This document shows, one piece after another, positions 1 through 64,000 of a DNA stretch of 64,000 nt. Source of the DNA: Phapecoctavirus DIJ07P1. The notes beneath the pieces are model-generated. The model was not told where the DNA came from. It made no database searches and saw only the letters and a list, made by a program, of their open reading frames with translations. Position 1 is the stretch's first letter. Every line of letters starts with the position of its first letter. The position numbers were made by a program, and so were the translations under genes. Location: the sequence record OZ035743.1, one strand, 5' to 3'.

Positions 1-29
1 GTTAAGATAAAGTTTAGGAGGATTTTATT

Positions 30-326
30 ATGCCTAAACTAAAACGTGGTCGTGGAAGACCAACAGCCGAAATGCAACAGATTTACGCAATGGATGCGGC
101 GCAAGCAAGTGTAAAAGAATTATTTGCAGAGCATTATTTAGAAGCTATGCGGTATATTGTTGAACTTGTTAATGATAAGGATGCAGCAAAACCTCTCCGC
201 TTCCAAGCAGCTAAAGCTATTAAAGAGCAAGTAGAAGAATGGTTAGAAGAACATTATGAAGCTATGGAAGAAGAAACCCCTGCCGTGCAGAATACAGATG
301 ACGTTCCTAAAAAGATCGTAATCTAA
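30..326 (+). CDS. small basic hypothetical protein (KRGRGRP AT-hook-like N-terminus)
   Basis: ORF preceded by AGGAGG at 16-21; followed by hairpin terminators; no recognisable family. Confidence 0.35.
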   Translation: MPKLKRGRGRPTAEMQQIYAMDAAQASVKELFAEHYLEAMRYIVELVNDKDAAKPLRFQAAKAIKEQVEEWLEEHYEAMEEETPAVQNTDDVPKKIVI

Positions 327-341
327 TACCTCTCCTCTCTT

Positions 342-410
342 GGGGCTTTGCCCCTCCTCCTTGTTATTTTTAACACCCCTCTCCGAAAGGTTAGGGGCTT
401 TTTTATTTTT
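342..410 (+). terminator. tandem hairpins plus T-tract (intrinsic terminator)
   Basis: GGGGC-TTT-GCCCC at 342-354, then CCCCT...AGGGG at 376-397 followed by CTTTTTTATTTTT. Confidence 0.5.
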
Positions 411-415
411 AATGC

Positions 416-445
416 TTGCAATTGTATATCCTTTTGTGATAAGAT
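416..445 (+). promoter_or_regulatory. sigma70-like promoter TTGCAA-N18-TAAGAT
   Basis: -35 at 416-421, -10 at 440-445, read directly. Confidence 0.4.
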
Positions 446-488
446 CAGATATGAGGAGGATAAAATATGCGCAATTTTGTAGTTAAAA

Positions 489-704
489 ATGATTTTAACC
501 GTTCTTCTTATCATAAAGATAAAAAGAATGATTACACACGGGCTTGGAACTTGGAGGAAGAACTTTATGATGACAGAGAAGACGTGGGAAGAGATCCTAG
601 CGGAGGCTCAACAAATGGAAGTGAAGAAGATAGTTAATAATGCCCCTTCTCTTCCTAAAATAAAATTTTATGAGGAAGTAGAAGATAATGAATCTAAAGA
701 CTAA
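489..704 (+). CDS. hypothetical small protein (start uncertain; an alternative 57-aa ORF at 467-640 has the better RBS)
   Basis: GAGGAGG at 453-459 sits 7 nt before ATG 467 in another frame; no TM segment so not a holin. Confidence 0.2.
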   Translation: MILTVLLIIKIKRMITHGLGTWRKNFMMTEKTWEEILAEAQQMEVKKIVNNAPSLPKIKFYEEVEDNESKD

Positions 705-1080
705 AACTGTATTAGGTTTTGTTTTAATTGTCGTTCTTATTCTTGCTGGAATGTTTGCTTATAACAAGATACATGAGTCTGGCTACAAAGATGGTGTTGC
801 CTATCAAACGCAATTGTATCAAGCAGCCCAAGCAAAAGCAAAACAAGATTTTGATGTTCTTCAAAAAAGAGCAGATGAAGAAAGAGCATTATTAAATACT
901 CAAATAAACAACTTGTCTAAAAACAATGCACAATTAAAAGCAGATTTAGAGAAGAAGAAACAAACGATCAATGAGGATACAACGAATTATGCAAAAACTA
1001 ATTCTGGCAGTATGTCTTGCTTTGCCCCTAATGATGACGGGTTGTTCATCATCAACAAAAGTTTCCCCAGTTCTTATTGA
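688..1080 (+). CDS. i-spanin (Rz-like): N-terminal TM helix plus coiled-coil
   Basis: hydrophobic stretch VLGFVLIVVLILAGMFA then Q/A/K-rich helical region; overlapped by a lipoprotein ORF in another frame. Confidence 0.55.
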   Translation: MNLKTKTVLGFVLIVVLILAGMFAYNKIHESGYKDGVAYQTQLYQAAQAKAKQDFDVLQKRADEERALLNTQINNLSKNNAQLKADLEKKKQTINEDTTNYAKTNSGSMSCFAPNDDGLFIINKSFPSSY

Positions 1081-1315
1081 TGAGTGTAAGGCTGTAGCCA
1101 TAGAAAAGGTTAAAGGTCCAGATTCGGATTTGATGGATAAAGTATCGACACCTGTGCCATACACTAAAAATCAAATTGCAAAAGGGGTTAGTAGATCTGA
1201 AGTTGTTAACAACCAAACTCAAAACAACGCTCTTTGGGAGCAAGATAGACGAAAGGTTTTAGGTTTACAAACATATATTAAAACACTGCAAGAAAAAGGT
1301 ATTATTGCTGAATAA
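971..1315 (+). CDS. o-spanin (Rz1-like outer-membrane lipoprotein)
   Basis: signal peptide with lipobox LMMTGC; starts inside the i-spanin gene in a different frame and extends past it. Confidence 0.55.
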   Translation: MRIQRIMQKLILAVCLALPLMMTGCSSSTKVSPVLIDECKAVAIEKVKGPDSDLMDKVSTPVPYTKNQIAKGVSRSEVVNNQTQNNALWEQDRRKVLGLQTYIKTLQEKGIIAE

Positions 1316-1324
1316 GGAGGGAAT

Positions 1325-3400
1325 GTGGCAAAGAAAAAGGCAGCAGGTAGTTTAGCTGGAGTAGATATTGAAGTAAAGGCTCAACCAGGTAAACAGACTC
1401 TTGCAATGGATTTAATGCCAGAAGTTATGATTTATGGTGGTGCCGCTGGATGTGTTTCTGCTGAAACGGAATATCTTACAAAAGATGGTTGGAAACAGAT
1501 TAGTGAATATTCGGGAGAGGATATTTACCAATACAACCCTAAGAATAAGCGTTTAGAATTGGTAACACCTTACTTTGTAGAATACGATTTAAATGGAGAT
1601 AATCTATACAGAATAACAAATGGTGTAGGATTGTTCCAAGAACTTAGTATGGAACACCGTTTTGTATTCTATAAGAAAAAGAAATCAAAGAAACATTTCG
1701 AGATTCTTGTAGGAGATCTTATTGCATTACAGCAAATAGGAAAACCCCTGCAAGGTTATGTAGAAAATCCATTCGGTAAACGTGTTCCTTTTAACATACC
1801 TGGTAAAAAGAGCACTTACTTAAAAATACACGAGGTTATTTCAACAGATGATAAGAAATATTGTTTTGAGACTCCAAGCAGCTATATTGTCTTTAGACGT
1901 GGCGATCACTGCTTCGTTACTGGGAATAGCGGCAAGTCTCGTCTGCTATTGCTGAAAGCTTTAAAATACGCCTACAAAGACCCTTTGTTTGGTGGAATAC
2001 TTTTCCGTAAGAACACCACTGCTCACCGTAAACCAGGTGGTCTGTTTACAGAAGCAAAACGTTTGTATCTTCCTTTACAACCGCACGTAAAAGAAAGTAC
2101 AATGGATATCATTTTTGAAGCCACTGGTGGTGGAACCCTCAAATTTGACCATTTGGAAAATGATAACGTAACAGCAGAAACAAACCATCAGGGTACACAG
2201 TATTCAATGGTAGGTTTTGATGAGTTAACCCACTTCACGCAATATGAAATGCTCTATCTTCTGGGACGTATGCGTTCAGAATCAGAAACAAGCTTCATGT
2301 TGTGCACATGTAACCCCGATGCAGATAGTTGGGTTTTGAATTGGGTATTACCTTATCTCGATGAGGGCGGTTATCCTAGAGAAGATATGTGTGGTAAACA
2401 AAAATATTTCATCATTGTTAACGATGAACCTGTTTTTGCTGACACACCTGAAGAACTGAAAGAAAAATATCCAGAAAACTGTTTCATGGAAAACCCTAAT
2501 ACAGGGGAGACAGTTGTTATTGAACCACAAACTTTCGTATTTATCGGTGGGACAATATTTGATAACCCAGAATTGATTAGGCTTAACCCTAATTATTTAG
2601 CACAGCTTAAATCACAAACAGCAATCAAAAGAGCACAACTCTTGGACGGCTGTTGGTTTGCACGTATACAGAAAGAGTCTTTCTTCCAACGTGAATGGTT
2701 GCATAAGATATCTTATAAAGATGTTCCTAATAATCTTAAACTAATGCGAGCATGGGATAAAGCTGTTTCAGTTCCTACAGAAACTTATCGTTATCCAGAC
2801 TATACAACATCTGTCAAAATGGGTAAAGACCAAGATGGTAATATCTACATCTTTGGTGACTATGATTATGATGCTGTGGATGAGAAAAGTAAAATTTTCG
2901 GAAGGTTTCGAAGATTACCTGGGGAAAGGGATAACCTGATTCTAAATCAATGTAAGATTGATGGACCAGAAGTTACAGTAGTTCTTCCTAAAGACCCATC
3001 TGGTGCTGGGACAATAGAATATACAGAGTCTGCAAAGAAACTTATTCTAGAGGGTTTTGTTGTTAAACCAGATGCTATGCCAGGCAACAAGAAAAAGCTT
3101 CAGCGTTTTATGCCTTTTAGTAGTGCGTGTCAAAACGGTTTTGTTTATATTGTTGAAGATTCTTTCCCTAATGTGGAAACTTTAACCCACTTTTATAAAG
3201 AATTGGAATCTTTCAATGGTGAAAGATCTACAGCCACTATTAAAGATGACATTCCCGATGCTGCTGCTTCTTGTTTCAATACTCTGTCAAAAGAGAATAC
3301 TTTCAAAGCAGTAGCTATCCCTGCAACAACAAATGCTCCTACAGGATACAGTAGAATGAACAGCGGATTTCACCAACCGTATAGTGTCCGTAAAAGATAA
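1325..3400 (+). CDS. terL: terminase large subunit, intein-containing
   Basis: GTG start after AAGGAGG; split P-loop GGAAG/SGKS, Walker B VGFDELTHF, LCTCNPD motif, C-terminal nuclease-sized region. Confidence 0.85.
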   Translation: MAKKKAAGSLAGVDIEVKAQPGKQTLAMDLMPEVMIYGGAAGCVSAETEYLTKDGWKQISEYSGEDIYQYNPKNKRLELVTPYFVEYDLNGDNLYRITNGVGLFQELSMEHRFVFYKKKKSKKHFEILVGDLIALQQIGKPLQGYVENPFGKRVPFNIPGKKSTYLKIHEVISTDDKKYCFETPSSYIVFRRGDHCFVTGNSGKSRLLLLKALKYAYKDPLFGGILFRKNTTAHRKPGGLFTEAKRLYLPLQPHVKESTMDIIFEATGGGTLKFDHLENDNVTAETNHQGTQYSMVGFDELTHFTQYEMLYLLGRMRSESETSFMLCTCNPDADSWVLNWVLPYLDEGGYPREDMCGKQKYFIIVNDEPVFADTPEELKEKYPENCFMENPNTGETVVIEPQTFVFIGGTIFDNPELIRLNPNYLAQLKSQTAIKRAQLLDGCWFARIQKESFFQREWLHKISYKDVPNNLKLMRAWDKAVSVPTETYRYPDYTTSVKMGKDQDGNIYIFGDYDYDAVDEKSKIFGRFRRLPGERDNLILNQCKIDGPEVTVVLPKDPSGAGTIEYTESAKKLILEGFVVKPDAMPGNKKKLQRFMPFSSACQNGFVYIVEDSFPNVETLTHFYKELESFNGERSTATIKDDIPDAAASCFNTLSKENTFKAVAIPATTNAPTGYSRMNSGFHQPYSVRKR
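1451..1927 (+). other. mini-intein (159 aa) inside the terminase Walker A motif
   Basis: starts Cys43 with block-A-like CVSAETEYLTKDGWKQI, SMEH block-B-like, ends ...FVTGN followed by Ser; excision restores GGAAGSGKS. Confidence 0.7.
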
Positions 3401-3403
3401 TTG

Positions 3404-3432
3404 TTGACAAAAGTCACTTTAAAGTGTATTAT
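3404..3432 (+). promoter_or_regulatory. sigma70-like promoter TTGACA-N17-TATTAT
   Basis: -35 at 3404-3409, -10 at 3427-3432, upstream of portal gene. Confidence 0.5.
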
Positions 3433-3501
3433 AACTAGATAGGTGAGGTTGTATATAATACAGCCTTGCCTTAACGATTTTATACCTGACTGGAGGAACA
3501 A

Positions 3502-5067
3502 GTGTCAACAGGAAAAAGAACGTACACTAAAAAGTCAGAATACTGGGACAAAGGTGCTGCAAATAAAGCTGCTCTCTCTCCAACAAAAGAGGCAGAGAAA
3601 GAGAAAACGTTACTCCTGTCACCTGAAATAGGAACGATCGGATTAAACTCAATCAAAGCATTTACGAATTTCATGCAACCTTATGAGACTCGTTTCCCAG
3701 AATGTATTCGCACTTTTAAAGAGATGGGTGAAGACCCTGATGTAGCTACTGCTCTTGACGCTACATATATCTTTGTAGATAGAGCATTCTTTGATTTCAA
3801 GATAAAATACAATGTAAACTCGGCAAAGTCAAGAAAAGCTGCTAAGTTTATTGATTACATGTTACGCAATATGCAAGCCCCTCTACGTCAATATGTTAGA
3901 TCACTTTTGACATATAAGCAATATGGTTTTGCATTCGCAGAGAAAGTTTATGAGTTGGATGAAGATCCTAAAAGTCCTTACTTTGGGTATTGGCGATTGA
4001 CCAAACTGGCTTTTAGACCACAAGACACTCTTCACATGGCTCAACCTTTTACATATTCGGCAGACGGACGTTCTATTCTATCTGTTAACCAGAATATCAC
4101 CAATACAATGTTAGCTCCAGGTAATACAACTTTAGAAACTGGTATTAAAGAAATTCCTTTCAGTAAAGTTTTATTTGTTGGTAGTAACATTACAGAGAAT
4201 AACCCACTAGGAGTTAGTCCGCTTTTAGCTGTATATCGTAGCTGGCGTGAAAAATCTCTTATTCAGGAATTTGAGGTTATTGGGGTATCTAAAGATTTAG
4301 GCGGTATGCCAGTTCTTAAGGTTCCAAGTGACATTCTAAACAGGGCATCTTTAGATCCTGCTGGGGATGAAGCACAATCTCTTCGAGTTCTCCAAGCCAA
4401 CATCGCTAACCTGCACTCTGGTGAGCAAGCCTACATGGTATTGCCTTCAGACGTTTATGAAGGCACAGTGATGCGTCAATACGATCTTGTATTCCAAGGT
4501 GTTGATGGCACGGGTAAACAGTTTGACACTCAAGCACTAATCAAACAACGCAAGCTAGATATTTATAACCGCTTTGGTGCGGGTGTGTTGATTATGGGTG
4601 ATGGTGATGCAGGAAGTTTTGCGCTTTCTGACAACAAACAAACACTATTGTCTCATTTTATTGAGCGAGATGTAGATATTGTTGTAGAAGCTATAAACTC
4701 TCAACTGATCCCTCAAACACTACGACTAAACAATATCTTCCTTTCTGATGAAGATATGCCTAAGTTTGTCAGTGGTGAAATGGGTGATCCTGATATTGAA
4801 GTAAATGCTAAAGCTATTCAGCAGTTGGTAGCCTCTGGTGCAATACCTTTAACCCCAGAAGTTATTAACGAGTTCCTTGAAAAAATTGGTTTTGAATATC
4901 GTATCCCTGACGATATTGTTGCCAATAAAGAGAAATTCTTTGAATTCATGGATAACTATATGCCTGACAAAACTTCACGATCAGGAGATGGTTTAGCTAC
5001 AGCGGGAACTGGAACGTCTGATACTGTTTCTGCTTTAGATCCTTCAGCACAAAACCTGTCGAATTAA
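3502..5067 (+). CDS. portal protein
   Basis: 521 aa, directly downstream of terminase; GTG start after GGAGG; size and position typical. Confidence 0.55.
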   Translation: MSTGKRTYTKKSEYWDKGAANKAALSPTKEAEKEKTLLLSPEIGTIGLNSIKAFTNFMQPYETRFPECIRTFKEMGEDPDVATALDATYIFVDRAFFDFKIKYNVNSAKSRKAAKFIDYMLRNMQAPLRQYVRSLLTYKQYGFAFAEKVYELDEDPKSPYFGYWRLTKLAFRPQDTLHMAQPFTYSADGRSILSVNQNITNTMLAPGNTTLETGIKEIPFSKVLFVGSNITENNPLGVSPLLAVYRSWREKSLIQEFEVIGVSKDLGGMPVLKVPSDILNRASLDPAGDEAQSLRVLQANIANLHSGEQAYMVLPSDVYEGTVMRQYDLVFQGVDGTGKQFDTQALIKQRKLDIYNRFGAGVLIMGDGDAGSFALSDNKQTLLSHFIERDVDIVVEAINSQLIPQTLRLNNIFLSDEDMPKFVSGEMGDPDIEVNAKAIQQLVASGAIPLTPEVINEFLEKIGFEYRIPDDIVANKEKFFEFMDNYMPDKTSRSGDGLATAGTGTSDTVSALDPSAQNLSN

Positions 5068-5095
5068 AAATATTTAATATTTTTTAATTTTTCTA

Positions 5096-5124
5096 TTGAC
5101 AAAACAACAAATATCCTGTAGACT
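5096..5124 (+). promoter_or_regulatory. sigma70-like promoter TTGACA-N17-TAGACT
   Basis: -35 at 5096-5101, -10 at 5119-5124. Confidence 0.45.
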
Positions 5125-5160
5125 AAGATTTATGGGATATCTGTTTTTAAGAGGTTTCAA

Positions 5161-5640
5161 ATGGAACTCAATAAAGATACACTGTGGGAACTCTTCAAAA
5201 CCTTCGCTGGTTTTAAAGAGAATTCTGAATCCCAACAAGATTCTATACCATCTCAAAAACCTGAAACTCTAGTCAAACAAAATAAATTTGATGAAGAAAA
5301 GATGCAGGTTATTGAGGTCTTGTATTGTCCACCTGAAGAAGACGATCTCCACGGAGAGCGCATGTCTGATTTGGAAATCAGGAAGATGGTTGACAACTTC
5401 AATGAGAATATTACCAACATTAGTGGTAATCTTGGTCACATGAAGAACACCGATAAGTTTTCTCCAATTAAAGCTTGGGTAAATGAAGTCGATTGTTACA
5501 TTGGTGACGAACTCGTTGTGGAAGGAACTCCCCTCGTTAAAATCCAATTCAACGACCCTGAATTATATCAAGCTCGTAAAGACGGCGTTCTTAAAGGTTT
5601 GAGTATAGGCGCAATGGGCGTTAAAGTCAAGAAGGACTAA
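5161..5640 (+). CDS. head morphogenesis protein, function unknown
   Basis: position between portal and scaffold only. Confidence 0.3.
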   Translation: MELNKDTLWELFKTFAGFKENSESQQDSIPSQKPETLVKQNKFDEEKMQVIEVLYCPPEEDDLHGERMSDLEIRKMVDNFNENITNISGNLGHMKNTDKFSPIKAWVNEVDCYIGDELVVEGTPLVKIQFNDPELYQARKDGVLKGLSIGAMGVKVKKD

Positions 5641-5642
5641 TC

Positions 5643-6758
5643 GTGGCAAATACATATTTAACTAACGTAGACTTTTCTGGAAAAGCTACGGAAGAGTCAC
5701 TAGGTGCTCATATTGCTTACACTTTTGATTTTCAAGGTGGAGCGGCATCTGGTTACAATACCCCCCTTTTATTTAAGTCAGACGGATCTCCAGACATAAC
5801 TTTTGAAAAGTTAGAAGCTCTCACTAAAATGGGAGAAGATGTTACAGAGTTACGTAAAAGCTATATTCAACAAGTGATGGATCGCATTTCTGAAAAAGTG
5901 CGTGAAAAATTTGAAGCTGGTTGGGATTGGGTTTACGTTATTGATGCTGACTTCGATGCGAACGTTGCAATTTTCTGTTCAGATAACGGTATGTTCTCTG
6001 TTGGCTTTAAAGTTGACGGACTGAATGTTGAAGTTGAAGAGGTTGCTAAACCTGTTGTTCGTGTTACTGATTATCAAGTTGTTGATGGTGATGTAATGAT
6101 CTCCATTGATTTCTTTGAGGACGTTTTAGACGATGCTTTGAGTAATCTCGTTAAGAGTTCCTTGAAACAAAGTCAAGTTAAAGATTATTTAGTGAAAGCT
6201 CACGCTAAAGCTAATACAAACTCTGTGGATGCAGAGGCTAACCCCGCAGGTGATAAATCTGCAAACACAACTGGAATCAATAAAGGAGAAACCCCTTTGG
6301 AAAATATCAACAAAGAAGAATTCCTGAAATCTGCTGAATTCCAAGAACTGATGAAAGCACAGATCGCTGAAGCTGTAGAAAAAGCAGCCGCAGATGCACG
6401 TGCAGCCGCAGAACTTGAAGCACAGGAAAAAATCGCTAAGGCAGAACAGGAAGCAGAAGAACTTCGTAAAGCTGAACAAGCTCGTATCGAAGAAGAATAT
6501 ACAACTGTTGTTAAATCCTATTCTTTCGTAGAAGAAGACAAAGTTGAAGCTCTCGTTAAATATCTGGTAGACAATAAAGATATCGCTGAAACTATCGTCA
6601 AAGCATTCGAAAAAGCACGTGCAGAAGTGGACGCAGTTAAGAAAGAATTTGGAGCAGAACGTGGTGTTGATGTGATCAATACTCAACCTGTAGCTAAATC
6701 TTCTTCTGAACTGATTAGTCAGAAAGCTGCTGAACTTAAAAAAGCCCAGAAACAATAA
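5643..6758 (+). CDS. scaffolding protein
   Basis: C-terminal half is A/E/K-rich helical (AEAVEKAAADARAAAELEAQEKIAKAEQEAEELRKAEQ); sits before capsid gene. Confidence 0.5.
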   Translation: MANTYLTNVDFSGKATEESLGAHIAYTFDFQGGAASGYNTPLLFKSDGSPDITFEKLEALTKMGEDVTELRKSYIQQVMDRISEKVREKFEAGWDWVYVIDADFDANVAIFCSDNGMFSVGFKVDGLNVEVEEVAKPVVRVTDYQVVDGDVMISIDFFEDVLDDALSNLVKSSLKQSQVKDYLVKAHAKANTNSVDAEANPAGDKSANTTGINKGETPLENINKEEFLKSAEFQELMKAQIAEAVEKAAADARAAAELEAQEKIAKAEQEAEELRKAEQARIEEEYTTVVKSYSFVEEDKVEALVKYLVDNKDIAETIVKAFEKARAEVDAVKKEFGAERGVDVINTQPVAKSSSELISQKAAELKKAQKQ

Positions 6759-6777
6759 TCTTAGGAGATTAAATTAA

Positions 6778-7176
6778 ATGGCTAAAGGAATTACTTTATC
6801 TAACTCTCGCCAGGAATTCGGACACCTGGTTCTGGGTGGAGTGTTTAGCTCTGACCTTGGACACTGTGTACGTGAAGTTAACCTGGTTAAAACAGCAACC
6901 ATGAAAATTGGTTCTATCCTGAAAGCTGACAACACTGAAGCTGCTAAAGCTGAAGCTGCCGATGCTGCTAAAGTTCTGATTTGGACTGATGCTCTGTTCG
7001 GTATTGATGATGTAGCAGTAGGTGACACTTTCACCGCAGTTGTTGGCGTACGTGATCTTACTCTGAACCGCTTTGCAGTATACTACAAAGATGGCTCCCT
7101 GGTAGATGACGCTGGCGTAGCAGCACTGGAAACACATGATCTGAAACTGACCGAAAAAGTCGTTTTCACTTCTTAA
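6778..7176 (+). CDS. small capsid-associated protein (possible decoration protein)
   Basis: between scaffold and major capsid genes; host-like high-expression codon usage. Confidence 0.3.
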   Translation: MAKGITLSNSRQEFGHLVLGGVFSSDLGHCVREVNLVKTATMKIGSILKADNTEAAKAEAADAAKVLIWTDALFGIDDVAVGDTFTAVVGVRDLTLNRFAVYYKDGSLVDDAGVAALETHDLKLTEKVVFTS

Positions 7177-7197
7177 TTTTAATAGGAGATTAATATA

Positions 7198-8199
7198 ATG
7201 CCAGCAGTAATTTTAGATCAGGTTGTAGATTTCAGCCCTATGATCGAACTTCAGGATTCCCCTGATACACTGATTGCCAGCCTGAATCTGTTCAGTGTTG
7301 ACTATCATTCAACTACCGCTATTGAAATCGGTAAAGAAAAAGCTGAAGATGCTCTGATCTCCGCTCGTGAGCGTGGTGGTGAGCGTAACTTCCTGACCAT
7401 GAAAAATCCAGAACTGAAAGCGTTCCGCATTCCGTTCTTCCCTCTGGATAAAAACATCAAAGCTCAAGATATTCAATCTTTCCGTAGCTTTGCAATGGCA
7501 GGAATCAATGACTCTCTGCGCACAGACGCTGAAGTTGTTAACCGTTATATGTCCCAGATTCTGCGTGACGTAGCAAAAACCAAAGAGAAAATCTTTGCAG
7601 AAGCAGTTATGGGTCGTGCCTATAACGGCGTAGGTGGTGCAGCTAACTCTGCATACAACTGGTATACCGAGTGGAATGCTACCCAGAAATCTGTTGCTGT
7701 AGACTTTGCTTCTACCACTGTTTCTCCAGCAGCCACTATCGAACAAGAAGCTCGTGCTTACATCATCGATACTAAACAAGATGGCTCTACCGCTACCCGT
7801 ATCGTAGCTCTGTGTTCTCGTGAATTTTTCGCATCTCTGGTTAACTCTCCATTTGTTCGCCAGGCGTATCAGTATTTCCAGGGAACTCCTAACCTTCTGC
7901 GTGACCGCCTTAGCGGTAACATGGATGTTCAGGTGTTCGAATGGAACGGTGTAACTTACATTGAAGATATCCACGGTAACATCCCTGCTGGTGAAGCATA
8001 TGTTCTGCCTATGGGTATCGAAGGTATGTTCCAGGCGCACTACGCTCCTGCGGATACTCCAGAACTGGCTAACACCCAGGCTCGTGAACTGTATACCTTC
8101 ATGATCAGCCAGCACCGCACTATTCAGCTTCAGTCTGAATTCTCGCTGCTCGCAGTTAACACCCGTCCAGAACTGGTAGTTAAACTGACTACGGCTTAA
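7198..8199 (+). CDS. major capsid protein
   Basis: 333 aa, position after scaffold, strong CTG/CGT/GAA codon bias, terminator immediately downstream. Confidence 0.6.
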   Translation: MPAVILDQVVDFSPMIELQDSPDTLIASLNLFSVDYHSTTAIEIGKEKAEDALISARERGGERNFLTMKNPELKAFRIPFFPLDKNIKAQDIQSFRSFAMAGINDSLRTDAEVVNRYMSQILRDVAKTKEKIFAEAVMGRAYNGVGGAANSAYNWYTEWNATQKSVAVDFASTTVSPAATIEQEARAYIIDTKQDGSTATRIVALCSREFFASLVNSPFVRQAYQYFQGTPNLLRDRLSGNMDVQVFEWNGVTYIEDIHGNIPAGEAYVLPMGIEGMFQAHYAPADTPELANTQARELYTFMISQHRTIQLQSEFSLLAVNTRPELVVKLTTA

Positions 8200-8220
8200 T
8201 AGAACTCTGTTAAGATTAGA

Positions 8221-8253
8221 GGCTCGTCCGTGATGGGCGAGCCTTTTCTGTTT
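8221..8253 (+). terminator. intrinsic terminator after capsid gene
   Basis: GGCTCG...CGAGCC hairpin at 8221-8243 followed by TTTTCTGTTT. Confidence 0.65.
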
Positions 8254-8283
8254 ACAATAAGAGTTTACAACGAGGAGATTGAT

Positions 8284-8628
8284 ATGTCAAACCCAGAATT
8301 GAAACGTTACTTTAGTTATCACGAAATGATTCGTGATTTCGAATCGCTTTCACCACTGATCGATGCTGATAAAACATTAGTATCTGCGCCACCAATGTCT
8401 TTCTATCTGAAAGATGGTCGTATTGCATTAGGTGGAAACTTCATTCACTTCCTCACGCGTTTGAGAGAAGAAACAGGTATTCTTGTGCATCCTTTTGCAA
8501 GTGAAGAACACATGGGTTACTATCTTGTAAGTTACGAAGACTATGCACCTGTAAAAATCAAAGAAGAAGTTTTAAAAGTAGAAGCGGTAGACACTCCAGC
8601 TAAAAAACGTTCCCTTCGTAAAAAATAA
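8284..8628 (+). CDS. hypothetical head/connector protein
   Basis: likely start at internal ATG 8284 after GAGGAG, downstream of the terminator. Confidence 0.3.
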   Translation: MSNPELKRYFSYHEMIRDFESLSPLIDADKTLVSAPPMSFYLKDGRIALGGNFIHFLTRLREETGILVHPFASEEHMGYYLVSYEDYAPVKIKEEVLKVEAVDTPAKKRSLRKK

Positions 8629-8637
8629 GGTGGGCTT

Positions 8638-9186
8638 ATGCTGAATGCGGTAGAGTTGGCACCACTGATCCGAATTCTTGTTTATAACCCTTCTCAAGAA
8701 GTATTGCCAGATGCAATGCTGATTCAGATCATCCAAACTTGGATTGATATTATAGGGAATGAAGATAAGGATAAGTGTGCAGTATTGTGGAACAGCTTGA
8801 TTTCTGTTTTAGAGTATTTATGGAACAACGATGTTCTTAATAACAATACTCAAACAGGAGGAGCTATGTCCCGCAGAGAAAAGATGGGTGAAGTCGAAGT
8901 TGAAGTTAAATTTAACAACGGTCAAGTAACTTATAAGTCTCCGTGGGAAGATATCTATCATAATTATTTAAATGGTCTTATGGTCATTCCTGGGTGCACG
9001 GCAGGACGGGGAGCAACCAGTAAAGTTCTTATTGGTGGTGTTGATGCTCGTGAGATTGATCGAGTAAACAGTGATCCTAACTCTGTAAATGGTCTTGGTA
9101 ATGTTGCAAGTGTTGATCGTAATACCCGCAACGTTAATTATTTGCGAAATTACGGACCTGTTTCTTTTTATCGTAGGGACAAATAA
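8638..9186 (+). CDS. hypothetical head completion / adaptor protein
   Basis: position in head-tail joining block. Confidence 0.3.
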   Translation: MLNAVELAPLIRILVYNPSQEVLPDAMLIQIIQTWIDIIGNEDKDKCAVLWNSLISVLEYLWNNDVLNNNTQTGGAMSRREKMGEVEVEVKFNNGQVTYKSPWEDIYHNYLNGLMVIPGCTAGRGATSKVLIGGVDAREIDRVNSDPNSVNGLGNVASVDRNTRNVNYLRNYGPVSFYRRDK

Positions 9187-9674
9187 TGGAAAGTGAGATC
9201 TTACCAGGTGACGATACAGATTGGGAAACCATTATCAAAAAGATGATGGACCTTGAACAAGTTCAAATCGAAGCTGGTTTTTTAACAAACAAAAGGCATC
9301 CTGAATCAGATCTCACTATTCCTGCAATAGCAGCTATTCAACAATATGGTAATGAAACAAACAACATACCTGCTCGCCCTTTTATAACAGATGGTGCTGT
9401 TATCTCACAGAACAATATCGCTAAAAAGATGAAGCAGGTTTTTGCAAATTACCTAATGAACAATGTTGGGTTGGCTGTTTTTGAGCCTATAGCGAGAGCC
9501 TCTAGAGAAGGAATAGCTCAAGCGATTGCAATGCAACGTTATCGTCCTTTATCTCCTGTGACAATTAAGATACGACAAGATAAAGGCAACTATTCTAATC
9601 ATATCTTAATAGATACGGCATATATGATAAATGCAATCGAAACAAAAATCACAAAAAGCAAGTCTAAAAAATAA
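9186..9674 (+). CDS. hypothetical head-tail joining protein
   Basis: start overlaps upstream stop (ATAATGG). Confidence 0.3.
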   Translation: MESEILPGDDTDWETIIKKMMDLEQVQIEAGFLTNKRHPESDLTIPAIAAIQQYGNETNNIPARPFITDGAVISQNNIAKKMKQVFANYLMNNVGLAVFEPIARASREGIAQAIAMQRYRPLSPVTIKIRQDKGNYSNHILIDTAYMINAIETKITKSKSKK

Positions 9675-9675
9675 C

Positions 9676-9704
9676 TTGCATAAACTTTGTTTTTGATGTA
9701 TACT
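9676..9704 (+). promoter_or_regulatory. sigma70-like promoter TTGCAT-N17-TATACT
   Basis: -35 at 9676-9681, -10 at 9699-9704. Confidence 0.4.
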
Positions 9705-9719
9705 AAAAAGGAGATACAA

Positions 9720-10136
9720 GTGTTACTAGATCAATTTACTCTCCTTGATCTAACTGAATACCAAGGTCGTAGACGAGTCTACAAAGAGGCAGTTGGTTCA
9801 GTTATTGCTAACTTAGAAAGTAGTGTAGAATATGAACCATTTACTATTGAAGCGGCAAGCTTACAACCGATATCTGGTAAAACACTGAATGCACTACCCG
9901 AAGGTTACAGATCTAAGGCTCAATATAGTTTCTGGACTAAAACAGAGATGAAGGGGTTACAACAAGGAACAGAACAGTTATCAGATCAAATATTGATAGA
10001 TGGTAAATGGTATTCTGTTTATTCCCTTAAAGATTGGACCAGAACATCTTTCTTAGTCCATCATCACTGTGTTGCGATATTAGACGATCAAAACAACTCC
10101 TGGTCTTATGGAACAGAAGGAGGAAACTTTGGCTAA
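9720..10136 (+). CDS. hypothetical tail completion protein
   Basis: probable GTG start at 9720 after AAGGAG at 9707-9712 (track start 9687 lies inside the promoter). Confidence 0.3.
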   Translation: MLLDQFTLLDLTEYQGRRRVYKEAVGSVIANLESSVEYEPFTIEAASLQPISGKTLNALPEGYRSKAQYSFWTKTEMKGLQQGTEQLSDQILIDGKWYSVYSLKDWTRTSFLVHHHCVAILDDQNNSWSYGTEGGNFG

Positions 10137-10767
10137 TATTTACCAACAAATAGAAGCATACGAAAATGCCATCTACTTAAATATAGGTGGCTTCCTTCAA
10201 GAATTAGTGGGGTTGCCAGTCTATGTTATGGATAAGCCATTCATTAAACCGGATACTCCTTACCTAGCACTACGTATTATCACTTCCAGCGATTCTGGAG
10301 GTTGGTCTTACCGAAGCTCTATTCAAAATGACATGTATTCCTACGAGATGGATAATACCTACGAGATTGAACTTGTAGCCTATCGTGGAAGACCTACCAC
10401 TTTGATGAGCTATGTTCTGGCTGCTCTCCGTGGTGCAGAGGAATTAAAATACAAACATCTCTATTCTAAAGGTCTTGGTTTTTTAGGAGCCTCCAATATA
10501 GCTCAAGCCAATACAATTGTAGACGGAGATAAGACTGAATTAAGAGCGCGTATGGTTATGACGTTCAACACTCGTATGAGTATTGAAGATATTGCTACTA
10601 CACCAATAGAAGCAATCAACATGCACATCCGTTCATTCAGAGATAGTTACAATGATCCTATCCCTTTAGATTTAATTCTAAACAGGGTTTATGCAATTAC
10701 TTTGGTTCCAGGCGAATACTCGTCAGTTAATCAAAATGGATCATTATTTAACAACCCTACCGAATAA
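10108..10767 (+). CDS. hypothetical tail protein
   Basis: ORF track only; position before sheath gene. Confidence 0.3.
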   Translation: MEQKEETLANIYQQIEAYENAIYLNIGGFLQELVGLPVYVMDKPFIKPDTPYLALRIITSSDSGGWSYRSSIQNDMYSYEMDNTYEIELVAYRGRPTTLMSYVLAALRGAEELKYKHLYSKGLGFLGASNIAQANTIVDGDKTELRARMVMTFNTRMSIEDIATTPIEAINMHIRSFRDSYNDPIPLDLILNRVYAITLVPGEYSSVNQNGSLFNNPTE

Positions 10768-10801
10768 ACTCATTGGAATTAAGTTTCTAACAGGAGCATA
10801 A

Positions 10802-12175
10802 ATGGCAACTTTTCGTGAAAAGGTAGCAACCGTAACTTTACTGTATGGTGCTACATCAATTCGTGAAACCCAGTTCGATATTCCCCTGATCCTTACAGGT
10901 CAGAACGTAACTGGCGAAGCGATTCAATATTACTCTTCTTCCGATGCACTTTTGGAAGCAGGTTATGGATTAAATGATCCAGCGTATATTATGGCAGTCA
11001 AACTGTTTAACGGTTTGTTCCCACCAGATCAAGTCATGGTTGGTAAGCGTGAAGTTACAAACTTTACTCTAACTCCAATCGTAGAAGATAGTGCAACTTA
11101 CACAATTACCATCAAAAATGGTACCAAGAAAAAAGAATTTAAATTCATTGCTGATGACACTGCAACTGCACAAGAGATTGTAGTTGGTCTGACTGAAATG
11201 ATCAATGCAGATCTTGTTTATGGCCCACTGTTTACAGTAGCTAACAACGGTGCTGCAATGACTTTCACTCCAGTAGAAGGTAAGTTTGGTTCTATTGACA
11301 GCACAGGTTTCACTCAAGAAACTGTCTATGCTAATGCTATTACGGAAGATATTGCTGCTCTGCATGATATTGATAGTAGCTGGTTCTGGACCCTTTCAGA
11401 TTCCCATGAAACAGAAGATGTTCTAGCTTTGGCTGCATGGGTAGAAGAGAATGATAAAGTTTACTTCTTCTCTAGCTCTGAACCTGGAATTAAAACGAAA
11501 GCAGAAGATAACGTTCTGGAACGACTCAATGACCTCGGTTATAATAACACTTGCTTTGCTTTGTGGATGACCGATGCAGATTCTGTATTCCCAGAAGCGG
11601 CAGTTGTTGGTGCAATCTGTTCTCGTCAACCTGGTTTAACTACTCTTCACGGTAAAACACTGGTAGGTGTAGAGATCGAGAAACTGGATCAGACTTCGGA
11701 AAACAATATTGTTCAACAGAACGGTAACATCTATCGTAAAGAGCATGGAACTCTGTTCTATCGTGATGGATTGATGGTTAGCGGTTTCTTTGTTGACTAT
11801 GTTGTTCATGCTTTGTGGTTTAAAGCTCGCACAGAAGAATCACTGTTTACACTGTTTAAACAACAGTCTATGCTGGGTGGTGGTGTTCGTGCTACTTCAA
11901 ACGGTCTGGCTTTGATTCGACAAGCTGTTCTGGCTAACCCGATCCAAGTAGGTATCCTCAACGGTTCCATCGCTAATGAAGTTGTTACTTCTGAAGAGAC
12001 TGGTTTGCGTGTCGATCTGAAACCTATTGTTTATATTCCTTCTCGTGCCGATATGACCGATGCGCAAATCAATGCTCGTCTGGTTGATGGGATGAAGATT
12101 GAATATGTTTACGCTGGCTTCTTCCATTACGTTAAAGTTCAGGTCAACGTCCTGACTAACCGTACTGCAAACTAA
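10802..12175 (+). CDS. tail sheath protein
   Basis: 457 aa, followed by 159-aa tube, frameshifted chaperone and tape measure (P2-type order). Confidence 0.55.
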   Translation: MATFREKVATVTLLYGATSIRETQFDIPLILTGQNVTGEAIQYYSSSDALLEAGYGLNDPAYIMAVKLFNGLFPPDQVMVGKREVTNFTLTPIVEDSATYTITIKNGTKKKEFKFIADDTATAQEIVVGLTEMINADLVYGPLFTVANNGAAMTFTPVEGKFGSIDSTGFTQETVYANAITEDIAALHDIDSSWFWTLSDSHETEDVLALAAWVEENDKVYFFSSSEPGIKTKAEDNVLERLNDLGYNNTCFALWMTDADSVFPEAAVVGAICSRQPGLTTLHGKTLVGVEIEKLDQTSENNIVQQNGNIYRKEHGTLFYRDGLMVSGFFVDYVVHALWFKARTEESLFTLFKQQSMLGGGVRATSNGLALIRQAVLANPIQVGILNGSIANEVVTSEETGLRVDLKPIVYIPSRADMTDAQINARLVDGMKIEYVYAGFFHYVKVQVNVLTNRTAN

Positions 12176-12177
12176 TA

Positions 12178-12203
12178 CGGCGGGGGTTAAGCCCCCGTTA
12201 TCA
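12178..12203 (+). terminator. hairpin after sheath gene
   Basis: CGGGGG-TTAAG-CCCCCG at 12181-12197; weak T-tract. Confidence 0.4.
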
Positions 12204-12221
12204 AAATAAAGAGGATCTATA

Positions 12222-12701
12222 ATGGATAAAATGCTTACTGGCGTAATGGCCTACGACCCATCTCAAGTTATCCTTTCATTAGGTGGTTGGGAACCGTGGG
12301 GTTTTGCGGCTGATACTAAAATCGTTATTGCTAAATCTAACGATATTATCAACCCTTATTCAGGGACTGATGGGGACGTTTCATTAGCTTTGAGTCGTAA
12401 CCGTTTGGGAACACTCACAATGTCTTTGCAACGCACATCTCCAGCTAACGAAGTACTTGCAACATATGCACAAACAATGTATTCTACTCGTCAAGTAGCA
12501 TTCAGTGTTTACTTGGAAGACCCACGTGGCTATTACATTAGCACGATTGGATGGATTCAAAGTCAGCCTGAAGATACTATTGGCGAAATGATTACAGAGA
12601 ACCAATGGGTTATTGGTCTTAAAGATGCAAGCCTTCTGCGTAATGAAGTTGGTGTAGGTTTGAGCACCCTTAACTCAATCTCTGCTCTGACAATTCAATA
12701 A
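12222..12701 (+). CDS. tail tube protein
   Basis: 159 aa directly after sheath; terminator follows. Confidence 0.55.
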   Translation: MDKMLTGVMAYDPSQVILSLGGWEPWGFAADTKIVIAKSNDIINPYSGTDGDVSLALSRNRLGTLTMSLQRTSPANEVLATYAQTMYSTRQVAFSVYLEDPRGYYISTIGWIQSQPEDTIGEMITENQWVIGLKDASLLRNEVGVGLSTLNSISALTIQ

Positions 12702-12707
12702 TAAATA

Positions 12708-12735
12708 AAGGGCAGAAATGCCCTTTTTATCATTA
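12708..12735 (+). terminator. intrinsic terminator after tube gene
   Basis: AAGGGCA-GAAA-TGCCCTT followed by TTTTTATC. Confidence 0.6.
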
Positions 12736-12746
12736 GAGAGGAAAAT

Positions 12747-13229
12747 ATGTCACAAGAACAAGATAACACAATTCAAAAATATGCTCGACCAGAAGAAGTA
12801 GTTGAGATTCCGTTAGATGGAAACAGATCTGTTACTTTCCGTATTATGAAGTGGAGTCCATCTAAAGTGTTTGACAGGATTCCAGAATTGGGTAGTGTTC
12901 TGGTTGTTCCTATGACTATGTATAGCACAGCAACAATGTCCGCAGACGAAGACCTTGAGTCACGTATTGCTATGGCACTGATCCAACTTTTTGCTGGTTT
13001 AGAAGAAAAGAATTTAACTGTCTTTTTGCGTAAAATTTTAGATGAGGTTTATACTCAAGACGGTTATAACGTTGCAGAAAATTTTGATGAATTATTTATG
13101 GCTCACCCAGAACTAGTGTTAGATCTTACTGCTAAAGTTCTGGAGGTAAACTACGGCCCTTTTTTCAAACGAGGTTTCGGAAAACTGTTCACACAGCTTC
13201 AGGCGATGACGAGTTTAGCAGCAAATTAA
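12747..13229 (+). CDS. tail assembly chaperone (frame-0 product, gpE/gpG-like)
   Basis: between tube and tape measure; contains slippery heptamer near its 3' end. Confidence 0.55.
   Translation: MSQEQDNTIQKYARPEEVVEIPLDGNRSVTFRIMKWSPSKVFDRIPELGSVLVVPMTMYSTATMSADEDLESRIAMALIQLFAGLEEKNLTVFLRKILDEVYTQDGYNVAENFDELFMAHPELVLDLTAKVLEVNYGPFFKRGFGKLFTQLQAMTSLAAN
13160..13166 (+). other. -1 programmed frameshift slippery site T_TTT_TTC
   Basis: in-frame codons TTT TTC at 13161-13166; the -1 frame is open from 13166 through 13495. Confidence 0.6.
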
Positions 13230-13495
13230 CACCTGCGATTGAACATGCTATCGACACAGCAACGAAAACCCTTACTTTGAAGTGGTATGAGGTTATTCTT
13301 TGCAAAGTCGTTAAAGATACCTCGGAAACACTGAAAACATTGGATAGCTACGGTGTAGATTATCTTTTAAAACTATATGAGTATTTAACATACGAAGAGT
13401 ATGTTGAAGCCATGTATGTTAAAGACACTTCAATAAAGAGAAAACATCAAAACCAGACAAATAAAATGTCAGATTTGTTTAAGAAACTTGTTTAA
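13166..13495 (+). CDS. -1 frame extension of tail assembly chaperone (fusion product C-terminal part)
   Basis: frame 2 reads QTRFRKTVHTASGDDEFSSKLTPAIEHAIDTATKTLTLKWYEV... without stops; track ORF 13277-13495 is in this frame. Confidence 0.55.
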   Translation, partial: QTRFRKTVHTASGDDEFSSKLTPAIEHAIDTATKTLTLKWYEVILCKVVKDTSETLKTLDSYGVDYLLKLYEYLTYEEYVEAMYVKDTSIKRKHQNQTNKMSDLFKKLV

Positions 13496-13515
13496 TCCAA
13501 CACGAGGAACATACT

Positions 13516-15504
13516 TTGTTAGAAATTAACGCCTCCAAAATTAGTAACGTGGTTACGTTTAAGGTGGACAAGAACAGTCTCAAGGAAGCAAAAGATGCCG
13601 TGTTGAGTGTTCAGAAGTTTGCAAATAAAATGCAACCCACTATGAACATGACCAAGTTTAGACAACAAATGAAAGAGATTGAGCGTGAACTTAAGAAAGC
13701 TCAAACTCAAAGTCAAAAACCTATGCGAGCACCTACTCCCGCTGGAGCGGGTGCTCCTGTAGGCGGATCTGGCAGACCTAGAACTCCTAAAACCCCGCAA
13801 GGAAGAGAAGAAGAAAAAGCTCGTAAAGCTGCTGAACGCGAAGCTAAAGCAGCAGCACGTAGGGAAGACTTAGGTAATCTTCGTTTGCAGAACTTTAACT
13901 ATCGAGCAAGAGCATTTAGTAAAGCCAGTCCTGGCGCTATGCAAGAAGCTAGAGACGTTATGGGTAAAGCTGTAGAGCAATACAAAAAGGGTGAAATAAC
14001 TCTTCAACGTATGAACCAAGCTCTTGCTCACCAGTTGGATGCTTTACGCAGATCTCATCGTGAAAAGAATGCTGAAATAGAAGACGAGGTTCGCGGTCGT
14101 CGCCGTATTCGTAGAGAGTTAGAAGCAGAAGCTAAAATGCGTATACGTATGCGAAATCGTGAACTTAGGGATATAGAACGCAATCGTAAACGTGAATTAG
14201 CTCAACAAAGACGTGACCGTGATCGTCGATATGGACAATTAAAAGAAGGTGCAGCAGGTCTTAATCCACGCATGATTGCATCCTCTTTGATTGGTGCTGG
14301 GCTGTTTGCGGGTGGTTCTGTAGTTGGTAATACGTTGATGAATACTAACGAAAGAATTAAACTTGTAAGCCGTGGTGCTGAAAACGTTCAGACAAACGCC
14401 AACGCTATTTTGGCAATGACAGCTTGGGGTGAACAGAACGGTGTAGACTCTGCAAATATTATTAAGTCAATAGATAATATTAAAGACGTTCGTGAACGTC
14501 TTGGTAATACAGTTTTAGCCTCAAAATGGAATGAGAAAGAAGGGAAGTGGAAAGGCGGCGATAATGGCATAAATGACATTATGAACTTGTTTGGATGGAA
14601 TCCAGAACAGCTTAAACCTTTACAGAACGATCCTTTAGCTTTTATTCAGGCTACTGTTAATGAAGGTGAGCGTCGAGGTATGAACTCTGCTCAAATCGGG
14701 CGACTTCTTGAAAACCTTGGTGATGACCTTATGCACTACCAACGTATGTTTAGTAAAAACGGCGAAGGGTATAATGAAGTATTGAAAATGCTTCAAAGAA
14801 CAGGTGCAACATTAACTCAAGAACAAATAGATGCTTCTAAAGAGTTTACTCGTTTTGCTGCAACAGTTCAGCTTGTAGATCAAGGTATGCAGAACCATTT
14901 CTTAGAGGGTTTTGTGAAAGCCTTACCTAAAGATGATTCTTGGTTGGATAACGTTAAAGTGCTAGATCAGTTTGCCAAAGATTTAGGTGAAGAACTTGGT
15001 AAGACAACAGTGCAATTCGGAGGTTTTGCTAAAGAATTGGGAGATGGTTTCGGATCTTTTACCAATTGGCTTAAAGAAACATTCCCAGATACATTCGGAG
15101 ACAACACAGATCCTAATAAATCTATGGCACAAAAAGCATACGAGGCAACGCAAAGTGGAGACAGCAATCCTGTAGCAGATTGGTTGTACAATTTAACAGG
15201 TATTGATACACAAGATATTGGTCGTATGTGGAGAGGAGAACAAACAAGGACACGTGCTTTTGGATTTGGTAATCCTCTTGAAGATTTACGTGAATCAGCC
15301 TATACACCTAACGTAAGTTTGGCTCGTAATCAACCTGTTGTTGAGAATACGGTAGCAATACCAAGTGATCTTATCAAAGTTACGATCAGCCCTTCTTCAG
15401 AGTTTGGAAATATTCTTGATGCAAGAATTCAAAATAGCGGAAATAGCATTTTCCAACGTTTGTCTCTTTCAACTCTAAGTGGACAATCTAACACTGGTGG
15501 TTAA
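13516..15504 (+). CDS. tail tape measure protein
   Basis: 662 aa, long helical R/E/A-rich region; canonical position after chaperone pair; TTG start after GAGGA. Confidence 0.65.
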   Translation: MLEINASKISNVVTFKVDKNSLKEAKDAVLSVQKFANKMQPTMNMTKFRQQMKEIERELKKAQTQSQKPMRAPTPAGAGAPVGGSGRPRTPKTPQGREEEKARKAAEREAKAAARREDLGNLRLQNFNYRARAFSKASPGAMQEARDVMGKAVEQYKKGEITLQRMNQALAHQLDALRRSHREKNAEIEDEVRGRRRIRRELEAEAKMRIRMRNRELRDIERNRKRELAQQRRDRDRRYGQLKEGAAGLNPRMIASSLIGAGLFAGGSVVGNTLMNTNERIKLVSRGAENVQTNANAILAMTAWGEQNGVDSANIIKSIDNIKDVRERLGNTVLASKWNEKEGKWKGGDNGINDIMNLFGWNPEQLKPLQNDPLAFIQATVNEGERRGMNSAQIGRLLENLGDDLMHYQRMFSKNGEGYNEVLKMLQRTGATLTQEQIDASKEFTRFAATVQLVDQGMQNHFLEGFVKALPKDDSWLDNVKVLDQFAKDLGEELGKTTVQFGGFAKELGDGFGSFTNWLKETFPDTFGDNTDPNKSMAQKAYEATQSGDSNPVADWLYNLTGIDTQDIGRMWRGEQTRTRAFGFGNPLEDLRESAYTPNVSLARNQPVVENTVAIPSDLIKVTISPSSEFGNILDARIQNSGNSIFQRLSLSTLSGQSNTGG

Positions 15505-15511
15505 TAAAATA

Positions 15512-15536
15512 CCTCGCTTCGGCGGGGTTTTTTCGT
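15512..15536 (+). terminator. intrinsic terminator after tape measure gene
   Basis: CCTCGC-TTCG-GCGGGG stem with UUCG loop followed by TTTTTTCGTTT. Confidence 0.6.
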
Positions 15537-15541
15537 TTCCC

Positions 15542-15571
15542 TTGACACGAAGTTTCTATATGTGTTACAAT
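15542..15571 (+). promoter_or_regulatory. sigma70-like promoter TTGACA-N18-TACAAT
   Basis: -35 at 15542-15547, -10 at 15566-15571; followed by hairpin 15582-15600 plus TTTT. Confidence 0.5.
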
Positions 15572-15630
15572 AATCAATATGGGAAGATCTTGCATCTTCC
15601 TTTTGGCATTATCATTACTACGAGGTTATC

Positions 15631-16332
15631 ATGGCAGCAATGACTCCACAACAGTCGGTGAGAGCCGTCTATAAGGCAGAACAGGAAATCAACTCTACCG
15701 AGAATAAAAATACCTCGGCATCTACCGTAAAGGGTGATAATGGTTTCTGTATTTTAGCAAGTGTTTATAATAGTTCAAGCGATCAATACATTCAAAACTT
15801 TAAAGCAATTACTTTCGATTCAGTCCCTGAAATAGGTGTAACTCGTGAAGCAGACGTTACAAGTTTTCCTGTGGAATCAGGATCGGATGTAAGCGATCAT
15901 GTTCAGATAAAAAATAACAGATTTAAACTTTCAGGTATAATTACAGAAACACCAATTCGGCTTATGCGAGATCAATTATACAGTGCAGGTGTAAATGGAG
16001 CAAGGATTTCTCAAGCAATAGAATATCTAGACCAAATATTTGAGGCAAGACAACCAATAGTTCTTTTGACAGAACACAGAACTTTTGAAAATGTTATCCT
16101 CAAAGGTTATTCGTATGATTATAAATCTGAATTTGCTATGAAATTTGATTTAGAGTTTGAACAAATCCGTCTCGTTTCTAAGGCCACTACTAACGCTATT
16201 GCTGTAAAAACAGCACCAAATAAGTCAACTGGTGGTGATGTGAAAGGTCAAGTTGCTTCGAATGGTCCTAAGTCAGATATTACAGTAAGAACTGCTGAAG
16301 CTACTAATACCCCAACAAACAACGGAGGTTAA
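15631..16332 (+). CDS. hypothetical tail protein
   Basis: position after tape measure. Confidence 0.3.
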   Translation: MAAMTPQQSVRAVYKAEQEINSTENKNTSASTVKGDNGFCILASVYNSSSDQYIQNFKAITFDSVPEIGVTREADVTSFPVESGSDVSDHVQIKNNRFKLSGIITETPIRLMRDQLYSAGVNGARISQAIEYLDQIFEARQPIVLLTEHRTFENVILKGYSYDYKSEFAMKFDLEFEQIRLVSKATTNAIAVKTAPNKSTGGDVKGQVASNGPKSDITVRTAEATNTPTNNGG

Positions 16333-16334
16333 TA

Positions 16335-16748
16335 GTGACAACTTATTCTAAAACAACAAGGTCTACAAGTAATACAGGCTACAGTGCAGTTTATCTGGAG
16401 GACCATTCTACTTATTTTGCATGGTATCTGAAAACTGAAGAGTACCCTGATCAAACATATACAGTTACATTGGATGGAGTTGATTATGACATTCGTTTAA
16501 GGTGGAACACTAGGGACGAGTCTTGGCAATGTCAGATAGGATTATCTGGAGATGATCCAAGTATAAGTTTCAAAGTTACAAATGGTTTAGATCTTCTTAA
16601 ACCTTATAAATATCTTGAAAGTGTGCCAGATGGTCAATTGTATATAGTAGATACAGTTAAGATTAATGGTCGTCCTGGGTATACAACTACAGGTCGAGAT
16701 AAACGTTTTGTATTGGTTTATATTGATAACAAACCTAATCAGGCGTAA
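16335..16748 (+). CDS. hypothetical tail protein
   Basis: ORF track, tight gene packing. Confidence 0.3.
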   Translation: MTTYSKTTRSTSNTGYSAVYLEDHSTYFAWYLKTEEYPDQTYTVTLDGVDYDIRLRWNTRDESWQCQIGLSGDDPSISFKVTNGLDLLKPYKYLESVPDGQLYIVDTVKINGRPGYTTTGRDKRFVLVYIDNKPNQA

Positions 16749-16757
16749 GGAGATAAT

Positions 16758-17768
16758 ATGGCAGAAAGAGAGTATACAAAAGCTCCTGCCCCTAATTTAA
16801 ACAGGGCATACAAATTATTAATTGGTTCTGCCACAAACACAATACAGAAGAGAACTAAGAACTCGGCATTTAAATCTACAGTAGATTTGGATACCAAGTT
16901 AGGGACAACAGAAAAATCCTCTTCTAATTTGTATTTGTTGCAAGACCATCAAATAACCTTCAGTATTAAGAAAGATAATAACAAAGATCCTAACCAAGCA
17001 GAGATTGTAGTTTATAACCTTTCGGATGATACTGTTAACTATATAAACCGTGGTATCCGAAATAACTTGGCTGTTGCTTTAGCGGTAGGATACGAAGGTG
17101 AAGAGTTGGTTATGATCTTCAAAGGAACTATCCAGTGGGTTAGTGATACTTTTGACTCGGTAGACAGGAAAACCACTTTACACTGTTTGGATGGCGGTAT
17201 TAACATTGCAGAAGCAAGAACAAGTCGCAGTTATCCAAAAGGAACTAAAATCAAACGTGTTGTGACAGATTTGGTAAAGGATTTAGGAACTACAGAAGGT
17301 AATATACACGTAGACAATGATCAAACCTTATCTTCAGCAACAGCTATGTGTGGAAACACTTCACATTACCTAGAACATATTTGTAAAAGTATTGATCACA
17401 ATGTGTCAATACAAGATGGATCTGTTTATGTCACTCCTCGTTCACAAATGTCTAGTGCACGTAGCGCCTATATTAGCCCTGAAACTGGTCTGATAGGAAG
17501 TCCAGAACCATTCCACAACGATATAAAACCTACTAAAAAAGTTACCAAGTCCTCTAAGAAGGCAAAGAAACCTACAGACGGTGTTAAATTCAAATGCCAA
17601 ATGAATGGTGCAATATTACCAGAAAAAACAATCTGGTTAAAAAGCCGAGATTATGATGGTCCATTTAAAGTTGTTTCTGTTTCTCACAATGGTGATAAAG
17701 AGGGTAAAGAGTGGGTTACTGAAGTGGAGTGTGTATCCGTGTCTGAAATAATGACTAAGGAGAAATAA
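16758..17768 (+). CDS. tail/baseplate hub protein (gpD-like by position)
   Basis: 336 aa, immediately precedes gpV-like spike. Confidence 0.35.
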   Translation: MAEREYTKAPAPNLNRAYKLLIGSATNTIQKRTKNSAFKSTVDLDTKLGTTEKSSSNLYLLQDHQITFSIKKDNNKDPNQAEIVVYNLSDDTVNYINRGIRNNLAVALAVGYEGEELVMIFKGTIQWVSDTFDSVDRKTTLHCLDGGINIAEARTSRSYPKGTKIKRVVTDLVKDLGTTEGNIHVDNDQTLSSATAMCGNTSHYLEHICKSIDHNVSIQDGSVYVTPRSQMSSARSAYISPETGLIGSPEPFHNDIKPTKKVTKSSKKAKKPTDGVKFKCQMNGAILPEKTIWLKSRDYDGPFKVVSVSHNGDKEGKEWVTEVECVSVSEIMTKEK

Positions 17769-18502
17769 TGGATGCATTGAATTTTGTCACAGCAATGCGT
17801 GGCTTAATGACAGAACAATTAGCAGAAGTCCATACAGCCTTGCCAGTCCGTGTGACTGGCGTTAATTATGGTGCTAAAACTGTCACTTTAGAATCTATTG
17901 TTAAAAACACACGATCTAGTGAAGATGAAATAGATTATCCTACTTTTGAAGATGTTCCTTTTATGGTCAATGGCGGGGGGACAGGAAGAATCTCATTCCC
18001 TATTAAAGCTGGTGATTTAGGAACTGTTATATTTTCTGAAAGAGATCCTTCTAATGCACTGCAAACTAGTGGGGAAACCTCTTCATCATCCACTTTTATG
18101 CAGCCTTGTGGATTATACCCTATTTGTTTTATTCCCAAAATAGCTACAGGAACAGATTCAACAGAAGCTGTAGATTCTGAAAAGGTAGTTATTTCTAATA
18201 ACAAAAACACGTACGCTTCTTTCGACCCTACAGGTAATATTTCAATATGGAATAGTCAAGGGATGAAAATAGATATTACTACCTCTGGTATTACTATTAC
18301 AGATGGCACAGGGACTTTGGATTTAAAAGGTGGTAATTTAACTTTCAAAGGCGGCGTAGCAGATATTAATGGTCTTAAAATAGATCAGAACGGTTTGATG
18401 ACAGATGGTAATGGCATCGGATTCCATACTCACACGCACACGGTTCGTAACATTCAGAGCGGTAGCTCAAGTGCCGAGTCCTTAAAACCAACAGGAGCCT
18501 AA
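17768..18502 (+). CDS. baseplate central spike (P2 gpV-like)
   Basis: C-terminal NGIGFHTHTHTV matches the HxH metal-binding apex motif of gpV-type spikes (P2 gpV ...NGKVLHTHKH...). Confidence 0.55.
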   Translation: MDALNFVTAMRGLMTEQLAEVHTALPVRVTGVNYGAKTVTLESIVKNTRSSEDEIDYPTFEDVPFMVNGGGTGRISFPIKAGDLGTVIFSERDPSNALQTSGETSSSSTFMQPCGLYPICFIPKIATGTDSTEAVDSEKVVISNNKNTYASFDPTGNISIWNSQGMKIDITTSGITITDGTGTLDLKGGNLTFKGGVADINGLKIDQNGLMTDGNGIGFHTHTHTVRNIQSGSSSAESLKPTGA

Positions 18503-18503
18503 C

Positions 18504-19130
18504 ATGGGAATCCCTTTTGACTTAAAGCTTGGACCAAACAACGACCTCATCATGGACGATGGGGATTTGGTCCTCACCACAACCAGAACAGAAATTGCAG
18601 CACAAACTCTTGGGATAACTCTGAACACGTATCGTGGAGAGTGGTTTTTAAATACTAACTTCGGTGTTCCTTACTTACAAGAGATTATTGGTGTTGCTAG
18701 AAAGAAAGATATTGTAGACAGAATATTTTTAGCGGAGATTGCCAAAAACGTTTACATAGATACAATAAACAGTTATAAATCTGCTTATGATATGGACCAA
18801 CGTTATTACTCAATGACAGTTATGGTGACAGTTGGAGCAGATACAGTAACATCTATATTCAATACTCAACCTTCTGAAGAGTTTATTTACCCTGAAGCTG
18901 GTGAAGACAATGCAGCGATCACTTGTGAAGCTTACAGTATTGTTGAGAATTCGAATAGACTTTATCGCTTTATCAACTTTGTTGGTTTGCCACGTGATAC
19001 CTACTCTACTTGGTGGAATGAATGGTCTACAGAGTCAGCAGTGGAAAGAATCATGGTTAACGAAAAAGGTGATGCATTAGCTACAAACAATAATTTCGGT
19101 ATAACAGCTATGACAGGAGTAGAAGAGTAA
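18504..19130 (+). CDS. baseplate protein
   Basis: position after spike. Confidence 0.3.
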   Translation: MGIPFDLKLGPNNDLIMDDGDLVLTTTRTEIAAQTLGITLNTYRGEWFLNTNFGVPYLQEIIGVARKKDIVDRIFLAEIAKNVYIDTINSYKSAYDMDQRYYSMTVMVTVGADTVTSIFNTQPSEEFIYPEAGEDNAAITCEAYSIVENSNRLYRFINFVGLPRDTYSTWWNEWSTESAVERIMVNEKGDALATNNNFGITAMTGVEE

Positions 19131-19603
19131 TGGCAGATTTAACTACGATCAAAGTTTCTGATCTTACACAAACAACCTCTGTGTCTGATACAGATTTCTT
19201 TGTAACAGATCAAGCTGGAATAACAAAGAAAACTTCTTTGAAAGTGCTGTTGAGTGGTGCAGGGGTAACTAGAAACCGTTTAAATGCACGGGGAACAGTG
19301 ACTAGCACCTTGGCATTAGATATTAGTTCAGCAGAATATTTTTCGGCAACCTTATCTTCTGCAACGTGCACAATTAGTTTTACTAATATTCCAGTAGCAA
19401 CAAATGCAGTTTTAAACTTTACTTTAGCTTTGCGTCAAGGAAGTGGTGCAAATAAAGTCGTATGGCCTTCTTCTGTAAAATGGAGTTTTGGTCGTTCCCC
19501 AGTTTTGAGTTATCGTCAAGGTGCAACAGACACTTTTGAGTTTATCAGTTATGATAATGGAGCAACTTGGACAGGTAGCTTAGTTTTAGCAGGAGTTATT
19601 TAA
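19130..19603 (+). CDS. hypothetical structural protein
   Basis: start overlaps upstream stop. Confidence 0.3.
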   Translation: MADLTTIKVSDLTQTTSVSDTDFFVTDQAGITKKTSLKVLLSGAGVTRNRLNARGTVTSTLALDISSAEYFSATLSSATCTISFTNIPVATNAVLNFTLALRQGSGANKVVWPSSVKWSFGRSPVLSYRQGATDTFEFISYDNGATWTGSLVLAGVI

Positions 19604-22479
19604 TGTCAAGAGTTAAGCACAATATTGACAACACGTTTCAGTTGATTGAAGGGTTGGTTCAGTTTTTGGAAAGAAATACTGGGCTTACCATAGATCCTAC
19701 GGTTCAGCATTACATTATCAACCCACAAAACGTATTGGCGAACAACAGACACTTTATTAACTGGACAGCGCAGGAAGGGCAACCAAACGGTGACGCTACT
19801 ACCGAAGGTCAATCTGTGCTTATCACTGGTTTTGCTTATGCATATTTGGCTACAGGGGATAAAAAATATCTTGAATCTGCCGAGAAGTATTGGCAAGCCT
19901 ATATAGATCACTTCTTCGGGGGCCAACCTATTCCTGATCCTCCAGCTAAATATCGTCCCAACTGGATCATCAATGGTAAAGAACCACGTTTAGCACATTA
20001 CCCTCTCACAGATGATGGGTATCCTACGCATGGCGGGTTCAAAGGTAGCATGATGACTTGGATTAACGGAAGGACTGTTATTCCTAAAGGTGCACCGCAT
20101 TGGGGGGAATACTTAGATAAAGCTTGGTTTGCTTTCAATGGCAATCTTGGTTGGAACTCCGTTAACGCAACAGTTTATGCAACTAACCCAGATGGTTCAA
20201 CCAACTGGAAAGAATATGGAGATCAGTGGGACGTTGAATGGATTATAGATCGTCTAGGACGTAAAGTTGATTGGGACGGTAACATTTTATCTACAGGGCA
20301 CAGCTTCGCAGAATATGGAACAGTGCAACTTAAAAATGCTTCTGTGAACGGTGATTACAAATTCAACTACGCTACATGCAACCCTGTAGAACACGGTGGA
20401 TATCTGCTTAAGCGTAACGAGATGTGGCATAACCGTCCTGTAAACGTTCCGGTAGAGTTAGGTTATCAAGATAATGCTTCCGATGCTGAAACGTGGTGGT
20501 GTGATGCAAACTACCTGATGTATCAGATCACAGGAGAGAGAAAATACTGGCTTTGCTGGCAATCTTCTTTATTGTTGTGTCAAGACTACTCAAACATCGA
20601 TATGTTTGATAAATTCTTCCGTAGATCTACGACAGCAATAATTCCTTTTACAGATGGTATCTCGTATGATTACTCATACCCATCTACAGCAATACCTAAA
20701 TATTCTCGTGACGAGTTAGGATACACAGTAATTCGCCAAGATGTTGCAGCACAAACAACTCTAGAACAACAAGCAGTTTGGTTCAGAGTGGATCAGAATT
20801 CAAAACTGCGTATTGAGTTTCAAGGTGTAGATGATGCAGGGGAAGGTGTTCTTTTCCGTCCAGAGTTAGAATTAAGCAAGACTAAGAGTGAAACAGACAC
20901 AGTGACATATCGTTGTGGCTTACCTCTTGGTGCAGCTAATATGACTAAGATGGATATACCTTTATCCAATTTTATGCGCACTGAACCTCCTGGAGGTGGT
21001 GTATATATTATTGCTGAACCTAGAATCATTGTTGACTGGGGAAGCAATACTGTGATACAATATAAATATGCAACTGGTATTGCTGGGACAAATAGTGATC
21101 AGATAGTTTCTGCTAATATGGATTCAGATGGTGGTTTTACTATTGGGTTTTGGTTAACACCAACTAAAACAACCAATTTAAAATCTATTACGTATCGTTC
21201 ATACGCAGATGATTTTAACATCACTATTACGGATTCCGCAGGTTGGAGATGGTGGGCCATGTTAGAAAAAACAAATTCTGCATGGGTTACTAAAGCTTTA
21301 AGTCCTGCTGATTTCAAATTAAGTACTTGGCAACCTAATCACAATGACACAGAGACAAAACCTTCGTCAATAAACCTGACTGCTGTTGATCAGATTAACA
21401 TTGCATTGGATTCTGAACCTGCAAATGGTTTGACAGGGGCAATAGACTTTTATTGCGTTAACGATATCCCATCTTTGTATTCTTCAGCCACTGGCGATGA
21501 TTACACAATGTACTTCAGGGTTACAGTTTCATCTGAAAAGCCTTATACAGCAAAACTTGGAGATTGTACGATACTGGACTACAAACTTGATAGTTTGAAT
21601 TATACTCCAGGAATCATTCCATTTTCCAATATTAGTGATCCTAACACAGCATTATATGATGGTTGGCGTGGTATTCCTTACCCAGGTTATCAATACCCAT
21701 CCTTATATTGTTTTAAAGGGAGAGATATTGACTGGGTTCGTATGAACAACAGTATAGACTTTTTATATGATTCACAAATGTGGTTTTATAATAAGTTTGC
21801 CCCTGTGATGCCTGGGCCAATGGCACAAGCTTATGTTTGGGATCGTTGGGATGCTCATAAATACGGAAATAAAAATGAGTTCACAATGTATCATTGGAAC
21901 GATAAAGCTTGGGATGGTTATGAAGCACGAGCATTCTTCTGTGCGTGTCATACAGTATACGAACTGAAGCAGCGAGGAGCAGAAGTTCCTGCAAAACTTT
22001 TAACAGTTTGTAAAAACTGGATCAATTATCTGAAGTGGTTCCAAGATAACAACGAAGGAAGAACACCAACAATATTTTATCCCAACGGAGAAGTGGCTGC
22101 GCCTGTAGATGACTTTACAAGTCACATGTCTGCGCTCTTTATGGCGGGATGTGCTATAATGGGGATGGCTGGATATGATTCAGAAATTCCTAACATTAAA
22201 ATAGTAGCAGATCGCTGTTTTGAACTTATTCAGGAAAATTATATTGTTCTTGGTCCTAATCACGTTATGAATGGTTGTTGGAGTGCTGCTCCTAGACCAG
22301 ACAGTGATAACGGAGTCTTCTTTGGCTTCCACGCCGGAGAGTTGTTACGTGGTTTTGGGTTGTATGCCTTATACAAAAAACTTAATCCCCAAAATGCATT
22401 ACCTGTTTTGGATTCGAGCAATATTCCTGCACTTACTGTTTTGACAATGGCAAACATTAGTGTGGACGTTACCGAGTAA
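19603..22479 (+). CDS. large (958 aa) baseplate-module protein of unknown function
   Basis: long ORF, W/Y/N-rich; no motif recognised. Confidence 0.35.
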   Translation: MSRVKHNIDNTFQLIEGLVQFLERNTGLTIDPTVQHYIINPQNVLANNRHFINWTAQEGQPNGDATTEGQSVLITGFAYAYLATGDKKYLESAEKYWQAYIDHFFGGQPIPDPPAKYRPNWIINGKEPRLAHYPLTDDGYPTHGGFKGSMMTWINGRTVIPKGAPHWGEYLDKAWFAFNGNLGWNSVNATVYATNPDGSTNWKEYGDQWDVEWIIDRLGRKVDWDGNILSTGHSFAEYGTVQLKNASVNGDYKFNYATCNPVEHGGYLLKRNEMWHNRPVNVPVELGYQDNASDAETWWCDANYLMYQITGERKYWLCWQSSLLLCQDYSNIDMFDKFFRRSTTAIIPFTDGISYDYSYPSTAIPKYSRDELGYTVIRQDVAAQTTLEQQAVWFRVDQNSKLRIEFQGVDDAGEGVLFRPELELSKTKSETDTVTYRCGLPLGAANMTKMDIPLSNFMRTEPPGGGVYIIAEPRIIVDWGSNTVIQYKYATGIAGTNSDQIVSANMDSDGGFTIGFWLTPTKTTNLKSITYRSYADDFNITITDSAGWRWWAMLEKTNSAWVTKALSPADFKLSTWQPNHNDTETKPSSINLTAVDQINIALDSEPANGLTGAIDFYCVNDIPSLYSSATGDDYTMYFRVTVSSEKPYTAKLGDCTILDYKLDSLNYTPGIIPFSNISDPNTALYDGWRGIPYPGYQYPSLYCFKGRDIDWVRMNNSIDFLYDSQMWFYNKFAPVMPGPMAQAYVWDRWDAHKYGNKNEFTMYHWNDKAWDGYEARAFFCACHTVYELKQRGAEVPAKLLTVCKNWINYLKWFQDNNEGRTPTIFYPNGEVAAPVDDFTSHMSALFMAGCAIMGMAGYDSEIPNIKIVADRCFELIQENYIVLGPNHVMNGCWSAAPRPDSDNGVFFGFHAGELLRGFGLYALYKKLNPQNALPVLDSSNIPALTVLTMANISVDVTE

Positions 22480-22487
22480 GGGGTAAA

Positions 22488-24551
22488 ATGAAACAAGCTA
22501 TATTTACTGTCACGCGAGACAAGAGAGTAAATGCGAGTTCATTTAACTACACGACTGTTGATGGAACAGCAGTCGCTGGTAGAGATTATATTGCAAAATC
22601 GGGAACACTTGTGTTCCCTGATGATGCTGATTCTGCTACCATTGTGGTTGAAGTATTTGAACGACCAAAGAACTCAATAGATCTTAACTTCTCCCTCCAA
22701 GTTTCAGGGATTAGTCAAAATAACATGATGGTTGAAACGACCATCAATTGTATTATAACTACGATCCAAGAAAATACTACTCCAATAACTTGGACTACAA
22801 AAGACGTTAAAATGTTCTCTCCTATGTATTGGACAATAGATTCTCAAGCAACGGAAAGTTGTTCTATTGTATCTCATGGAGACTCTTTTACTGCAAGATT
22901 TGTAAACAGAACAGCAGCAGGTTTGGCAGGGGTTATCTGGAGCACAGTTGACAAATATGACCATAAAGGTGTTGGGTATTTACCCCACACAGATTTAAGT
23001 TCAGAGAAACTTTGGTTTAAAATGGAAATTAGTCAAAACATGCCAGGTTTTAAAGAAGAACCTTTGGTGCCAACTTTGACTGTAACCCTCCTGGATAAAA
23101 GTGTCCACTATGTTAGTTTAGGATTTTATGCTTCAGATATTTCAGAAGATGGTAAAACAGCCACAATCAAATTAGATTTTGGTAATATCTTCTCTGGTCC
23201 TAATAATGATATTCCTTTGGACATGAGTGCTGTAGATAATATTTTCTTCTCTTTGATTACAGCAAGGTATGAAGAAATAGAAGAGATTGTGCCTATTGAT
23301 AGTCAAGAGGCTTGGTTTACTTTCACTCTTCTTGAACCTACTTCTGGTTATAGTACGATGAAAGTCAGTAACCTTGTCCAGCCTGAACATGATATTCGCA
23401 TGTGCACATCTTATGACGATATGTATAACCTGACTCCAGAGAGAGTTATTTATAATACATATGCACTAGGTTATCGTGGAATGATTAACCATTACAATGG
23501 AATGTCTCACTATTATGAGTTCTCATGGAACGGAACATCTTGGGCTTTAAACAGATCTGTCTTCTTGAATCCCGCTACAGAAGCTTGGCTAAATAGTTTC
23601 CATTCTATAGCGAACGAGAAGGGTTACACAATAATGAACTCTTTAAGTTTTGAGTTGATGAGCACAGTTTGTCCTGTAGAATGGGTCCAGCATGATTGGA
23701 ACGATGCTCTTGCAGCAACAGGGTATGAGCCTCCTAGTTACGTATTGTCTCCAACTATTGACGAAGGTATGGAATATTTGCAAAATGTTATTAATAAAAT
23801 AGCATCTATTTCGCAAGCTAATAATATTCCAGTTGTCATTCAAATTGGTGAGCCTTGGTGGTGGTATAATACAGCGAGTAAAATGCCTTGTATATACGAT
23901 TACACTACTAAACTAGCATTCAACACAGAAACAGGTTTATTTGCACAAGATGTAGGAACAATAGATAATTATAAAACAGGAACACCGTTTGACGAATACT
24001 ATGCATTTTTGTCTCGTAAACTAGGATTAAGAGTTACAAAGTTTGCAACAGATACTAGATTAGCCTATCCTGGAGCTAAAGTTACATTATTACCATTTGT
24101 GCCATCCATTTTAGGTAACGGTATGATGGAGTTTGTTAACTTCCCTAAAGATTATTATATCCCAGAAAACTTCGACTTTTATTGTTCAGAATGTTATGAC
24201 TGGTTGTTGGAAGGTAAGATGGAAAAATCTTTTGACGCTATCACAATACCTAATGAACAATTAGGTTTTAGTTATGATAAGATACATTATCTTGCAGGAT
24301 TTGTTCCAGATGCTACTCTTGCACCTTTGTATGGCTTCGATCCTGAATCAAACTACCGAACGTATCTTTGGAAAATGATTATAGGCAATATAGTATTGAA
24401 CACCAACAAGTTTGACGGACTTACACAATATATATGGGCCTATCCTCAAATAATGCACGATTCAATCACGGTAGTTAATTCTCAATCCCAAGTGTTCTAT
24501 ATGGGTAACGTGCCTTTGAACGTTTATTTACAGGATACAGTATATGCCTAA
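22488..24551 (+). CDS. large (687 aa) baseplate-module protein of unknown function
   Basis: ORF track; no motif recognised. Confidence 0.3.
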   Translation: MKQAIFTVTRDKRVNASSFNYTTVDGTAVAGRDYIAKSGTLVFPDDADSATIVVEVFERPKNSIDLNFSLQVSGISQNNMMVETTINCIITTIQENTTPITWTTKDVKMFSPMYWTIDSQATESCSIVSHGDSFTARFVNRTAAGLAGVIWSTVDKYDHKGVGYLPHTDLSSEKLWFKMEISQNMPGFKEEPLVPTLTVTLLDKSVHYVSLGFYASDISEDGKTATIKLDFGNIFSGPNNDIPLDMSAVDNIFFSLITARYEEIEEIVPIDSQEAWFTFTLLEPTSGYSTMKVSNLVQPEHDIRMCTSYDDMYNLTPERVIYNTYALGYRGMINHYNGMSHYYEFSWNGTSWALNRSVFLNPATEAWLNSFHSIANEKGYTIMNSLSFELMSTVCPVEWVQHDWNDALAATGYEPPSYVLSPTIDEGMEYLQNVINKIASISQANNIPVVIQIGEPWWWYNTASKMPCIYDYTTKLAFNTETGLFAQDVGTIDNYKTGTPFDEYYAFLSRKLGLRVTKFATDTRLAYPGAKVTLLPFVPSILGNGMMEFVNFPKDYYIPENFDFYCSECYDWLLEGKMEKSFDAITIPNEQLGFSYDKIHYLAGFVPDATLAPLYGFDPESNYRTYLWKMIIGNIVLNTNKFDGLTQYIWAYPQIMHDSITVVNSQSQVFYMGNVPLNVYLQDTVYA

Positions 24552-24804
24552 AGAAAGTGGTTTTAAAAAGTTTATTCGCGGAATGTTCTGCACTTACCCT
24601 GGTAACGGGGTAAGCTCTACAAAAGTCTGGAACGCTGTAGGCATGTCTGTTATGACAGGCATGTTTATCTTTTTAGGAATAGAAAAAGAAATTCCTGAAT
24701 GGATGGGTTGGGCTTTTGTTTTCATGATAACACCTTCTCGCCTCATGAAAAATCTTATTGATTTACGTTGGGGCAGATCACAATCTACCAAAGAGGACGA
24801 CTAA
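24544..24804 (+). CDS. small two-TM membrane protein with charged C-terminus (holin-like topology)
   Basis: two hydrophobic segments (VWNAVGMSVMTGMFIFLGI, WMGWAFVFMITPS) and KEDD tail. Confidence 0.3.
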   Translation: MPKESGFKKFIRGMFCTYPGNGVSSTKVWNAVGMSVMTGMFIFLGIEKEIPEWMGWAFVFMITPSRLMKNLIDLRWGRSQSTKEDD

Positions 24805-26291
24805 TGGATGAATATGGTTTGACAGATGCGGGATTTGTAATCCCGACTTTTGACGATGTTCTAAACAACTATATGACAGCAGTAAAAAACACATTTGGTG
24901 CAGATGCAGCCACTTCGGAAGATACTGTGATCGGACAACTGTTTAGAATAATTGCATACACAGATTACACATTGTGGGAAGGTATGCAAGGGGTTTATAA
25001 TACTCAAACACTGGATGGTGCAGAAGGTATCTATCTTGACGAAATCTTTTCTAAACGTGGTTTCTATCGAGCAGGGGCAGCAGCAAGTACAGGTTATGCA
25101 TATGTTAAAAGTAATAACAAAGCAGCTTGGACTTACGAGTTAGGCACAGATATTTACTTCAACTCTGATAGCGATATGAACTACTATGTCAGCACACCAA
25201 CTATGTTGAATGCTAAGATTGCAGCTTATCAAATTTCTCGTGCTAATGCAACTGCTACAGGTGTTCCAAACATTACTTTTTATGCACAAAGTGCGATAGA
25301 TGGAGGACTAAACAGTAAAACACTTGCACCTGGTTCTTCTACATTTATAGCCGATCTTGAAACTTTTATCAAGGCAAACTTAACAGAGGCTGATCGTAGT
25401 CTTGTATTTTCTGATTCTGGTAACTTGTCAATTGGTTTTACTTCTTTAACCAGTGATACTCCAGTGGGACTAGTAACTCCTATCAAATTTTATGCTAGTG
25501 TTCCAGTTGGAACCAAATGGAGTGAAATTCCGGTAGTTGCAGCAGAGAAAGGATACAATCCGGTGGGTGTGGAGTCTATTACAGGGATATCTTCTACCTT
25601 TACAGGTTATCTTGATAGTGGTAACTTCTATTCGTTTTCTCCTGGTCGAGATGTTGAGACAGATGCAGAATTCCGCTCTCGTTTCAATGACAACGTTGAC
25701 GAAGCTAACGCAGGGACACGAGCAGCTATTGTGAAAGCTCTGTTACTTACAGATGGTGTTACTAAGGTGAAGATTTATGATAACCCTACGTTACATGATC
25801 AAGAACATGCTCCAGCTATGACTTTCCAGACTATAGTCTATGGAGGGAGTGCTGAAGAAGTTGCTGAAGTTATTTACAAAACTAAACCAATCAATAGTTT
25901 GACACATGGAACAACTCACATAACTGTTACAACGGAAGACGGAGGACAAGAAATTATTCGTTTTTCTCCTGGTGCTTCTGCTACGTATTCCGTAAAACTT
26001 GTTTATCAAACTGTCAACGGAACAACTTTAAGTGGAACAGAAAAACAAAATATTGTAGAAGCTTTACAAAACCTGCAAGCTTACTTTGAATTAGGTTCTT
26101 CAGTAACGAACGATCAAATCAAAGGTGTTATTTATGCAGCACTTGCTTTTGGACGCTTGACTTCTCTTCGTGTTTATGTTAAACTTAATACTGAGGATGA
26201 CAGTAAATATACAGAGAATAATATAGTTCCTGCTTATAATGTTGTCCCTTCTTTTGACCTTGATAACATTTCTTACGAGTATGGAGTGTAA
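24804..26291 (+). CDS. baseplate J-like protein
   Basis: ATG overlaps upstream stop (TAATG); position before gpI-like gene and tail fiber. Confidence 0.4.
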   Translation: MDEYGLTDAGFVIPTFDDVLNNYMTAVKNTFGADAATSEDTVIGQLFRIIAYTDYTLWEGMQGVYNTQTLDGAEGIYLDEIFSKRGFYRAGAAASTGYAYVKSNNKAAWTYELGTDIYFNSDSDMNYYVSTPTMLNAKIAAYQISRANATATGVPNITFYAQSAIDGGLNSKTLAPGSSTFIADLETFIKANLTEADRSLVFSDSGNLSIGFTSLTSDTPVGLVTPIKFYASVPVGTKWSEIPVVAAEKGYNPVGVESITGISSTFTGYLDSGNFYSFSPGRDVETDAEFRSRFNDNVDEANAGTRAAIVKALLLTDGVTKVKIYDNPTLHDQEHAPAMTFQTIVYGGSAEEVAEVIYKTKPINSLTHGTTHITVTTEDGGQEIIRFSPGASATYSVKLVYQTVNGTTLSGTEKQNIVEALQNLQAYFELGSSVTNDQIKGVIYAALAFGRLTSLRVYVKLNTEDDSKYTENNIVPAYNVVPSFDLDNISYEYGV

Positions 26292-26293
26292 AA

Positions 26294-26923
26294 ATGGCAG
26301 TGAGTGTTGACCATGTAACAACTTGGGCCAGTATCAATGAAGACGTTAAAAACCTTCTGATTGAAGATTTTAAATCTTCTCCTAACATTGTCAAGCTCCT
26401 CTACATCGTATCCAGTGAAAAGCAAAAGATAGATCAGGCAATGATCTATCTTGCTAAACACCGCTTGATCTCCACAGCCACAGGCAAATACCTAGATATC
26501 TTAGGAGAAGAAATGGGGATCGAACGTAATGGCTCTGATGATGAAGAGTATAGAACAATATTAAAAATCAGGGCTTACCGCGTAGCCTCCTCTGGGACTC
26601 GTGGTGACATAATTGATATCTTCGCCCGTTTCACAGGAACAGAGCGTGAAACGCTTAATACTTACGTAGGTTTGAATAAAACCTTTGATGTGTTTTTCTA
26701 CAACCTGTGTCTTCAATCTGATCAAGCTTTAGAGCAGTTGCTAAGTGTTTTCCCTATTATTAGTAGCTACCGTCTTGGAGCAAAAGCAGGATCAGCTTTT
26801 GGTTTTAGTTCTTATTATGCTACCAAACCGCCTCATGGTATTGGTGGTTTAGGTTCCCTGTACATGGAATCTACTGGGGATGAAACAGGACGCATGTGTA
26901 CGCTTCTCAAGCAAATAGATTAA
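26294..26923 (+). CDS. baseplate/tail protein (gpI-like by position)
   Basis: 209 aa between J-like gene and tail fiber. Confidence 0.3.
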   Translation: MAVSVDHVTTWASINEDVKNLLIEDFKSSPNIVKLLYIVSSEKQKIDQAMIYLAKHRLISTATGKYLDILGEEMGIERNGSDDEEYRTILKIRAYRVASSGTRGDIIDIFARFTGTERETLNTYVGLNKTFDVFFYNLCLQSDQALEQLLSVFPIISSYRLGAKAGSAFGFSSYYATKPPHGIGGLGSLYMESTGDETGRMCTLLKQID

Positions 26924-26932
26924 GGAGTTTAA

Positions 26933-27994
26933 ATGGCGAAGCCAATATATTATCCTGACTGGGCTACACAAACTGTAACGCTCCCAGGAACTTTAAACAC
27001 AAACAAAATTAGACCTAAAGAAACCATCCGCACAGTTGGTATGGATTATGGTCAAATCATGACTTGCGAAGAAATGAACTGGATTCTTAATAATATCGGT
27101 TTATGGATTCGCTATTTGGTGGATGACTTTCTTCCAACTTTACCTAATACCTACTTGCCTTTAGTTGGAACTAAGATTACAATGGCAGGTGATGCTACTG
27201 GTGAGGCTACTTGGAACGGTAACAAAGAAGTTACTTTATCTATCCAAGTTCAAGATAACAGTCATAATCACTTGTCGGCAAACATTACGGATGCCACTAG
27301 TTCAATAGTAACACCAAATGTGTTGGTAAAACGTGATGCAGGTGGTGCTATTTATGGTGGTGATGTTTATGTTAACGGTACTTCCACAACAGATCCTGCA
27401 ACCCTGTTTTTCAAGAACTTTGCAGGACAGACTAATGGTGAGATTTCTGCCGAATACCAAAGTGGAGGTCAGCTTTATATTTATCGTAGAAATCCTAGCA
27501 CAGGTAGTGTAGCCGCAGGTGTTCGTTTATATGATGCAGGTTATGTTCTAATAGACAATCCAAGATCAAACAATGGACAAGACACTTCTAACGGAAATGC
27601 CTTGGTTCGCTTAGATTATCTGAATTCTCGTTTGACTTCTCTTCAGAACACATTGCAAACGAATATTAATACTGTTCAAAACAACCTGAATAGTGTTAAC
27701 AGCAACCTCTCTTCCCGTATAAACAATGTAGAAAGTAATCATCAAAGTCAGATTACAAATAACTACAACTATGCTAATGGAACCTTTGTAAGAGATATTC
27801 GTTACACTAGCCAAGGTGTGTATTATCCACCAGGGAACGAAGTTTCTTGGACTTATATCTGTTCTTCTGGTTATGTTCTTTCTGGTATTATTGTCCAGGA
27901 AACAGGGCGTAGTTCTGCGGATAACATCGGTGGGGTTTATTTCAAACGCCTCCAGCGCAACGTTAACGGAAACTGGTACGATATCGGAGGCTAA
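26933..27994 (+). CDS. tail fiber protein
   Basis: 353 aa, N/S/T/G-rich, followed by probable fiber assembly gene. Confidence 0.4.
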   Translation: MAKPIYYPDWATQTVTLPGTLNTNKIRPKETIRTVGMDYGQIMTCEEMNWILNNIGLWIRYLVDDFLPTLPNTYLPLVGTKITMAGDATGEATWNGNKEVTLSIQVQDNSHNHLSANITDATSSIVTPNVLVKRDAGGAIYGGDVYVNGTSTTDPATLFFKNFAGQTNGEISAEYQSGGQLYIYRRNPSTGSVAAGVRLYDAGYVLIDNPRSNNGQDTSNGNALVRLDYLNSRLTSLQNTLQTNINTVQNNLNSVNSNLSSRINNVESNHQSQITNNYNYANGTFVRDIRYTSQGVYYPPGNEVSWTYICSSGYVLSGIIVQETGRSSADNIGGVYFKRLQRNVNGNWYDIGG

Positions 27995-28540
27995 ATGATA
28001 TTTACAAATTTTAAAAGATATATTCCCGAAGATCCCGAACTAAAAGAATTGGTAGAAGTAGAGAACATTCTTTTTCTTCGTTGCGATCAAGGTTACGATT
28101 GGTATGATTTACGTAGCACAGAATTCAATAACGATAAAATGAAAGTCGTTTTTGACGATCAAAATCGTATTGTGTTTTGGAACACTGATCCTACATTACT
28201 TTGCCCTGAAGACCTTTCTATAGCACAAGTGGACTTTAATATAGACACTTTTGAGGATATTAGAAACAAGGTTCTGGATTTAGAAACTTTGACTCTTAAG
28301 GATAAAGAGTATTCCCGTGAAGAGTTGATGACACAAGCTAGTGCAAAAATTCGCTCTTTACAAGAAACAGCGGTAGCACTTATAACACCTTTACAGTATG
28401 CTAAAGATTTAGAAATGGCTACTGAAGATGAATTAGCTTATCTTAAAAATCTTCAAGTTTATGTGGTTAAACTAAACCGTGTTCCGCTTCAAAAAGACTA
28501 TCCTTACACTATAGATTGGCCTACATTACCAACGGAATAA
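27995..28540 (+). CDS. tail fiber assembly protein
   Basis: 181 aa immediately after fiber gene, start overlapping stop. Confidence 0.35.
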   Translation: MIFTNFKRYIPEDPELKELVEVENILFLRCDQGYDWYDLRSTEFNNDKMKVVFDDQNRIVFWNTDPTLLCPEDLSIAQVDFNIDTFEDIRNKVLDLETLTLKDKEYSREELMTQASAKIRSLQETAVALITPLQYAKDLEMATEDELAYLKNLQVYVVKLNRVPLQKDYPYTIDWPTLPTE

Positions 28541-28549
28541 GGGATCATT

Positions 28550-28885
28550 ATGGAATTTCAAGAAGCATGGGGACTTGCAAAGGATGCAATAATCCCTTTA
28601 ATCGGAGTCATCTGGTTCTTTTTCAAACAAAAAATGGATAAATTCGGCTCTGATCTTGAGGAAATGGAGGAGAAAAGTCGAGAGCTAGAGAAGAAGTTGG
28701 TCTTTGTTGAATCAACTTATGCAACTAAAGCCGAACTTACCCAGATGCTAAATCAAATTAACTCTACATTAATGGCAAATAATAACACTCTTGAGCAAAA
28801 AATTGAAAAGATTATGGACCTCAAGAATGCGACTATCCAAATGATGCTAGATGACATAGTTAAACGTACACAGAATAAGGGGTAA
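28550..28885 (+). CDS. single-TM coiled-coil membrane protein
   Basis: N-terminal hydrophobic segment IIPLIGVIWFFF then helical region. Confidence 0.3.
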   Translation: MEFQEAWGLAKDAIIPLIGVIWFFFKQKMDKFGSDLEEMEEKSRELEKKLVFVESTYATKAELTQMLNQINSTLMANNNTLEQKIEKIMDLKNATIQMMLDDIVKRTQNKG

Positions 28886-28888
28886 TTA

Positions 28889-31800
28889 ATGGCAACATTC
28901 CCAACGTATCCAGCAACGTCTCTTGAACAGGGCGTAGATCTGGTTATTTTCTCGTCCAATCAACTTCATGATGTTATTAATGGAAGTGCGACAGAAAGTA
29001 TTGAGACAGAATCAGGGTTGATACCAACCCTGAGAAAAGCCCTTGTTGATAACTTTTTCTTTAAAAGCCCATTGGATTGGGCGCAAGGCACAAATGAAAC
29101 GGTTTTTAACCAACTACGTTATTTTCAGAATGGGGTATTGAGCGGTTATTATTATGCTCCTAATGCTACATTGGTAAACCCAATCCCTATGCAAGGTACT
29201 CCAGTAGGAGATAACAACTGGGTATTGTGGGGACTGAAAACAGAACAATTAGCAACAGAAGTCACCCCGTGGGTATATTCTGGTGCAACGGGTTATGAAA
29301 CAGTAATTAGTCCTCCTTATATTTTTGACAGTGCTATTGTTACTATCAACGGTGTTATTCAGGTTCTGGGGGAAGCTTTCCGTATAGAAGATAGTAAGAT
29401 CATCTTATCTGAACCTTTGGGACACGATCCTGCAACAGGACTGCCAAACAAGCTTTTTGCTTATATTGGTAAAATCGTAGCTTCAGCAGATACAGATCCT
29501 AATCTAGAGAACCGTCTTGTTAGTTTAGAAACAAAAACGGAAGAACTAACAGAAAGTATGGATAAAGTCCCTCTGCAAACTATTGCTCGTAAGTATGGTT
29601 TGTTAGATGATGAGGTGGCTTACGCAACAGCAGGTCAATCGTTAACAGGGATTAAAGCTCTGTATGATCCGGTAGCGCAGTCTTCCTACACATTACCTCC
29701 TAACATTACAGGCACTTTAACATCCTTGTCTGTTTCTGGAGTAATGACTTATTCTGGAGGATCTGTAGACCTTTCTGCACTGGCTGTTGAGCGTGGACAG
29801 TTTGTTCATTTGCCTACAAGCTTTGGTAATAATGTAACTCTGACAGCTAAAAATCAGACGATTGGACGTGGCGCTGGTCGTTATCGTTGGGCTGGAAGTT
29901 TACCAAAAAGTATTTTGGCTTCCGATACATTGGAGACGAGCGGAGGATTAGGTCCAAATGCATGGGTTCTGACTAATACAGAAGGACTGTTAACCCCTCG
30001 TGGTGGAACATACAACGATTTATTCGATGTTGTCTACTTGTCCGAATTTGCTAACAATACAACTACCTATACCACACCAGAAGCAGCTTTCCAAGCGGCA
30101 CTGTTAGCAGCAAAAGCTTCGAAAAGCAAGATTCTCGATGCTTACGGTTGCGATATGACTTTCACGACAAGCTCTTTTGATATTCAAGGTATCACTTTGC
30201 GTGGGGGTGTGTTCCGTGGTCAACGCGACTATCGTGTGCAAAATGCTACAGTAGAAGGCACAACTTTCCGTAACTCTCGTGTTATGTATTGGGGTGGTGC
30301 TGTGCGCATGTTCGATTGTTTGTGGGACGGTGCTCCTCGCGCAGGTCAAGTTGGTAGCTTGGTATTCCAAGGCAACCCAATATCAGGTACTTTTGAAATT
30401 GATAATTGTACTTTTAAAAACGGGTTGTATGGCATCCTTCAACAAGGAACAGGGGAACCAGTAACACGTGGTGTCTTCCGTAACCTTACCTTCATGGACA
30501 TGCAAGGTGATGCAATAGAACTGAACGTCATCAATAAACATTATGACGATGGTTGTGTGATTGAGAATATTTACCTGTCTAATATCGATGGGACTAATGC
30601 TCCTATTCCTCTGTCCAACTGGGGTATCGGTATTGGTGTAGCTGGTAAAGGACCATATGGTTACGGAATCCCTGATGATCAATATTGTAAGAATATTACA
30701 ATTCGTAATGTTTTTGCAAAACGTTGCCGTCAGATTGTCCACGTAGAAGTTGGTCGTAATATCTCTATCGAAAACATTCATGGTGATCCAGATCAAACCG
30801 TATCTGTTGGGACAGGTTTGGCAACTGGCGCAGTTGTAATGTACGGAAGTAAAGATTTTACGATTGATGGTGTTTATGGAGAGCCTAAAACAGACGGTAG
30901 CACACTTGCAAGTAATATCCGTATGATTTATTTGGAGTGGGGAACTAACGCAGTTCTGGACGAAGAGGGTAATCCGGTAGTTCCGGCACAGGGTAGACCT
31001 TCAAACCCATGCTTTAACTATTCTGTTCGTAACATTCACACCAAAACTGGGCGTGTTTTTGCAGGAGTTTCCGCTGGGCCAGGTTATGAAAACAGAGTCA
31101 GCTTTGAGAATATCCGTTGTGCTGCGTTGCAGTTGTTCGGTGTAGCTTCTTGGCTTTCAATGTCTAACATCACCTGTAATATCTTTGATTGTGTTGGTCA
31201 ACCTGAATCTGGTCCAGGAACATTTTATGATGGATTCTTCCGTAGAGAAAAATCTGTTCTTGAGATGGTTAACGTAAACTGTTACCCAGATGGCAAGACT
31301 ATGGTTACTGGTCGCCCACAGTGGAGCCGTTGCCGTTACTCTGATATTCATCGTGTCAACTGTAATGTTGAAGCTAATATGTATACCAATATCGCAGGTG
31401 GTATTGGAGCTATTGTAGGGACAACTGGCAAAGTTTATTACTTAGAGCCTAACCCTAGCCGAAACATTGACGGGATGCATTTCCCAACAGGGAAGGAGTT
31501 TGACAAAGGAGATATGATAGTCAAAGCGGATAATACGTTCTTCCTTGTAACAACAAGTGGGGCATACATTCCAGATATCCCAGCTTTCGGTATTCGAGCT
31601 ACACAAGCAGGAGATACCTTCCTGACACAGAACTTGACTCCTAATGGGACAGCAACAAACGCTTCTTGGTTGTATCACTATCCTCTGTCAGCAGGAACAC
31701 GTATCCGTATTCCTGGTGCTGGTGTAGGTGGAGCAGATTTGGACACAGTTATTACTCGTGCACCTTATCAAGATAATGATACGTGGACTAACCCAGTTAA

Positions 31801-31951
31801 AATAGACATTGCAGATCCAATTGTAACGCCTACGAGTGCTGGAGTTAGAATCAAAACCATACCTAACGATTCTAGTAATGTTTCTGTAGGTAATACTGCG
31901 GTTATTCGCCCAACACCAGTGGTAGATGTGCCAACAACCCAATGGAAATAG
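28889..31951 (+). CDS. tailspike with parallel beta-helix (putative polysaccharide depolymerase)
   Basis: 1020 aa; repeated Asn/Gly-rich coil-like motifs (NCTFKNG, ENIYLSNIDG, KNITIRNV, RNISIENIHG). Confidence 0.5.
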   Translation: MATFPTYPATSLEQGVDLVIFSSNQLHDVINGSATESIETESGLIPTLRKALVDNFFFKSPLDWAQGTNETVFNQLRYFQNGVLSGYYYAPNATLVNPIPMQGTPVGDNNWVLWGLKTEQLATEVTPWVYSGATGYETVISPPYIFDSAIVTINGVIQVLGEAFRIEDSKIILSEPLGHDPATGLPNKLFAYIGKIVASADTDPNLENRLVSLETKTEELTESMDKVPLQTIARKYGLLDDEVAYATAGQSLTGIKALYDPVAQSSYTLPPNITGTLTSLSVSGVMTYSGGSVDLSALAVERGQFVHLPTSFGNNVTLTAKNQTIGRGAGRYRWAGSLPKSILASDTLETSGGLGPNAWVLTNTEGLLTPRGGTYNDLFDVVYLSEFANNTTTYTTPEAAFQAALLAAKASKSKILDAYGCDMTFTTSSFDIQGITLRGGVFRGQRDYRVQNATVEGTTFRNSRVMYWGGAVRMFDCLWDGAPRAGQVGSLVFQGNPISGTFEIDNCTFKNGLYGILQQGTGEPVTRGVFRNLTFMDMQGDAIELNVINKHYDDGCVIENIYLSNIDGTNAPIPLSNWGIGIGVAGKGPYGYGIPDDQYCKNITIRNVFAKRCRQIVHVEVGRNISIENIHGDPDQTVSVGTGLATGAVVMYGSKDFTIDGVYGEPKTDGSTLASNIRMIYLEWGTNAVLDEEGNPVVPAQGRPSNPCFNYSVRNIHTKTGRVFAGVSAGPGYENRVSFENIRCAALQLFGVASWLSMSNITCNIFDCVGQPESGPGTFYDGFFRREKSVLEMVNVNCYPDGKTMVTGRPQWSRCRYSDIHRVNCNVEANMYTNIAGGIGAIVGTTGKVYYLEPNPSRNIDGMHFPTGKEFDKGDMIVKADNTFFLVTTSGAYIPDIPAFGIRATQAGDTFLTQNLTPNGTATNASWLYHYPLSAGTRIRIPGAGVGGADLDTVITRAPYQDNDTWTNPVKIDIADPIVTPTSAGVRIKTIPNDSSNVSVGNTAVIRPTPVVDVPTTQWK

Positions 31952-31977
31952 AGAGGGGGAATCCCCCCTCTTCTTCC
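31952..31977 (+). terminator. GC-rich hairpin after tailspike gene
   Basis: AGAGGGGG-AATC-CCCCCTCT; weak T-tract. Confidence 0.35.
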
Positions 31978-32007
31978 AATAGAATGGTCTAATAATAGGA
32001 GAGATAA

Positions 32008-34032
32008 ATGAATTTAACAAGACCTAATAGTGCGATAGCCGATCTAGTAGAAGCTACTTATCGAAAACGTCGCAGTTTTGAGGCAGGTTTTACATTACGT
32101 AATTCCCGTGAAGTTTTGCTGTTAGCGGCAGAAGGGAATTATTACCAATGGAAAGGAACTTTTCCTAAAGTAGTTCCAGCAAACTCTACGCCAGCCACCA
32201 CAGGTGGTATTTCTTCCCTTGCATGGCAAAGTGTTGGGACCGCTGATGATATAGCAATTATCAATGCCAAGTTTACGGCAATGCAGCAACAGATTGATGA
32301 TCTGTCGGAAACAATACCTGAAGCTGGTAAATCGGCTTATCAGATCGCACTTGATAATGGTTTTGTTGGAACAGAAGCACAATGGCTTGCTTCTTTGAAA
32401 GGGGATACTGGTGCTCAACTTAATATTAAAGGATCGTTAGCAAGCACTAGTGAACTACCATCTACAGGTAACGTTGCAGGGGATGGTTATATCGTAGGCG
32501 ATGTGATTTACGCTTGGGACGGTTCTGTTTGGAAACTTATTTCTTCTCTTGGACCAGAAGGGAAATCAGCTTACGAGGTATGGTTGGCAGATGGTAATAC
32601 AGGATCTGTTTATGACTTTCTTGCCTCTATAAAAGGTGATAAAGGAGACGTTGGTCCTACAGGTCCACAGGGTGCACCTGGTGTCAACGCTAATGGTTTT
32701 GATTACCGTGGAGATTTGCCTTCTACAAGTAACTTACCACAACCCAACTCTGAAAACGTAAGCCAAGCTTATTCTATTAATGGTAATCTTTATGTCTCTA
32801 ATGGGACAGCTTGGGTCAACATGGGTAATATTGTTGGTCCTCAAGGTCCACAAGGTGAGGCAGGTAAAGACGGTCTAGATGGAACAGATGGAGACGAAGG
32901 GAAATCTGCATATCAAAGTTGGCTGGACGCTGGTAATGAAGGGACAGAAGTAGATTTTATTGCCTCGCTTAAAGGTCCAAAAGGAGACAAGGGAGAGCAA
33001 GGAGAACGAGGACCACAAGGCGAATTAGGTCCACAAGGACCAGTGGGTGCAACAGGATCAGGTTTAGAGATTATCGGGGTTCTGAACAGCGAAGCTGAAC
33101 TTCCTCCGACTGGAGAAGTAGGTGATGCATATAAAATTAATAATGATTTGTATGTTTGGGTTCAAGATGCTACAGAATGGATGAATGTTGGCAGTCTTGG
33201 AGGAACATCAATTACAGCCAAAGGTCATGTTCCGAACAGCGAGGCTCTCCCTGTTTATAATAACTATGGTGATGCCTACTTAACTGAGGACACTAGTAAT
33301 CTTTACATCTATACCTACGATCAAGACACCAATTCCGCATCTTTTGTTGACATGGGGAGTATTAAAGGTGACAAAGGTGAAAAAGGGGATAAAGGAGATA
33401 AGGGTGATCCTGGAACAAACGGAACCAACGGTACTGATGGAACCAACGGTAAGGACGGCGCACAGTGGTTTGTAGCAACAACTAATCCAGTCACAGGAGA
33501 TGGTGTTATCAATGATTACGCCTTCAATACTACCACTGGGGCAGTGTTTAAGAAAACAGATTCTTCTACGTGGACACTTATAGGAACTCTTCCTAGTATA
33601 CCAGAAGCCCCTCAAGATGGCTTGACGTATGGTCGTTCTGATGGAAACTGGATCGAAATATCAGGATCAGATCCTACGGAAGCTATAACACCAACTAGAG
33701 TTACAGCAGGTTTCATGGAACTTGAAACAACTACTGCCAACTCTGGAGCATCTTGGACTCCTTCTGGAACTTCCAATATGTATGTTGTTACAGTAACTGA
33801 CGCTTTGACAGTTGGAGCATGGCCTGGTGTCACTGGCTCTACAAAACCTAAAGCGTTTTCAGCAATGATTTATTTGATTCAAGATACAACGGGACACACG
33901 GTTACACTAGATGCGTCTTATGGAGCACTAAATGATACAGAAATAGCAACTACTGCTAACGCAGTAACAATTTTGCAATTAACGTATCCTGGTGTGGGCG
34001 ATATCGTGGACATGGTTGTTGTAACACGATAA
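32008..34032 (+). CDS. tail fiber with collagen-like Gly-X-Y repeats
   Basis: KGDKGDVGPTGPQGAPG, GPQGPQGEAGKDGLDGTDGDEG, KGPKGDKGEQGERGPQGELGPQGPVGATG, KGDKGEKGDKGDKGDPGTNGTNGTDGTNGKDG. Confidence 0.6.
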   Translation: MNLTRPNSAIADLVEATYRKRRSFEAGFTLRNSREVLLLAAEGNYYQWKGTFPKVVPANSTPATTGGISSLAWQSVGTADDIAIINAKFTAMQQQIDDLSETIPEAGKSAYQIALDNGFVGTEAQWLASLKGDTGAQLNIKGSLASTSELPSTGNVAGDGYIVGDVIYAWDGSVWKLISSLGPEGKSAYEVWLADGNTGSVYDFLASIKGDKGDVGPTGPQGAPGVNANGFDYRGDLPSTSNLPQPNSENVSQAYSINGNLYVSNGTAWVNMGNIVGPQGPQGEAGKDGLDGTDGDEGKSAYQSWLDAGNEGTEVDFIASLKGPKGDKGEQGERGPQGELGPQGPVGATGSGLEIIGVLNSEAELPPTGEVGDAYKINNDLYVWVQDATEWMNVGSLGGTSITAKGHVPNSEALPVYNNYGDAYLTEDTSNLYIYTYDQDTNSASFVDMGSIKGDKGEKGDKGDKGDPGTNGTNGTDGTNGKDGAQWFVATTNPVTGDGVINDYAFNTTTGAVFKKTDSSTWTLIGTLPSIPEAPQDGLTYGRSDGNWIEISGSDPTEAITPTRVTAGFMELETTTANSGASWTPSGTSNMYVVTVTDALTVGAWPGVTGSTKPKAFSAMIYLIQDTTGHTVTLDASYGALNDTEIATTANAVTILQLTYPGVGDIVDMVVVTR

Positions 34033-34036
34033 CAGA

Positions 34037-34060
34037 AGCCCCGAAAGGGGCTTTCTTTTT
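34037..34060 (+). terminator. intrinsic terminator
   Basis: AGCCCC-GAAA-GGGGCT followed by TTCTTTTTAT. Confidence 0.6.
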
Positions 34061-34073
34061 ATGGAGGGTTTAA

Positions 34074-35840
34074 ATGTTTCCAATTCCAATATTTACTATT
34101 ATGACCAGCACTGGTGTCGTTCCTCTGCCAGCAGGTATTGTTAAAAAAGTAATCACTTTAGATTACCCAGATAATGCTGGTAATTCTAACAGCAGTTTAG
34201 CAATTTTGCTTAATGATGGTAGATTGTTTACTCAAGGCGCAAACCTTTTTGGTGAGATTGCAGATGGAACTCGTAGTGCACGATTCAATAATTTCCACTT
34301 AGCTTCTACTGTAGTAGCGGATGTGTTTACCGCAGATCGTTGTTTTGTTATTAAAACTAACAGTGGGGGATGGCAATATTCAGGATTGACAGCAGGGTTG
34401 GTAGGATCTATAGCAGCAGGTGGTACGGATGCATGTGTAACTACCTGGACCAGCTTTCCATCTGTAATAACAGGGACTATTTCTTTAGCCAATCTTAAAG
34501 AGGTTAAAGGAGGGTATAACAATACTCTCTGGTTAATGAATAGTGGTGTTCTTTATGGATCGGGTCAAAACACAGTGGGTAGTTTAGGTGCAAGCACTAC
34601 TAACGAAGTTTCTACTCCTCGTCAGATAACAAGCGCAGCAGTTGCTTTTGATGCAGGTTACAACCAATGCTCTTATGTCAACAATGTGGGAACCTTGCGT
34701 GTTTGTGGAGCTAGTAAAGGTTTAGCAGGTAATAATAACACAACAACAGCTTTTGTCAATGCCACAATATCCGCTACTGAAACAGTGTATGTCAAAGATT
34801 ACATCAATACAGTTTCCCAGACAATAGTTGTAGGAGATACCTCCGGTGGCACGGGTACAGTAAACTACTTATATGTTAGATCTAATACAGAAACAACCTA
34901 CACTAAACTGGATACCTTTGCAGCAGGTTTCTCAACATGGAAGTTTCCACCAAGCCGCCACTCTTTTTTCGTTGGGATCAATAATTCCTTGTGGGCTATT
35001 GGTAAGAACTACACTGCAAACTTAGGTTTGGGGTATGATTCTGCGAGCGGAGATCCACTCCAAGTGGGAAAACCAGTTAAACCTGAAGGAGTGGGTTCTT
35101 GGGATATAAACAAGCTCACAAGCGTTCATACGCTGAATATGGATGTTACTAACCAATTAGGTTATCAAGGAACCTTTTTCGTTTATAATGGAGATATGTA
35201 TTATTCCGGTATTTGGAAAGATGGGAAAGCCTCGTATCTGTTCAATAGTGGTCTAAACTATAATAAATTCACACCAATAGCAAGCTCCGTGATTACGGGC
35301 GATATTCTGGCAACTGGCTTAACTACAGATTCTTTAGGAATTTGTATTGTAGGTGGAACTAAACAGTTGACACATTCTGTTAGCCCAGAAGGAGGTAAAC
35401 TTTTCAATATTAAATACACTTCTTCTGCCCCTGCAAACATGACAATATCATCTACTGGTTTAATGACTTTCCATGCAGAAGGTGGTTTTGATGCAGGTAT
35501 GACAGCCTTAAACGCTGAAGGAACAACTTTATCAGATACCTCTGGAGGATATGCTTCAACATTGAGTGTTTACACCCCTAGCTTATCTGCGATGGATGTA
35601 GGAACAACACAAACAATGGTAGCAGAAATAACGCCAACAGGAGCAGCAAGCTTACCTGGTATGGTTGTTGAGTATTTCTCTAATGACCCTACGGTAGCAA
35701 CAGTTGACCCCGTTACAGGCGTTATTACAGCGGTTGCTGATGGAGGTTGTCGTATCGGTTGTAGAGCAACTTATCAAGGTGTGGTAACTGCCGAAGATAG
35801 TTCTTATCTCACAGTGAATGCTGTGGTGATTATGATTTGA
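34074..35840 (+). CDS. tail fiber/structural protein with C-terminal bacterial Ig-like (Big_2-type) domain
   Basis: C-terminal ...FSNDPTVATVDPVTGVITAVADGGCRI...VTAEDSSYLTVN resembles Big_2; G/T/S-rich body. Confidence 0.45.
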   Translation: MFPIPIFTIMTSTGVVPLPAGIVKKVITLDYPDNAGNSNSSLAILLNDGRLFTQGANLFGEIADGTRSARFNNFHLASTVVADVFTADRCFVIKTNSGGWQYSGLTAGLVGSIAAGGTDACVTTWTSFPSVITGTISLANLKEVKGGYNNTLWLMNSGVLYGSGQNTVGSLGASTTNEVSTPRQITSAAVAFDAGYNQCSYVNNVGTLRVCGASKGLAGNNNTTTAFVNATISATETVYVKDYINTVSQTIVVGDTSGGTGTVNYLYVRSNTETTYTKLDTFAAGFSTWKFPPSRHSFFVGINNSLWAIGKNYTANLGLGYDSASGDPLQVGKPVKPEGVGSWDINKLTSVHTLNMDVTNQLGYQGTFFVYNGDMYYSGIWKDGKASYLFNSGLNYNKFTPIASSVITGDILATGLTTDSLGICIVGGTKQLTHSVSPEGGKLFNIKYTSSAPANMTISSTGLMTFHAEGGFDAGMTALNAEGTTLSDTSGGYASTLSVYTPSLSAMDVGTTQTMVAEITPTGAASLPGMVVEYFSNDPTVATVDPVTGVITAVADGGCRIGCRATYQGVVTAEDSSYLTVNAVVIMI

Positions 35841-35902
35841 CGCAAGAAACTATTCCGGCGGATTGGGGATCGAAGTTCATTACAGGTTTGAAATATTACG
35901 AC

Positions 35903-35941
35903 TAATAAAAAAGGGAACCCGCAAAGGTTCCCTTTTCTTTT
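35903..35941. terminator. bidirectional intrinsic terminator at module junction
   Basis: AAAAAA-GGGAACC-CGCAAA-GGTTCCC-TTTTCTTTT between convergent gene sets. Confidence 0.65.
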
Positions 35942-35968
35942 ATAAAAACTCTTTATAAATCAATAAGA

Positions 35969-36856
35969 TCAGAACGGAATATCATCGTCGAAGTCCATTG
36001 GAGGTTCTTCTTGATTACTTGGAGTTGGTTCTGGTTGTGGTTCAGGTTTCTTAACTTCTTTCTTCTCTTCTTTCTTAGGCTGTTCTGCGGAACCACGAAT
36101 GGCAGCAGCAACTTTATCAGACAGAGCCAGAACTTTACGAGCAGAGTCGATCAGATCTTCTACAGATACAGTCTTAATGGTATGGTCTTTACAAGCATTG
36201 AGGATAGCGTGACCAACAGATGCCCCAAGATCATAATCATTAATATCAACACCACGAGATTCAGCAATTTCCGATTTCAGTGTGACAGTTGCAGATTGAA
36301 CAACCCCAGCGATATCGAAAGCATCGCCTTTAACACCATTACGAATCAGTTCCAGTGCACCATTTACTGCGTGACCAGTTTCCAGACCTACAGTATCACG
36401 TTTTTTATAGGACTGCTTAGGAGCAGCATCGTTGGAACCTTTATTACCAGAAGATTTGTTAGACTTCTGAACACCATCGGTAGACAATACTGTAATACGA
36501 GATTTTTTAGTATTGTAGTAAGTTTTACCGCCTTTATTATCAACGCGATCAATATCAATACTTACTTCTACACCTTTTTCAATAGTGATCCAATTATCAC
36601 CTTCTTTGACTTGCAGGTTTTCATAACCTTCTTTCAGTTCAATGTCACCAAGAGAAATCCAAACACCTTTCTCATCTGGTTTAGCACCTTTCTCTTTCAG
36701 AACAAGAGAGGCTCGGTGAGTTGAAACAATCGTTTTTCCTTCCCAATGAAAAGTTTTAGGTTCAGCGAATTTATCCAGTTTAACGTAGTCTACGATACCA
36801 GTTGCATAAGTTACGGTTTTGCCTTTACGATCAGTTTCAGTATTAATTACGGACAT
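35969..36856 (-). CDS. ssb: single-stranded DNA-binding protein with E. coli SSB-like acidic tail
   Basis: ends ...EEPPMDFDDDIPF; P/E/K-rich linker before tail; replication-module context. Confidence 0.55.
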   Translation of the reverse strand: MSVINTETDRKGKTVTYATGIVDYVKLDKFAEPKTFHWEGKTIVSTHRASLVLKEKGAKPDEKGVWISLGDIELKEGYENLQVKEGDNWITIEKGVEVSIDIDRVDNKGGKTYYNTKKSRITVLSTDGVQKSNKSSGNKGSNDAAPKQSYKKRDTVGLETGHAVNGALELIRNGVKGDAFDIAGVVQSATVTLKSEIAESRGVDINDYDLGASVGHAILNACKDHTIKTVSVEDLIDSARKVLALSDKVAAAIRGSAEQPKKEEKKEVKKPEPQPEPTPSNQEEPPMDFDDDIPF

Positions 36857-36872
36857 TATTATCTCCTCTACA

Positions 36873-37265
36873 TTACATTAATTTTGCACAGAAAGAGCGG
36901 AGTCTTTCCATATCATCTTGCTCTAACAGGTATTTACCTTTACCTATTCCAACTCCAATTTCACCATTAGGAAAATGAACTATTTGCACTGGGAAACCTC
37001 CGAGTTTAATTGTGGCAGCTTTGCCTTCTTCGTCTATAACGTTTCGGATTGTATCTTGCAGTGAAATGAATTCTTTGTTTGTAACAGTGGTTTCAATTAT
37101 TTCAGATGTTTCGACACGAGCAGTTAGCTTCTTGTTTCCACCTTGAATAACCAAAATTTGAAAATAAAAAGAGTTGTCAAGACCTACAACATTTTTCTCA
37201 ACTAGTGTCAAACTGGTGTAGTTTCCATAAACAGTTTCAACAGCTATCTTAGAACGTTCAGTCAT
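36873..37265 (-). CDS. hypothetical protein
   Basis: ORF track. Confidence 0.3.
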   Translation of the reverse strand: MTERSKIAVETVYGNYTSLTLVEKNVVGLDNSFYFQILVIQGGNKKLTARVETSEIIETTVTNKEFISLQDTIRNVIDEEGKAATIKLGGFPVQIVHFPNGEIGVGIGKGKYLLEQDDMERLRSFCAKLM

Positions 37266-37273
37266 TGAATGCT

Positions 37274-37303
37274 ATCCTATCATAAAATGTTTAATATTGT
37301 CAA
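37274..37303 (-). promoter_or_regulatory. sigma70-like promoter TTGACA-N18-TAGGAT (minus strand)
   Basis: reverse complement of 37274-37303. Confidence 0.35.
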
Positions 37304-37310
37304 GCTTTAA

Positions 37311-37904
37311 TTACCAAGGAATATCATCTTCTTCCAATCTGGTATCTACTTGAGGTGGACGTGGAACCTTAACCTCTTTCACAAAACGAAGATATGGGAA
37401 ACGTGTAGCAATTTTAATAACGTGTTTGGCATCTTCTCTAACATCTTTGTGCAAGAAGCAGATCCCTGTTTCCAAAGTTGTTTCAAAATCTTTAGAGTAA
37501 TAACAATCCTTCCCATCAAATGCAGCCTGGCAGATGGACAGATCAAACTCATTTAGAAAGGTTGTCATTACGCTTGGTTCCATAATCATAAGGTTGCAAA
37601 GCTGACCATCACGTTCAAACTCAAAAACGTGTTTAAGACCAGTAACACCCTCGTAGTTATCCGAAGCTTCTTTGTTTCCTAATTTACGAACATTAGTTCC
37701 CATCAAAGCAGATGCAATCAATTCTTGTATTTGCTCTTCTGATCGATGTGCAGGAAGAGACGTGTAAAAATCCAGATCACGTCCAGCAATATCAAGAATA
37801 CGCCAATCACGAACAGCGCCGCCAGCCAAGACAGAATTAGGATCAGCAATCTTTAATACGGTAAGAATTTCTTTGGCAATATTGATTTGTTTTGATTTAG
37901 TCAT
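37311..37904 (-). CDS. minimal nucleotidyltransferase (GGAVRD...DxD head domain) with acidic aromatic C-terminal tail
   Basis: LAGGAVRDWRILDIAGRDLDFY matches the CCA-adding/poly(A) polymerase head motif; ends EEDDIPW. Confidence 0.5.
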   Translation of the reverse strand: MTKSKQINIAKEILTVLKIADPNSVLAGGAVRDWRILDIAGRDLDFYTSLPAHRSEEQIQELIASALMGTNVRKLGNKEASDNYEGVTGLKHVFEFERDGQLCNLMIMEPSVMTTFLNEFDLSICQAAFDGKDCYYSKDFETTLETGICFLHKDVREDAKHVIKIATRFPYLRFVKEVKVPRPPQVDTRLEEDDIPW

Positions 37905-38115
37905 GGATACGCCCCACAGTTACTTTTACAACATCGTCCATATTAATCTCATCCCCCAAGACCTCAATAACACCTTCCTCATAAAGTCGAGCACATTCTT
38001 CCCACACTTCAGCTTCCGTCATTCCACCTGCAATCTTATTTGCAAGACCTTTAATAACATCTTCATTTTGTTCATCAACAAGAATTGAAACATTAAAGCT
38101 CACTAATTTACGCAT
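37897..38115 (-). CDS. hypothetical small protein
   Basis: ORF track. Confidence 0.25.
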   Translation of the reverse strand: MRKLVSFNVSILVDEQNEDVIKGLANKIAGGMTEAEVWEECARLYEEGVIEVLGDEINMDDVVKVTVGRIHD

Positions 38116-38292
38116 TGTTTTCTCCTTATACTTCTAAACGGAAAGTTTCTTTAGATACAAAATCGTATCCACCTTTTTCAAGCCAGTCATTGTAAACCTC
38201 ATCGGCTTGAGACTCTATCATAAAATACCGAGTGATAACTTCGTCTCCGACAATACGCACAATTTTATAGCAAATCATGATACCATTTCCCA

Positions 38293-38484
38293 TTAATCTT
38301 CCTCCAGATCAATTTCATTATAACAATGTATGCAGAAACCATCATTGTGCATATGTTGTTCATAGGACATATCTTTACCACAAGACCAACAACGGATATC
38401 CCCATCGTCCCATTCACGTTCTTCTTCACCTTCAAATTCATCTGGTAGATAAGGCATACCAAGACAATCTAAATCGTAATGCAT
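38293..38484 (-). CDS. zinc-ribbon small protein
   Basis: CWSCGKD...CIHCYNE Cys pairs. Confidence 0.3.
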   Translation of the reverse strand: MHYDLDCLGMPYLPDEFEGEEEREWDDGDIRCWSCGKDMSYEQHMHNDGFCIHCYNEIDLEED

Positions 38485-38491
38485 ATCTCCT

Positions 38492-38515
38492 CCTATAAAG
38501 GGGCAGAAGCCCCTT
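38492..38515 (-). terminator. hairpin terminator after DNA polymerase gene (minus strand)
   Basis: AAGGGGC-AGAA-GCCCCTT. Confidence 0.4.
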
Positions 38516-38532
38516 ATAAAACAATGAGTTAA

Positions 38533-41130
38533 CTAGTGACAGGACGCCCAGGAGTTACCCACATCATATCCGGCAGTAAGCTGAACATTAAGATTGTAAA
38601 ATTCTCCAGCCTTAGTAACAGCTAAAGCAGCAAGTTCACCTGCCCGACTATAGGCTGTAAACCATCCACCTTTGGGAGATTCATGAATGTTAGCCCAAAT
38701 TTGCCCTGTCTCTTTTTCCTTATTATGCTTCCATTCTTCAACTTTAGCAAGGCATTCTTTATCAATTTTCTTTTGTTCTTCAGGATCGTCTACTTTCTTC
38801 CAACCTAATGATTCAGGTGAAAACCATTTAAATTCTACAAGGTTACGAGAAACTTCAAGCTGGGCTTCATCGTGATATGCAATCATTTGTTGCACGAAGT
38901 CTTTATTCTTCCAGTCATCTTTAAAGAAGTCAACACTTAGCCCTTCTTCTTCGATCATGTCGTCATAAATAACCATTGCACGTTTAGCACAGATAACCCC
39001 ACCACTTTGGAACAGAGAGTTAAGAATCGCGTGAGCAGAACGAGTAGGAACCTTACGACCGTCAATACCCAAAACATACTGTTTACCAGTCTTAACCCAG
39101 AAATCGTTTAAACGTTCTTTAAGACGCGCCAGTGGGAATGCAGCTTCCCAGAAAGCATCGAACACCAGTTGCCCTGTGTATTTATCGCTACCAATTGTTT
39201 TAGCAACCTTGTCTGCTTGTGCACCATAAGTGATCCCGTATTTAACAGATTTCGCCGGACTACGTTCAAATTTACGCCCAATAGTATCTGTAATACGTTT
39301 TGCCATCATGGTATGAACATCGTTAGGCTTCTCTAACAAGAGAGCGTTACAGTATTCATGAGGCTCCGGTTCGTAGCGCCAACAATAATGCGACTCAATC
39401 TTTGCTTCCAAAGAGTCGAAGTCATAACCGATCTGGAAGTATTTAGGAACTTCTACACCAAACAAGTTACGCATCTCCCATCCAAACAAAGATGTGACAC
39501 GAGGGATATTGGCTACAGACCTATGCTTCATACGAGAGGTTGCAGCATCACATGTAGCGGCTGGTGTAGGAATACGCCCATCCGCCCTTACTGCGGCTAA
39601 GAAACCTTTATCGTATTCTTGATCTTCTTCATCTTCTTCCCAATCAGCACCGCCACCTAAAATAGAGTTCCTACGATGCTTATACGTTAAGTATTCTACA
39701 ATCTGAGTAGCATAAGGAAATTTCTCACCCAAAGCTTGCAGGTTAGGACAAATTTCTTTTTCCTGGCCTTTGGTAAAACATGGGTTAGTCAATACTTTAA
39801 GACCGCGACCTTTACCTTTTGCTATACGCTCTTGAATCTTCCTTTCCAAGGTTTCCGGTGTGCACTCCAGATGATCACAACGATCCTGACAAAAATTAGA
39901 AGATAGAGTTTGCTCAACGTAAGCTCGAATACCTTTCTGAAGTTCTTCCTCGCTCTTTTTAATCTTGGTGCCAGATTTAAGAGTCAAGTCTTTATCTTTA
40001 TATTCAGACGGTACCCAACCTAATCCTACAAGCCAGTTTTTAATATGGGTTGTATCGTTCAATGTTGCAGGGATGTTAGGATCACATAGAGGTTCATCTG
40101 CTGCAACTGGCAGTTTCCACTCTTTCCCCAACATAACTAACCACCAATCGCCATCCCTCTCTTCCAAATGACCATCATGTTTCTTAGCAAAATTAATCAT
40201 ATGGTTAGTTGGCTCTAAGTTCTTTTTAATTTGCAACTTAGGTGGAATAAAAGCCTTAAGATAACCTTTTGTTGCTGGTTTAGGTGGCAAAATAGGCTCA
40301 ACGAGTAAACGAAGACGCTCCATTTCTGCATCCAAAAAAGCAAGGTTCTCTTCTGCTTGCTTCATGTTAAAAGCAAACCCACGGTGTTCCTGGCGTGTAA
40401 TAATGTCTGCTACACGTTGTTCAAGTTCAAATGGACCTTCCCATTTATCATAATCGCCCCATTCTTCCATAAGGTAATTATATACGCTCGTATTGGCTTT
40501 GTTGTCATAGATACAGTAATAAAGCATATCCGCAGCAAAAGTCTTAAATCGATCTTCTTCTGGAATCTCTTTACGGAAATCTATTTTTACATCACCACCT
40601 GCCTTTCGAGAAAGTGCTGCCAAACTATGTCCTGATTTGCCCTCAATCTTTCGATCTGGGTTTAACACTTTACTCAAAATCAAGGAGTCAATAAGTTTTA
40701 CCTTATTTTTGCCCCACGTATTATATTTAACACTGTAATCTAAGCCATAAAACAGTTTTGTAGCCAACCAGTCATAGTTGATACCGTTGTGAGCCACAGC
40801 CATTTCAACTAGATATTCAGGCTTATCTTTAAAATAACCTTCATGATTAATAAAATCTGGGAAATCTTTTAGTTGAAAATGTGTGTAATCTTGCGCCACA
40901 TATTCTTTAAGAACATATGTGTATTTACCATCTGACTCTTCATAAGGACGCCCATCAAAGATGTATTTAGGGCCATCGTGGAAAGCTACTATTTCTCCTG
41001 TTTCATGGTTCTCTAAGACAATACAGTGCATTTGAAATGTGTCTTTGAGACGATAAGGACTAGCTAAATAATCGATAGTGTCATTATTCAACAATCCGTT
41101 TGCTTCAATATCCCATGTAAACTTACTCAC
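38533..41130 (-). CDS. family A DNA polymerase, T7 gp5-like, with 3'-5' exonuclease
   Basis: exo motifs DIEANGL and VAHNGINYDWLATKLF; pol motif A GYDFDSLEAKIESH, motif B RSPAKSVKYGITYGA, motif C AYHDEAQLEV. Confidence 0.9.
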   Translation of the reverse strand: MSKFTWDIEANGLLNNDTIDYLASPYRLKDTFQMHCIVLENHETGEIVAFHDGPKYIFDGRPYEESDGKYTYVLKEYVAQDYTHFQLKDFPDFINHEGYFKDKPEYLVEMAVAHNGINYDWLATKLFYGLDYSVKYNTWGKNKVKLIDSLILSKVLNPDRKIEGKSGHSLAALSRKAGGDVKIDFRKEIPEEDRFKTFAADMLYYCIYDNKANTSVYNYLMEEWGDYDKWEGPFELEQRVADIITRQEHRGFAFNMKQAEENLAFLDAEMERLRLLVEPILPPKPATKGYLKAFIPPKLQIKKNLEPTNHMINFAKKHDGHLEERDGDWWLVMLGKEWKLPVAADEPLCDPNIPATLNDTTHIKNWLVGLGWVPSEYKDKDLTLKSGTKIKKSEEELQKGIRAYVEQTLSSNFCQDRCDHLECTPETLERKIQERIAKGKGRGLKVLTNPCFTKGQEKEICPNLQALGEKFPYATQIVEYLTYKHRRNSILGGGADWEEDEEDQEYDKGFLAAVRADGRIPTPAATCDAATSRMKHRSVANIPRVTSLFGWEMRNLFGVEVPKYFQIGYDFDSLEAKIESHYCWRYEPEPHEYCNALLLEKPNDVHTMMAKRITDTIGRKFERSPAKSVKYGITYGAQADKVAKTIGSDKYTGQLVFDAFWEAAFPLARLKERLNDFWVKTGKQYVLGIDGRKVPTRSAHAILNSLFQSGGVICAKRAMVIYDDMIEEEGLSVDFFKDDWKNKDFVQQMIAYHDEAQLEVSRNLVEFKWFSPESLGWKKVDDPEEQKKIDKECLAKVEEWKHNKEKETGQIWANIHESPKGGWFTAYSRAGELAALAVTKAGEFYNLNVQLTAGYDVGNSWASCH

Positions 41131-41924
41131 TATTCCTCCTTTCTAATGTTCTCCAGAACCCACTGAAGTTCTTTTAAACTTAAACTTCTTACTCCCGCAG
41201 TTTTACTAGCTTCAGCTTTAAGTAACGGGTAAGCCTCAATGATACGCGTTTTAAGATCAGAAGTCAAGGCTTTTAAAAAATAGGTAGATGCTTCAGATAA
41301 AGAATCTTCTTCTGATAACACTTTACCTGCACTTGCTCCCGCTCTCCTAACGGCTATATCGTAGTCTTTACTGTTACCTAATACGAATAGTCGATTCTCT
41401 CCTAAAACAACGGGAGAACGCTTCTCGTTGCGTTTAATCCATATCTGGAATACACAAGGAACATCCCAAGGTTCTCCATGAAGAATAAAAGATCCTTTTG
41501 GACATTCTTCTTCGTAAAGAAGATGCATATGGGGATTTAGTTTGTGTGCAAAAAAGATTTTTTGAAATGTGCGAGGCAAGATAAAACAAATACCACCTTC
41601 GTTATCCAGCATTTCAGCACAATGGTTAAAGAATTTAATGGCAAGACTAGCATTTTTTCCAAATGGAGGATTACCGACAAAAGCAGTTACACTACCAACA
41701 GACTCAACAGATTGAGCTAAAAAATCTGCCTCAATACAATCTTCAAACTTAGGGTCAATATCAAAAGAAGTTATGTTTTTAAAACAAGAAGAGAAAGCTC
41801 CTTCTCCCGCAGATGGTTCTACGTAGTTAGCTTCCTCTCCAAAAATTTCTTTGATCTTATCACATAAGAACCCCGCATAAGCGGGGTTAGTGTAATATTG
41901 ATCAAGTGTGTTCAACTTGCTCAA
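41130..41924 (-). CDS. N6-adenine methyltransferase (gamma-class motif order)
   Basis: motif I EPSAGEGAF then motif IV VGNPPFGK; stop overlaps polymerase start. Confidence 0.5.
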   Translation of the reverse strand: MSKLNTLDQYYTNPAYAGFLCDKIKEIFGEEANYVEPSAGEGAFSSCFKNITSFDIDPKFEDCIEADFLAQSVESVGSVTAFVGNPPFGKNASLAIKFFNHCAEMLDNEGGICFILPRTFQKIFFAHKLNPHMHLLYEEECPKGSFILHGEPWDVPCVFQIWIKRNEKRSPVVLGENRLFVLGNSKDYDIAVRRAGASAGKVLSEEDSLSEASTYFLKALTSDLKTRIIEAYPLLKAEASKTAGVRSLSLKELQWVLENIRKEE

Positions 41925-41933
41925 TAGTCCTCC

Positions 41934-42365
41934 TTAGTTGTTAGCGAACTCAATAGTGAGGTCCACTTTACCATCATCAGAAATAACCATGTTTTTGGTA
42001 TTTTTAAAGATGATATCTACTTTACCTTCACTTACACGACAGAATGCAACACCATCTGCAACTTTATCAATATAATATTTGTAAGAAAGAATACCCACTT
42101 TACTACGACCAGCACCTTTTGTGAAAGAAGGGCTTACATCGAAACGGAAACCTTTAGAAGAAACAACACGGTAAGAACGTCCAGTTGGGATATGTTCAAT
42201 AACAGAGACATTGTTCTCAACAACTTTTACAGCAAACTCTTCAGGATGATCCTCAACAATCATGTGCGGAATGGCAAATGCCAACGCTTGTTTGTGTTTA
42301 ATAACACCAGCACCCAGAGCACCAGCAGCTTTAACTTTTGCATTCAGATCGATTGTCATACGCAT
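41934..42365 (-). CDS. hypothetical protein
   Basis: ORF track; own promoter upstream. Confidence 0.3.
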   Translation of the reverse strand: MRMTIDLNAKVKAAGALGAGVIKHKQALAFAIPHMIVEDHPEEFAVKVVENNVSVIEHIPTGRSYRVVSSKGFRFDVSPSFTKGAGRSKVGILSYKYYIDKVADGVAFCRVSEGKVDIIFKNTKNMVISDDGKVDLTIEFANN

Positions 42366-42398
42366 TTTTACTTCTCCTCTTGTTTGGTTGATGAGACA

Positions 42399-42427
42399 AG
42401 TATAAGTCCCTTCCGCAAAGTTGTCAA
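42399..42427 (-). promoter_or_regulatory. sigma70-like promoter TTGACA-N17-TATACT (minus strand)
   Basis: -35 at 42427-42422, -10 at 42404-42399. Confidence 0.5.
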
Positions 42428-42435
42428 CAGGTATT

Positions 42436-42460
42436 TTTAATAAAAGGGCCGAAGCCCTTA
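42436..42460 (-). terminator. intrinsic terminator after primase-helicase (minus strand)
   Basis: AAGGGC-TTCG-GCCCTT followed by TTTATTAAAAA on minus strand. Confidence 0.55.
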
Positions 42461-44236
42461 ATAGTTGCTATCCGTAGGCAAATTAGCAGGATTGTTGAAA
42501 TACTGCTCTTTGTCATGCAGAGTTGCAGTTCTAATATCATAGTAAAACTGCCCTGCTGGACCAGTCTCTGAGAACTCACGGTTTTTTAGGATAAAGCAAT
42601 GAGTCGTATTTCGTTCTACAGGGTCTTCAGCGGCTTTATCTCGTTCCAAAGCCAAGGTAATACCAGCACCTTTAGCCAAGAAACTACTACCCATTGCATC
42701 GTCCTCTGTTAAGTGTTCATTGCCACCATTAGCCGATTTCTTAACGTGTGAGATGACGATAATAGTTATAGCATACTCTTTCATGATGCGCTTCAACCAT
42801 GTTGCTAACTCTTCCTGGGCTTGAACATCCATACCAGAAAGCAAATCAGAATAAGGGTCGATAACAAGAATTGTTACTCCAAAATAGATGATCATCTCCA
42901 AAACTTTTTCTTTGATAGACTCCACATCTGCTCCACGATCATCACACACATAAAAACGTGGTGATCCATCTTCTCTTTCGTAAAAATCTAGAATTTTTTC
43001 TTTATTCTCTTCCAGGATTTGAAATTTCTCTTCCGGTGTTTTCCTATGTAGAGGAATGTGCAGGAAAGAGGACAACAGGTTACGAGAATATTTCTTATAG
43101 GTTGCTTCCAATGACAGAATACCGAGGGTATGTTCTGGGTGTGCAACGATAATATGTTTGGTGATCTCGTTCACCATCAAAGTTTTACCGATACTGGTCT
43201 TTGCCAGGATAACTGTAATCTCTTCCTCTACTAAACCACCACCCAGCATATTTGCAGCAACACGCATAAAAGGAGGCAAGGTAATCATCTTGGATTCCAA
43301 GCATTCTAATGCAGCTTCATACAAGACATTAGAAGCATAAACACCTGCTGGGGTGTATAGACGAGCACTCCAAAAAGCTTTTACGAAATCTTTTGCACGA
43401 CCTTCTTCCAGATACTGATTGGCATCCTTAAGATCCATCTGCATACGGTAGACTTTGTTACGAGGCAGCACCTTAACAATATTTTCAAATGCCTCATTAC
43501 CCGCTTTGTCATTATCCATGCAAACAATAATCTTCTTAAATTTTTCAAAGAAAGGATATTGTGCCTGAACTTGTTTATACATACTGGTTTCACCAGTTGT
43601 GCCACTAACTACTGCTGGAAGTTCATATTTGTTGTCCAAGTTTTCAGACAGCATCTGATAAGCTGCCAGAGCATCGTGTTCACCACCTGTAATTACAACA
43701 GTATGAGAACGGTCTGCAAAACGAATTTGTCCAAAAAGATCTACATCTTTACCTACTTGACCAATAGGTTTACTGAAATCTTTAGGATGAATACGACGCT
43801 TAAAACCAACCAATTCTTTACCGATAGTAGTCGGATATAAACAACTTTCTACTACCATCTGATCCCCTTCCTGACGGTATTCATAACGAACACCATAGAA
43901 AGATGAAACTTTTTCTTTAATACCTCGATAACCACGTGGGTTGGTTGATGTTTCTTGAACAATTTTACGATGAATCTGTTTATTAAATTCCGAACCCACA
44001 ATCTCCTCCTCTTCTTCTAAAACTTCACCATTTTCTCGTAACCATTCTACGCTAGGAATAGTGTATTCACACGCAAAGCACTTAGCACCTTTATGCTCTC
44101 CATTAGAATCTAATCCATAAACCATCAGGTTATTACGAGAGCGATCCTTGCCATTTTTCATGCAGCGCGGACAACCTGTATGCCCTTCCTTGCTAAGATC
44201 AACATCAAATCCATATTTAGTTATAATGTGCGACAC
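42458..44236 (-). CDS. primase-helicase, T7 gp4-like
   Basis: N-terminal zinc ribbon CPRC...CFAC, TOPRIM-like VVITGGEHDALAAY, Walker A ILAKTSIGKT. Confidence 0.8.
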   Translation of the reverse strand: MSHIITKYGFDVDLSKEGHTGCPRCMKNGKDRSRNNLMVYGLDSNGEHKGAKCFACEYTIPSVEWLRENGEVLEEEEEIVGSEFNKQIHRKIVQETSTNPRGYRGIKEKVSSFYGVRYEYRQEGDQMVVESCLYPTTIGKELVGFKRRIHPKDFSKPIGQVGKDVDLFGQIRFADRSHTVVITGGEHDALAAYQMLSENLDNKYELPAVVSGTTGETSMYKQVQAQYPFFEKFKKIIVCMDNDKAGNEAFENIVKVLPRNKVYRMQMDLKDANQYLEEGRAKDFVKAFWSARLYTPAGVYASNVLYEAALECLESKMITLPPFMRVAANMLGGGLVEEEITVILAKTSIGKTLMVNEITKHIIVAHPEHTLGILSLEATYKKYSRNLLSSFLHIPLHRKTPEEKFQILEENKEKILDFYEREDGSPRFYVCDDRGADVESIKEKVLEMIIYFGVTILVIDPYSDLLSGMDVQAQEELATWLKRIMKEYAITIIVISHVKKSANGGNEHLTEDDAMGSSFLAKGAGITLALERDKAAEDPVERNTTHCFILKNREFSETGPAGQFYYDIRTATLHDKEQYFNNPANLPTDSNY

Positions 44237-44248
44237 TTTGTTCTCCTG

Positions 44249-44527
44249 TTAAAATGGTTCGTTAGTCTCCATCATATATTCTGCTTCTAGTTCTTCCATA
44301 TGCTTTCTAAATTGGAAAGCAATTTCTGCTACAGTTACATTTAAATCTTTTTCAAAAACTTCTGTAGAGCCTTCATAAAAACGAATACCGTCAATTAAAA
44401 GCCCTCCGTGGTAATCCCAATCACTTTCACGAGAAAGCGGGTTAGGCTCTTCATAATAGTAATCCACCTCCACAACTAAGGCTTTCCCGTTACGAGTGGT
44501 GTATTCAAAATCAAAAGTGTTAATCAT
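44249..44527 (-). CDS. hypothetical protein
   Basis: ORF track. Confidence 0.25.
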   Translation of the reverse strand: MINTFDFEYTTRNGKALVVEVDYYYEEPNPLSRESDWDYHGGLLIDGIRFYEGSTEVFEKDLNVTVAEIAFQFRKHMEELEAEYMMETNEPF

Positions 44528-45471
44528 TATAGCTCCTCAAATAAAAGTCTACGACGCTCATTCAACACATCAATGTGATAATGAGTCCTGACATACTTAG
44601 CTAATGCTAATCCTTTCTCCATGCAAACATTAGGAGCACTTAATAAGTATTCCGTAATATCTTTCCACTCGGAAGGTGTTTCAGCAAAGAATAACAAATC
44701 TTTAAACTCTTGTGTATGATAATTCTCACGAGGAGAACAGATCAAAGGTAAACCCTTAGCACCTGCCTCAAGAATTTTAAGATTGCTTTTTGCATTATTA
44801 AACACGTTATCAATCAATGGCGCAAGACTGATTTGATGACCATCGTAAGATTCCATGTAGTTGGCATATGGTCTTACACCTTCATAAACACAAGTTGGTG
44901 CGACATTTTCTCTGATTACAGACCATTCACGACTACTTAAAACTTCAGAATCCCTACGAAAACCACATATTGTAAGATCTTTACCAAAATCAGGCAAGAT
45001 AGCCAAATCTTGTTTATGTGTTTCACTTCCAGCCCAGACTAATGGAGTTTTGGAGTAGCGATCACGGGTCAACACAAATTGACCTTCATCGTAAGGAAGT
45101 CCATTAGGGATTATGTGCACATTATCATTGTATTGTGAAAGTTCAACTTGCAAGGCAGGTGTCGTAGTTGTAACAAGGTCACTGTGCTCTAAAAACCATT
45201 TTAAATGTTCACGAATACCTGATTCAAAAATACCTTCTAACATGTGTCCTTTTGGAATAACTAAAGAGTCATCCAAATCCATAACCATTTTAAAGCCTAG
45301 GTTTTTAAGGGCTAAAAAGCCCTCTTTACCTTTTGTTGGCACTCCGTTAAAAACGAAAACGTTGTGTTTAGGTTGTGAAGAGAACTGCCTTGAGTAAGGC
45401 AGCACTACCCTATGGAAATCGCAGACACTATAATTGATTCCGTTACGATTGTCAAGAATTATTTGTCCCAT
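44527..45471 (-). CDS. glycosyltransferase-like protein, paralog A
   Basis: paralog of the adjacent gene (shared NLKILEAGAKGLPLICS, PLVWAG, HRVVLP blocks). Confidence 0.4.
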   Translation of the reverse strand: MGQIILDNRNGINYSVCDFHRVVLPYSRQFSSQPKHNVFVFNGVPTKGKEGFLALKNLGFKMVMDLDDSLVIPKGHMLEGIFESGIREHLKWFLEHSDLVTTTTPALQVELSQYNDNVHIIPNGLPYDEGQFVLTRDRYSKTPLVWAGSETHKQDLAILPDFGKDLTICGFRRDSEVLSSREWSVIRENVAPTCVYEGVRPYANYMESYDGHQISLAPLIDNVFNNAKSNLKILEAGAKGLPLICSPRENYHTQEFKDLLFFAETPSEWKDITEYLLSAPNVCMEKGLALAKYVRTHYHIDVLNERRRLLFEEL

Positions 45472-45478
45472 ACTTCAC

Positions 45479-46426
45479 CTACAAACTTTCAATAACCTGG
45501 CGTCGCAATTCGTTTGCATCTGCTAGATTATAGTGTGTTCGAACATGTTCCGCTAAGAACAAGCCACGATCTTCCCGATAGTTTGGATTGCGAAGAAGCT
45601 TAACAATTTCGTAATGCCATTCTGCTTTGTTCTCTGCGTAAGCAACAGCACGAGCATCTACAGGGTTAAAATAAGGTAATACCTTAGAACAAACAATCGG
45701 AATACCCTTTGCTCCAGCTTCCAGGATTTTGAGATTACTTTTACAATTATTAAAATCATTATCTACCAAAGGAGCTATAGCAATAGCATGACTTTCGTAA
45801 ACACTCATGTAATTATCTAAATCTTTTACAGCAGCTTTATATTTAGCGTTTGGTAAATTTCTGCGAATCTTAATCCACTCTTGTCCCGTGATGCTCTGTG
45901 ATGCTTCATATCCCGCAATAGTAAGAAGTTCATCATCGAAAGTATTAGAGACTAGTCGTAAGTCGGGTTCGTGACTAGCACCGCCAGCCCATACAACAGG
46001 GGTACCGGATGAACGATCATTTGACAAAGTGAATTGTCCACTATCAAAAGGAAGTGCATTTCGGATCACAACAACATTCCTATTTAAGTGACGGATCTTA
46101 TATGCCAAGTATTCCGTAGTCACAATAACCACATCAGCAAGCTTAACCATAGCCACAATAGCATGAGTGTTTGACTCGTATAAACTTGCCAAATAATGCT
46201 CTGGATTAAGTTGGTAAAAATCATCTAAGTCTACAACAATCTTAACACCTTGACGTTTCAAAGATAAAACGTATTCTGCACCTTTAGAGTGGATACGGTT
46301 AAACACAACAACATCTTTCTTAGGTTGAATATTATTGTTGTTAAATGGCATAACAATACGATGATAGTCACAACCGCTGTGAGGTTTTGCATCAATTTTT
46401 AGTTTAGACCATTTTTTATTTGACAT
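45479..46426 (-). CDS. glycosyltransferase-like protein, paralog B
   Basis: same length and conserved blocks as 44527-45471 (NLKILEAGAKGIPIVCS, PVVWAG, HRIVMP). Confidence 0.4.
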   Translation of the reverse strand: MSNKKWSKLKIDAKPHSGCDYHRIVMPFNNNNIQPKKDVVVFNRIHSKGAEYVLSLKRQGVKIVVDLDDFYQLNPEHYLASLYESNTHAIVAMVKLADVVIVTTEYLAYKIRHLNRNVVVIRNALPFDSGQFTLSNDRSSGTPVVWAGGASHEPDLRLVSNTFDDELLTIAGYEASQSITGQEWIKIRRNLPNAKYKAAVKDLDNYMSVYESHAIAIAPLVDNDFNNCKSNLKILEAGAKGIPIVCSKVLPYFNPVDARAVAYAENKAEWHYEIVKLLRNPNYREDRGLFLAEHVRTHYNLADANELRRQVIESL

Positions 46427-47099
46427 GTGCTAGTGCCTCCTCATAGGAAATTCGGATTTTCCCATTTTTAATATCCTCTAAAGATGCTTTATATTCTTCC
46501 CAGTTAATCCCAATAGCAGCTTCTTTCTCTTCTTTTGTCAGATTAGCAAAAGGCATAGGATTGTTTCCAAAAACATCGTCTGGGTGGATATAAGCCATGA
46601 TACGAAGTGGACAAGGTGTTGCCTGAATACCATGATTCAAACCAGCAGCTTTCAAACGGTGTCCCCATTCGGCATCTTCAAAACCATAACCGTGAGTGTA
46701 AGGGCGGAAATAACCCATCTTCTCAACAACGGCACGAGAATACATTGCAAATTGACACATTGCAAGTTCCCAGAGAATAACTTCTCCTTTGCTTCCAACA
46801 ACTTTATCTTTGAAGTACTCCGGCATACCAAAAAAATCCCATCCTCCAGAAACAGCTTGATCTACAAAGTATGTTTCCCATCCTTCCATGACTGGGTAGC
46901 AATCATCATCAAAAATAAACCAATAATCATAACCTTCTTCATAAAACTGGTGCATAAGTTCATTCCTGGCGTAAGCTACACCTTTACGATCTGGATCGTT
47001 GAATACTCGAAAATCTGCATGTGGATCTGTTACAAGATAGTCTTTAAGTGGACGGACACCTACAGTGATAACACCCACTCCGATTTTAATATTTTCCAT
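46416..47099 (-). CDS. GT-A-type glycosyltransferase-like protein (DxD motif)
   Basis: YWFIFDDDCYP acidic motif in a beta-alpha context. Confidence 0.35.
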   Translation of the reverse strand: MENIKIGVGVITVGVRPLKDYLVTDPHADFRVFNDPDRKGVAYARNELMHQFYEEGYDYWFIFDDDCYPVMEGWETYFVDQAVSGGWDFFGMPEYFKDKVVGSKGEVILWELAMCQFAMYSRAVVEKMGYFRPYTHGYGFEDAEWGHRLKAAGLNHGIQATPCPLRIMAYIHPDDVFGNNPMPFANLTKEEKEAAIGINWEEYKASLEDIKNGKIRISYEEALAHVK

Positions 47100-47107
47100 T
47101 TTCTCTC

Positions 47108-47671
47108 CTAGATAGTTTTACTGTGATCGTGACAGTGTAATAAATGATGTATAGACCGTTGAGGATTTGTTTGACCTAATCTGTAAATGTGAAACAGATA
47201 CATTCCCCGCATCAATCCTAACCTCTTTCCTTTTTCATGTAAAGTGCGAGAGAAAATTAGGTCGAATTGGATAGATTTTTCTTCGAAAGGAATTTCATTC
47301 CACAATGATTTTCTAAAAAGCAAAAAGAAACCTGCCAGAGGTGTTCCGAAAGGAACTTCTTCAACACTCACTTTATGATATTCTCTTGCAATCTTAGCAT
47401 ATTCTATATGGTTTAGAATATCTGGATCATCGTTAATTTGGTTAGAGAAAAGCTGATAACCACTACCTAACCTGTTACAAGTTGCACCTATTACATCAAA
47501 AGGCGGGTTTGACATAACAAGCTCTTCAAGCATAGATGGTTGATCAGGCAGGAGGAACATTGTATCGGTATCTCTTAAGCACACCCAACTATCATCTGGA
47601 AGAACGGCAATAGCTTCATTGATAGCCTTGCCGATATTTCCTGTCAGATAGGGAGTAATATAATAAATCAT
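47108..47671 (-). CDS. hypothetical protein, possibly nucleotide-sugar transferase-like
   Basis: VCLRDTDTMF acidic motif; weak. Confidence 0.25.
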   Translation of the reverse strand: MIYYITPYLTGNIGKAINEAIAVLPDDSWVCLRDTDTMFLLPDQPSMLEELVMSNPPFDVIGATCNRLGSGYQLFSNQINDDPDILNHIEYAKIAREYHKVSVEEVPFGTPLAGFFLLFRKSLWNEIPFEEKSIQFDLIFSRTLHEKGKRLGLMRGMYLFHIYRLGQTNPQRSIHHLLHCHDHSKTI

Positions 47672-47687
47672 TCTCCCCTCCGTTATA

Positions 47688-47879
47688 TTAACTGTCAGCT
47701 ACAATCCCACGTTTAATCATTTCTTGTTGGATTTGGATGACACGATCTCGTGCTTCCATATATTCTTTAAAAGATTCTTGGAGATGGTCACGAGCTACAT
47801 CCCGTAGTTTAATCAGCTTGTCGTTTGTCACTTCTTGAAGAGAGATCTCGCCAGTTTCATTGGTCCCAAGCGTTTTCAT
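47688..47879 (-). CDS. hypothetical small protein
   Basis: ORF track. Confidence 0.2.
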   Translation of the reverse strand: MKTLGTNETGEISLQEVTNDKLIKLRDVARDHLQESFKEYMEARDRVIQIQQEMIKRGIVADS

Positions 47880-48135
47880 TTACAACCTCCTTAATAGCTA
47901 CTGCACAGTTCTTACAAATACATTGACCTTTGTTCTTAGAAATTTCAATGTAAGGTTCATTTTCGTTTTCTCCGCGTCGTGAATCGTATATTACAGTATT
48001 GAAGCAGACAACGCAAATGTTTTTAATAACGACATATTTTTGCACTTTTTGTTTAGTGCGAAAATTGACTTCAATAACTTCTCCCATCAGTGAATCTCCC
48101 CTAAAATGTTGTTTTGAGACATTACTGCGGAGCAT
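47857..48135 (-). CDS. small Cys-rich (zinc-finger-like) protein
   Basis: CVVCFN...CICKNC. Confidence 0.25.
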   Translation of the reverse strand: MLRSNVSKQHFRGDSLMGEVIEVNFRTKQKVQKYVVIKNICVVCFNTVIYDSRRGENENEPYIEISKNKGQCICKNCAVAIKEVVNENAWDQ

Positions 48136-48371
48136 TCTACAGCATCATGAGTCCTTGCAAAACGCTCCCACAACACAACATCTACTTTAAGAACCATACA
48201 AGGATAAATACTGTCGTTGATCATATCAATACTGTATTTATCTACATCCTTTTCATCTTCCATAAACAAAGTAGCGTATGCTTCCAAATGCTTACGGGTG
48301 TAGTATACGTCCTCTTCGGTAAGACCGACAACCAGGTAACTTGCTACAACAACAGTATTATCTTCTTGCAT
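48087..48371 (-). CDS. hypothetical small protein
   Basis: probable start at internal ATG 48371, 1 nt past the upstream stop. Confidence 0.25.
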   Translation of the reverse strand: MQEDNTVVVASYLVVGLTEEDVYYTRKHLEAYATLFMEDEKDVDKYSIDMINDSIYPCMVLKVDVVLWERFARTHDAVECSAVMSQNNILGEIH

Positions 48372-48372
48372 T

Positions 48373-48894
48373 TTAACTCCCCTTTGGTAGATAGAAACCA
48401 TGCACTTTATCTCGATAAACAAGACGCATATCACGCTCCCAGTGTGTCTTTATATTCCGCTTCTTGAAGTATAGAGCACCTTTAGTAACATCTAAAACAG
48501 ACCGCAATTCAGGAAAATGTTTCTCTAAATAAAGTAAACGCTCCGCTATTGCTTTTGCTTCCTGCCACTTATCTTTCTCTGTTACGTTAAAAGTTTTCGC
48601 ATATGAGAATTGCCCTTTCTGGAACAAGACTCCTCTGACTGTGTTAGGAAAGTAGGCATCATTTCTTCTATTGATTACCACATTCCCAACGGCATTCATT
48701 CCTTTTTTACCCAGACCGCGACCTTCTGCGTAAATTGCACAAGCTAATAGAATTTTATCATTATATTGTTTTGTACATTTGTGAACTACTTTAGCGGTTT
48801 TTACGTTTGCAGCTTCGGCTTTCGCCACAACAGGTGTAAATGTAAAAGCAGTTAAGGATAGTAACGCAACTGTTACAAAGTTTTTTATCAGCAA
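48373..48894 (-). CDS. secreted SleB/CwlJ-like cell wall hydrolase (candidate endolysin)
   Basis: Sec signal peptide ending AKAEA; CAIYAEGRG...GMNAVGNVVINR matches the Hydrolase_2 signature. Confidence 0.55.
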   Translation of the reverse strand: MLIKNFVTVALLSLTAFTFTPVVAKAEAANVKTAKVVHKCTKQYNDKILLACAIYAEGRGLGKKGMNAVGNVVINRRNDAYFPNTVRGVLFQKGQFSYAKTFNVTEKDKWQEAKAIAERLLYLEKHFPELRSVLDVTKGALYFKKRNIKTHWERDMRLVYRDKVHGFYLPKGS

Positions 48895-48926
48895 ATTTTG
48901 CCTCCTTTTTAAGTTAACGAACTTCT

Positions 48927-48955
48927 AGTATAACACGATAGAGGCTTTATTGCAA
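48927..48955 (-). promoter_or_regulatory. sigma70-like promoter TTGCAA-N17-TATACT (minus strand)
   Basis: -35 at 48955-48950, -10 at 48932-48927; RBS AAGGAGG follows. Confidence 0.45.
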
Positions 48956-48993
48956 GAGGGGGATTTCTCCCCCTCAAAATCATTTGTTAATTA

Positions 48994-49596
48994 TTATGGA
49001 CATTCATACCATTCTTTTTTACCACCGAAGGCCATCACCACATCGCAAATATCCAGACCAGCTTTACCTACACCATATGCTTTCAGTTTCCATTCCCCAT
49101 CTTCACGAACCAAGGAAGCCACGTGGCAGATTGTGTTGCCAGCTACTTCAGGAGCCAGGAAGTCAAAATCCAGAATTTCCACATTGCGCTCGGAGTCGAA
49201 GATTTTAAGCATACCTTCAGAAGCATGACCAAAACGTTTCAGACCTGTATCATCATCAATGGTCAGAACAAAGGCAATCTCTTGTGCATCAGGAGAGATT
49301 TTAGCCAGAGTAATATCAATCTGCTCCATGCTGCCAGTTCCATCACGAACATCGTCACCAGCGAAGGTAGAACGTTCAGGATCAAACTTGTTAGCATAGC
49401 AAACCAGATGACGTGCAGACAGCATTTCAGGATTGCCAGCGGCATTGTGACGACAAACCAGTGCACTTACATCCAGATCCAGTTTAGAATCAGATTTCCA
49501 AGAGAATTCCAGGCGCAGTTCTTTCAGAGCCGGAGCAACTTTCTTCAGGGAAATTTTTTCGCTAGAGCCTTTTTTCAGGGAAATTTTATCAGTCAT
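48994..49596 (-). CDS. terD: TerD-family protein
   Basis: aligns by eye along its length to E. coli TerD (ISLKKG..ISLKK, LDLDVSA, GDDVRDGTGSMEQI, EGMLKIFD, DGEWKLKAYGVG). Confidence 0.85.
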   Translation of the reverse strand: MTDKISLKKGSSEKISLKKVAPALKELRLEFSWKSDSKLDLDVSALVCRHNAAGNPEMLSARHLVCYANKFDPERSTFAGDDVRDGTGSMEQIDITLAKISPDAQEIAFVLTIDDDTGLKRFGHASEGMLKIFDSERNVEILDFDFLAPEVAGNTICHVASLVREDGEWKLKAYGVGKAGLDICDVVMAFGGKKEWYECP

Positions 49597-49611
49597 CTTT
49601 TGTCTCCTCTA

Positions 49612-49881
49612 TTATTTAAGTGTAATACCAGTTACAGTCAATTCTACTTCCAAAAGCTTAGATGTGTTTTGGATTGATACTAATTGTGCATGATGGTTTA
49701 GTTCTACAGCAGAATAATCGTTTTCCCCATCATCTACTTTTAAATAAACAATGACTTCACTAAGGTCTAAACCATTTTCGTCAAATGCATTTTCATAGAC
49801 GAAAGTATCTCCTACATCCAAATCCTTAATGGTAAGGCATCGTTTATTTATTTTTTGCTCATCAATTTCGAAGTTTAACAC
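49612..49881 (-). CDS. small protein, paralog of 50903-51247
   Basis: shares F-I-EEK...DLGIG-TF-Y-A-ED-GLD and C-terminal V-L-VT-ITLK with the other copy. Confidence 0.35.
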   Translation of the reverse strand: MLNFEIDEQKINKRCLTIKDLDVGDTFVYENAFDENGLDLSEVIVYLKVDDGENDYSAVELNHHAQLVSIQNTSKLLEVELTVTGITLK

Positions 49882-50110
49882 TTCTTCCTCCTAATGTTAT
49901 CTCCGGTTTGTATATACGAAGAATTATAGCATTTTCATTTTCTTTGTCAACCCATTCTTCATAATCAGGCCATACATGAATCTCTACTCTACTTACAATA
50001 TCTTCCATTCGCACAGTCCCAATGAAATACTCTTTGAGACTGCGCATAATGAAAGCTTCTCTCTCGCGCCAATAATTTTCTATGACTTGAGAGGCAAGCT
50101 CGTCGATCAT
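49862..50110 (-). CDS. hypothetical small protein
   Basis: ORF track. Confidence 0.25.
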   Translation of the reverse strand: MIDELASQVIENYWREREAFIMRSLKEYFIGTVRMEDIVSRVEIHVWPDYEEWVDKENENAIILRIYKPEITLGGRSVKLRN

Positions 50111-50901
50111 TTTTTAGCACCTACTTTAACAACCCACTCTCCGAACTCTTCAGATAAGAGTTTGTCATAAAGCTCTGAATCTGTCAAGTCTAAATCTTTA
50201 ATGCCAATAAAACCAACATTATCATAAGCATTTGCCAGTTCTTTCAGGAAGCCAAACTTCTCATTACCAACGCCAACCATGAACCAATAAATAGGTTTAT
50301 TCTTATTCTCTTCAATAAGACGACGAACAGCACTAGGATCACCATTCTCACCATCCGTCTGGAAGAATACAACACCAGGGGTAACGTCAGCACCTGGTTC
50401 AGACACAGCTACAACCTTTTCACGCTCTACAGATACTGTTTCAGTTTTACCAAGCAGACGATTAAAGAAGCCTTTCTTTGGAGCCTCCTCTTGTACCACT
50501 TGTTTAGTGGTAATATATTTGGTAACAGTGCCAAAATACTCATCGTAGATATCTGCCATTACAGGGGCGTAATTTGTTCCACCTCCGATACGAACATTGC
50601 GCATACATTTACCAACATAGTCATCGTAAACGTCTGCTGTTGCTGGAGTAAGCTCTTGGGAACTCGTATTGAAGGCCCACATATCAATTTGTTGATTATC
50701 GTCGAACAGCATACCAAAAGGAAGCAGTTTACCTACAAAATCACTCACTACCCCACTAGAATATAGACCATGCATACTACCAGAAATATCTAGAGCACAT
50801 GCTACACGAAGAACAATCTTACCTTCATTCAGGTTCTTATTCTTTTTCAGAGAGAAAGCAAGGTTTTCTTGACGTTTTTTCAGGCTGATTTTCTCGGACA
50901 T
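50107..50901 (-). CDS. vWA-domain protein with TerD-like N-terminus (TerY-like)
   Basis: MIDAS motif LDISGSM, later GGGTNYAP and FFQTDGENGD; N-terminus ISLKK...SLKK resembles TerD start. Confidence 0.6.
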   Translation of the reverse strand: MSEKISLKKRQENLAFSLKKNKNLNEGKIVLRVACALDISGSMHGLYSSGVVSDFVGKLLPFGMLFDDNQQIDMWAFNTSSQELTPATADVYDDYVGKCMRNVRIGGGTNYAPVMADIYDEYFGTVTKYITTKQVVQEEAPKKGFFNRLLGKTETVSVEREKVVAVSEPGADVTPGVVFFQTDGENGDPSAVRRLIEENKNKPIYWFMVGVGNEKFGFLKELANAYDNVGFIGIKDLDLTDSELYDKLLSEEFGEWVVKVGAKK

Positions 50902-50902
50902 A

Positions 50903-51247
50903 TTATTTCTCCTTCTTAAGTGTAATATTGGTAACTTCTAAATCTACTTCCACCATATTTGTATCTGGCGGGATGCAATGAGTATAGCCTCGTTGTGCTA
51001 GTGATCCATTAATACAGATCGCACTGTTTGTGGAATTTTTAATGAACACCAAGTTACGGTAGGTATCCAACCCTGCGTCTTCATAGGCATCATAATACAT
51101 GAATGTGGCCCCTATGCCAAGATCTTCGAAAGCAATAGGTAAATCCTGACTTTTTTCTTCTTGAATATTGAATCTAAACACGCATACCTCCTCTACCAAT
51201 TTTGAAGCCCAAATCGTAAGCTTCCTTAGTGATCTTTTGTAACTCAC
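50903..51247 (-). CDS. small protein, paralog of 49612-49881 (likely GTG start near 51181)
   Basis: paralogy; GGAGG precedes GTG that overlaps the upstream stop. Confidence 0.35.
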   Translation of the reverse strand: MSYKRSLRKLTIWASKLVEEVCVFRFNIQEEKSQDLPIAFEDLGIGATFMYYDAYEDAGLDTYRNLVFIKNSTNSAICINGSLAQRGYTHCIPPDTNMVEVDLEVTNITLKKEK

Positions 51248-51737
51248 TTATAGGAAGTGTTACAAGAGGATCATCTTCTTCAATTTCCATCTTGTCATCT
51301 TCTGTTTCAATGAGAGTATTATGCACTTTGTGATAAGGGTTGTCAACACGTTTAAACTTATTCTTTTCTGTGCTGAAAAAACAATCTGGATCTTCTTCAC
51401 CATCACCCCAACCTTGGTTAGGATCTCCGTCAGATTGTTCTGTAGGGATTTCACCTGTAAAATACTCTTCCAGCACCATAGCGATACCGTCCCTTGGATT
51501 TGAGGAATGCATCAAATCACAAACCTTACTCCAATCCATAGCCCATTCGAATCGTTCGCGAACACCATTTTCATCCTCCTTTCCAGAGAAAACACAACCA
51601 TAACTATCATAGTTGCCATACATCTCTTCAATAACAACACCGTCCTTCAAAAGAAAGAGGTAGCAAGGTGATCCGTCGAAAGAAGTAGAAAGGGCAGCTT
51701 TGCCCGATTCTTTGCACAAAAAACTAAAACAACCCAT
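51174..51737 (-). CDS. acidic hypothetical protein
   Basis: ORF track. Confidence 0.3.
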   Translation of the reverse strand: MGCFSFLCKESGKAALSTSFDGSPCYLFLLKDGVVIEEMYGNYDSYGCVFSGKEDENGVRERFEWAMDWSKVCDLMHSSNPRDGIAMVLEEYFTGEIPTEQSDGDPNQGWGDGEEDPDCFFSTEKNKFKRVDNPYHKVHNTLIETEDDKMEIEEDDPLVTLPISELQKITKEAYDLGFKIGRGGMRV

Positions 51738-51940
51738 TACAAACCCTCCTTCAGATTATCAAGAGCTACAGTGGTTTCACAAAATTCTCCATAAGCTTTA
51801 TGATGTTCCAGAAAAGCTTCGGGTCCACCCCAGTCATTATCTTGTGTATTCCAACCATCAATAAAAGCATCTTCAATGATTGTGATCAGTTCTTGTCGGG
51901 TTAACTGGATAATATTAGGATCGTTATCGTAGTTAAACAT
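51737..51940 (-). CDS. hypothetical small protein
   Basis: ORF track. Confidence 0.2.
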   Translation of the reverse strand: MFNYDNDPNIIQLTRQELITIIEDAFIDGWNTQDNDWGGPEAFLEHHKAYGEFCETTVALDNLKEGL

Positions 51941-52105
51941 CTTCTTCCTCCTCTAAAATATGAAACCCGTAATTACAATAGTCCTGAAAGGTTTCGTGCG
52001 CAAGATCTTCTATATCCTCTTGAGACATATCATCTTCAATTTCGATATCCACAACCTCATTGCATCCACACCAAGCAGTTTCAATATTCACTCGTAATAT
52101 TTTCA

Positions 52106-52303
52106 TTACTCCTCCTCCTCATTGAAGTCAATATCTGCAAGGAGTTGGAATTTACGGAAGTTACGACAACCTTCATAAATATAACAATCACGACAAACTG
52201 CTAGAACACTTGGGGGATATATGCCTCCCATCGGTGCGAATCGTTTTTCGTCATCATAACGGACACCAATGTCTTCATCAATTATATAGATACGGATTCT
52301 CAT
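52106..52303 (-). CDS. small Cys-containing protein
   Basis: ORF track. Confidence 0.2.
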   Translation of the reverse strand: MRIRIYIIDEDIGVRYDDEKRFAPMGGIYPPSVLAVCRDCYIYEGCRNFRKFQLLADIDFNEEEE

Positions 52304-53412
52304 TTACCAAGCCCTCGTTTCACAGCAGCTACCATCCCGTCTTCCAAAGATTGAACTTCATTAATATAATCAACACGAGCAGCACGGGCTTCCGTATTGA
52401 TGCGGTTAGTTTCTTCCAACATCTTAACCAAGTTTTCCTGATCGTGACGCAGAGTTTCAATATCCAACACTTGACGGTTAGCCAGTGCTGCTGCTTCGAT
52501 CTGATTCTGTGTGGCAAGATCGCTACCCAGTTTAATTGCCAGGTTAAATTCATCAAGAACGTTATTCTGCGTCTCTGCTGCTTTCATTTGACGTAAGCTC
52601 TCGATATACATTGAGAAGTTAGCAGAGTAAGCAGGAATAACATTATTTACTATGTTACGCGCAGATCGCATTAAGCTTGCAGAAACTTTTTGCATACCTT
52701 GTACACGCGGTCCCATTTGGACACACAGTAGGCGCAATGCTTTTAAATCTGCAATACGAATCTCCAGAAGATCCAAAGTATCTCGGATCACTTGTCGCTG
52801 TTCTACTGCATCTTCTGGAAGAGCAGCCAAAGCTTGTTCTTCTTTTTCATAGGTTGCTGTTAGAAGCTGCATATCTCGGTTCAAACTTGCAGCATATTGT
52901 CCAATAGCTTGATGTAGCTTTTCAAGATATACCAAGGAATCTTCTTCTTTGCGAATATCCATTTGAAGGTTTTTTACCAACTCTTCAATACGGTTATTAA
53001 CATTATCAAACTCCCCAAACAGATCTTCTTTCATACCCATAACTTTTTTAATGAGTTTAGTAATACCCTTGCTTTGTTTAATAGAGTTTGGATCAAGTTG
53101 TTTTGCCTGTTTAATCAAAGCTGTGAGTCGTTCACTCATCTGATCGCCTTGATTACTACGTTGATGTTTTAATACCTCGGCATTCAAGGAACGCAAGGTT
53201 GTTCCTGCCTCTGCTCCAATCTCTTCGATCTCCTGTCGGGTCATAGAAGGCAAAACTGGAACTTCTTGCGGTGCCGCTGGTGCATAAACAGGACTGGCAT
53301 CTAACACGCTTGGAGCGAATACAGATTTACTTGCATCTGTTGTTGCAGCAAATACGCTCATTTCAGGTTTCTTCTGACAGCCAGTAGCTGCTTTTAAAAA
53401 TGGACTTGTCAT
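52300..53412 (-). CDS. TelA-like toxic-anion-resistance family protein (tentative)
   Basis: 370 aa, all-helical, size and Ter neighbourhood consistent with TelA/KlaB; no motif check possible. Confidence 0.35.
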   Translation of the reverse strand: MTSPFLKAATGCQKKPEMSVFAATTDASKSVFAPSVLDASPVYAPAAPQEVPVLPSMTRQEIEEIGAEAGTTLRSLNAEVLKHQRSNQGDQMSERLTALIKQAKQLDPNSIKQSKGITKLIKKVMGMKEDLFGEFDNVNNRIEELVKNLQMDIRKEEDSLVYLEKLHQAIGQYAASLNRDMQLLTATYEKEEQALAALPEDAVEQRQVIRDTLDLLEIRIADLKALRLLCVQMGPRVQGMQKVSASLMRSARNIVNNVIPAYSANFSMYIESLRQMKAAETQNNVLDEFNLAIKLGSDLATQNQIEAAALANRQVLDIETLRHDQENLVKMLEETNRINTEARAARVDYINEVQSLEDGMVAAVKRGLGK

Positions 53413-53999
53413 TCTTCATTCTCCTCTTCTGCATCTCTTATATATGGTGAAACACCGTACTCTTTAGCTACTTTAACCCAATCGTCCCATTTATACAACC
53501 ATAATTTTCCTTCGGTCCCTTCTTTATCTGATTTCAACCACATATTAGGTTGCTTACCTGGGTACATGCGATTAGGTTTACGATTATAACCTCTAACACA
53601 TCTTGTCGCAAACCTATCTACCAGAACAAGAACATATTTATATTCGTGGTTCAACGGCTCTTTGGAAGTGGCTTTAGGATTAGCCCCTAACTCTGCTGCC
53701 AGTTTTTGCCAATGAGCACCGTGTCTACTAAACTTACCCATACAACCATCAATAGCATGAGCAATTTCGTGCTTCATTGTATCCACGATCATATCTCTTG
53801 TAGAGTTCTTATGCAAGTGCCAATTTACAACAACAATTTTATCTCGGTAGTTGCACCAACCGAAAGAGTTATTCACTTTGTTTCTAACACAAGCTTTATA
53901 TCCTGCTTCACGTAACATGTTGTAGTAAACAGGAAAATCTTCTTTTATTTCCTGCATCACTTCCCACCACAAGAGTTGCAAGTCTCTCTCGGTATACAT
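53409..53999 (-). CDS. SprT-like zinc metalloprotease
   Basis: MKHEIAHAIDG...HGAHW (HExxH plus downstream His/Trp). Confidence 0.55.
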   Translation of the reverse strand: MYTERDLQLLWWEVMQEIKEDFPVYYNMLREAGYKACVRNKVNNSFGWCNYRDKIVVVNWHLHKNSTRDMIVDTMKHEIAHAIDGCMGKFSRHGAHWQKLAAELGANPKATSKEPLNHEYKYVLVLVDRFATRCVRGYNRKPNRMYPGKQPNMWLKSDKEGTEGKLWLYKWDDWVKVAKEYGVSPYIRDAEEENEE

Positions 54000-54002
54000 A
54001 AC

Positions 54003-54596
54003 TTACACCTTAAAAGTGAAATGCGTGGTCGTGGTTTCAAAATCAGGACCAGATAAACGTGCACTGAAATCTGAAATATTTGTAATTAAAAAGCTTTTAT
54101 GCATACCTAACACAGCTACGCTTTCAATATCTTCTACTAACATTTCAATCATGTTAGAAACATGGCTGAACGTAGAGTTTTGTTTTTTGATGGTGTAGAA
54201 AGAAAGATTCCCACCTGCTGTATAAGATACCTCTTCAAAATCTTTAATGGTATATTGTGTGCCATCAGTAAAGAAAATGGTAGCTTTATTAGTAGCACGT
54301 TTCTTGTTTTTTGGTCCTTTTTTACGTTTACTGCGAGTAGGCAAACCGTTTGGGAACACCATAGCTACAAATTCTTCAGCAGAAACCTCCTTACCGAAAT
54401 CATAACCATAAGAAACAGCGTCTATAAACTCGTCATCTTCATTTTTAAAATAATGGAAATAGGGCCAATTTGAGAGATTATCGAGCATCTTATGCTCATC
54501 CACAGCAGAGAACGTATCCCTCAAAGCACGTGTGATTTGCAAAGCATTAGGCAAACTTTTAACACCTGTAATGGAAGTACGAATAGAAATTGTCAT
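54003..54596 (-). CDS. hypothetical protein
   Basis: ORF track. Confidence 0.3.
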   Translation of the reverse strand: MTISIRTSITGVKSLPNALQITRALRDTFSAVDEHKMLDNLSNWPYFHYFKNEDDEFIDAVSYGYDFGKEVSAEEFVAMVFPNGLPTRSKRKKGPKNKKRATNKATIFFTDGTQYTIKDFEEVSYTAGGNLSFYTIKKQNSTFSHVSNMIEMLVEDIESVAVLGMHKSFLITNISDFSARLSGPDFETTTTHFTFKV

Positions 54597-54610
54597 TGTT
54601 TTTCTCCTTA

Positions 54611-55048
54611 TTAACGTCGCTTGCTACGAGATGAACTCTTTTTACTTAAAGGGCTATTGTAAGATTTACGAGTTGTATAGCTACTATTTGTTTTAAAAGT
54701 TTGTCTCGGCTTTTCATAAGTTTTTATCTCTTGTTTAGGCTTACTATAAAAATTAGTTTTCGGTTTAGGTGTATTATAATGTTTATTAATAATCGTTCTG
54801 TTATCGTTATAATCCCCACTGCTACGATTACTACCGCCACTCATCATATGCCCTAACAACATACCTGTAGCAAACTCACCAACACCGTTACTACTAGAAC
54901 CGCCACCATTGTTGATAATAGTTGTATCTCCGTCAGATCCTTGTTGAGCGTATTGTTGAGGAGGTTGTTGGTATTGTGCAGGATTTGTTTCATCCTCGCA
55001 AGCTGTTAAAAAGATACAACCAATTAAAATCAGGGCTAGTTTTTTCAT
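54611..55048 (-). CDS. lipoprotein (start at internal Met)
   Basis: MKKLALILIGCIFLTAC lipobox; Q/G-rich middle, basic C-terminus. Confidence 0.45.
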   Translation of the reverse strand: MKKLALILIGCIFLTACEDETNPAQYQQPPQQYAQQGSDGDTTIINNGGGSSSNGVGEFATGMLLGHMMSGGSNRSSGDYNDNRTIINKHYNTPKPKTNFYSKPKQEIKTYEKPRQTFKTNSSYTTRKSYNSPLSKKSSSRSKRR

Positions 55049-55231
55049 ATTTGCTTTCCTCGTTTTGGCTATTAATACATCTGTGTTTGAAATCTCCAGA
55101 GAAGCAATAAAGTTGCTCTCCATCTCGGTATAAACTCACTTTACTGCCGTTGATTACGCTTGTCAATACAAAAATTACAACAAACAACCCTATTGCAAAA
55201 CAAATATTTTCAAACACAACCAACAAGTATT

Positions 55232-55582
55232 TCATTTTAAAAATACCTCATCATCAGTTTCATTATCCCAGAAGAACAAGTCCCAACCATTCGGATCATT
55301 CCATTTAGCTGCTGGAGAAGTCCATATTTGCTCGATATCAATATTCAAAACTTCACCGTTTCGTTTTGAAACAGCTTTAGTTAATTCCCAACGGGATACA
55401 GGCTCCACTTCCCCTGAACCACTCCCACAACAAGCTACCACATTAGGAGGCAAATTAATTGGATCTTTGGTCACGATCATAACGCTTACCCCAGGGTAAA
55501 CTTTTGAAAGATAATCTAAAACGTAATCCACATCACCAGATAAATCCCAAACAAGTTCTTGAATTTCATCAAAATTATTCAT
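55232..55582 (-). CDS. hypothetical protein
   Basis: ORF track, RBS AGGAGAG. Confidence 0.3.
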   Translation of the reverse strand: MNNFDEIQELVWDLSGDVDYVLDYLSKVYPGVSVMIVTKDPINLPPNVVACCGSGSGEVEPVSRWELTKAVSKRNGEVLNIDIEQIWTSPAAKWNDPNGWDLFFWDNETDDEVFLK

Positions 55583-55592
55583 AAGTCTCTCC

Positions 55593-55618
55593 TATAAAAT
55601 AGCCTCCCGAAGGAGGCT
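55593..55618 (-). terminator. intrinsic terminator after terC (minus strand)
   Basis: AGCCTCC-TTCG-GGAGGCT followed by ATTTTAT on minus strand. Confidence 0.6.
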
Positions 55619-55624
55619 CATCTA

Positions 55625-56599
55625 TTAAACAGAAGCTTCTTCTTTTTCAGGGAAGATAAAGCTTGCAATAACACCAAGAGATAATGTGCCTAGAACAATC
55701 ATCAGACTTACGTTAGGGGAAATATCATGCGGGAGGAATGACCACTTGGCATGAAGTGTTTCACCGAACGGGTGATACATAAGTTTAGCACCAACAAACA
55801 CCAGAACCACAGCAACAGCTTTCTCTAAGTGAACCAGATATTTCACAGCTACACTTAACACAAAGAAAAGTGCACGTAAACCAAGAACAGCCATCAGCAT
55901 TGCAGAATAAACTAGCAGAGGTTCTTGTGTCACACCGATCACAGCCGGAACTGAATCAAAAGAGAAGACAATATCTGTAAGCTCAATAACAAACACACAA
56001 AGAAGAGCAGGAGTTGCATATTTAATACCATTCTTAATGGTGATGAACTTTTCACCATCCAGTGCATTGTGCACAGGCAGAACTTTACCTACTAAACGAA
56101 CAGCCCAATGTTTAGAGTAATCAATATCCTCTTCTTCGTCACCACCTTTGATGATAGCCACGGCAGACCAAGCTACAATCAAACCGAACAACACTTGGAC
56201 CGACCAATGAAGGTTAAACAAAGCGGTCCCTGCTGCAACAAAAATACCTCGGAAGACAATGGCTCCTGCAATCCCCCAAAGTAGAATCTTATGTTGGAGA
56301 TGTGTGCTCTTAATTCCAAAGCTTGCAAAAATTGCCATGAACACCATTAGGTTATCTACAGAAAGACTCTTTTCCAACACATAGCCACTTAGGAAAAGCG
56401 CGGCAAACTCTTTACCATGTTCTACCCAAATGAATGCGTAATACCCTAAAGCTAAAGCAATCCAAAAAACAGACCAAAGCAAAGCAGATTTAATTCCAAT
56501 TTCTTTATTCTCTTTATGACCAAAGAAATCGATACCAATAGACAATGCCAAAATACCAACTAAAACAACTACATCAATAATTGGGAAACCGAGTTGCAT
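55625..56599 (-). CDS. terC: TerC-family integral membrane protein
   Basis: multi-pass membrane protein with LSGYVLEKSLSVDNLMVF family signature. Confidence 0.8.
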   Translation of the reverse strand: MQLGFPIIDVVVLVGILALSIGIDFFGHKENKEIGIKSALLWSVFWIALALGYYAFIWVEHGKEFAALFLSGYVLEKSLSVDNLMVFMAIFASFGIKSTHLQHKILLWGIAGAIVFRGIFVAAGTALFNLHWSVQVLFGLIVAWSAVAIIKGGDEEEDIDYSKHWAVRLVGKVLPVHNALDGEKFITIKNGIKYATPALLCVFVIELTDIVFSFDSVPAVIGVTQEPLLVYSAMLMAVLGLRALFFVLSVAVKYLVHLEKAVAVVLVFVGAKLMYHPFGETLHAKWSFLPHDISPNVSLMIVLGTLSLGVIASFIFPEKEEASV

Positions 56600-56649
56600 T
56601 CTTTTCTCCTCTCTCTGCGGGGGAACTATTCCCCCGCTTCATGTGATAT

Positions 56650-56677
56650 ATCTTACTCTTTTTAAGAACTATGTCAA
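56650..56677 (-). promoter_or_regulatory. sigma70-like promoter TTGACA-N16-TAAGAT upstream of terC (minus strand)
   Basis: -35 at 56677-56672, -10 at 56655-56650; GC hairpin 56616-56637 in the leader. Confidence 0.45.
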
Positions 56678-56680
56678 CAC

Positions 56681-56902
56681 TTATTTTGTTGAATGAGAGG
56701 AAAAGATTCCTCGTAATACCGCCAGAATAAACGAAACACAAACCACGGTCCAGAAGGTTACTGGGACAGTGATATCTGCATGACCCATAACTTCAGCAAC
56801 ATAGTTGTAAGCCAGCAACAGTAACCAAGCTGGAATCAAACTAAGCATAAAAGCAATAACAAAAAAGCTTACCACTGCAACAATACCTGCAAAAACACCC
56901 AT
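56681..56902 (-). CDS. small multi-TM membrane protein
   Basis: 73 aa, two to three hydrophobic segments. Confidence 0.3.
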   Translation of the reverse strand: MGVFAGIVAVVSFFVIAFMLSLIPAWLLLLAYNYVAEVMGHADITVPVTFWTVVCVSFILAVLRGIFSSHSTK

Positions 56903-56914
56903 ACTAATCTCCTC

Positions 56915-57454
56915 TTAAAGTTTATAAATAGTCACATCGTGACCTGTTTTTACTAAAGTTTCTTCAATCATCACTTGGATGATAGCCCAATTACCTCCAG
57001 CATATCCAGCGCCAATCATAGGTAAGCCGATCTTACATTTTTGGTCACGGAGAAGCAAATCATTAGCCATAGCTATTAGTGCATCGTAAAGTGCATCATA
57101 GTCCAACTGACGACCTTTAGCATTGTATCCGTAACGGTATTGCCCGTATAGATTATATACCAAAGGGTCTGATTGTTCGTCTGGCACCCCTAAACTAAAA
57201 GAACCTAACTTACTTTGATCACCAGCCATTGTGTCTAAATCTGCCGCATATGCATAAGGGAATGCTCGTTTAATTTGCGGAGCAATTCCTGCTCCCATAT
57301 TACACATACAATTGCAACAATGAGCAATAACAGTTACTTCACCTGCTTTAGCGGCATCAATAAGATTACCTGTTTTCATTTTAAGCATTTTTAGCTCCTT
57401 ATTACAGAATGTGTTGTTTTGTGTAACGATCCAAGAATTCAAAGTTTTCAGCAT
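56915..57454 (-). CDS. macro-domain protein (ADP-ribose binding/processing)
   Basis: GNLIDAAKAGEVTVIAHCCNC..MGAGIAPQIKRAFP and GLPMIGAGYAGGNW resemble MacroD motifs; start probably internal Met. Confidence 0.5.
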   Translation of the reverse strand: MLKTLNSWIVTQNNTFCNKELKMLKMKTGNLIDAAKAGEVTVIAHCCNCMCNMGAGIAPQIKRAFPYAYAADLDTMAGDQSKLGSFSLGVPDEQSDPLVYNLYGQYRYGYNAKGRQLDYDALYDALIAMANDLLLRDQKCKIGLPMIGAGYAGGNWAIIQVMIEETLVKTGHDVTIYKL

Positions 57455-58229
57455 ACTTTGAAATTCGGTTGTAACCTTCTCCCAAACATCCGAAGAAAAG
57501 TTGCTCTACATAGTAGTGTGGCAATTGGCTAAGAATGATTTTGAAGTCTTCGTGATTTTGGCCCATAAGATACTTAATAGGACGAACAAGACACTGTGCA
57601 TCACGTTCTTCATTAATCATTTTAACAAACGCTTCTGGTGTATTGATGTAGTTAAAATTCAGTTTAGCTTCAGTATCTGCTTGATTACCTTCATATTTTG
57701 CAAAATACAAGAAGTAAACATCATTTTTAACTTGATTTTCATCAAGAATCTCAATCAGTTTGTCTTCATGAGTTCCGGTGATATTTACATCATCAATGAA
57801 CACAAGCTTCTTATCACCCCAGAATTCTTTGTTGCAGTAGAATGTATCCCCATCAATAAGTTTCTTACGACTAGCTTTATCCAAGAAACCATAATCGTTG
57901 ATATAGCTAACTTTACGATGAATAATATCCAGTTCTGCTGAACGACCTTGATCATATTGTGCTTGCAACATATTAAAGTAATTAATAAAATGATCTGTCA
58001 TCATTGTTGCAGCATTGTGCACATGGTTATAAGGAGAAGGGATGATAACAAATTGTTCCCCAATATGTTTCATTGCCACTTGAGCAAAAAACTGAAGTGC
58101 CAATTCTTTACCCATACGACGCGCAGCTTGGTTACTACCAAATTTCAATTTTGAATAGTCTTTGATATCAAAAGTAGCAGTTTCCAGGTCATCAAATTTA
58201 TTTGCAAAAATTTGAGTTTGATTACGCAT
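57402..58229 (-). CDS. type I phosphoribosyltransferase
   Basis: PRPP-binding motif KKLVFIDDVNITGTHE. Confidence 0.6.
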   Translation of the reverse strand: MRNQTQIFANKFDDLETATFDIKDYSKLKFGSNQAARRMGKELALQFFAQVAMKHIGEQFVIIPSPYNHVHNAATMMTDHFINYFNMLQAQYDQGRSAELDIIHRKVSYINDYGFLDKASRKKLIDGDTFYCNKEFWGDKKLVFIDDVNITGTHEDKLIEILDENQVKNDVYFLYFAKYEGNQADTEAKLNFNYINTPEAFVKMINEERDAQCLVRPIKYLMGQNHEDFKIILSQLPHYYVEQLFFGCLGEGYNRISKYAENFEFLDRYTKQHIL

Positions 58230-58899
58230 TTACAATTTCTCCTCTTTTAAGTTTCTCTAGTAAGTCGTTAGGGTTCTTAATATGACAGAAGTTAATCCCT
58301 ATGTCAACACATTTACCATCAAATTCTTCGCTGTCCCCAACATGTAAAATCTCTTCAGCCTTCAAAGGAATGCTTGAATATGTGGCGGTCCTAACAAAGA
58401 ATCTAGGATCTGGTTTACATAACAGATGTTCGTCTGAAAAATGCATAAATTCAAAACAATTCCAACTGTCGAACATACAAGCACGACGCAAAATATCCCC
58501 AGATATAAAATTAGTATTGCTTTTAATACTAAGATCATATTTACCAGACAAGTATAGCAAACAAACTGGCAAATCTAAAGCGATATGTGGAGGAAATTTA
58601 AGAAACCATTGCTCACACTCAAAACGCATTTGTGCAGATTCTACAGGGGTTAAACCTATCTTTCTTCCCAACATATTCCATGCATATGCTACACCTTCTG
58701 CACACCCATTTAGTGCAGCATTATCCATAATTTCTTTGGCATCTTTATATGCTTCTTTTGCCGCACGTTCAGACATTCTACCATATGTAGCAATAGTGTG
58801 CGTACGTGCATCTGCATAGTTTTGATTGGCAGAAATAAGAGTATTCCATACATCAAAAGAAATATGTTTTATTGTCATACTAGGCCCACCACGCATCAA
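58222..58899 (-). CDS. HAD-superfamily hydrolase
   Basis: motif I ISFDVWNTL, motif III CKPDPRFF, motif IV HVGDSEEFD. Confidence 0.6.
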   Translation of the reverse strand: MMRGGPSMTIKHISFDVWNTLISANQNYADARTHTIATYGRMSERAAKEAYKDAKEIMDNAALNGCAEGVAYAWNMLGRKIGLTPVESAQMRFECEQWFLKFPPHIALDLPVCLLYLSGKYDLSIKSNTNFISGDILRRACMFDSWNCFEFMHFSDEHLLCKPDPRFFVRTATYSSIPLKAEEILHVGDSEEFDGKCVDIGINFCHIKNPNDLLEKLKRGEIVNA

Positions 58900-59485
58900 G
58901 ATTTAAGTTACTGTCTACCACAACTTGTTCTATGTGGTAGCCTTTTATCTGTATCCCACTGTTCAAGAGCATATCATACGCTTCATTGAAACGCAACTTA
59001 TCTTCTGCGGAATATAAGCGAGCATTATAAAATCGGTAATCAATTTCTTCAGCATTAGAAGAAATACGGAAGAAGTTTGTTTCTACTTCGGGATCACTTG
59101 CTGAAGTCTTAATGTGAACTTCTCCATAATTTTCTTTACTTAGATCCATGAAAAGAACACAGGCAACATGTTTAAACATTCGTTCCAGTTTGTAACGAAC
59201 AACATTGAAACCTGCATTCTCAAGTTTTTCTACACACTGCAACATTAAAGTAGTGTCGAGATCGCTTTGATACTTTGTTAACATACGATCACGTTGAGAC
59301 TTTGTATCCCGATGTAAATCAATTGTTGTGCATTTGGCACCAATAATCTTAGCTGCTTTCATCAACTCTTCAGAACTAACGTTAGATAAAGTAAGATGAA
59401 AATGGGCTTTCCACACTTTTTTAGCAGGGACACCAAAAGATTTATCCCCACTATTCGGCATGTTGACTACTACACTATGTTGCAT
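58880..59485 (-). CDS. hypothetical protein
   Basis: ORF track. Confidence 0.3.
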   Translation of the reverse strand: MQHSVVVNMPNSGDKSFGVPAKKVWKAHFHLTLSNVSSEELMKAAKIIGAKCTTIDLHRDTKSQRDRMLTKYQSDLDTTLMLQCVEKLENAGFNVVRYKLERMFKHVACVLFMDLSKENYGEVHIKTSASDPEVETNFFRISSNAEEIDYRFYNARLYSAEDKLRFNEAYDMLLNSGIQIKGYHIEQVVVDSNLNLDAWWA

Positions 59486-59500
59486 TACTTATCTCCTCAC

Positions 59501-59725
59501 TTAAAATGGAAGTCTTTGAAGTTCATCTCCTCCAATATCAAGTAATTTAGCAACATCTCGATCAGAAAGCAACTCTTTTCTTTGTAAAATATCCACAAGG
59601 GTTGCAAGAATCTCCTTAACGTCCCGATCACTGTTCTTCAACAGTTCTCCTGCCGTCCCTACTCTATCTCCTACAGCAAAATATGTAACCATGAAACCTC
59701 CTAAGTTAATCTGATTGCCAACCAC
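59501..59725 (-). CDS. hypothetical small protein
   Basis: ORF track. Confidence 0.2.
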   Translation of the reverse strand: MVGNQINLGGFMVTYFAVGDRVGTAGELLKNSDRDVKEILATLVDILQRKELLSDRDVAKLLDIGGDELQRLPF

Positions 59726-60176
59726 TTGCCGTTTTGGTCCATAATCTTTGATTATCTGACCCTCTGAAAGGTTTTGTAGTTGGATTGTTTATTTCGTACT
59801 TTCCGTCTACAATAATGTCAATAAGATTTTTAATATACAAAGGCACTTCCTCAAAAGTATATCCTGTATACACCATTATATCTTTGCTTGACCCATAAAC
59901 GTCTCTAACCTTTTCTATAAGGCTTTTAACATTGTGAATATTCTGCGGATCTAATGGTTCTCCTCCTAAAATTGTTAAACCTTTTACAAATGGTCTTGAC
60001 AAATCTTTTAAAACTTGCTCTACATTTTCGTCAGTAAACGGTTTCCCATAAGAATAAGACCAGGCTTTTTGGTTAAAACAGCCACGACAACCGTGGCTAC
60101 AACCACTAACCCAGAGGGAGCACCTAACTCCCTCACCATTAATAAGATCTACAGGTTCATATCCTGCAAAATTCAA
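59706..60176 (-). CDS. nrdG: anaerobic ribonucleotide reductase activating protein
   Basis: radical-SAM cluster motif CSHGCRGC near N-terminus; 156 aa; downstream of nrdD. Confidence 0.8.
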   Translation of the reverse strand: MNFAGYEPVDLINGEGVRCSLWVSGCSHGCRGCFNQKAWSYSYGKPFTDENVEQVLKDLSRPFVKGLTILGGEPLDPQNIHNVKSLIEKVRDVYGSSKDIMVYTGYTFEEVPLYIKNLIDIIVDGKYEINNPTTKPFRGSDNQRLWTKTASGWQSD

Positions 60177-61987
60177 AGATGTTTCTCCCTTTGCAAAACT
60201 TCCTGCATTTTACCTTTGTTATAAGGCCGTGAATTAGGGGCAGAAAGATACCCTGATACACGCCTAACTACAGAAATAGTTTCTTCTTCATGGTTGCCAC
60301 AATCAGGGCACTCAAACCCTTTAGCCGTTGCCTTAAATTCTCCATGAAAACCACACTTAAAGCATTGATCCACGGGCTGATTAATACCAAAATAGTGAAT
60401 ATGTTCATAAGCGTAGTCTACTAAAGTCTCCAAAGCTTCTAAGTTATTCTTTAAGTTTGGTGTTTCGACATAACTTATGTTACCACCATTGCTAATCTGT
60501 GCAAAACCTGCTTCATAATCCCATTTTTCAAAAGGATTTGTTACCAACCATACAGGTTGGTGAAAAGAGTTGGTAAGATAGTCTCTTTCTACCAAACCTG
60601 GGTATTTTTCATTTAAAGCTGTTGCAAACTTATAGCACAAGGATTCTGCTGGAGTTCCATAGAGACTAAACGCCAACTTAGATCGTTCTTTAAACACAGC
60701 ACACACATCTTTCATATGTTGCAGAACGCTTTTACCAAGTTCCTTTTTATCTTTTTCTTCTGGATAAAGGATTTCCAAAGCTTCGGCAAGACCTACATAA
60801 CCAATACTAATAGAAGCATAACCACCTTCAAACAAAACACCAATTTCATCATTGGCATTTAAACGCGCTAAAGCCCCTTCCATGAAAAGAATAGGGTTTT
60901 CAGATGCTTTGGTATGTTTAATACGGTTTACACGTAACATGTGAGCATCGTAGGCTATCTCCATATGTTTATTAAGGAGGTCGGTGAAAGATTCTCCTTT
61001 ACTTCTCGCTTCCGCAGCAATCAGAGGCAAGTTGATAGAAACTACTCCAAGGTTGAATCGTCCATCATATTTTTCTCCTTGTTCGGTGGCATAGTACGAC
61101 AAAAAGGAACGACAACCCATACTCGTAACAGTACCATCTGCTGATCCCGTAACTTCTTTGTTCAAAGGAACAGAAATAAAATCTGGATAAATGCGATCAG
61201 CACAACATGCCAAAGCTTGTTGCTTAAGGTCATAGTTAGGATCACTAGGTTTCATGTTCACACCTTCTTGTAAAAAGAAAATAACTTTAGGAAATACAGG
61301 TGTTACATGATCTTTGCCTAGACCATTACTATGCACTTTAAGATAGTTAGCTGTGATCATTCTGCCAAAAACAGAGGTATCCAGGCCCATACTGATTGTA
61401 ATAAAAGGAGATTGTCCATTTACACTCATTAAAGTATTAACCTGATACAAGAGAGTTTGCATAGCATCATATACATCTTGTTCGGTCATTTCTAGGGCTT
61501 CTTTCCTTGCATAACAACCGTAGCGACGTTTAGTTATCTCCATGTTTTTAAGGAAACTAGCTTCAACATAAGGACTAAGACCTTTATCAATGTGCGCACA
61601 CGTCTGACCTCCATACTGACTGGAGGCAACAGCTTGGATGATTTGAGTTAGCACTGTAGTAGCTACTCCAATAGATTTTGGTTTTTCTATCTGTGCAGCA
61701 CCGATCTTAAAACCATTCTCTAACATATCTTGATAATTAACAAGACAACAGTTTGTAAGAGGAGAGAGCAGATAATCCAAGTCGTGAATATGTCCAAAAC
61801 CTTCTGTATGCCATTCTGACAAGTTTTTTGGCAGTATCTGTGTCATTGCCATATGTTTGCTTAAAATCCCCGCCAAGAGATCCCTATGCGTGTTAACGAG
61901 GTGGGAAGGTTTGTTTGCATTCTCTCTAGTGTATGTTTCTGAAGTGCGATCTAAAAAAGAAAAAACATCTTGGTACAAATCTTTCAT
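60173..61987 (-). CDS. nrdD: anaerobic ribonucleoside-triphosphate reductase
   Basis: 604 aa; C-terminal zinc ribbon CFKC...CPDC and glycyl-radical motif RRVSGYL. Confidence 0.85.
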   Translation of the reverse strand: MKDLYQDVFSFLDRTSETYTRENANKPSHLVNTHRDLLAGILSKHMAMTQILPKNLSEWHTEGFGHIHDLDYLLSPLTNCCLVNYQDMLENGFKIGAAQIEKPKSIGVATTVLTQIIQAVASSQYGGQTCAHIDKGLSPYVEASFLKNMEITKRRYGCYARKEALEMTEQDVYDAMQTLLYQVNTLMSVNGQSPFITISMGLDTSVFGRMITANYLKVHSNGLGKDHVTPVFPKVIFFLQEGVNMKPSDPNYDLKQQALACCADRIYPDFISVPLNKEVTGSADGTVTSMGCRSFLSYYATEQGEKYDGRFNLGVVSINLPLIAAEARSKGESFTDLLNKHMEIAYDAHMLRVNRIKHTKASENPILFMEGALARLNANDEIGVLFEGGYASISIGYVGLAEALEILYPEEKDKKELGKSVLQHMKDVCAVFKERSKLAFSLYGTPAESLCYKFATALNEKYPGLVERDYLTNSFHQPVWLVTNPFEKWDYEAGFAQISNGGNISYVETPNLKNNLEALETLVDYAYEHIHYFGINQPVDQCFKCGFHGEFKATAKGFECPDCGNHEEETISVVRRVSGYLSAPNSRPYNKGKMQEVLQREKHL

Positions 61988-62054
61988 TATTAATCCTTAT
62001 TTTGTGAGTAGAACTATTATTCTACCTCTTCCAACCGAAAAAAGCTTTGAGGGA

Positions 62055-62082
62055 AATCAAAAAAGGCGCAAAGTGCGCCTTT
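62055..62082 (-). terminator. intrinsic terminator (minus strand)
   Basis: AGGCGCA-CTT-TGCGCCT followed by TTTTTTGATTT on minus strand. Confidence 0.55.
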
Positions 62083-62090
62083 AAGTTTTA

Positions 62091-63506
62091 TCATTTGGAG
62101 AGGAATTGTCTTCCCATGATCTTACCGTTCTTCACAGCGGTCCCATCGTGTCCATTGTAATCCCAGGTTCCATCGATATTACGCAAGAAGCTATCACGAA
62201 CAGTATAGGCTTTACCGTTCTCTACTTTACTTTCTTCCACAATGATTGCCATAACAAGCTTATTTTCAATTTCGGTAGTAACCGATTCTTTGATACCCTC
62301 TGTAACTTCACGATCATATTGGATATAAACTCGCTCCTCGGTTACTTGCACGTCTACCACATTTTTAAATGTGTAGGTCTGTTGCGTAGTGTAGAGGACA
62401 CGAACGACACTCTTCTTACCTACCGGAGGCTTCTTACGAGGCTTACGGTAACGTGGTTTAGGGTTGTTAGTTGGAAGCCAACCAACAATATCCCGATCAT
62501 ATCCAACATGACCCCAAGTGAAATGCGTAGCCGATCCACTATCCGTAGTTCCGTCACGAAAGAGAACTTCTACGTGACCACCACAAGGGCGGTGTCCACC
62601 ATTATTATAGTTGTATTTTGCCGTGCGCGGGAGAATGAAGTATTCTTTAATCGCCCACTCTTCCAGATTGTCGATATTCCAAGTGAATACTGTTCCCTTA
62701 GCAACATCTGTTTGACCATTGTTGAAGCGAACCTGCACGAAATCTTCTGAAGGCATAACACCTGTGTTCGGCAGATATTCAAATGCAGTATCTTCCGCTA
62801 CAAACTGTTCTTCCTCTTGCTCCTCAATACTTGGCACAGGCGCAGCTTCATCGTATTTCGCAGCAAACATATTTTTAAATTCTTGAGCCGTGACTTCTAC
62901 AAGGCCGCGATCACCAGTAGCAGCAGAGTGTGGGCGTGGTAAATCCCCAACTTCAATATGCATTGCATCTAAGCCTGCTTGACGATCAAAGAAGATAACC
63001 TTGCGGAATTGTTTATCTTTATATTGTGGCAGTTCATACATACTTGGATCGATTGTCTTCAAACGTTCAGCATCTTCTGGCTTCCAGAAGCTTTTACCTG
63101 TTGCAAATCTAAAGTCTACCAGTAGTTTAACAACATCTCCTAATGATAAACTATCTGCATCTACGAAAACGTCTTCGATTCCCAATAACCCTGATTTCTT
63201 AAGAATCAGATCTAACATGTAACCTCCTGTGGTTTGTTCTGCATCTGGATAACGATCAACACTGGTGCTGGTTACACCGTTTATTTCACCAGTGGAGGCA
63301 TTGTAGGAAATATATGGGAAGGTCATATCGTTCATTGCAAAATCACCTGAACAGGTTGGATCATCTTCTCCCTCCCAACCATACACCTTCACAATACCTT
63401 CACACAATTTGTCATACACACCAGCGCGACGTGCTGCTTCAGCAACTTCCTGTTTACGGGCAAATTTATTAATCATGATTCCTCCTGTTAATTGCCATAG
63501 ATGCAC
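62091..63506 (-). CDS. hypothetical protein (471 aa)
   Basis: ORF track; no motif recognised. Confidence 0.3.
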   Translation of the reverse strand: MHLWQLTGGIMINKFARKQEVAEAARRAGVYDKLCEGIVKVYGWEGEDDPTCSGDFAMNDMTFPYISYNASTGEINGVTSTSVDRYPDAEQTTGGYMLDLILKKSGLLGIEDVFVDADSLSLGDVVKLLVDFRFATGKSFWKPEDAERLKTIDPSMYELPQYKDKQFRKVIFFDRQAGLDAMHIEVGDLPRPHSAATGDRGLVEVTAQEFKNMFAAKYDEAAPVPSIEEQEEEQFVAEDTAFEYLPNTGVMPSEDFVQVRFNNGQTDVAKGTVFTWNIDNLEEWAIKEYFILPRTAKYNYNNGGHRPCGGHVEVLFRDGTTDSGSATHFTWGHVGYDRDIVGWLPTNNPKPRYRKPRKKPPVGKKSVVRVLYTTQQTYTFKNVVDVQVTEERVYIQYDREVTEGIKESVTTEIENKLVMAIIVEESKVENGKAYTVRDSFLRNIDGTWDYNGHDGTAVKNGKIMGRQFLSK

Positions 63507-63969
63507 GAGGTTCGGCTATGGCTGTTGCATAAATATATGGATGACCTTGTGGGGACAATCTTGTTCCGAATGACCCTAATTCTAAACCATTCATGTCTTC
63601 CACGTCAAGACCAATATCTGTCTCTATGATTTGAGTTTGAACTTTGTAATACGTCCAAAAGAAATAGCGCATAGTTTCGGCATATTCTTTGACGGACGCT
63701 CCTGGATAAAACTCAATAATTTCCAACTTTAAGAAAATGTTAAAATGAGCATCATCCAACTCTTCTTCTGTTCGGTAGCAAGGTGTTAGAGCCATATAAG
63801 GATGATCTGTTGAAAATTCAAACCCATCTTTCTCCATCTGGAGGAAAGACTGCTCTGCACTGGCTACGTAGAACTTACCATTAGGATGCCCCAAGGGGCG
63901 ATCCTCTTTACCTTCTGGTAATGTATATGCAAGGATATCCGCATCTACAAGATAAGGGACTTCCAACAT
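63469..63969 (-). CDS. hypothetical protein (5' end may lie beyond the window)
   Basis: ORF track. Confidence 0.25.
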   Translation of the reverse strand: MLEVPYLVDADILAYTLPEGKEDRPLGHPNGKFYVASAEQSFLQMEKDGFEFSTDHPYMALTPCYRTEEELDDAHFNIFLKLEIIEFYPGASVKEYAETMRYFFWTYYKVQTQIIETDIGLDVEDMNGLELGSFGTRLSPQGHPYIYATAIAEPRASMAINRRNHD

Positions 63970-64000
63970 CTCCGCAAATCGCCCGTAGTAATCAATAGCT

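Follow-up and report, generated by a model that had tools for sequence, protein, structure and literature searches.

Two overlapping genes on the plus strand of Phapecoctavirus DIJ07P1, at positions 688–1080 and 989–1315, very probably code for a two-component spanin, one subunit each, in this phAPEC8-like (Phapecoctavirus) E. coli myophage. All positions refer to the window, by which we mean the whole 64,000-nucleotide stretch of sequence record OZ035743.1 that was analyzed. Over its first 4 kb the window is 99.5% identical to Escherichia phage phAPEC8_ev052 and at least 99% identical to many further Phapecoctavirus genomes (Stephanstirmvirinae). The spanin pair is already known, as the exact pair is present in a published catalogue: the phAPEC8 (NC_020079.1) pair is found in the supplementary tables of SpaninDB (Kongari et al. 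2018, PMC6139136). There the i-spanin (phAPEC8_00145/gp121) is described as a protein of 130 aa with one transmembrane domain (TMD) and a predicted coiled coil at residues 42–106, and the o-spanin (phAPEC8_00146) as a protein of 114 aa with the signal MRIQRIMQKLILAVCLALPLMMTG, the lipobox MMTG, a mature chain of 90 aa, and one periplasmic cysteine (PMC6139136). The catalogued layout is ‘ovl’, with genes at 62013–62406 and 62296–62641, a 110-nt overlap in the +1 frame, and assignment to family ‘phi92’ (PMC6139136). Compared with these phAPEC8 entries, the window has a 100% identical o-spanin and an i-spanin with 3 residue differences. The pair also comes up in later genome papers on relatives (PMC12210895, PMC13096147).

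The i-spanin gene (688–1080, plus strand) encodes 130 aa comprising an N-terminal membrane helix, a predicted long periplasmic helix, and a tail with a conserved Cys111. It is preceded by a Shine-Dalgarno sequence, GAGGA, read from the sequence at 672–676 (plus strand), 11 nt 5′ of ATG 688. The transmembrane helix proposed in the first-pass annotation is present as one strong hydrophobic segment, TVLGFVLIVVLILAGMFAY, encoded at 706–762 (plus strand) and covering residues 7–25, which has a Kyte-Doolittle 19-aa mean of 2.59 and is the only segment of the protein above 1.6. With Lys4 and Lys6 ahead of this segment, the positive-inside rule would give the protein a type II topology (N-in, C-out). 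A single-sequence AlphaFold2 model shows an uninterrupted helix over residues 3–104, with pLDDT values of 83–97 across residues 31–100, followed by a low-confidence tail (residues 105–130) that holds the sole cysteine, C111; residues 40–106 contain neither proline nor glycine. The same annotation had called the protein a coiled coil, and this part of the description did not emerge from our own crude heptad-occupancy test, in which the observed value of 0.75 was not significantly different from the shuffle mean of 0.69 (48% of shuffles reached the observed value). The coiled-coil label is instead based on the helix model together with the published prediction for residues 42–106 (PMC6139136, Additional file 4). 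In addition, the protein matches PHROG 4297 ‘Rz-like spanin’ (2.6e-35; residues 1–128 on profile positions 7–129 of 130), and its homologue in near-identical phages is annotated as ‘Rz spanin’ or ‘Rz-like spanin’.

The second open reading frame was first delimited as 971–1315 (plus strand, 114 aa), and it exists in this form in the +1 frame relative to 688–1080, beginning inside the first gene and ending 235 nt past its stop at 1080. Counted from ATG 971 the overlap is 110 nt, and counted from ATG 989, which is the conserved start adopted here, it is 92 nt and the protein is 108 aa long, beginning with MQKLILAVCLALPLMMTG followed by CSSS. The predicted lipoprotein signal was recovered as a match to the PROSITE-type prokaryotic lipoprotein pattern, CLALPLMMTGC, in which the lipobox M-M-T-G and the Cys expected to be lipidated (codon 1043–1045) occupy 1031–1045 (plus strand). 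This cysteine is Cys25 counted from 971 and Cys19 counted from 989, and the n-region carries Lys/Arg. Among the ATG-started open reading frames of 40–220 aa in the window, 971–1315 alone passed the lipobox test. The signal peptide is the only hydrophobic segment of the protein, which does not have the combination of N-terminal lipobox and C-terminal TMD that characterizes a unimolecular spanin of the T1 gp11 type. At residue +2 the window has Ser and its relatives have Ser, Ala, or Thr, never Asp. In E. coli lipoproteins, Asp at +2 is the signal for Lol avoidance; as it is not found here, the protein is expected to be sorted to the outer membrane by Lol. A single-sequence AlphaFold2 model was poor in the N-terminal half and gave a confident C-terminal helix at residues 69–102 (pLDDT 80–88). 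The protein counted from 971 matches PHROG 1267 ‘Rz-like spanin’ (8.7e-21; residues 7–113 on profile positions 2–92 of 119).

SpaninDB requires a family member to reach 40% identity or more with each of the others across no less than 40% of the periplasmic domain, and family membership was assessed on this basis. The phi92-type Justusliebigvirus homologues are ~67% identical in the o-spanin and ~50% identical in the i-spanin, which places the window pair within the ‘phi92’ family for both subunits; in the catalogue this is a two-member family (phi92, phAPEC8) for each subunit (PMC6139136). For comparative analysis, the window was set beside four lineages, namely Justusliebigvirus EmilieFrey (with which Serratia phage KKP_3264 was grouped as the same type), Klebsiella phage phi1_175008, phiWec186, and Citrobacter phage Tr1. 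Three cysteines are invariant in these five lineages: the lipobox Cys, Cys111 of the i-spanin, and the periplasmic Cys of the o-spanin, which sits in a motif [EQ]-C-K-A. Scans of both proteins with Pfam found no family match, only sub-threshold coiled-coil noise (E up to 0.1), and scans with NCBIfam found none above cutoff; the weak Lpp-like signal-peptide match in these scans was likewise below threshold. As a result, membership in the sequence families of lambda Rz (Pfam Phage_lysis) and Rz1 (Pfam Rz1 lipoprotein) was rejected, since there was no match above the gathering score, and the pair is not related by sequence to either lambda protein. When examined by the two-component spanin criteria of Summer 2007 and Kongari 2018, the pair displayed every sequence-level feature that could be tested: a single N-terminal TMD, a helical periplasmic domain, an SPII lipobox, a non-Asp residue at +2, gene adjacency, and a periplasmic cysteine.

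The gene order in the window is a putative small terminase (30–326, a label that comes from the annotation of one depositor only), the spanin pair, and the large terminase. A probable intrinsic terminator, a hairpin with a T-run at 376–410 (plus strand), lies 5′ of the spanin/terminase transcription unit. The hairpin (376–397) was spotted by eye, and a separate RNA fold gave −12.3 kcal/mol with a z-score of −2.26; a promoter and terminator scan near the spanin genes returned nothing beyond shuffle expectation and did not list the 376–410 hairpin. Late expression of the pair is presumed from its place in the late packaging operon, directly 5′ of the large terminase gene. Pfam, NCBIfam, and PDB sequence searches gave no match for an intein in the large terminase, of which residues 43–201 would be the part spliced out.

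The first-pass annotation had placed the cell wall hydrolase about 48 kb from the pair and described the lysis genes as scattered, and both statements agree with what we found, in that the spanin genes lie beside the terminase gene and the endolysin gene lies 47–48 kb away at 48373–48894 (minus strand). This gene encodes a SleB-like cell wall hydrolase (Pfam Hydrolase_2, 1.4e-17; PHROG 938 endolysin, 9e-19; NCBIfam spore_SleB, 5.4e-14, under cutoff), is annotated as endolysin in ESCO13, and is surrounded by replication and glycosyltransferase genes. Its product starts with a hydrophobic signal-like segment, MLIKNFVTVALLSLTAFTFTPVVAKA followed by EA, so that the endolysin is probably exported or membrane-tethered. 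A holin was sought by transmembrane-segment scanning and with PHROGs, which turned up nothing beyond proteins of unknown function; no holin was found beside the spanin or endolysin genes, and no transmembrane protein adjoins the endolysin. A 73-aa protein with two transmembrane segments at 56681–56902 (minus strand), which belongs to a PHROG of unknown function, is a possible candidate holin. The BME3 paper on relatives gives the same picture of scattered lysis genes (PMC12210895), and the lysis genes of T4 are scattered as well (PMC6139136).

We considered whether the lipoprotein might have another role, such as superinfection exclusion or receptor masking in the manner of T5 Llp, with the transmembrane protein unrelated to it and the true disruptor elsewhere or absent. 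The position of the pair in a packaging module and not in a lysis cassette lends some weight to this reading, and so do the size and composition of the o-spanin, as a mature chain of ~90 aa is long for an o-spanin and proline is not abundant in the protein (5 of 114 aa). We counted these last two points against the spanin assignment, together with the missing Pfam and NCBIfam matches, the non-significant heptad test, and the fact that no holin was found beside the genes; the catalogue itself remarks ‘Too long?’ on the phi92 homologue (PMC6139136). Spanin function is, moreover, predicted only, and the papers searched contained no report, for the phi92/phAPEC8 spanin family, of lambda RzamRz1am complementation or of a requirement in outer-membrane disruption. 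Lipoproteins are also not confined to this locus, as at least one further lipobox-bearing open reading frame is present in the window (54611–55123, minus strand, from an internal start) and a ‘lipoprotein’ is annotated near the tail fibre genes in ESCO13. However, a long-helix type II membrane protein paired with an overlapping, +1-frame gene for an outer-membrane lipoprotein is the defining signature of spanins, and the two proteins co-occur and co-evolve across the subfamily. Searches recovered the i-spanin from 133 phage records and the o-spanin from 135; both sets came from the same organisms, with 107 Escherichia records per search, and in 10 of 10 records inspected the two open reading frames were adjacent and directly 5′ of the large terminase gene. 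The single conserved periplasmic cysteine in each subunit fits the rule that at least one such cysteine for homotypic intermolecular disulfides is present in 507 of 528 systems (PMC6139136). The C-terminal helix of the o-spanin also carries a motif common to rV5-family o-spanins, and the late-operon position suits lysis and not early exclusion. We therefore regard a non-spanin role as improbable and the spanin assignment as by far the better reading.

The start of the o-spanin gene had initially been put at 971, and comparison across relatives moves it to ATG 989 (MQKLILAV...), as Met989 and the signal peptide are kept in all five diverged lineages. The o-frame opens merely 1–6 codons 5′ of the conserved Met in EmilieFrey/KKP_3264, phiWec186, and Tr1, and 17 codons 5′ of it in phi1_175008; the short opening in three of these four relatives identifies ATG 989 of the window, and not ATG 971, as the conserved start. 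A Shine-Dalgarno sequence, GAGGA (TGAGGA in full), was read from the sequence at 973–977 (plus strand), and its distance from ATG 989 is 11 nt, identical to the spacing seen at ATG 688 of the i-spanin gene. The PHROG 1267 alignment also starts at Met989. The phAPEC8 entry in SpaninDB begins at the equivalent of 971, a start with no marked Shine-Dalgarno sequence (PMC6139136), whereas our placement aligns the initial Met with the phi92 start. The mature lipoprotein is unchanged whichever of these two codons is used.

Starts further 3′ would have a larger consequence, since a second gene beginning at ATG 1031 or 1034, or at ~1100, would encode a soluble protein of unknown function with no signal peptide rather than an o-spanin. 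Public annotations offer precedents for this, with starts at 1031 (MMTGC) in EF1-1, 1034 (MTGC) in ZCKP1, and ~1100 in ESCO13; in the BASEL phage EmilieFrey the gene is also annotated from the MMTGC start, and in phAPEC8_ev052 and 3A1_SA_NWU it is absent. Against this, the 14–15 codons 5′ of 1031/1034 are open in all five lineages and encode a conserved M-[QR]-K and a hydrophobic signal peptide leading to the lipobox, in addition to the ribosome-binding and profile evidence for Met989 given above. In Kongari et al. 2018 (PMC6139136), 260 of 528 genomes had a missing or mis-started o-spanin gene, and truncated o-spanin annotations are therefore an expected gene-caller artefact. A soluble, signal-less product is accordingly very improbable, and the gene is best read as encoding the full o-spanin from ATG 989. 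In most of the Phapecoctavirus and Justusliebigvirus records that we inspected, the o-spanin is either left out or begun at MMTGC or 3′ of it, with loss of the signal peptide; the conserved start and the dual-coding evidence described below could be used to correct them, and the value of this result is in annotation.

Both frames show the marks of coding sequence. The +1 frame is open in every compared lineage, with an overlap of 92–95 nt, and in all five lineages it encodes M-[QR]-K, a hydrophobic stretch, and then L-[MV]-[MI]-T-G-C-[SAT]-S-S. In the window, the dual-coding overlap (989–1080, plus strand) specifies the C-terminal tail of the i-spanin in frame 0 and the signal peptide and lipobox of the o-spanin in frame +1. 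Pairwise divergence at codon positions 1/2/3 of the i-spanin frame is 0.46/0.33/0.61 outside the overlap and 0.26/0.19/0.17 inside it; the corresponding values for the o-spanin frame are 0.34/0.20/0.57 and 0.15/0.13/0.26. Wobble positions lose their freedom to vary only within the stretch that is read in both frames, a signature expected of two real genes. In both proteins, conservation is highest in the overlap region: outside it, 60% of i-spanin residues differ among the five lineages, while the conserved i-spanin tail reads Y-A-K-T-x2-G-x-[ML]-S-C-F-x-P-x-D-x-G-L-x-I-[IL]-N-x-S. This runs opposite to the published generalization that i-spanin C-termini diverge within the overlap (Kongari et al., PMC6139136). 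The o-spanin keeps 65–73% protein identity in diverged genera.

That 971–1315 is a chance open frame, with the 235 nt past the i-spanin stop non-coding, has nothing in its favour beyond the absence of the gene from some annotations and is effectively refuted, its likelihood being close to nil, by the comparative conservation, the codon-position divergence typical of a gene, the PHROG 1267 match, and the length of the open run itself, which at 121 codons (950–1315) exceeds all of the 3296 same-strand alternative-frame runs inside the long open reading frames of the window (maximum 105 codons, 99th percentile 56) and which by base composition (39% GC, stop probability 0.064 per codon) has a chance of ~5e-4 for at least 115 open codons. 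A single, frameshifted i-spanin spanning 688–1315 was also considered, as the helical C-terminus of the second reading frame resembled the C-terminus of lambda Rz; it was rejected, since all lineages retain the two stops and the two frames, and the second reading frame has its own conserved lipobox and signal peptide. In total, the gene structure, the targeting signals, the helix content, the conservation of both frames, and the family membership of the spanin pair are supported by the sequence analysis itself.

Localisation, complex formation, disulfides, and membrane disruption are assigned to this pair by analogy with the lambda and T4 paradigms (PMC6139136). By these paradigms, the N-terminal helix would anchor the i-spanin in the inner membrane, leaving the N-terminus in the cytoplasm, and the helix of ~75 residues and the conserved Cys-bearing tail would reach into the periplasm. 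The o-spanin would be exported, cleaved, and lipidated at Cys19 through the lipoprotein pathway and, with Ser at +2, delivered to the outer membrane, in its inner leaflet. Both subunits would then join across the periplasm, probably as homodimers stabilized by homotypic disulfides through the one conserved periplasmic cysteine of each. The elements in contact may be the conserved i-spanin tail and the C-terminal helix of the o-spanin, which is a guess from conservation. Until the SleB-like endolysin degrades the wall, the complex would be caged by peptidoglycan; the outer membrane would subsequently be disrupted by fusion of the inner and outer membranes, the model proposed for lambda, thereby completing lysis.

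Comparison with characterized systems clarifies the architecture of the pair. Its description in the first-pass annotation as the classic overlapped layout of Rz/Rz1 is correct as to the overlap, but Rz/Rz1 is not an example of that class, as the lambda genes are embedded and the named paradigm of overlapped genes is P2 LysB/LysC (PMC6139136). Among 528 two-component systems, the overlapped class is the commonest with 228, followed by 182 embedded and 118 separated (PMC6139136). Like P2 LysB/LysC, the window pair has an o-spanin gene that begins within the i-spanin gene, is read in the +1 frame, and continues past the i-spanin stop, an i-spanin with an N-terminal TMD, and an o-spanin predicted to be an outer-membrane lipoprotein; one record names the i-spanin homologue ‘LysB family lysis regulatory protein’. 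The spanin genes of P2 are part of a lysis cassette with the holin and endolysin, whereas the pair described here lies 5′ of the terminase gene.

The likeness to lambda Rz/Rz1 would lie in functional class, predicted topology, and periplasmic cysteines available for homotypic disulfides. Rz1 lies wholly within Rz, whereas the o-spanin of the window reaches its stop at 1315, 235 nt past 1080. The i-spanin consists of a single long helix with a conserved, unstructured tail, in contrast to the two coiled-coil segments of the lambda protein. The mature o-spanin of lambda is proline-rich and only 40 aa long, while that of the window is ~90 aa and has a C-terminal helix. T4 PseT.3/PseT.2 resembles the window pair in having a larger o-spanin with a predicted C-terminal helix and genes apart from the holin and endolysin (PMC6139136, Fig. 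8). The T4 genes are, however, ‘separated’ and those of T7 (gp18.5/gp18.7) ‘embedded’, and the window pair is overlapped. In T7, the spanin genes are found between the small and large terminase genes, with the lysozyme distant. The window resembles T7 in this arrangement, with its spanin genes between the putative small terminase and the large terminase and the hydrolase far away. The pair also provides a clean example of lysis genes dispersed over a 150-kb myophage genome.

Finally, the o-spanin shares with those of the rV5 family (Vequintavirinae) a C-terminal helix motif, NN-x5-DR-x-K-x3-LQ-x-YI-x-TL, at 45% identity over 29 aa (pairwise E 3e-5), and collinear alignment of the i-spanins gives 24% identity (pairwise E 0.006). 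In SpaninDB the rV5 spanins form a different family of ‘separated’ architecture, their genes overlapping by 4 nt (PMC6139136). Such similarity is not strong enough to establish that the proteins are homologous over their whole length. We tentatively suggest, as a possibility we rate below even, that the phi92/phAPEC8 spanins are distant homologues of the rV5-family spanins and that the shared amphipathic helix of the o-spanin and tail of the i-spanin form the periplasmic junction. If this homology is true, it would give one more family that bridges two gene architectures, and it would point to the contact surface between i-spanin and o-spanin.

The o-spanin gene (989-1315, + strand), which overlaps the i-spanin gene (688-1080, + strand), was checked in 10 GenBank/RefSeq records, all of them public matches to window positions 640-1330. 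Eight of these either lack it or annotate it with a truncated start that loses the signal peptide, and RefSeq and the curated BASEL set were among those affected. Upstream of the spanin genes, directly 3' of ORF 30-326 (a putative small terminase gene), a hairpin on the + strand at 376-410 (CCCCUCUCC-GAAA-GGUUAGGGG) is followed by a T-run and folds at -12.3 kcal/mol with a z-score of -2.26. The terminator scan did not list this hairpin. This element probably acts as an intrinsic terminator, which would make the spanin and terminase genes the start of a new transcription unit.

In the large terminase (gene 1325-3400), residues 43-201 (1451-1927, + strand) form an insert that reads like a candidate mini-intein placed in the Walker A loop. 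With the insert removed, the joined terminase flanks give IYGGAAG|SGKS, while the insert itself starts at its N-terminus with CVSAETEYLTKDG, contains an SMEH block, and ends in DHCFVTGN|S. Sequence searches of Pfam, NCBIfam, and PDB with the large terminase yielded no intein match, and the sole outside match was to a PHROG (phage protein family) of PhoH-like ATPases, in two separated stretches. The insert seems to be present in all relatives. In phage nepoznato, the large terminase gene is split by an HNH homing endonuclease. The host labels of several records look doubtful from their sequences: “Campylobacter phage” B15 is 99.4% identical to window positions 1-4000, the “Campylobacter phage” A150, A110a, and A145 records carry a Justusliebigvirus-type locus of E. 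coli phages, and “Acinetobacter phage vB_AbaM_ABPW7” shares 98.5% identity with Phapecoctavirus genomes of E. coli phages.

Among the other lysis genes, the SleB-like endolysin (48373-48894, - strand) has a signal-like hydrophobic segment with an AKA|E motif at its N-terminus, which suggests an exported or signal-anchor-release type. No holin gene was found adjoining it. A 73-aa ORF (56681-56902, - strand), about 8 kb away from the endolysin, is a candidate holin; it has two strong hydrophobic segments in a class II holin-like topology and falls in the function-unknown family PHROG 16065. A second lipobox-bearing ORF (54611-55123, - strand; internal start, MKKLALILIGCIFLTAC...) matches PHROGs without known function, and in the record of the relative ESCO13 a “lipoprotein” is annotated at roughly 28.5 kb, adjoining the tail-fibre genes.

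Finally, the o-spanin shares a C-terminal helix motif, NN-x5-DR-x-K-x3-LQ-x-YI-x-TL (window 1220-1300, + strand), with the o-spanin of the rV5 family, whose spanin genes have a separated architecture. Pairwise comparison of these C-termini gave 45% identity over 29 aa (E 3e-5), and the i-spanins of the two groups align collinearly but weakly. These alignments indicate that the overlapped spanins described here and the separated rV5 family may be remote homologues.

What the first reader, a model, noticed from the sequence alone, without database searches (positions are those of the whole stretch)
12747..13495. -1 programmed ribosomal frameshift in the tail assembly chaperone
A slippery heptamer T_TTT_TTC lies near the 3' end of the gene between tube and tape measure, and the -1 frame stays open for about 110 further codons into the downstream ORF. 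This is the conserved gpG/gpGT (P2 E/E') arrangement and predicts a roughly 250-aa fusion protein.
Basis: partly seen in the sequence, partly recalled or inferred. Interest (0 to 1): 0.45.

Follow-up and report, generated by a model that had tools for sequence, protein, structure and literature searches.

The report
Frameshifted tail assembly chaperone (G/GT type)
The phage gene between the tail tube and tape measure genes almost certainly makes a second, longer protein when a few ribosomes slip back one base at TTTTTTC; this is a textbook phage trick, but database records for this phage group do not annotate it.

Summary
The window is a Phapecoctavirus (phAPEC8/ESCO5-like E. coli myophage). 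The gene at 12747-13229 is a tail assembly chaperone (Pfam PF21822), flanked by sheath and tube genes upstream and the tape measure gene downstream. T_TTT_TTC lies in the zero frame at 13160-13166. From there the -1 frame runs 109 sense codons to a stop at 13493-13495, giving a 249-aa fusion.

The comparative evidence is strong. In 42 distinct homologous genes (24-100% amino-acid identity) the heptamer is invariant at nucleotide level. The -1 frame stays open for 102-127 codons and encodes a conserved domain. In 21 of 41 relatives that domain has no possible start codon before its conserved core. More distant relatives carry other canonical heptamers (C_CCT_TTT, G_GGA_AAG) at the same place. 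The homologous gene of phage Moogle has the same heptamer and is already annotated with a frameshift.

I found no conserved downstream RNA structure. A Shine-Dalgarno-like GGAGGT 12 nt upstream is a plausible stimulator.

Verdict: a real -1 programmed frameshift of the lambda G/GT kind. It is a new, so far unannotated member of a known kind. No fusion protein has been observed experimentally, and interest is low to moderate.

The parts
12222..12701 (+). Tail tube gene (upstream neighbour)
   Evidence: PHROG 280 at 3e-35. Weak Pfam KPP10_Orf10 hit (24.4 bits, just under the 25-bit cutoff). Annotated 'putative tail tube' in the REC and SKA64 records.
12707..12726 (+). Terminator-like GC hairpin followed by a T-run, between the tube and chaperone genes
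   Evidence: Consensus scan. Relatives ASO2A and Schickermooser have features annotated as 'terminator' within the matched 1.4-kb stretch; I did not check their exact position. Any role in lowering chaperone expression relative to tube is inferred.
12747..13229 (+). Short chaperone form (G / TAC-N), 160 aa, from standard zero-frame translation
   Evidence: Pfam PF21822 Phage_TAC_15 at 1.3e-23 (84 bits, cutoff 22). PHROG 3840 at 2.8e-55. RefSeq relatives annotate it as 'tail assembly chaperone'.
13142..13147 (+). Internal Shine-Dalgarno-like GGAGGT, 12 nt 5' of the heptamer; candidate 5' stimulator
   Evidence: Anti-SD duplex of -10.6 kcal/mol. An element of -5.9 kcal/mol or better is present in 30 of 42 distinct relatives. 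GAG is used at this Glu codon in 30/35 sequences, against 27% elsewhere in the same genes. The spacing lies within the 9-14 nt reported to stimulate -1 shifts (PMC5009743). Function is inferred.
13160..13166 (+). Slippery heptamer T_TTT_TTC (zero frame CCT TTT TTC). The overlapping C_CCT_TTT at 13157-13163 gives the same product.
   Evidence: The heptamer is invariant in 42/42 distinct homologues and in 39/39 IMG/VR loci, with no synonymous variation at its 3 codons.
13166..13495 (+). -1 frame extension (T / TAC-C part): 109 codons plus a TAA stop. It is translated only as the C-terminal part of the 249-aa fusion, join(12747..13166,13166..13495).
   Evidence: The encoded RFR motif, Gly/Ser-rich linker and W-containing helical domain are conserved. 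PHROGs 16039 and 10409 ('unknown function') match it.
13277..13495 (+). The 72-aa 'hypothetical protein' that some records annotate from a TTG start; judged an annotation artefact
   Evidence: Annotated in ZCKP1 and omitted in ESCO5. It has no Shine-Dalgarno sequence (+0.1 kcal/mol) and its start lies inside a conserved region. The annotated start positions are inconsistent across relatives.
13516..15504 (+). Tape measure protein gene (TTG start, GAGGA Shine-Dalgarno at 13505-13509), the presumed client of the chaperone
   Evidence: PHROG 16051 over the full length (1243 bits), and RefSeq annotation.

Best explanation

Most ribosomes translate 12747-13229 and release the 160-aa short chaperone.

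A minority shift frame. With tRNA-Phe on UUU in the P site and tRNA-Phe on UUC in the A site, both tRNAs slip back one base on U_UUU_UUC (13160-13166) and re-pair with UUU UUU. Translation then continues in the -1 frame to 13495. The result is a 249-aa fusion: 140 residues of the G part, an RFR motif, a short linker, and a roughly 70-residue helical C-terminal domain.

By analogy with lambda, the shared N-terminal part would coat the tape measure protein. The frameshift-only C-terminal domain would recruit tube subunits. The fixed slip frequency would set the ratio of short to long form.

The shift probably depends on the intrinsically shifty heptamer, possibly helped by an SD-like GGAGGT 12 nt upstream, and not on a downstream RNA structure.

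Shown here: the sequence anatomy, family membership, conservation, and the lack of an independent start. Inferred: that the fusion is made, its amount, its binding partners, and the role of the SD-like element.
For: 1. Anatomy. The zero-frame heptamer lies inside the 94-nt overlap of the two frames. The -1 frame is open for 109 codons and stops 20 nt before the tape measure start. The +1 frame is closed.

2. Identity. The gene matches Pfam PF21822 and PHROG 3840 (tail assembly chaperone), and the gene order is sheath, tube, chaperone, tape measure.

3. Conservation of the slip site. I compared 42 distinct G genes, from 14 GenBank loci and 39 IMG/VR loci, with 24-100% amino-acid identity. All have T_TTT_TTC. 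The preceding codon is TGT, CCT or AGT, so its third base is always T. The synonymous pair-difference is 0 at these three codons, against 0.52 upstream and 0.33 in the dual-coding overlap.

4. The -1 product is a conserved protein, with an invariant RF just after the slip (RFR in nearly all) and an invariant Trp in a helical domain. In 21 of 41 relatives there is no ATG, GTG or TTG between the slip site and that Trp. The window's only candidate, TTG at 13277, has no Shine-Dalgarno sequence.

5. Slip-site turnover. Aeromonas phage TS9 keeps T_TTT_TTC. Pseudaeromonas phage KLEP7 has C_CCT_TTT. Rheinheimera phage Barba1A has G_GGA_AAG within about 3 codons of the same position. Each has a 117-142-codon open -1 frame spanning the site and carrying the same domain.

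6. The homologous gene of Citrobacter phage Moogle has the same AG T_TTT_TTC at NFGSFF (HMM E 7e-12). [quoted passage not shown]

7. A 2025 paper argues for a conserved -1 PRF with a GTTTTT motif in the sister clades Vandenendeviridae and Andersonviridae (PMC12846349).

8. U_UU.U_UU.C belongs to the efficient H_HH.U_UU.Y class in E. coli and is active at more than 0.1% without stimulators (PMC4066793).
Against: No fusion protein has been observed. I have no proteomic or reporter data for this phage group.

There is no conserved downstream stem-loop or pseudoknot. The fold z-scores are -0.1 and +0.8, and RNAalifold finds 0 pairs. Efficiency may therefore be low, and it is unknown.

The SD-like element is absent in 12 of 42 relatives.

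A second conserved shift-prone tetramer, U_UUC in GGT TTC at 13175-13178, lies three codons downstream. It could contribute, or be the real site, and would give a fusion of the same length.

A run of six T could in principle also support RNA polymerase slippage.

The single-sequence AlphaFold model was uninformative (pLDDT 40).
Confidence: 0.9

Rival explanations
1. The downstream ORF is a separate small gene, translated independently from the TTG at 13277 (72 aa) as several GenBank and RefSeq records annotate it. On this reading the heptamer is incidental.
For: Gene callers and several records annotate a 72-75-aa 'hypothetical protein' here. PHROG 16039 is built on such truncated ORFs.
Against: There is no Shine-Dalgarno sequence before 13277 (+0.1 kcal/mol). 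The TTG lies inside a conserved helix, and conserved -1 frame coding (RFR, PAIxxA) extends upstream to the heptamer. In 21 of 41 relatives there is no start codon before the invariant Trp. Annotated starts differ between relatives, and ESCO5 omits the ORF entirely.
Confidence: 0.03
2. The long form is made by transcriptional slippage. RNA polymerase adds an extra U in the T6 run, and standard translation of that minority mRNA then gives the fusion.
For: The site is a homopolymeric T6 run. A non-frameshift mechanism has been proposed for T4-like chaperone genes (Vladimirov et al. 2022, known to me only by its title as cited in PMC12846349 and PMC10885494; the paper was not readable here).
Against: Six T is shorter than the runs of about 8-9 or more that, to my knowledge, typically give efficient slippage by bacterial RNA polymerase.

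The run is never lengthened. The seventh base is C in 42/42 sequences, and the run is always in the X_XXY_YYZ phase.

Relatives replace it with G_GGA_AAG or C_CCT_TTT. These are tandem-slippage heptamers, and the former is not a homopolymer run.
Confidence: 0.05
3. The shift occurs at the conserved U_UUC tetramer (GGT TTC, 13175-13178) by single-tRNA slippage rather than at the heptamer. The product would be GPFFKRGF|RKTV..., also 249 aa.
For: GGT is invariant (42/42) and TTC nearly so (37/42). U_UU.Y is the second most shift-prone tetramer class in E. coli (PMC4066793).
Against: Tetramers are about 10-fold weaker than the best heptamers.

This conservation is also explained by dual coding: G-F in frame 0 and R-F-R in frame -1. 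The conserved -1 frame Arg before the Phe would not be translated under this model.

TS9 lacks the motif but keeps the heptamer.
Confidence: 0.05
4. The arrangement is a chance coincidence, or a sequencing or assembly indel that splits one ordinary gene.
For: In-frame heptamers are common: 86 in this window.
Against: The same two-frame arrangement appears in 53 independently sequenced loci, with the short form's stop codon conserved. A -1 run of 109 codons is beyond the 99th percentile (50). The heptamer is invariant at synonymous sites.
Confidence: 0.01

Closest known systems
Phage lambda G / GT tail assembly chaperones (Levin 1993; Xu, Hendrix & Duda 2004, 2013, 2014; as summarised in PMC5009743)
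   Same: There are two overlapping ORFs between the major tail (tube) gene and the tape measure gene. [quoted passage not shown]
   Different: The heptamer differs: T_TTT_TTC here, G_GGA_AAG in lambda (from my own knowledge; not checked in a source here). This phage has a contractile tail, whereas lambda is a siphovirus. I did not compare sequences with lambda G or T directly; the Pfam family here is Phage_TAC_15. The ratio and the binding partners are untested here.
[quoted passage not shown]
   Same: The G domain is homologous (HMM E 7e-12). The same T_TTT_TTC sits at the aligned N(Y/F)G.FF motif, with a -1 extension of about 100 codons ending at the tape measure gene. This is the closest precedent and very probably the same ancestral site.
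   Different: It is a different family or subfamily. The C-terminal (-1) domains are not detectably similar by sequence (no HMM hit; BLASTP E 0.68). Moogle's record carries the joined CDS. None of the roughly 20 Stephanstirmvirinae and Vequintavirinae records I inspected, nor about 180 sampled table rows, does.
Phage P2 E / E+E' (Christie et al. 2002; recalled from memory)
   Same: It is a contractile-tail phage with a -1 shift on a T-rich run, producing an extended chaperone upstream of the tape measure gene T.
   Different: I did not test homology here.
E. coli dnaX and IS-element -1 frameshift signals with a 5' Shine-Dalgarno-like stimulator
   Same: An SD-like sequence lies 9-14 nt upstream of a heptamer (GGAGGT, 12 nt upstream here).
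   Different: dnaX also uses a strong 3' stem-loop, and none is detectable here. The SD-like element is present in only 30 of 42 relatives, and its effect is untested.

Membership tests
G/GT-type tail assembly chaperone frameshift (Xu et al. 2004) | Two overlapping ORFs lie directly between the major tail/tube gene and the tape measure gene | tested here: met
   Tube 12222-12701, G 12747-13229, -1 ORF open to 13495, tape measure from 13516.
G/GT-type tail assembly chaperone frameshift (Xu et al. 2004) | A slippery sequence in the correct phase lies within the overlap of the two frames | tested here: met
   T_TTT_TTC at 13160-13166 lies inside the 13136-13229 overlap. It is invariant in 42/42 relatives.
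G/GT-type tail assembly chaperone frameshift (Xu et al. 2004) | The downstream ORF lacks its own start codon and ribosome binding site | tested here: met
   The TTG at 13277 has no Shine-Dalgarno sequence. In 21 of 41 relatives there is no start codon before the conserved core.
G/GT-type tail assembly chaperone frameshift (Xu et al. 2004) | The first ORF belongs to a tail assembly chaperone family | tested here: met
   Pfam PF21822 at 84 bits (cutoff 22). PHROG 3840 at 2.8e-55.
G/GT-type tail assembly chaperone frameshift (Xu et al. 2004) | The fusion protein is actually produced at a low, fixed ratio and is required for tail assembly | not testable with these tools
   This needs proteomics, a reporter assay or genetics. 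No fusion-length protein exists among 5.8 billion database clusters, which reflects gene calling rather than biology.
G/GT-type tail assembly chaperone frameshift (Xu et al. 2004) | The chaperones are absent from mature virions | not tested
There is only a hint.
Canonical -1 PRF cassette (heptamer + spacer + 3' stem-loop or pseudoknot) | X_XXY_YYZ heptamer in the zero frame | tested here: met
Canonical -1 PRF cassette (heptamer + spacer + 3' stem-loop or pseudoknot) | A stable, conserved RNA structure lies 5-9 nt downstream | tested here: not met
   MFE z-scores are -0.12 (94 nt) and +0.82 (171 nt). RNAalifold on 12 relatives predicts 0 pairs. There is no Rfam hit.
5' SD-stimulated -1 frameshift (dnaX / IS type) | An SD-like sequence lies 9-14 nt 5' of the shift site | tested here: met
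   GGAGGT at 13142-13147, -10.6 kcal/mol against the anti-SD, 12 nt before the heptamer. The spacing rule is from PMC5009743.
5' SD-stimulated -1 frameshift (dnaX / IS type) | The SD-like element is conserved among relatives beyond what the protein sequence requires | tested here: inconclusive
   It is present in 30 of 42 sequences. The GAG codon is used in 30/35 cases against a 27% background (p = 7e-12, not corrected for phylogeny). It is absent in Mydovirus, Certrevirus and others.

The most novel reading that the evidence does not exclude
The most novel reading that the evidence allows concerns how the shift is driven in this large clade of myophages (Stephanstirmvirinae, Vequintavirinae, FelixO1-like and relatives). 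The chaperone frameshift would run without any 3' RNA structure. Instead it would be tuned by a 5' Shine-Dalgarno-like element, kept in place by the use of rare codons (CTG-GAG-GTN). The slip heptamer itself would be exchangeable over evolution (T_TTT_TTC, C_CCT_TTT, G_GGA_AAG) at a fixed position in the protein. Presence or absence of the SD-like element across genera would then set different short-to-long ratios.
Probability: 0.35. Interest if true: 0.3.

Novelty: new member of a known kind. Interest (0 to 1): 0.22.

Why it matters
The main consequence is for annotation. More than a hundred Phapecoctavirus, Justusliebigvirus and Vequintavirinae genome records, RefSeq included, either list the downstream piece as a small 'hypothetical protein' with inconsistent start sites or omit it. 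The real product is most likely a 249-aa frameshift fusion.

Several of these phages are candidates for phage therapy, so correct gene models matter for proteomics and for engineering. For example, recoding or codon-optimising this gene would destroy the slip site and probably tail assembly with it.

Biologically it extends a well-known rule. It shows that the same slip site has been kept at nucleotide level across very divergent myophage families.

Tried and rejected
Downstream stimulatory RNA structure. Single-sequence folds were no better than shuffles, and the alignment fold of 12 relatives gave no pairs. An Rfam scan of 12600-13600 gave only sub-threshold sRNA noise.

Structure prediction. 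AlphaFold2 on the fusion as a single sequence gave pLDDT 40, which is unusable, so I ran no fold search. A PDB sequence search with the fusion gave no hit at E up to 1.

Phage tRNA that might alter decoding. No tRNA gene lies in the window.

Looking for an already annotated fusion.
- The protein database search returned only G-length proteins of 158-175 aa, covering at most 64% of the query.
- About 20 inspected Stephanstirmvirinae and Vequintavirinae (and related) GenBank/RefSeq records have no joined CDS.

Literature. Searches for a frameshift report in phAPEC8, Phapecoctavirus, Vequintavirus, rV5 or phi92 found nothing specific. The Vladimirov et al. 2022 paper on T4-like chaperones could not be read.

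The other long -1 run. The one behind a heptamer in the window (minus strand, 55232-55582) is a plain ATGA start/stop overlap.

The +1 frame. It is closed after 7 codons.

Full report
WHAT THE WINDOW IS. The region 12200-13600 is 99.8% identical to Escherichia phages ESCO5, vB_EcoM_REC and AV126, and 99.5-99.7% identical to dozens of other Phapecoctavirus genomes (Stephanstirmvirinae, about 150-kb myophages). The local gene order on the + strand is:
- sheath, 10802-12175 (Pfam DUF3383);
- tube, 12222-12701 (PHROG 280; annotated as tail tube in some records);
- the gene in question, 12747-13229;
- tape measure protein, 13516-15504 (PHROG 16051, full length).
The gene in question matches Pfam PF21822 Phage_TAC_15 (E 1.3e-23; 84 bits against a cutoff of 22) and PHROG 3840 'tail assembly chaperone' (E 2.8e-55).

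CHECK OF THE OBSERVATION. The zero frame reads GGC CCT TTT TTC AAA, so T_TTT_TTC at 13160-13166 is in the X_XXY_YYZ phase. The -1 frame is open from 13136. After the slip it reads QTRFRKTV... for 109 sense codons, to a TAA at 13493-13495, 20 nt before the tape measure start. The fusion join(12747..13166,13166..13495) is 249 aa. The overlapping C_CCT_TTT (13157-13163) would produce the identical protein. The +1 frame closes after 7 codons.

As a null, 62 proxy genes of the window (19,402 codons) contain 86 in-frame heptamers. The -1 run from an arbitrary codon has a median of 5 codons and a 99th percentile of 50. Only this site combines a heptamer with a long extension beyond the zero-frame stop; the runner-up is an ordinary ATGA gene overlap.

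COMPARATIVE EVIDENCE. I collected 14 GenBank loci:
- Stephanstirmvirinae and close relatives: ESCO5, phi92, phiWec181, PsgM04F, KP13-16;
- Vequintavirinae: rV5, K54_rec1, Ro1, SSE121, CB7, A73, ChuuTotoro, pEa_SNUABM_55, Av-05.
I added 39 IMG/VR loci. Together they give 42 distinct G gene sequences, with amino-acid identity to the window's protein as low as 24%.

All 42 have T_TTT_TTC in phase. The codon before it is TGT (23), CCT (18) or AGT (1): three different amino acids, always ending in T. The two Phe codons are TTT and TTC in 42/42. The synonymous pair-difference is therefore 0 at these three codons, against 0.52 for the rest of the gene upstream. For comparison, the neighbouring invariant Tyr is TAC 29 / TAT 13. 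Downstream of the site, where both frames would be coding, the synonymous difference falls to 0.33. In every locus the -1 frame stays open for 102-127 codons after the heptamer and ends just before the tape measure gene. One caveat applies: one of the two peptide patterns used to find the IMG/VR loci included the FF residues, but it did not fix their codons.

THE -1 PRODUCT IS A REAL, CONSERVED POLYPEPTIDE THAT CANNOT START ON ITS OWN. Aligned -1 translations share the following:
- an invariant Arg-Phe two to three residues after the slip, followed in nearly all sequences by a further Arg;
- a Gly/Ser/Asp-rich linker of variable length;
- a conserved helical region, ...A(I/L)xxAxxxxSLxW(Y/F)D(Y/F)L..., with an invariant Trp;
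- a basic tail.
In 21 of 41 distinct sequences there is no ATG, GTG or TTG anywhere between the slip site and that Trp. In the window the only candidate is the TTG at 13277, which some records use to annotate a 72-aa hypothetical protein. It has no Shine-Dalgarno complementarity (+0.1 kcal/mol) and sits inside the conserved helix.

Database annotation of this piece is inconsistent. ESCO5 RefSeq, SKA64, SF1-1 and iGC_PHA_EC001 omit it. ZCKP1 starts it at the TTG. rV5 gp050 starts inside gene 51. Mydovirus records annotate only the last 43 codons.

SLIP-SITE TURNOVER IN MORE DISTANT RELATIVES. Aeromonas phage TS9 keeps AG T_TTT_TTC at HYYKSFF. Pseudaeromonas phage KLEP7 has C_CCT_TTT at NYVVPF. 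Rheinheimera phage Barba1A has lost the T run but has G_GGA_AAG, a different canonical slippery heptamer, two to three codons further on. In all three the -1 frame spanning the site is open for 117-142 codons and carries the same W/F-containing domain. Replacement of one canonical tandem-slippage heptamer by another at a fixed place argues for ribosomal slippage. It argues against both coincidence and polymerase stuttering.

PRECEDENT. An HMM of the 42 G proteins matches the 'tape measure chaperone' of Citrobacter phage Moogle (FelixO1-like) at E 7e-12 and aligns NYGpFF with Moogle's NFGSFF. Moogle's DNA there is AG T_TTT_TTC, and its GenBank record carries a joined CDS. [quoted passage not shown]

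A December 2025 paper argues from 56 alleles for a conserved -1 PRF with an invariant GTTTTT in Vandenendeviridae, and finds the same motif in 231 Andersonviridae. It names Vequintavirinae and Stephanstirmvirinae as related clades but does not analyse their chaperone locus (PMC12846349). I found no paper describing the frameshift in phAPEC8-like, phi92-like or rV5-like phages; the rV5 genome and proteome paper does not mention it. None of about 20 Stephanstirmvirinae and Vequintavirinae (and related) records inspected, nor about 180 sampled table rows, shows a joined chaperone CDS. A search of 5.8 billion protein clusters with the fusion returned only G-length proteins.

MECHANISM. E. coli work ranks U_UU.Y second among shift-prone A-site tetramers. 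It places H_HH.U_UU.Y heptamers, which include both U_UU.U_UU.C and C_CC.U_UU.U, in the efficient class, and U_UU.U_UU.C gives more than 0.1% shifting with no stimulator (PMC4066793).

I found no 3' stimulatory structure. The 94 nt after the heptamer fold no better than shuffles (z = -0.12), the wider 171 nt give z = +0.82, RNAalifold on 12 relatives predicts no pairs, and Rfam has nothing.

There is, however, an SD-like GGAGGT at 13142-13147, with a -10.6 kcal/mol duplex against the anti-SD. It lies 12 nt before the heptamer, inside the 9-14 nt range reported to stimulate -1 shifts, as in dnaX and many IS elements (PMC5009743). A comparable element is present in 30 of 42 relatives and missing in Mydovirus, Certrevirus, KP13-16 and others. 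The Glu codon within it is GAG in 30/35 sequences, against 27% GAG elsewhere in the same genes. The flanking Leu and Val codons are similarly biased towards CTG and GTG (not corrected for phylogeny). I regard this as a plausible but unproven tuning element.

By analogy with lambda, the shared N-terminal part would bind the tape measure protein and the frameshift-only domain would recruit tube subunits, with the slip rate fixing the ratio of the two forms. In lambda that ratio is about 30:1, and neither protein is in the virion (PMC5009743). All of this is inference for the present phage.

CAVEATS AND RIVALS. The nearly invariant GGT TTC three codons downstream (13173-13178) contains a U_UUC tetramer, which could support a weaker single-tRNA slip. 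The product would have the same length but read KRGF instead of QTRF at the junction. Its conservation is also explained by dual coding. TS9 lacks it while keeping the heptamer, so I consider it secondary.

Transcriptional slippage on six T is unlikely for three reasons: the run is short, it is never extended (the seventh base is always C), and relatives use non-homopolymeric heptamers. Only RNA sequencing could exclude it. Independent initiation and chance are effectively excluded by the comparative data.

The single-sequence AlphaFold model of the fusion was unusable (pLDDT 40), so nothing can be said about the fold of the C-terminal domain. It matches only PHROGs of unknown function.

VERDICT. 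Both the observation and the interpretation are right. This is a -1 programmed ribosomal frameshift of the G/GT kind, at a slip site conserved at nucleotide level across several myophage subfamilies and already annotated in one related genus. It is missing from the records of the window's own phage group. It is a new member of a known kind, useful for annotation and unsurprising to a specialist.

Noticed in passing
window 12707-12726 (+ T-run to about 12733): A GC-rich hairpin followed by TTTTTATC sits immediately after the tube gene stop and 20 nt before the chaperone start. It looks like an intrinsic terminator or attenuator that would lower expression of the chaperone and tape measure relative to the tube. 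Two related records have 'terminator' features within the matched 1.4-kb stretch.
   Followed up: partly
window 13173-13178: GGT TTC three codons after the heptamer is nearly invariant (GGT 42/42, TTC 37/42). It contains a U_UUC shift-prone tetramer. This may simply reflect dual coding (G-F in frame 0, R-F-R in frame -1), or it may be a secondary slip site.
   Followed up: partly
window 13516: The tape measure gene starts with TTG, preceded by a GAGGA Shine-Dalgarno sequence at 13505-13509. All inspected relatives annotate the same start.
   Followed up: no
GenBank records MG065650, MG065639, MG065656 and others: Records named 'Campylobacter phage B15/A150/C3...' are 99.5% (B15; about 74% for A150/C3, which match the Justusliebigvirus group) identical to E. 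coli phapecoctaviruses or justusliebigviruses across this region. 'Klebsiella phage ZCKP1' is 99.6% identical. The host labels look doubtful, or the host range is unusually broad.
   Followed up: no
window 55232-55582, minus strand: T_TTA_AAA at the penultimate codon is followed by an 81-codon -1 run. On inspection this is a normal ATGA stop/start overlap with the next gene, not a frameshift candidate.
   Followed up: yes
L061 (Rheinheimera phage Barba1A) 1726-2364: In Barbavirus a reverse-strand 'putative DNA binding protein' gene is inserted between the chaperone -1 ORF and the tape measure gene, breaking the otherwise universal adjacency.
   Followed up: no
L059 (Pseudaeromonas phage KLEP7) 633-1253: The chaperone is annotated with an N-terminal extension of about 50 residues (206 aa) compared with all relatives. 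This is either a mis-called start or a real extension. The -1 part is not annotated at all in that record.
   Followed up: no

Follow-up and report, generated by a model that had tools for sequence, protein, structure and literature searches.

A nucleotidyltransferase and an SSB-like protein with similar acidic, aromatic-ended tails at the end of a Phapecoctavirus replication operon

The window analysed here, a 64,000-nucleotide stretch of Phapecoctavirus DIJ07P1 (sequence record OZ035743.1), is matched by Phapecoctavirus genomes at 97–99% identity. The phage is a phAPEC8-like myovirus, and the region described here forms the distal end of its replication operon (Table 1). The operon end is marked by a terminator-like hairpin that sits between a convergent tail gene (plus strand) and the gene for an SSB-like protein (minus strand). 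A single ORF, coding for 130 aa, separates the SSB-like ORF from that of a small nucleotidyltransferase (NTase); its product had no significant match in PDB and Pfam profile searches. The module has a conserved order (polymerase, small ORFs, NTase, 130-aa protein, SSB), and the synteny of polymerase, NTase, 130-aa protein and SSB is kept across the Stephanstirmvirinae and beyond. The primase-helicase gene of the phage lies at 42458–44236. Two distant NTase homologues, P0011 and P0138, occur in a different gene context, so linkage of the NTase to the replication module is not universal. An 844-bp difference from ESCO13 that had been suspected in the SSB gene is located in the tail gene.

Table 1. 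Features of the locus, in window coordinates.
Feature	Position	Strand	Residues	Remarks
Bidirectional intrinsic-terminator-like hairpin	35909–35936	.		11-bp stem, then T run
SSB-like protein, PHROG 4477 family	35969–36856	-		295 aa
SSB tip PPMDFDDDIPF	35972–36004	-		TGA stop directly after
SSB P/E/K-rich disordered linker	36005–36097	-	254–284	AF2 pLDDT 43–69
SSB four-helix domain	36098–36391	-	~156–253	conserved motifs ETGHAxNGA, DLGASVGHA
SSB N-terminal beta domain, OB-like fold	36467–36856	-	1–130	
Conserved protein, PHROG 16560	36873–37265	-		130 aa; always between NTase and SSB
Class-II-like (Gad2-related) nucleotidyltransferase, stand-alone	37311–37904	-		197 aa
NTase tip DDIPW	37314–37328	-		
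NTase flexible linker and tip, VKVPRPPQVDTRLEE-DDIPW	37314–37373	-		pLDDT 66 -> 49
NTase folded catalytic core	37374–37904	-	1–177	pLDDT mostly >90
NTase candidate third carboxylate E95 within FEF	37617–37625	-		
NTase DLD	37770–37778	-	43–45	
NTase GGAVRD	37806–37823	-	28–33	
Family A DNA polymerase	38533–41130	-		865 aa; upstream neighbour in conserved module

The SSB-like protein consists of an OB-like domain, a helical domain, a disordered linker (pLDDT <50 at residues 261–271 of the AF2 model) and a host-type SSB-Ct, in that order. Its ORF closes with EPTPSNQEEPPMDFDDDIPF and a TGA stop, and the last 11 residues are identical to the end of E. coli SSB, the chains of which (1eqq/7f2n) align over their last residues as NEPPMDFDDDIPF. 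In the hhalign comparison with E. coli SSB, the last 15 residues alone align (80% identity), and the original prediction of an exact copy of the E. coli SSB-Ct was thereby borne out. The label 'SSB' stood in part: the disordered linker and the acidic IPF tip with a free C-terminus are those of the bacterial-type SSBs (PF00436), and the predicted structure supports an OB fold, but homology to the host SSB was not recovered beyond the tail. A Pfam search returned no SSB (PF00436) match and the PDB and NCBIfam matches were confined to residues ~254–295, so that, as judged by sequence comparison, the protein is not a homologue of bacterial SSB and resembles it in the tail alone. The four-helix domain is an orphan with nothing significant in PDB and Pfam profile searches, and a BFVD fold search with the protein returned uncharacterised phage proteins alone. 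A second, canonical SSB was sought in the phage genome and none was found; the 295-aa protein is its sole SSB candidate.

Among 120 clusters of SSB homologues, 103 have an xPF C-terminus, which is exactly DDDIPF in 61 of the 103. For the remaining 17, the IPF motif is buried under an extension of 14–17 residues, so a free SSB-Ct is not universally required in the family, and these homologues weaken the idea of one shared docking site. A group I intron was considered as the source of the 15-aa extension, though Rfam found none in L005; in relatives the extension is translated in frame with codons that vary synonymously, and an intron origin is therefore rejected. An HNH gene follows the extension in L005, Tr1, L014 and L015, but most of the 43 IMG/VR loci considered that carry the extension have other downstream genes, and a homing-endonuclease scar was rejected as a general explanation. 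Antha, like Tr1, is a phage whose SSB bears the extension. Extensions combining IPF and APIGLQY occur on at least five unrelated protein bodies; a literature search for APIGLQY found nothing relevant.

The 197-aa product of the NTase gene is, by its catalytic motifs and predicted fold, a compact class-II-like nucleotidyltransferase of the Pol-beta superfamily with an intact GG..R / DxD signature. Motif A (GGxVRD...DxD) with its catalytic carboxylates and the head-domain fold of the class II enzymes are both present, residues G28, G29, R32, W34, D43, D45 and Y84 are invariant in 42 sequences, and the 10 closest sequences all keep E95. By fold and profile, the NTase is best matched by the head domains of CCA-adding enzymes and poly(A) polymerases (CCA-adding enzyme 6ibp, E = 9e-4), and PHROG nucleotidyltransferase families match at 3e-63 and 3e-11. 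The original assignment as a nucleotidyltransferase held for the fold, the catalytic motifs and the 6ibp match, and failed for Pfam PolyA_pol (PF01743), which scored 15.5 bits against a gathering score of 23; NCBIfam CCA equivalogs gave 12 bits (cut-offs 290–439). The neck motif D (EDxxR) is altered to EDAKH, with His alone invariant, and the tRNA-holding body and tail domains are absent from a protein of this size, the predicted model of which stops after neck-like helices. The family of Gad2-like phage nucleotidyltransferases comprises about 1000 clusters at 50% identity.

A second relationship leads to the anti-Gabija protein Gad2, the Gabija anti-defence 2 of Yirmiya and colleagues (2023/2024). 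Aligned by hhalign over 117–120 columns, the NTase and Gad2 matched with a probability of 83.7–87.7% (E = 3e-6 to 8e-6). Precomputed Pfam annotation lists PF26128 (Gad2) for 17 of 58 NTase homologues (one 'faint'), including the tail-bearing P0009, while a local Pfam search gave no PF26128 match. These profile comparisons suggest that the NTase is remotely homologous to the Gad2 N-terminal domain, and Gad2 is the nearest functional lead.

The NTase ORF ends in ...RLEEDDIPW directly before its stop, confirming the second tail (EEDDIPW) that had been claimed for a GGAVRD protein two genes from the SSB. Only these two ORFs, among the 236 of ≥50 aa in the window, end in [DE]2+..[ILVM]P[FWY], and the same two genes alone bear the tail in the relative BI-EHEC (complete 151-kb genome, 923 ORFs of ≥40 aa). 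From composition, BI-EHEC would be expected to have 0.008 ORFs with the loose pattern and 1e-4 with DDIP[FW], so the pairing of tails lies far beyond chance. The NTase tail region is predicted to be disordered, with a linker of ~15–20 residues, and all 10 NTase clusters at 59–99% identity keep DDIPW or DSFPW (the latter in variant P0003) while the linker varies in sequence and length, having diverged beyond alignment in NTase homologues. The tail is also present in homologues that share about 35% identity or less; the NTase of Citrobacter phage Tr1 (35% identity) ends in KPKDIPW, that of P0138 in NDFPW, and those of P0182 and P0281 in DDIPW and NDIPW. Across 200 family members, a PW C-terminus was found in 13 and the tail is missing from 184; the NTase of the sister genus Justusliebigvirus is among the tail-less ones, in an unchanged gene order. 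This distribution makes the tail an accessory and not a core requirement of the enzyme.

Where present, the [DN]D[IF]PW tip is, by these alignments, under purifying selection independently of the linker. It joins an acidic run, [ILV]-P and a terminal aromatic residue on a flexible tether, as in an SSB-Ct, and is conserved independently of its flanking sequence; by the homologue alignments and the pLDDT profile, the NTase tail is a short linear motif, conserved and carried on a flexible linker. The terminal residue is strictly partitioned, all 13 IP-type NTase tails ending in W and all 103 free SSB tails in F. A literature search for DDIPW found nothing relevant.

The best explanation of the locus, put forward tentatively, is that an operon-end SSB bearing the host tip is accompanied by an NTase bearing a selected SSB-Ct-type tip, which would dock at the sites that receive SSB tails. 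The NTase tip, with its acidic residues, Ile-Pro and an aromatic residue carrying the free carboxylate, would be a putative docking peptide of the SSB-Ct type, inserting into an SSB-tail-type hydrophobic pocket with a basic rim. Docked in this way, the NTase could be tethered at ssDNA intermediates to a protein that binds SSB tails, or could compete with SSB there, and the candidates for that protein are a host SSB-interacting protein or a component of the phage replisome. Once in place, the enzyme might nucleotidylate either the 3' end of a nucleic acid or the protein to which it is docked, and the likely purpose would be to protect phage replication or, as with Gad2, to counter defence. Trp in place of Phe may be a poor fit to some known SSB-Ct pockets, and an invariant Trp set against the invariant Phe of the SSB tails would suggest tuned affinity or partner selectivity, not simple redundancy.

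The strict partition of Trp and Phe could also mean, in a possible but unlikely alternative, that the NTase is anchored by its tail to a partner of its own, at a site specific for Trp and not used by SSB tails; the candidate partners are the 130-aa protein next to it, a host defence protein and the helical domain of the phage SSB. In that case the NTase tail and the SSB-Ct would have converged on one chemistry, with acidic residues and an aromatic at the C-terminus, and their likeness would not point to shared sites; unrelated docking tails of the same chemistry do exist, such as the NrdB tail DDEELDF in the same genome type, and the synteny of the NTase, 130-aa protein and SSB trio is in keeping with a partner among its members. 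Against this, the D-D-I-P common to the NTase tip and the SSB-Ct goes beyond general chemistry, and the trio is equally conserved in Justusliebigvirus with its tail-less NTase, so that the tail is unnecessary for an interaction within the trio.

More doubtful is a role for the NTase as a pared-down tRNA nucleotidyltransferase or an enzyme of 3'-end repair, which would restore CCA ends damaged by host defences while the tail did no more than tune localisation or stability. The CCA-adding and poly(A) polymerase head domains among its best matches suit such a role, as do the 10 tRNAs encoded by the phage and the label 'tRNA nucleotidyl transferase / poly(A) polymerase' in several GenBank records, and CCA-adding enzymes of phages have been described as tools of RNA repair (PMC7824862). 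All 10 tRNA genes, however, encode their own CCA, and because the NTase also lacks tRNA-binding domains, a CCA-adding role is not favoured; the alteration of the nucleotide-selecting EDxxR, the scores far below the Pfam and NCBIfam thresholds and the position of the gene in the DNA-replication module, away from the tRNA cluster, count against it as well.

Very unlikely, in turn, is an autoinhibitory tail that fills the substrate groove of its own NTase until displaced. In T4 gp32, T7 gp2.5 and E. coli SSB the acidic tail folds back on the protein's own OB fold, an established behaviour of SSB-type tails, and the flexible linker of ~15 residues could reach the active site. Such a fold-back is made less likely by the acidity of the NTase core (pI 5.45, net charge -5), most homologues function with no tail, and a strictly C-terminal Pro-Trp suits a pocket that reads the free carboxylate. 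A chance or neutral likeness, in which the short acidic C-terminus has no function, is scarcely credible even for a motif of five residues missing from most of the family, and is strongly disfavoured by the conservation pattern, given an expectation of ~1e-4 per genome and a tip that persists beside a diverged linker of changed length and recurs in lineages of about 35% identity or less.

If docking at SSB-tail sites by a selected mimic is correct, phages send catalytic activities, and not SSB alone, to the host SSB hub, and Gad2-like phage nucleotidyltransferases become experimentally tractable; the tail is a ready-made bait peptide for the partner, and therefore a route to the substrate. In bacteria, the SSB tail serves as the central address label for genome maintenance, and several defence systems are triggered by phage SSBs. 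In a bolder and rather improbable reading, the tip of a Gad2-like mini-NTase imitates the host SSB tail, with Trp at its end, and addresses the enzyme to the readers of SSB tails, where it nucleotidylates these proteins or their DNA substrate. The targets could be host SSB-interacting nucleases and helicases, or defence complexes that sense SSB or DNA ends, and this would constitute a new mechanism of counter-defence or hijacking and offer a first way into the mechanism of the Gad2 enzymes. If this holds, phage replication modules would have a portable addressing code, made up of the NTase tip DDIPW, the DDDTPF of a primase-helicase and the extensions with IPF plus APIGLQY. The SSB-like protein has significance of its own: it defines a widespread and uncharacterised SSB architecture, in which an OB-like domain and an orphan helical domain precede a host-type tip, and which occurs in large coliphages employed in phage therapy.

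Among known systems, Gad2 resembles the NTase in its phage-encoded Pol-beta-type nucleotidyltransferase domain, a putative remote homologue, and in the motifs AGGA...DxDxY and FDxS/TxC. It is a protein of 400 aa with an unexplained mechanism (PMC12904381). Verified Gad2 proteins (394–400 aa) have a C-terminal half that the 197-aa phage NTase lacks, and are in turn devoid of the RD of GGAVRD and of an SSB-like tail. The nearest enzyme systems are the class II nucleotidyltransferases (CCA-adding enzymes and bacterial poly(A) polymerase I) and the stand-alone head-domain protein 2la3; the phage NTase is half the size of the class II enzymes, has neither body nor tail domains, lacks RRD, and differs in its altered EDxxR and its sub-threshold Pfam and NCBIfam scores.

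For the tails, the phage HK620 provides a non-canonical phage SSB with an SSB-Ct-like tail (NDYPPF) that recruits the phage recombinase Sak4 (PMC5928155). There the tail sequence and the SSB family (DUF669) are different, and no second protein bears a tail. Compared with bacterial SSB and its SSB-Ct (MDFDDDIPF), the window SSB has the OB fold, the disordered linker and the identical 11-residue tip, but its OB domain lacks detectable PF00436 sequence homology, its linker is P/E/K-rich where that of the bacterial protein is G/Q/P-rich, and it contains an extra conserved four-helix domain; the NTase tip repeats D-D-I-P and the C-terminal aromatic, but sits on an enzyme and ends in Trp. In the T7 replisome, the gp2.5 SSB and the gp4 helicase-primase have Phe-ended acidic C-termini that both dock on the gp5 polymerase, and here too a replication module with a family A polymerase holds two proteins with similar acidic, aromatic-ended tails. 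The second tail bearer is a nucleotidyltransferase and not a helicase, and the tails, putative docking peptides in this case, copy the host SSB-Ct and not a phage-specific sequence. The analogy with T7 drawn in the original prediction gains a natural parallel in the rV5-like Klebsiella phage BIS47, the primase-helicase of which carries an SSB-Ct-like DDDTPF followed by an extension.

The last gene of the replication operon encodes a 295-aa SSB-like protein, and two genes away lies that of a 197-aa nucleotidyltransferase (NTase) with a similar C-terminal tail. When the ORFs and C-termini were re-read, both genes and both tails were exactly as in the original prediction: the last 11 residues of the SSB-like protein, PPMDFDDDIPF, are identical to those of E. 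coli SSB (alignment to PDB chains 1eqq and 7f2n, and hhalign), and the NTase ends in LEEDDIPW. The description of the former as an SSB with an E. coli-type tail held for the tail and not for the body. A Pfam search did not detect an SSB domain, and in PDB and NCBIfam profile searches and by hhalign against E. coli SSB the protein aligned by its tail alone; within PHROGs it falls in phrog_4477, without assigned function, with SSB families reached only by the last ~45 residues. A tblastn of the phage genome did not find an E. coli-type OB domain elsewhere, making this protein the only SSB candidate of the phage, and we infer that it binds ssDNA. The AlphaFold model (built on 61 homologues; mean pLDDT, 83) has two folded domains. 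The second, a four-helix domain with strongly conserved ETGHAxNGA and DLGASVGHA motifs, had no relatives and no informative structural match in PDB and Pfam, and may serve in oligomerisation or partner binding. Homologue clusters end in xPF in 103 of 120 cases and in exactly DDDIPF in 61. This is a non-canonical SSB family with a fixed host tip and an uncharacterised type of body.

The surrounding region (35800–38200) shares 97–99% identity with about 65 genomes of Phapecoctavirus (subfamily Stephanstirmvirinae), among them phAPEC8 and ESCO13. Near 36 kb, where the GC skew changes sign, a plus-strand tail gene converges with the minus-strand operon, which runs 5'->3' from a primase-helicase through two ORFs, a family A DNA polymerase and three small ORFs to the NTase, a 130-aa ORF and the SSB-like gene. 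This final trio is syntenic in Citrobacter phage Tr1, in the Justusliebigvirus phage Antha, and in a metagenomic phage with a 49%-identical SSB; more distant NTase homologues lie in other gene contexts. The 130-aa protein, kept between NTase and SSB in every Stephanstirmvirinae-type locus examined, has 21 residues that are invariant among four divergent sequences; searches of PDB, Pfam and NCBIfam detected no relatives. Within the 45-nt gap from the NTase stop to the 130-aa ORF is a sigma-70-like near-consensus promoter (TTGACA, 18-nt spacer, TG-TAGGAT), only a pointer because promoter-like sites in the region were no more numerous than in shuffled sequence. The tail-fibre-like protein is 588 aa long, against 891 aa in most relatives, ESCO13 included. 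This accounts for a length difference of ~844 bp immediately ahead of the convergent terminator, and a swap of host-range modules is the probable cause.

Features of the window and of related phage loci (L-numbers, loci of relatives)
Feature	Position	Strand
Tail-fibre-like protein	34074-35840	+
Bidirectional terminator hairpin, between convergent tail gene and replication operon	35909-35936	
SSB-like gene, 295 aa	35969-36856	-
SSB-like protein, beta domain (model)	residues 1-130	
SSB-like protein, disordered stretch (model)	residues 133-149	
SSB-like protein, four-helix domain	residues 156-253; 36098-36391	-
SSB-like protein, disordered P/E/K-rich linker, then tip (model)	residues 254-284	
130-aa ORF, PHROG 16560	36873-37265	-
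Promoter-like site	37274-37303	-
NTase, 197 aa	37311-37904	-
Family A DNA polymerase	38533-41130	-
tRNA genes, BI-EHEC	L009:7263-9391 = 56263-58391	
Loci with the SSB extension	L005:3880-3933; L012 (Tr1):5064-6035; L013 (Antha):5026-5973; L014:6001-6975; L015:6001-7161; 43 IMG/VR loci L018-L060	
HNH gene at SSB 3' end	L005:3905-4399; L012:6007-6501; L014:6968-7396; L015:7171-7713	
Primase-helicase, vB_KpnM_BIS47	L059:5365-7440 = 138200-140275	

The original prediction had tied the NTase motif to profile support, which, taken literally, is borderline: Pfam PolyA_pol scored below threshold (15.5 against 23 bits) and covered the GGAVRD…DLD segment alone, and NCBIfam CCA models fell far under their cut-offs. 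These scores are outweighed by matches to PHROG nucleotidyltransferase families (3e-63 and 3e-11), by the match of a 42-sequence NTase profile to the CCA-adding enzyme 6ibp (E = 9e-4), and by the residues G28, G29, R32, W34, D43 and D45, invariant in the 42 sequences down to about 22% identity, and the call is upheld. The enzyme has only a head and a partial neck; the tRNA-holding body and tail domains are absent, and its nucleotide-selecting EDxxR motif reads EDAKH, the His being the sole invariant residue. The family is a large set of small stand-alone enzymes (1052 clusters at 50% identity in an exhaustive HMM search, E <= 1e-3), nearly all of 170–230 aa; the 58 homologues traced to source came mostly from metagenome assemblies.

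All ten NTase clusters at 59–99% identity end in DDIPW, one as the variant DSFPW, over a preceding 12–18 residues that vary in sequence and length (PRPPQVDTRLEE, CPAPQADSN, RRGAEKATPKLEDM). Model confidence drops across residues 178–197 (pLDDT 66, then 49), as expected of a flexible tether. Similar tails recur in Tr1 (…HSKPKDIPW, 35% identity), in the homologue P0138 (…ESNDFPW), and, at still greater distance, in representatives ending in …NFPDDIPW and …DSSNDIPW. A C-terminal PW is present in 13 of 200 family members, PF in two and PY in one, and the others have no such tail; in the sister genus Justusliebigvirus (Antha) the NTase is tailless, yet the Pol–NTase–130 aa–SSB order is the same. 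A tip kept over a variable linker, its recurrence, and its absence from most members together indicate an accessory module under purifying selection, and one gained or kept in several lineages.

Alongside the observed anatomy, fold assignments, tail selection and gene neighbourhood, our preferred though tentative reading is that the NTase tip acts like the SSB C-terminal tip (SSB-Ct), its terminal aromatic and carboxylate inserted into a pocket whose usual ligands are SSB tails, on either a host SSB-interacting protein or a phage replisome protein. Docking would bring nucleotidyl-transfer activity to ssDNA intermediates, DNA ends, or the docked protein itself, with a probable role, suggested by the link to Gad2 described below, in replication protection or counter-defence. 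The final residue is Trp on all 13 IP-type enzyme tails and Phe on all free SSB tails, and a private, Trp-specific partner for the tail is a less likely alternative. It is improbable that the NTase is a minimal tRNA 3'-end repair enzyme with a secondary tail, despite the match to 6ibp. The window contains no tRNA gene, and in the relative BI-EHEC (complete 151-kb genome) all ten tRNA genes, which form a cluster, carry their own 3' CCA and lie far from the replication module of the NTase, such that the enzyme is not needed for phage tRNA maturation. Autoinhibition by the acidic tail is a poor candidate, as the catalytic core is itself acidic (pI 5.45, net charge -5), which argues against an electrostatic mechanism. 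Chance resemblance can practically be dismissed: a scan for a C-terminal acidic run followed by [ILVM]-P-aromatic returned the SSB and NTase alone among 236 window ORFs of at least 50 aa, and the same two genes as the only strict matches among 923 BI-EHEC ORFs (expected from composition: 0.008 matches to the loose pattern, 1e-4 to DDIP[FW]). The single looser BI-EHEC match, the ribonucleotide reductase small subunit (…DDEELDF), ends in a classical docking tail and is a positive control for the scan.

A lead for the functional part of the docking reading came from a precomputed match to Pfam PF26128, labelled 'Gad2', in 17 of the 58 traced homologues. Gad2 is a ~400-aa anti-Gabija protein of SPbeta-like phages and a predicted nucleotidyltransferase (10.1101/2023.05.01.538930), the mechanism of which was still not known in 2026 (PMC12904381). 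Using the Gad2 sequences of 10.1101/2023.05.01.538930 (Supplementary Table 10), hhalign matched the NTase family profile to the N-terminal domain of Gad2 over ~120 columns (probability, 84–88%; E = 3e-6 to 8e-6), with AGGA…DxDxY and FDx[ST]xC motifs in common. The apparent relationship is remote, a functional lead and not family membership. An internal …IDDDIPFEHKE… segment is present in some homologues of the anti-Gabija protein Gad1 carried by phages that infect RF39 (Supplementary Table 9, 10.1101/2023.05.01.538930), possibly a coincidence, though it gives another family of anti-Gabija proteins an SSB-Ct-like string. A literature search returned neither an SSB-Ct-like tail on any nucleotidyltransferase nor the peptide DDIPW; the main value of the tail is that it offers experiments a concrete way into a large, mechanistically uncharacterised enzyme family.

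Many phage SSBs continue beyond IPF with a conserved extension of 14–17 residues, AP[IV]GLQY plus 6–10 mostly hydrophobic residues (for example, …DDDIPFAPIGLQYPALLNCM and …GRNFLHCF); the residue at position -2 is often Cys. This extension is absent from the SSB-like protein at window 35969 and present in 17 of that protein's 120 homologues; it also occurs on canonical E. coli-type SSBs of 40–56-kb phages, small OB proteins, a 268-aa protein and a primase-helicase. Synonymous variation of the APIGLQY codons points to selection on the peptide, a string without a match in the literature search. It would bury the Phe carboxylate read by SSB-Ct pockets; a masked tail, a pro-peptide and an additional docking motif are all conceivable roles. 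A gene for an HNH endonuclease begins within or directly after the extension, behind the IPF codon, in several large myoviruses and resembles a homing-type insertion at the 3' end of the SSB gene; in its place, the window phage and ESCO13 have a stop and terminator. One such HNH protein (L015) itself ends in …EIKIPF.

Phage SSBs with a copied host tip are already known, as are replisomes in which several proteins carry docking tails, and the SSB tail of phage HK620 is experimentally required for recruiting the phage recombinase Sak4 (PMC5928155). A scan of IMG/VR for DNA encoding PF-APIGLQY had among its hits a 691-aa DnaB-type primase-helicase of the rV5-like Klebsiella myovirus BIS47, ending in …GPDDDTPF-APIGLQYAKHAIYVI; in rV5-like phages of Klebsiella, Salmonella and Cronobacter, the primase-helicase likewise ends in DDDTPF and the extension. 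The BIS47 protein shows that an SSB-Ct-like motif occurs naturally on a replisome protein other than an SSB, and is the closest parallel to the T7 arrangement, in which the tails of SSB and helicase use common docking sites on the polymerase.
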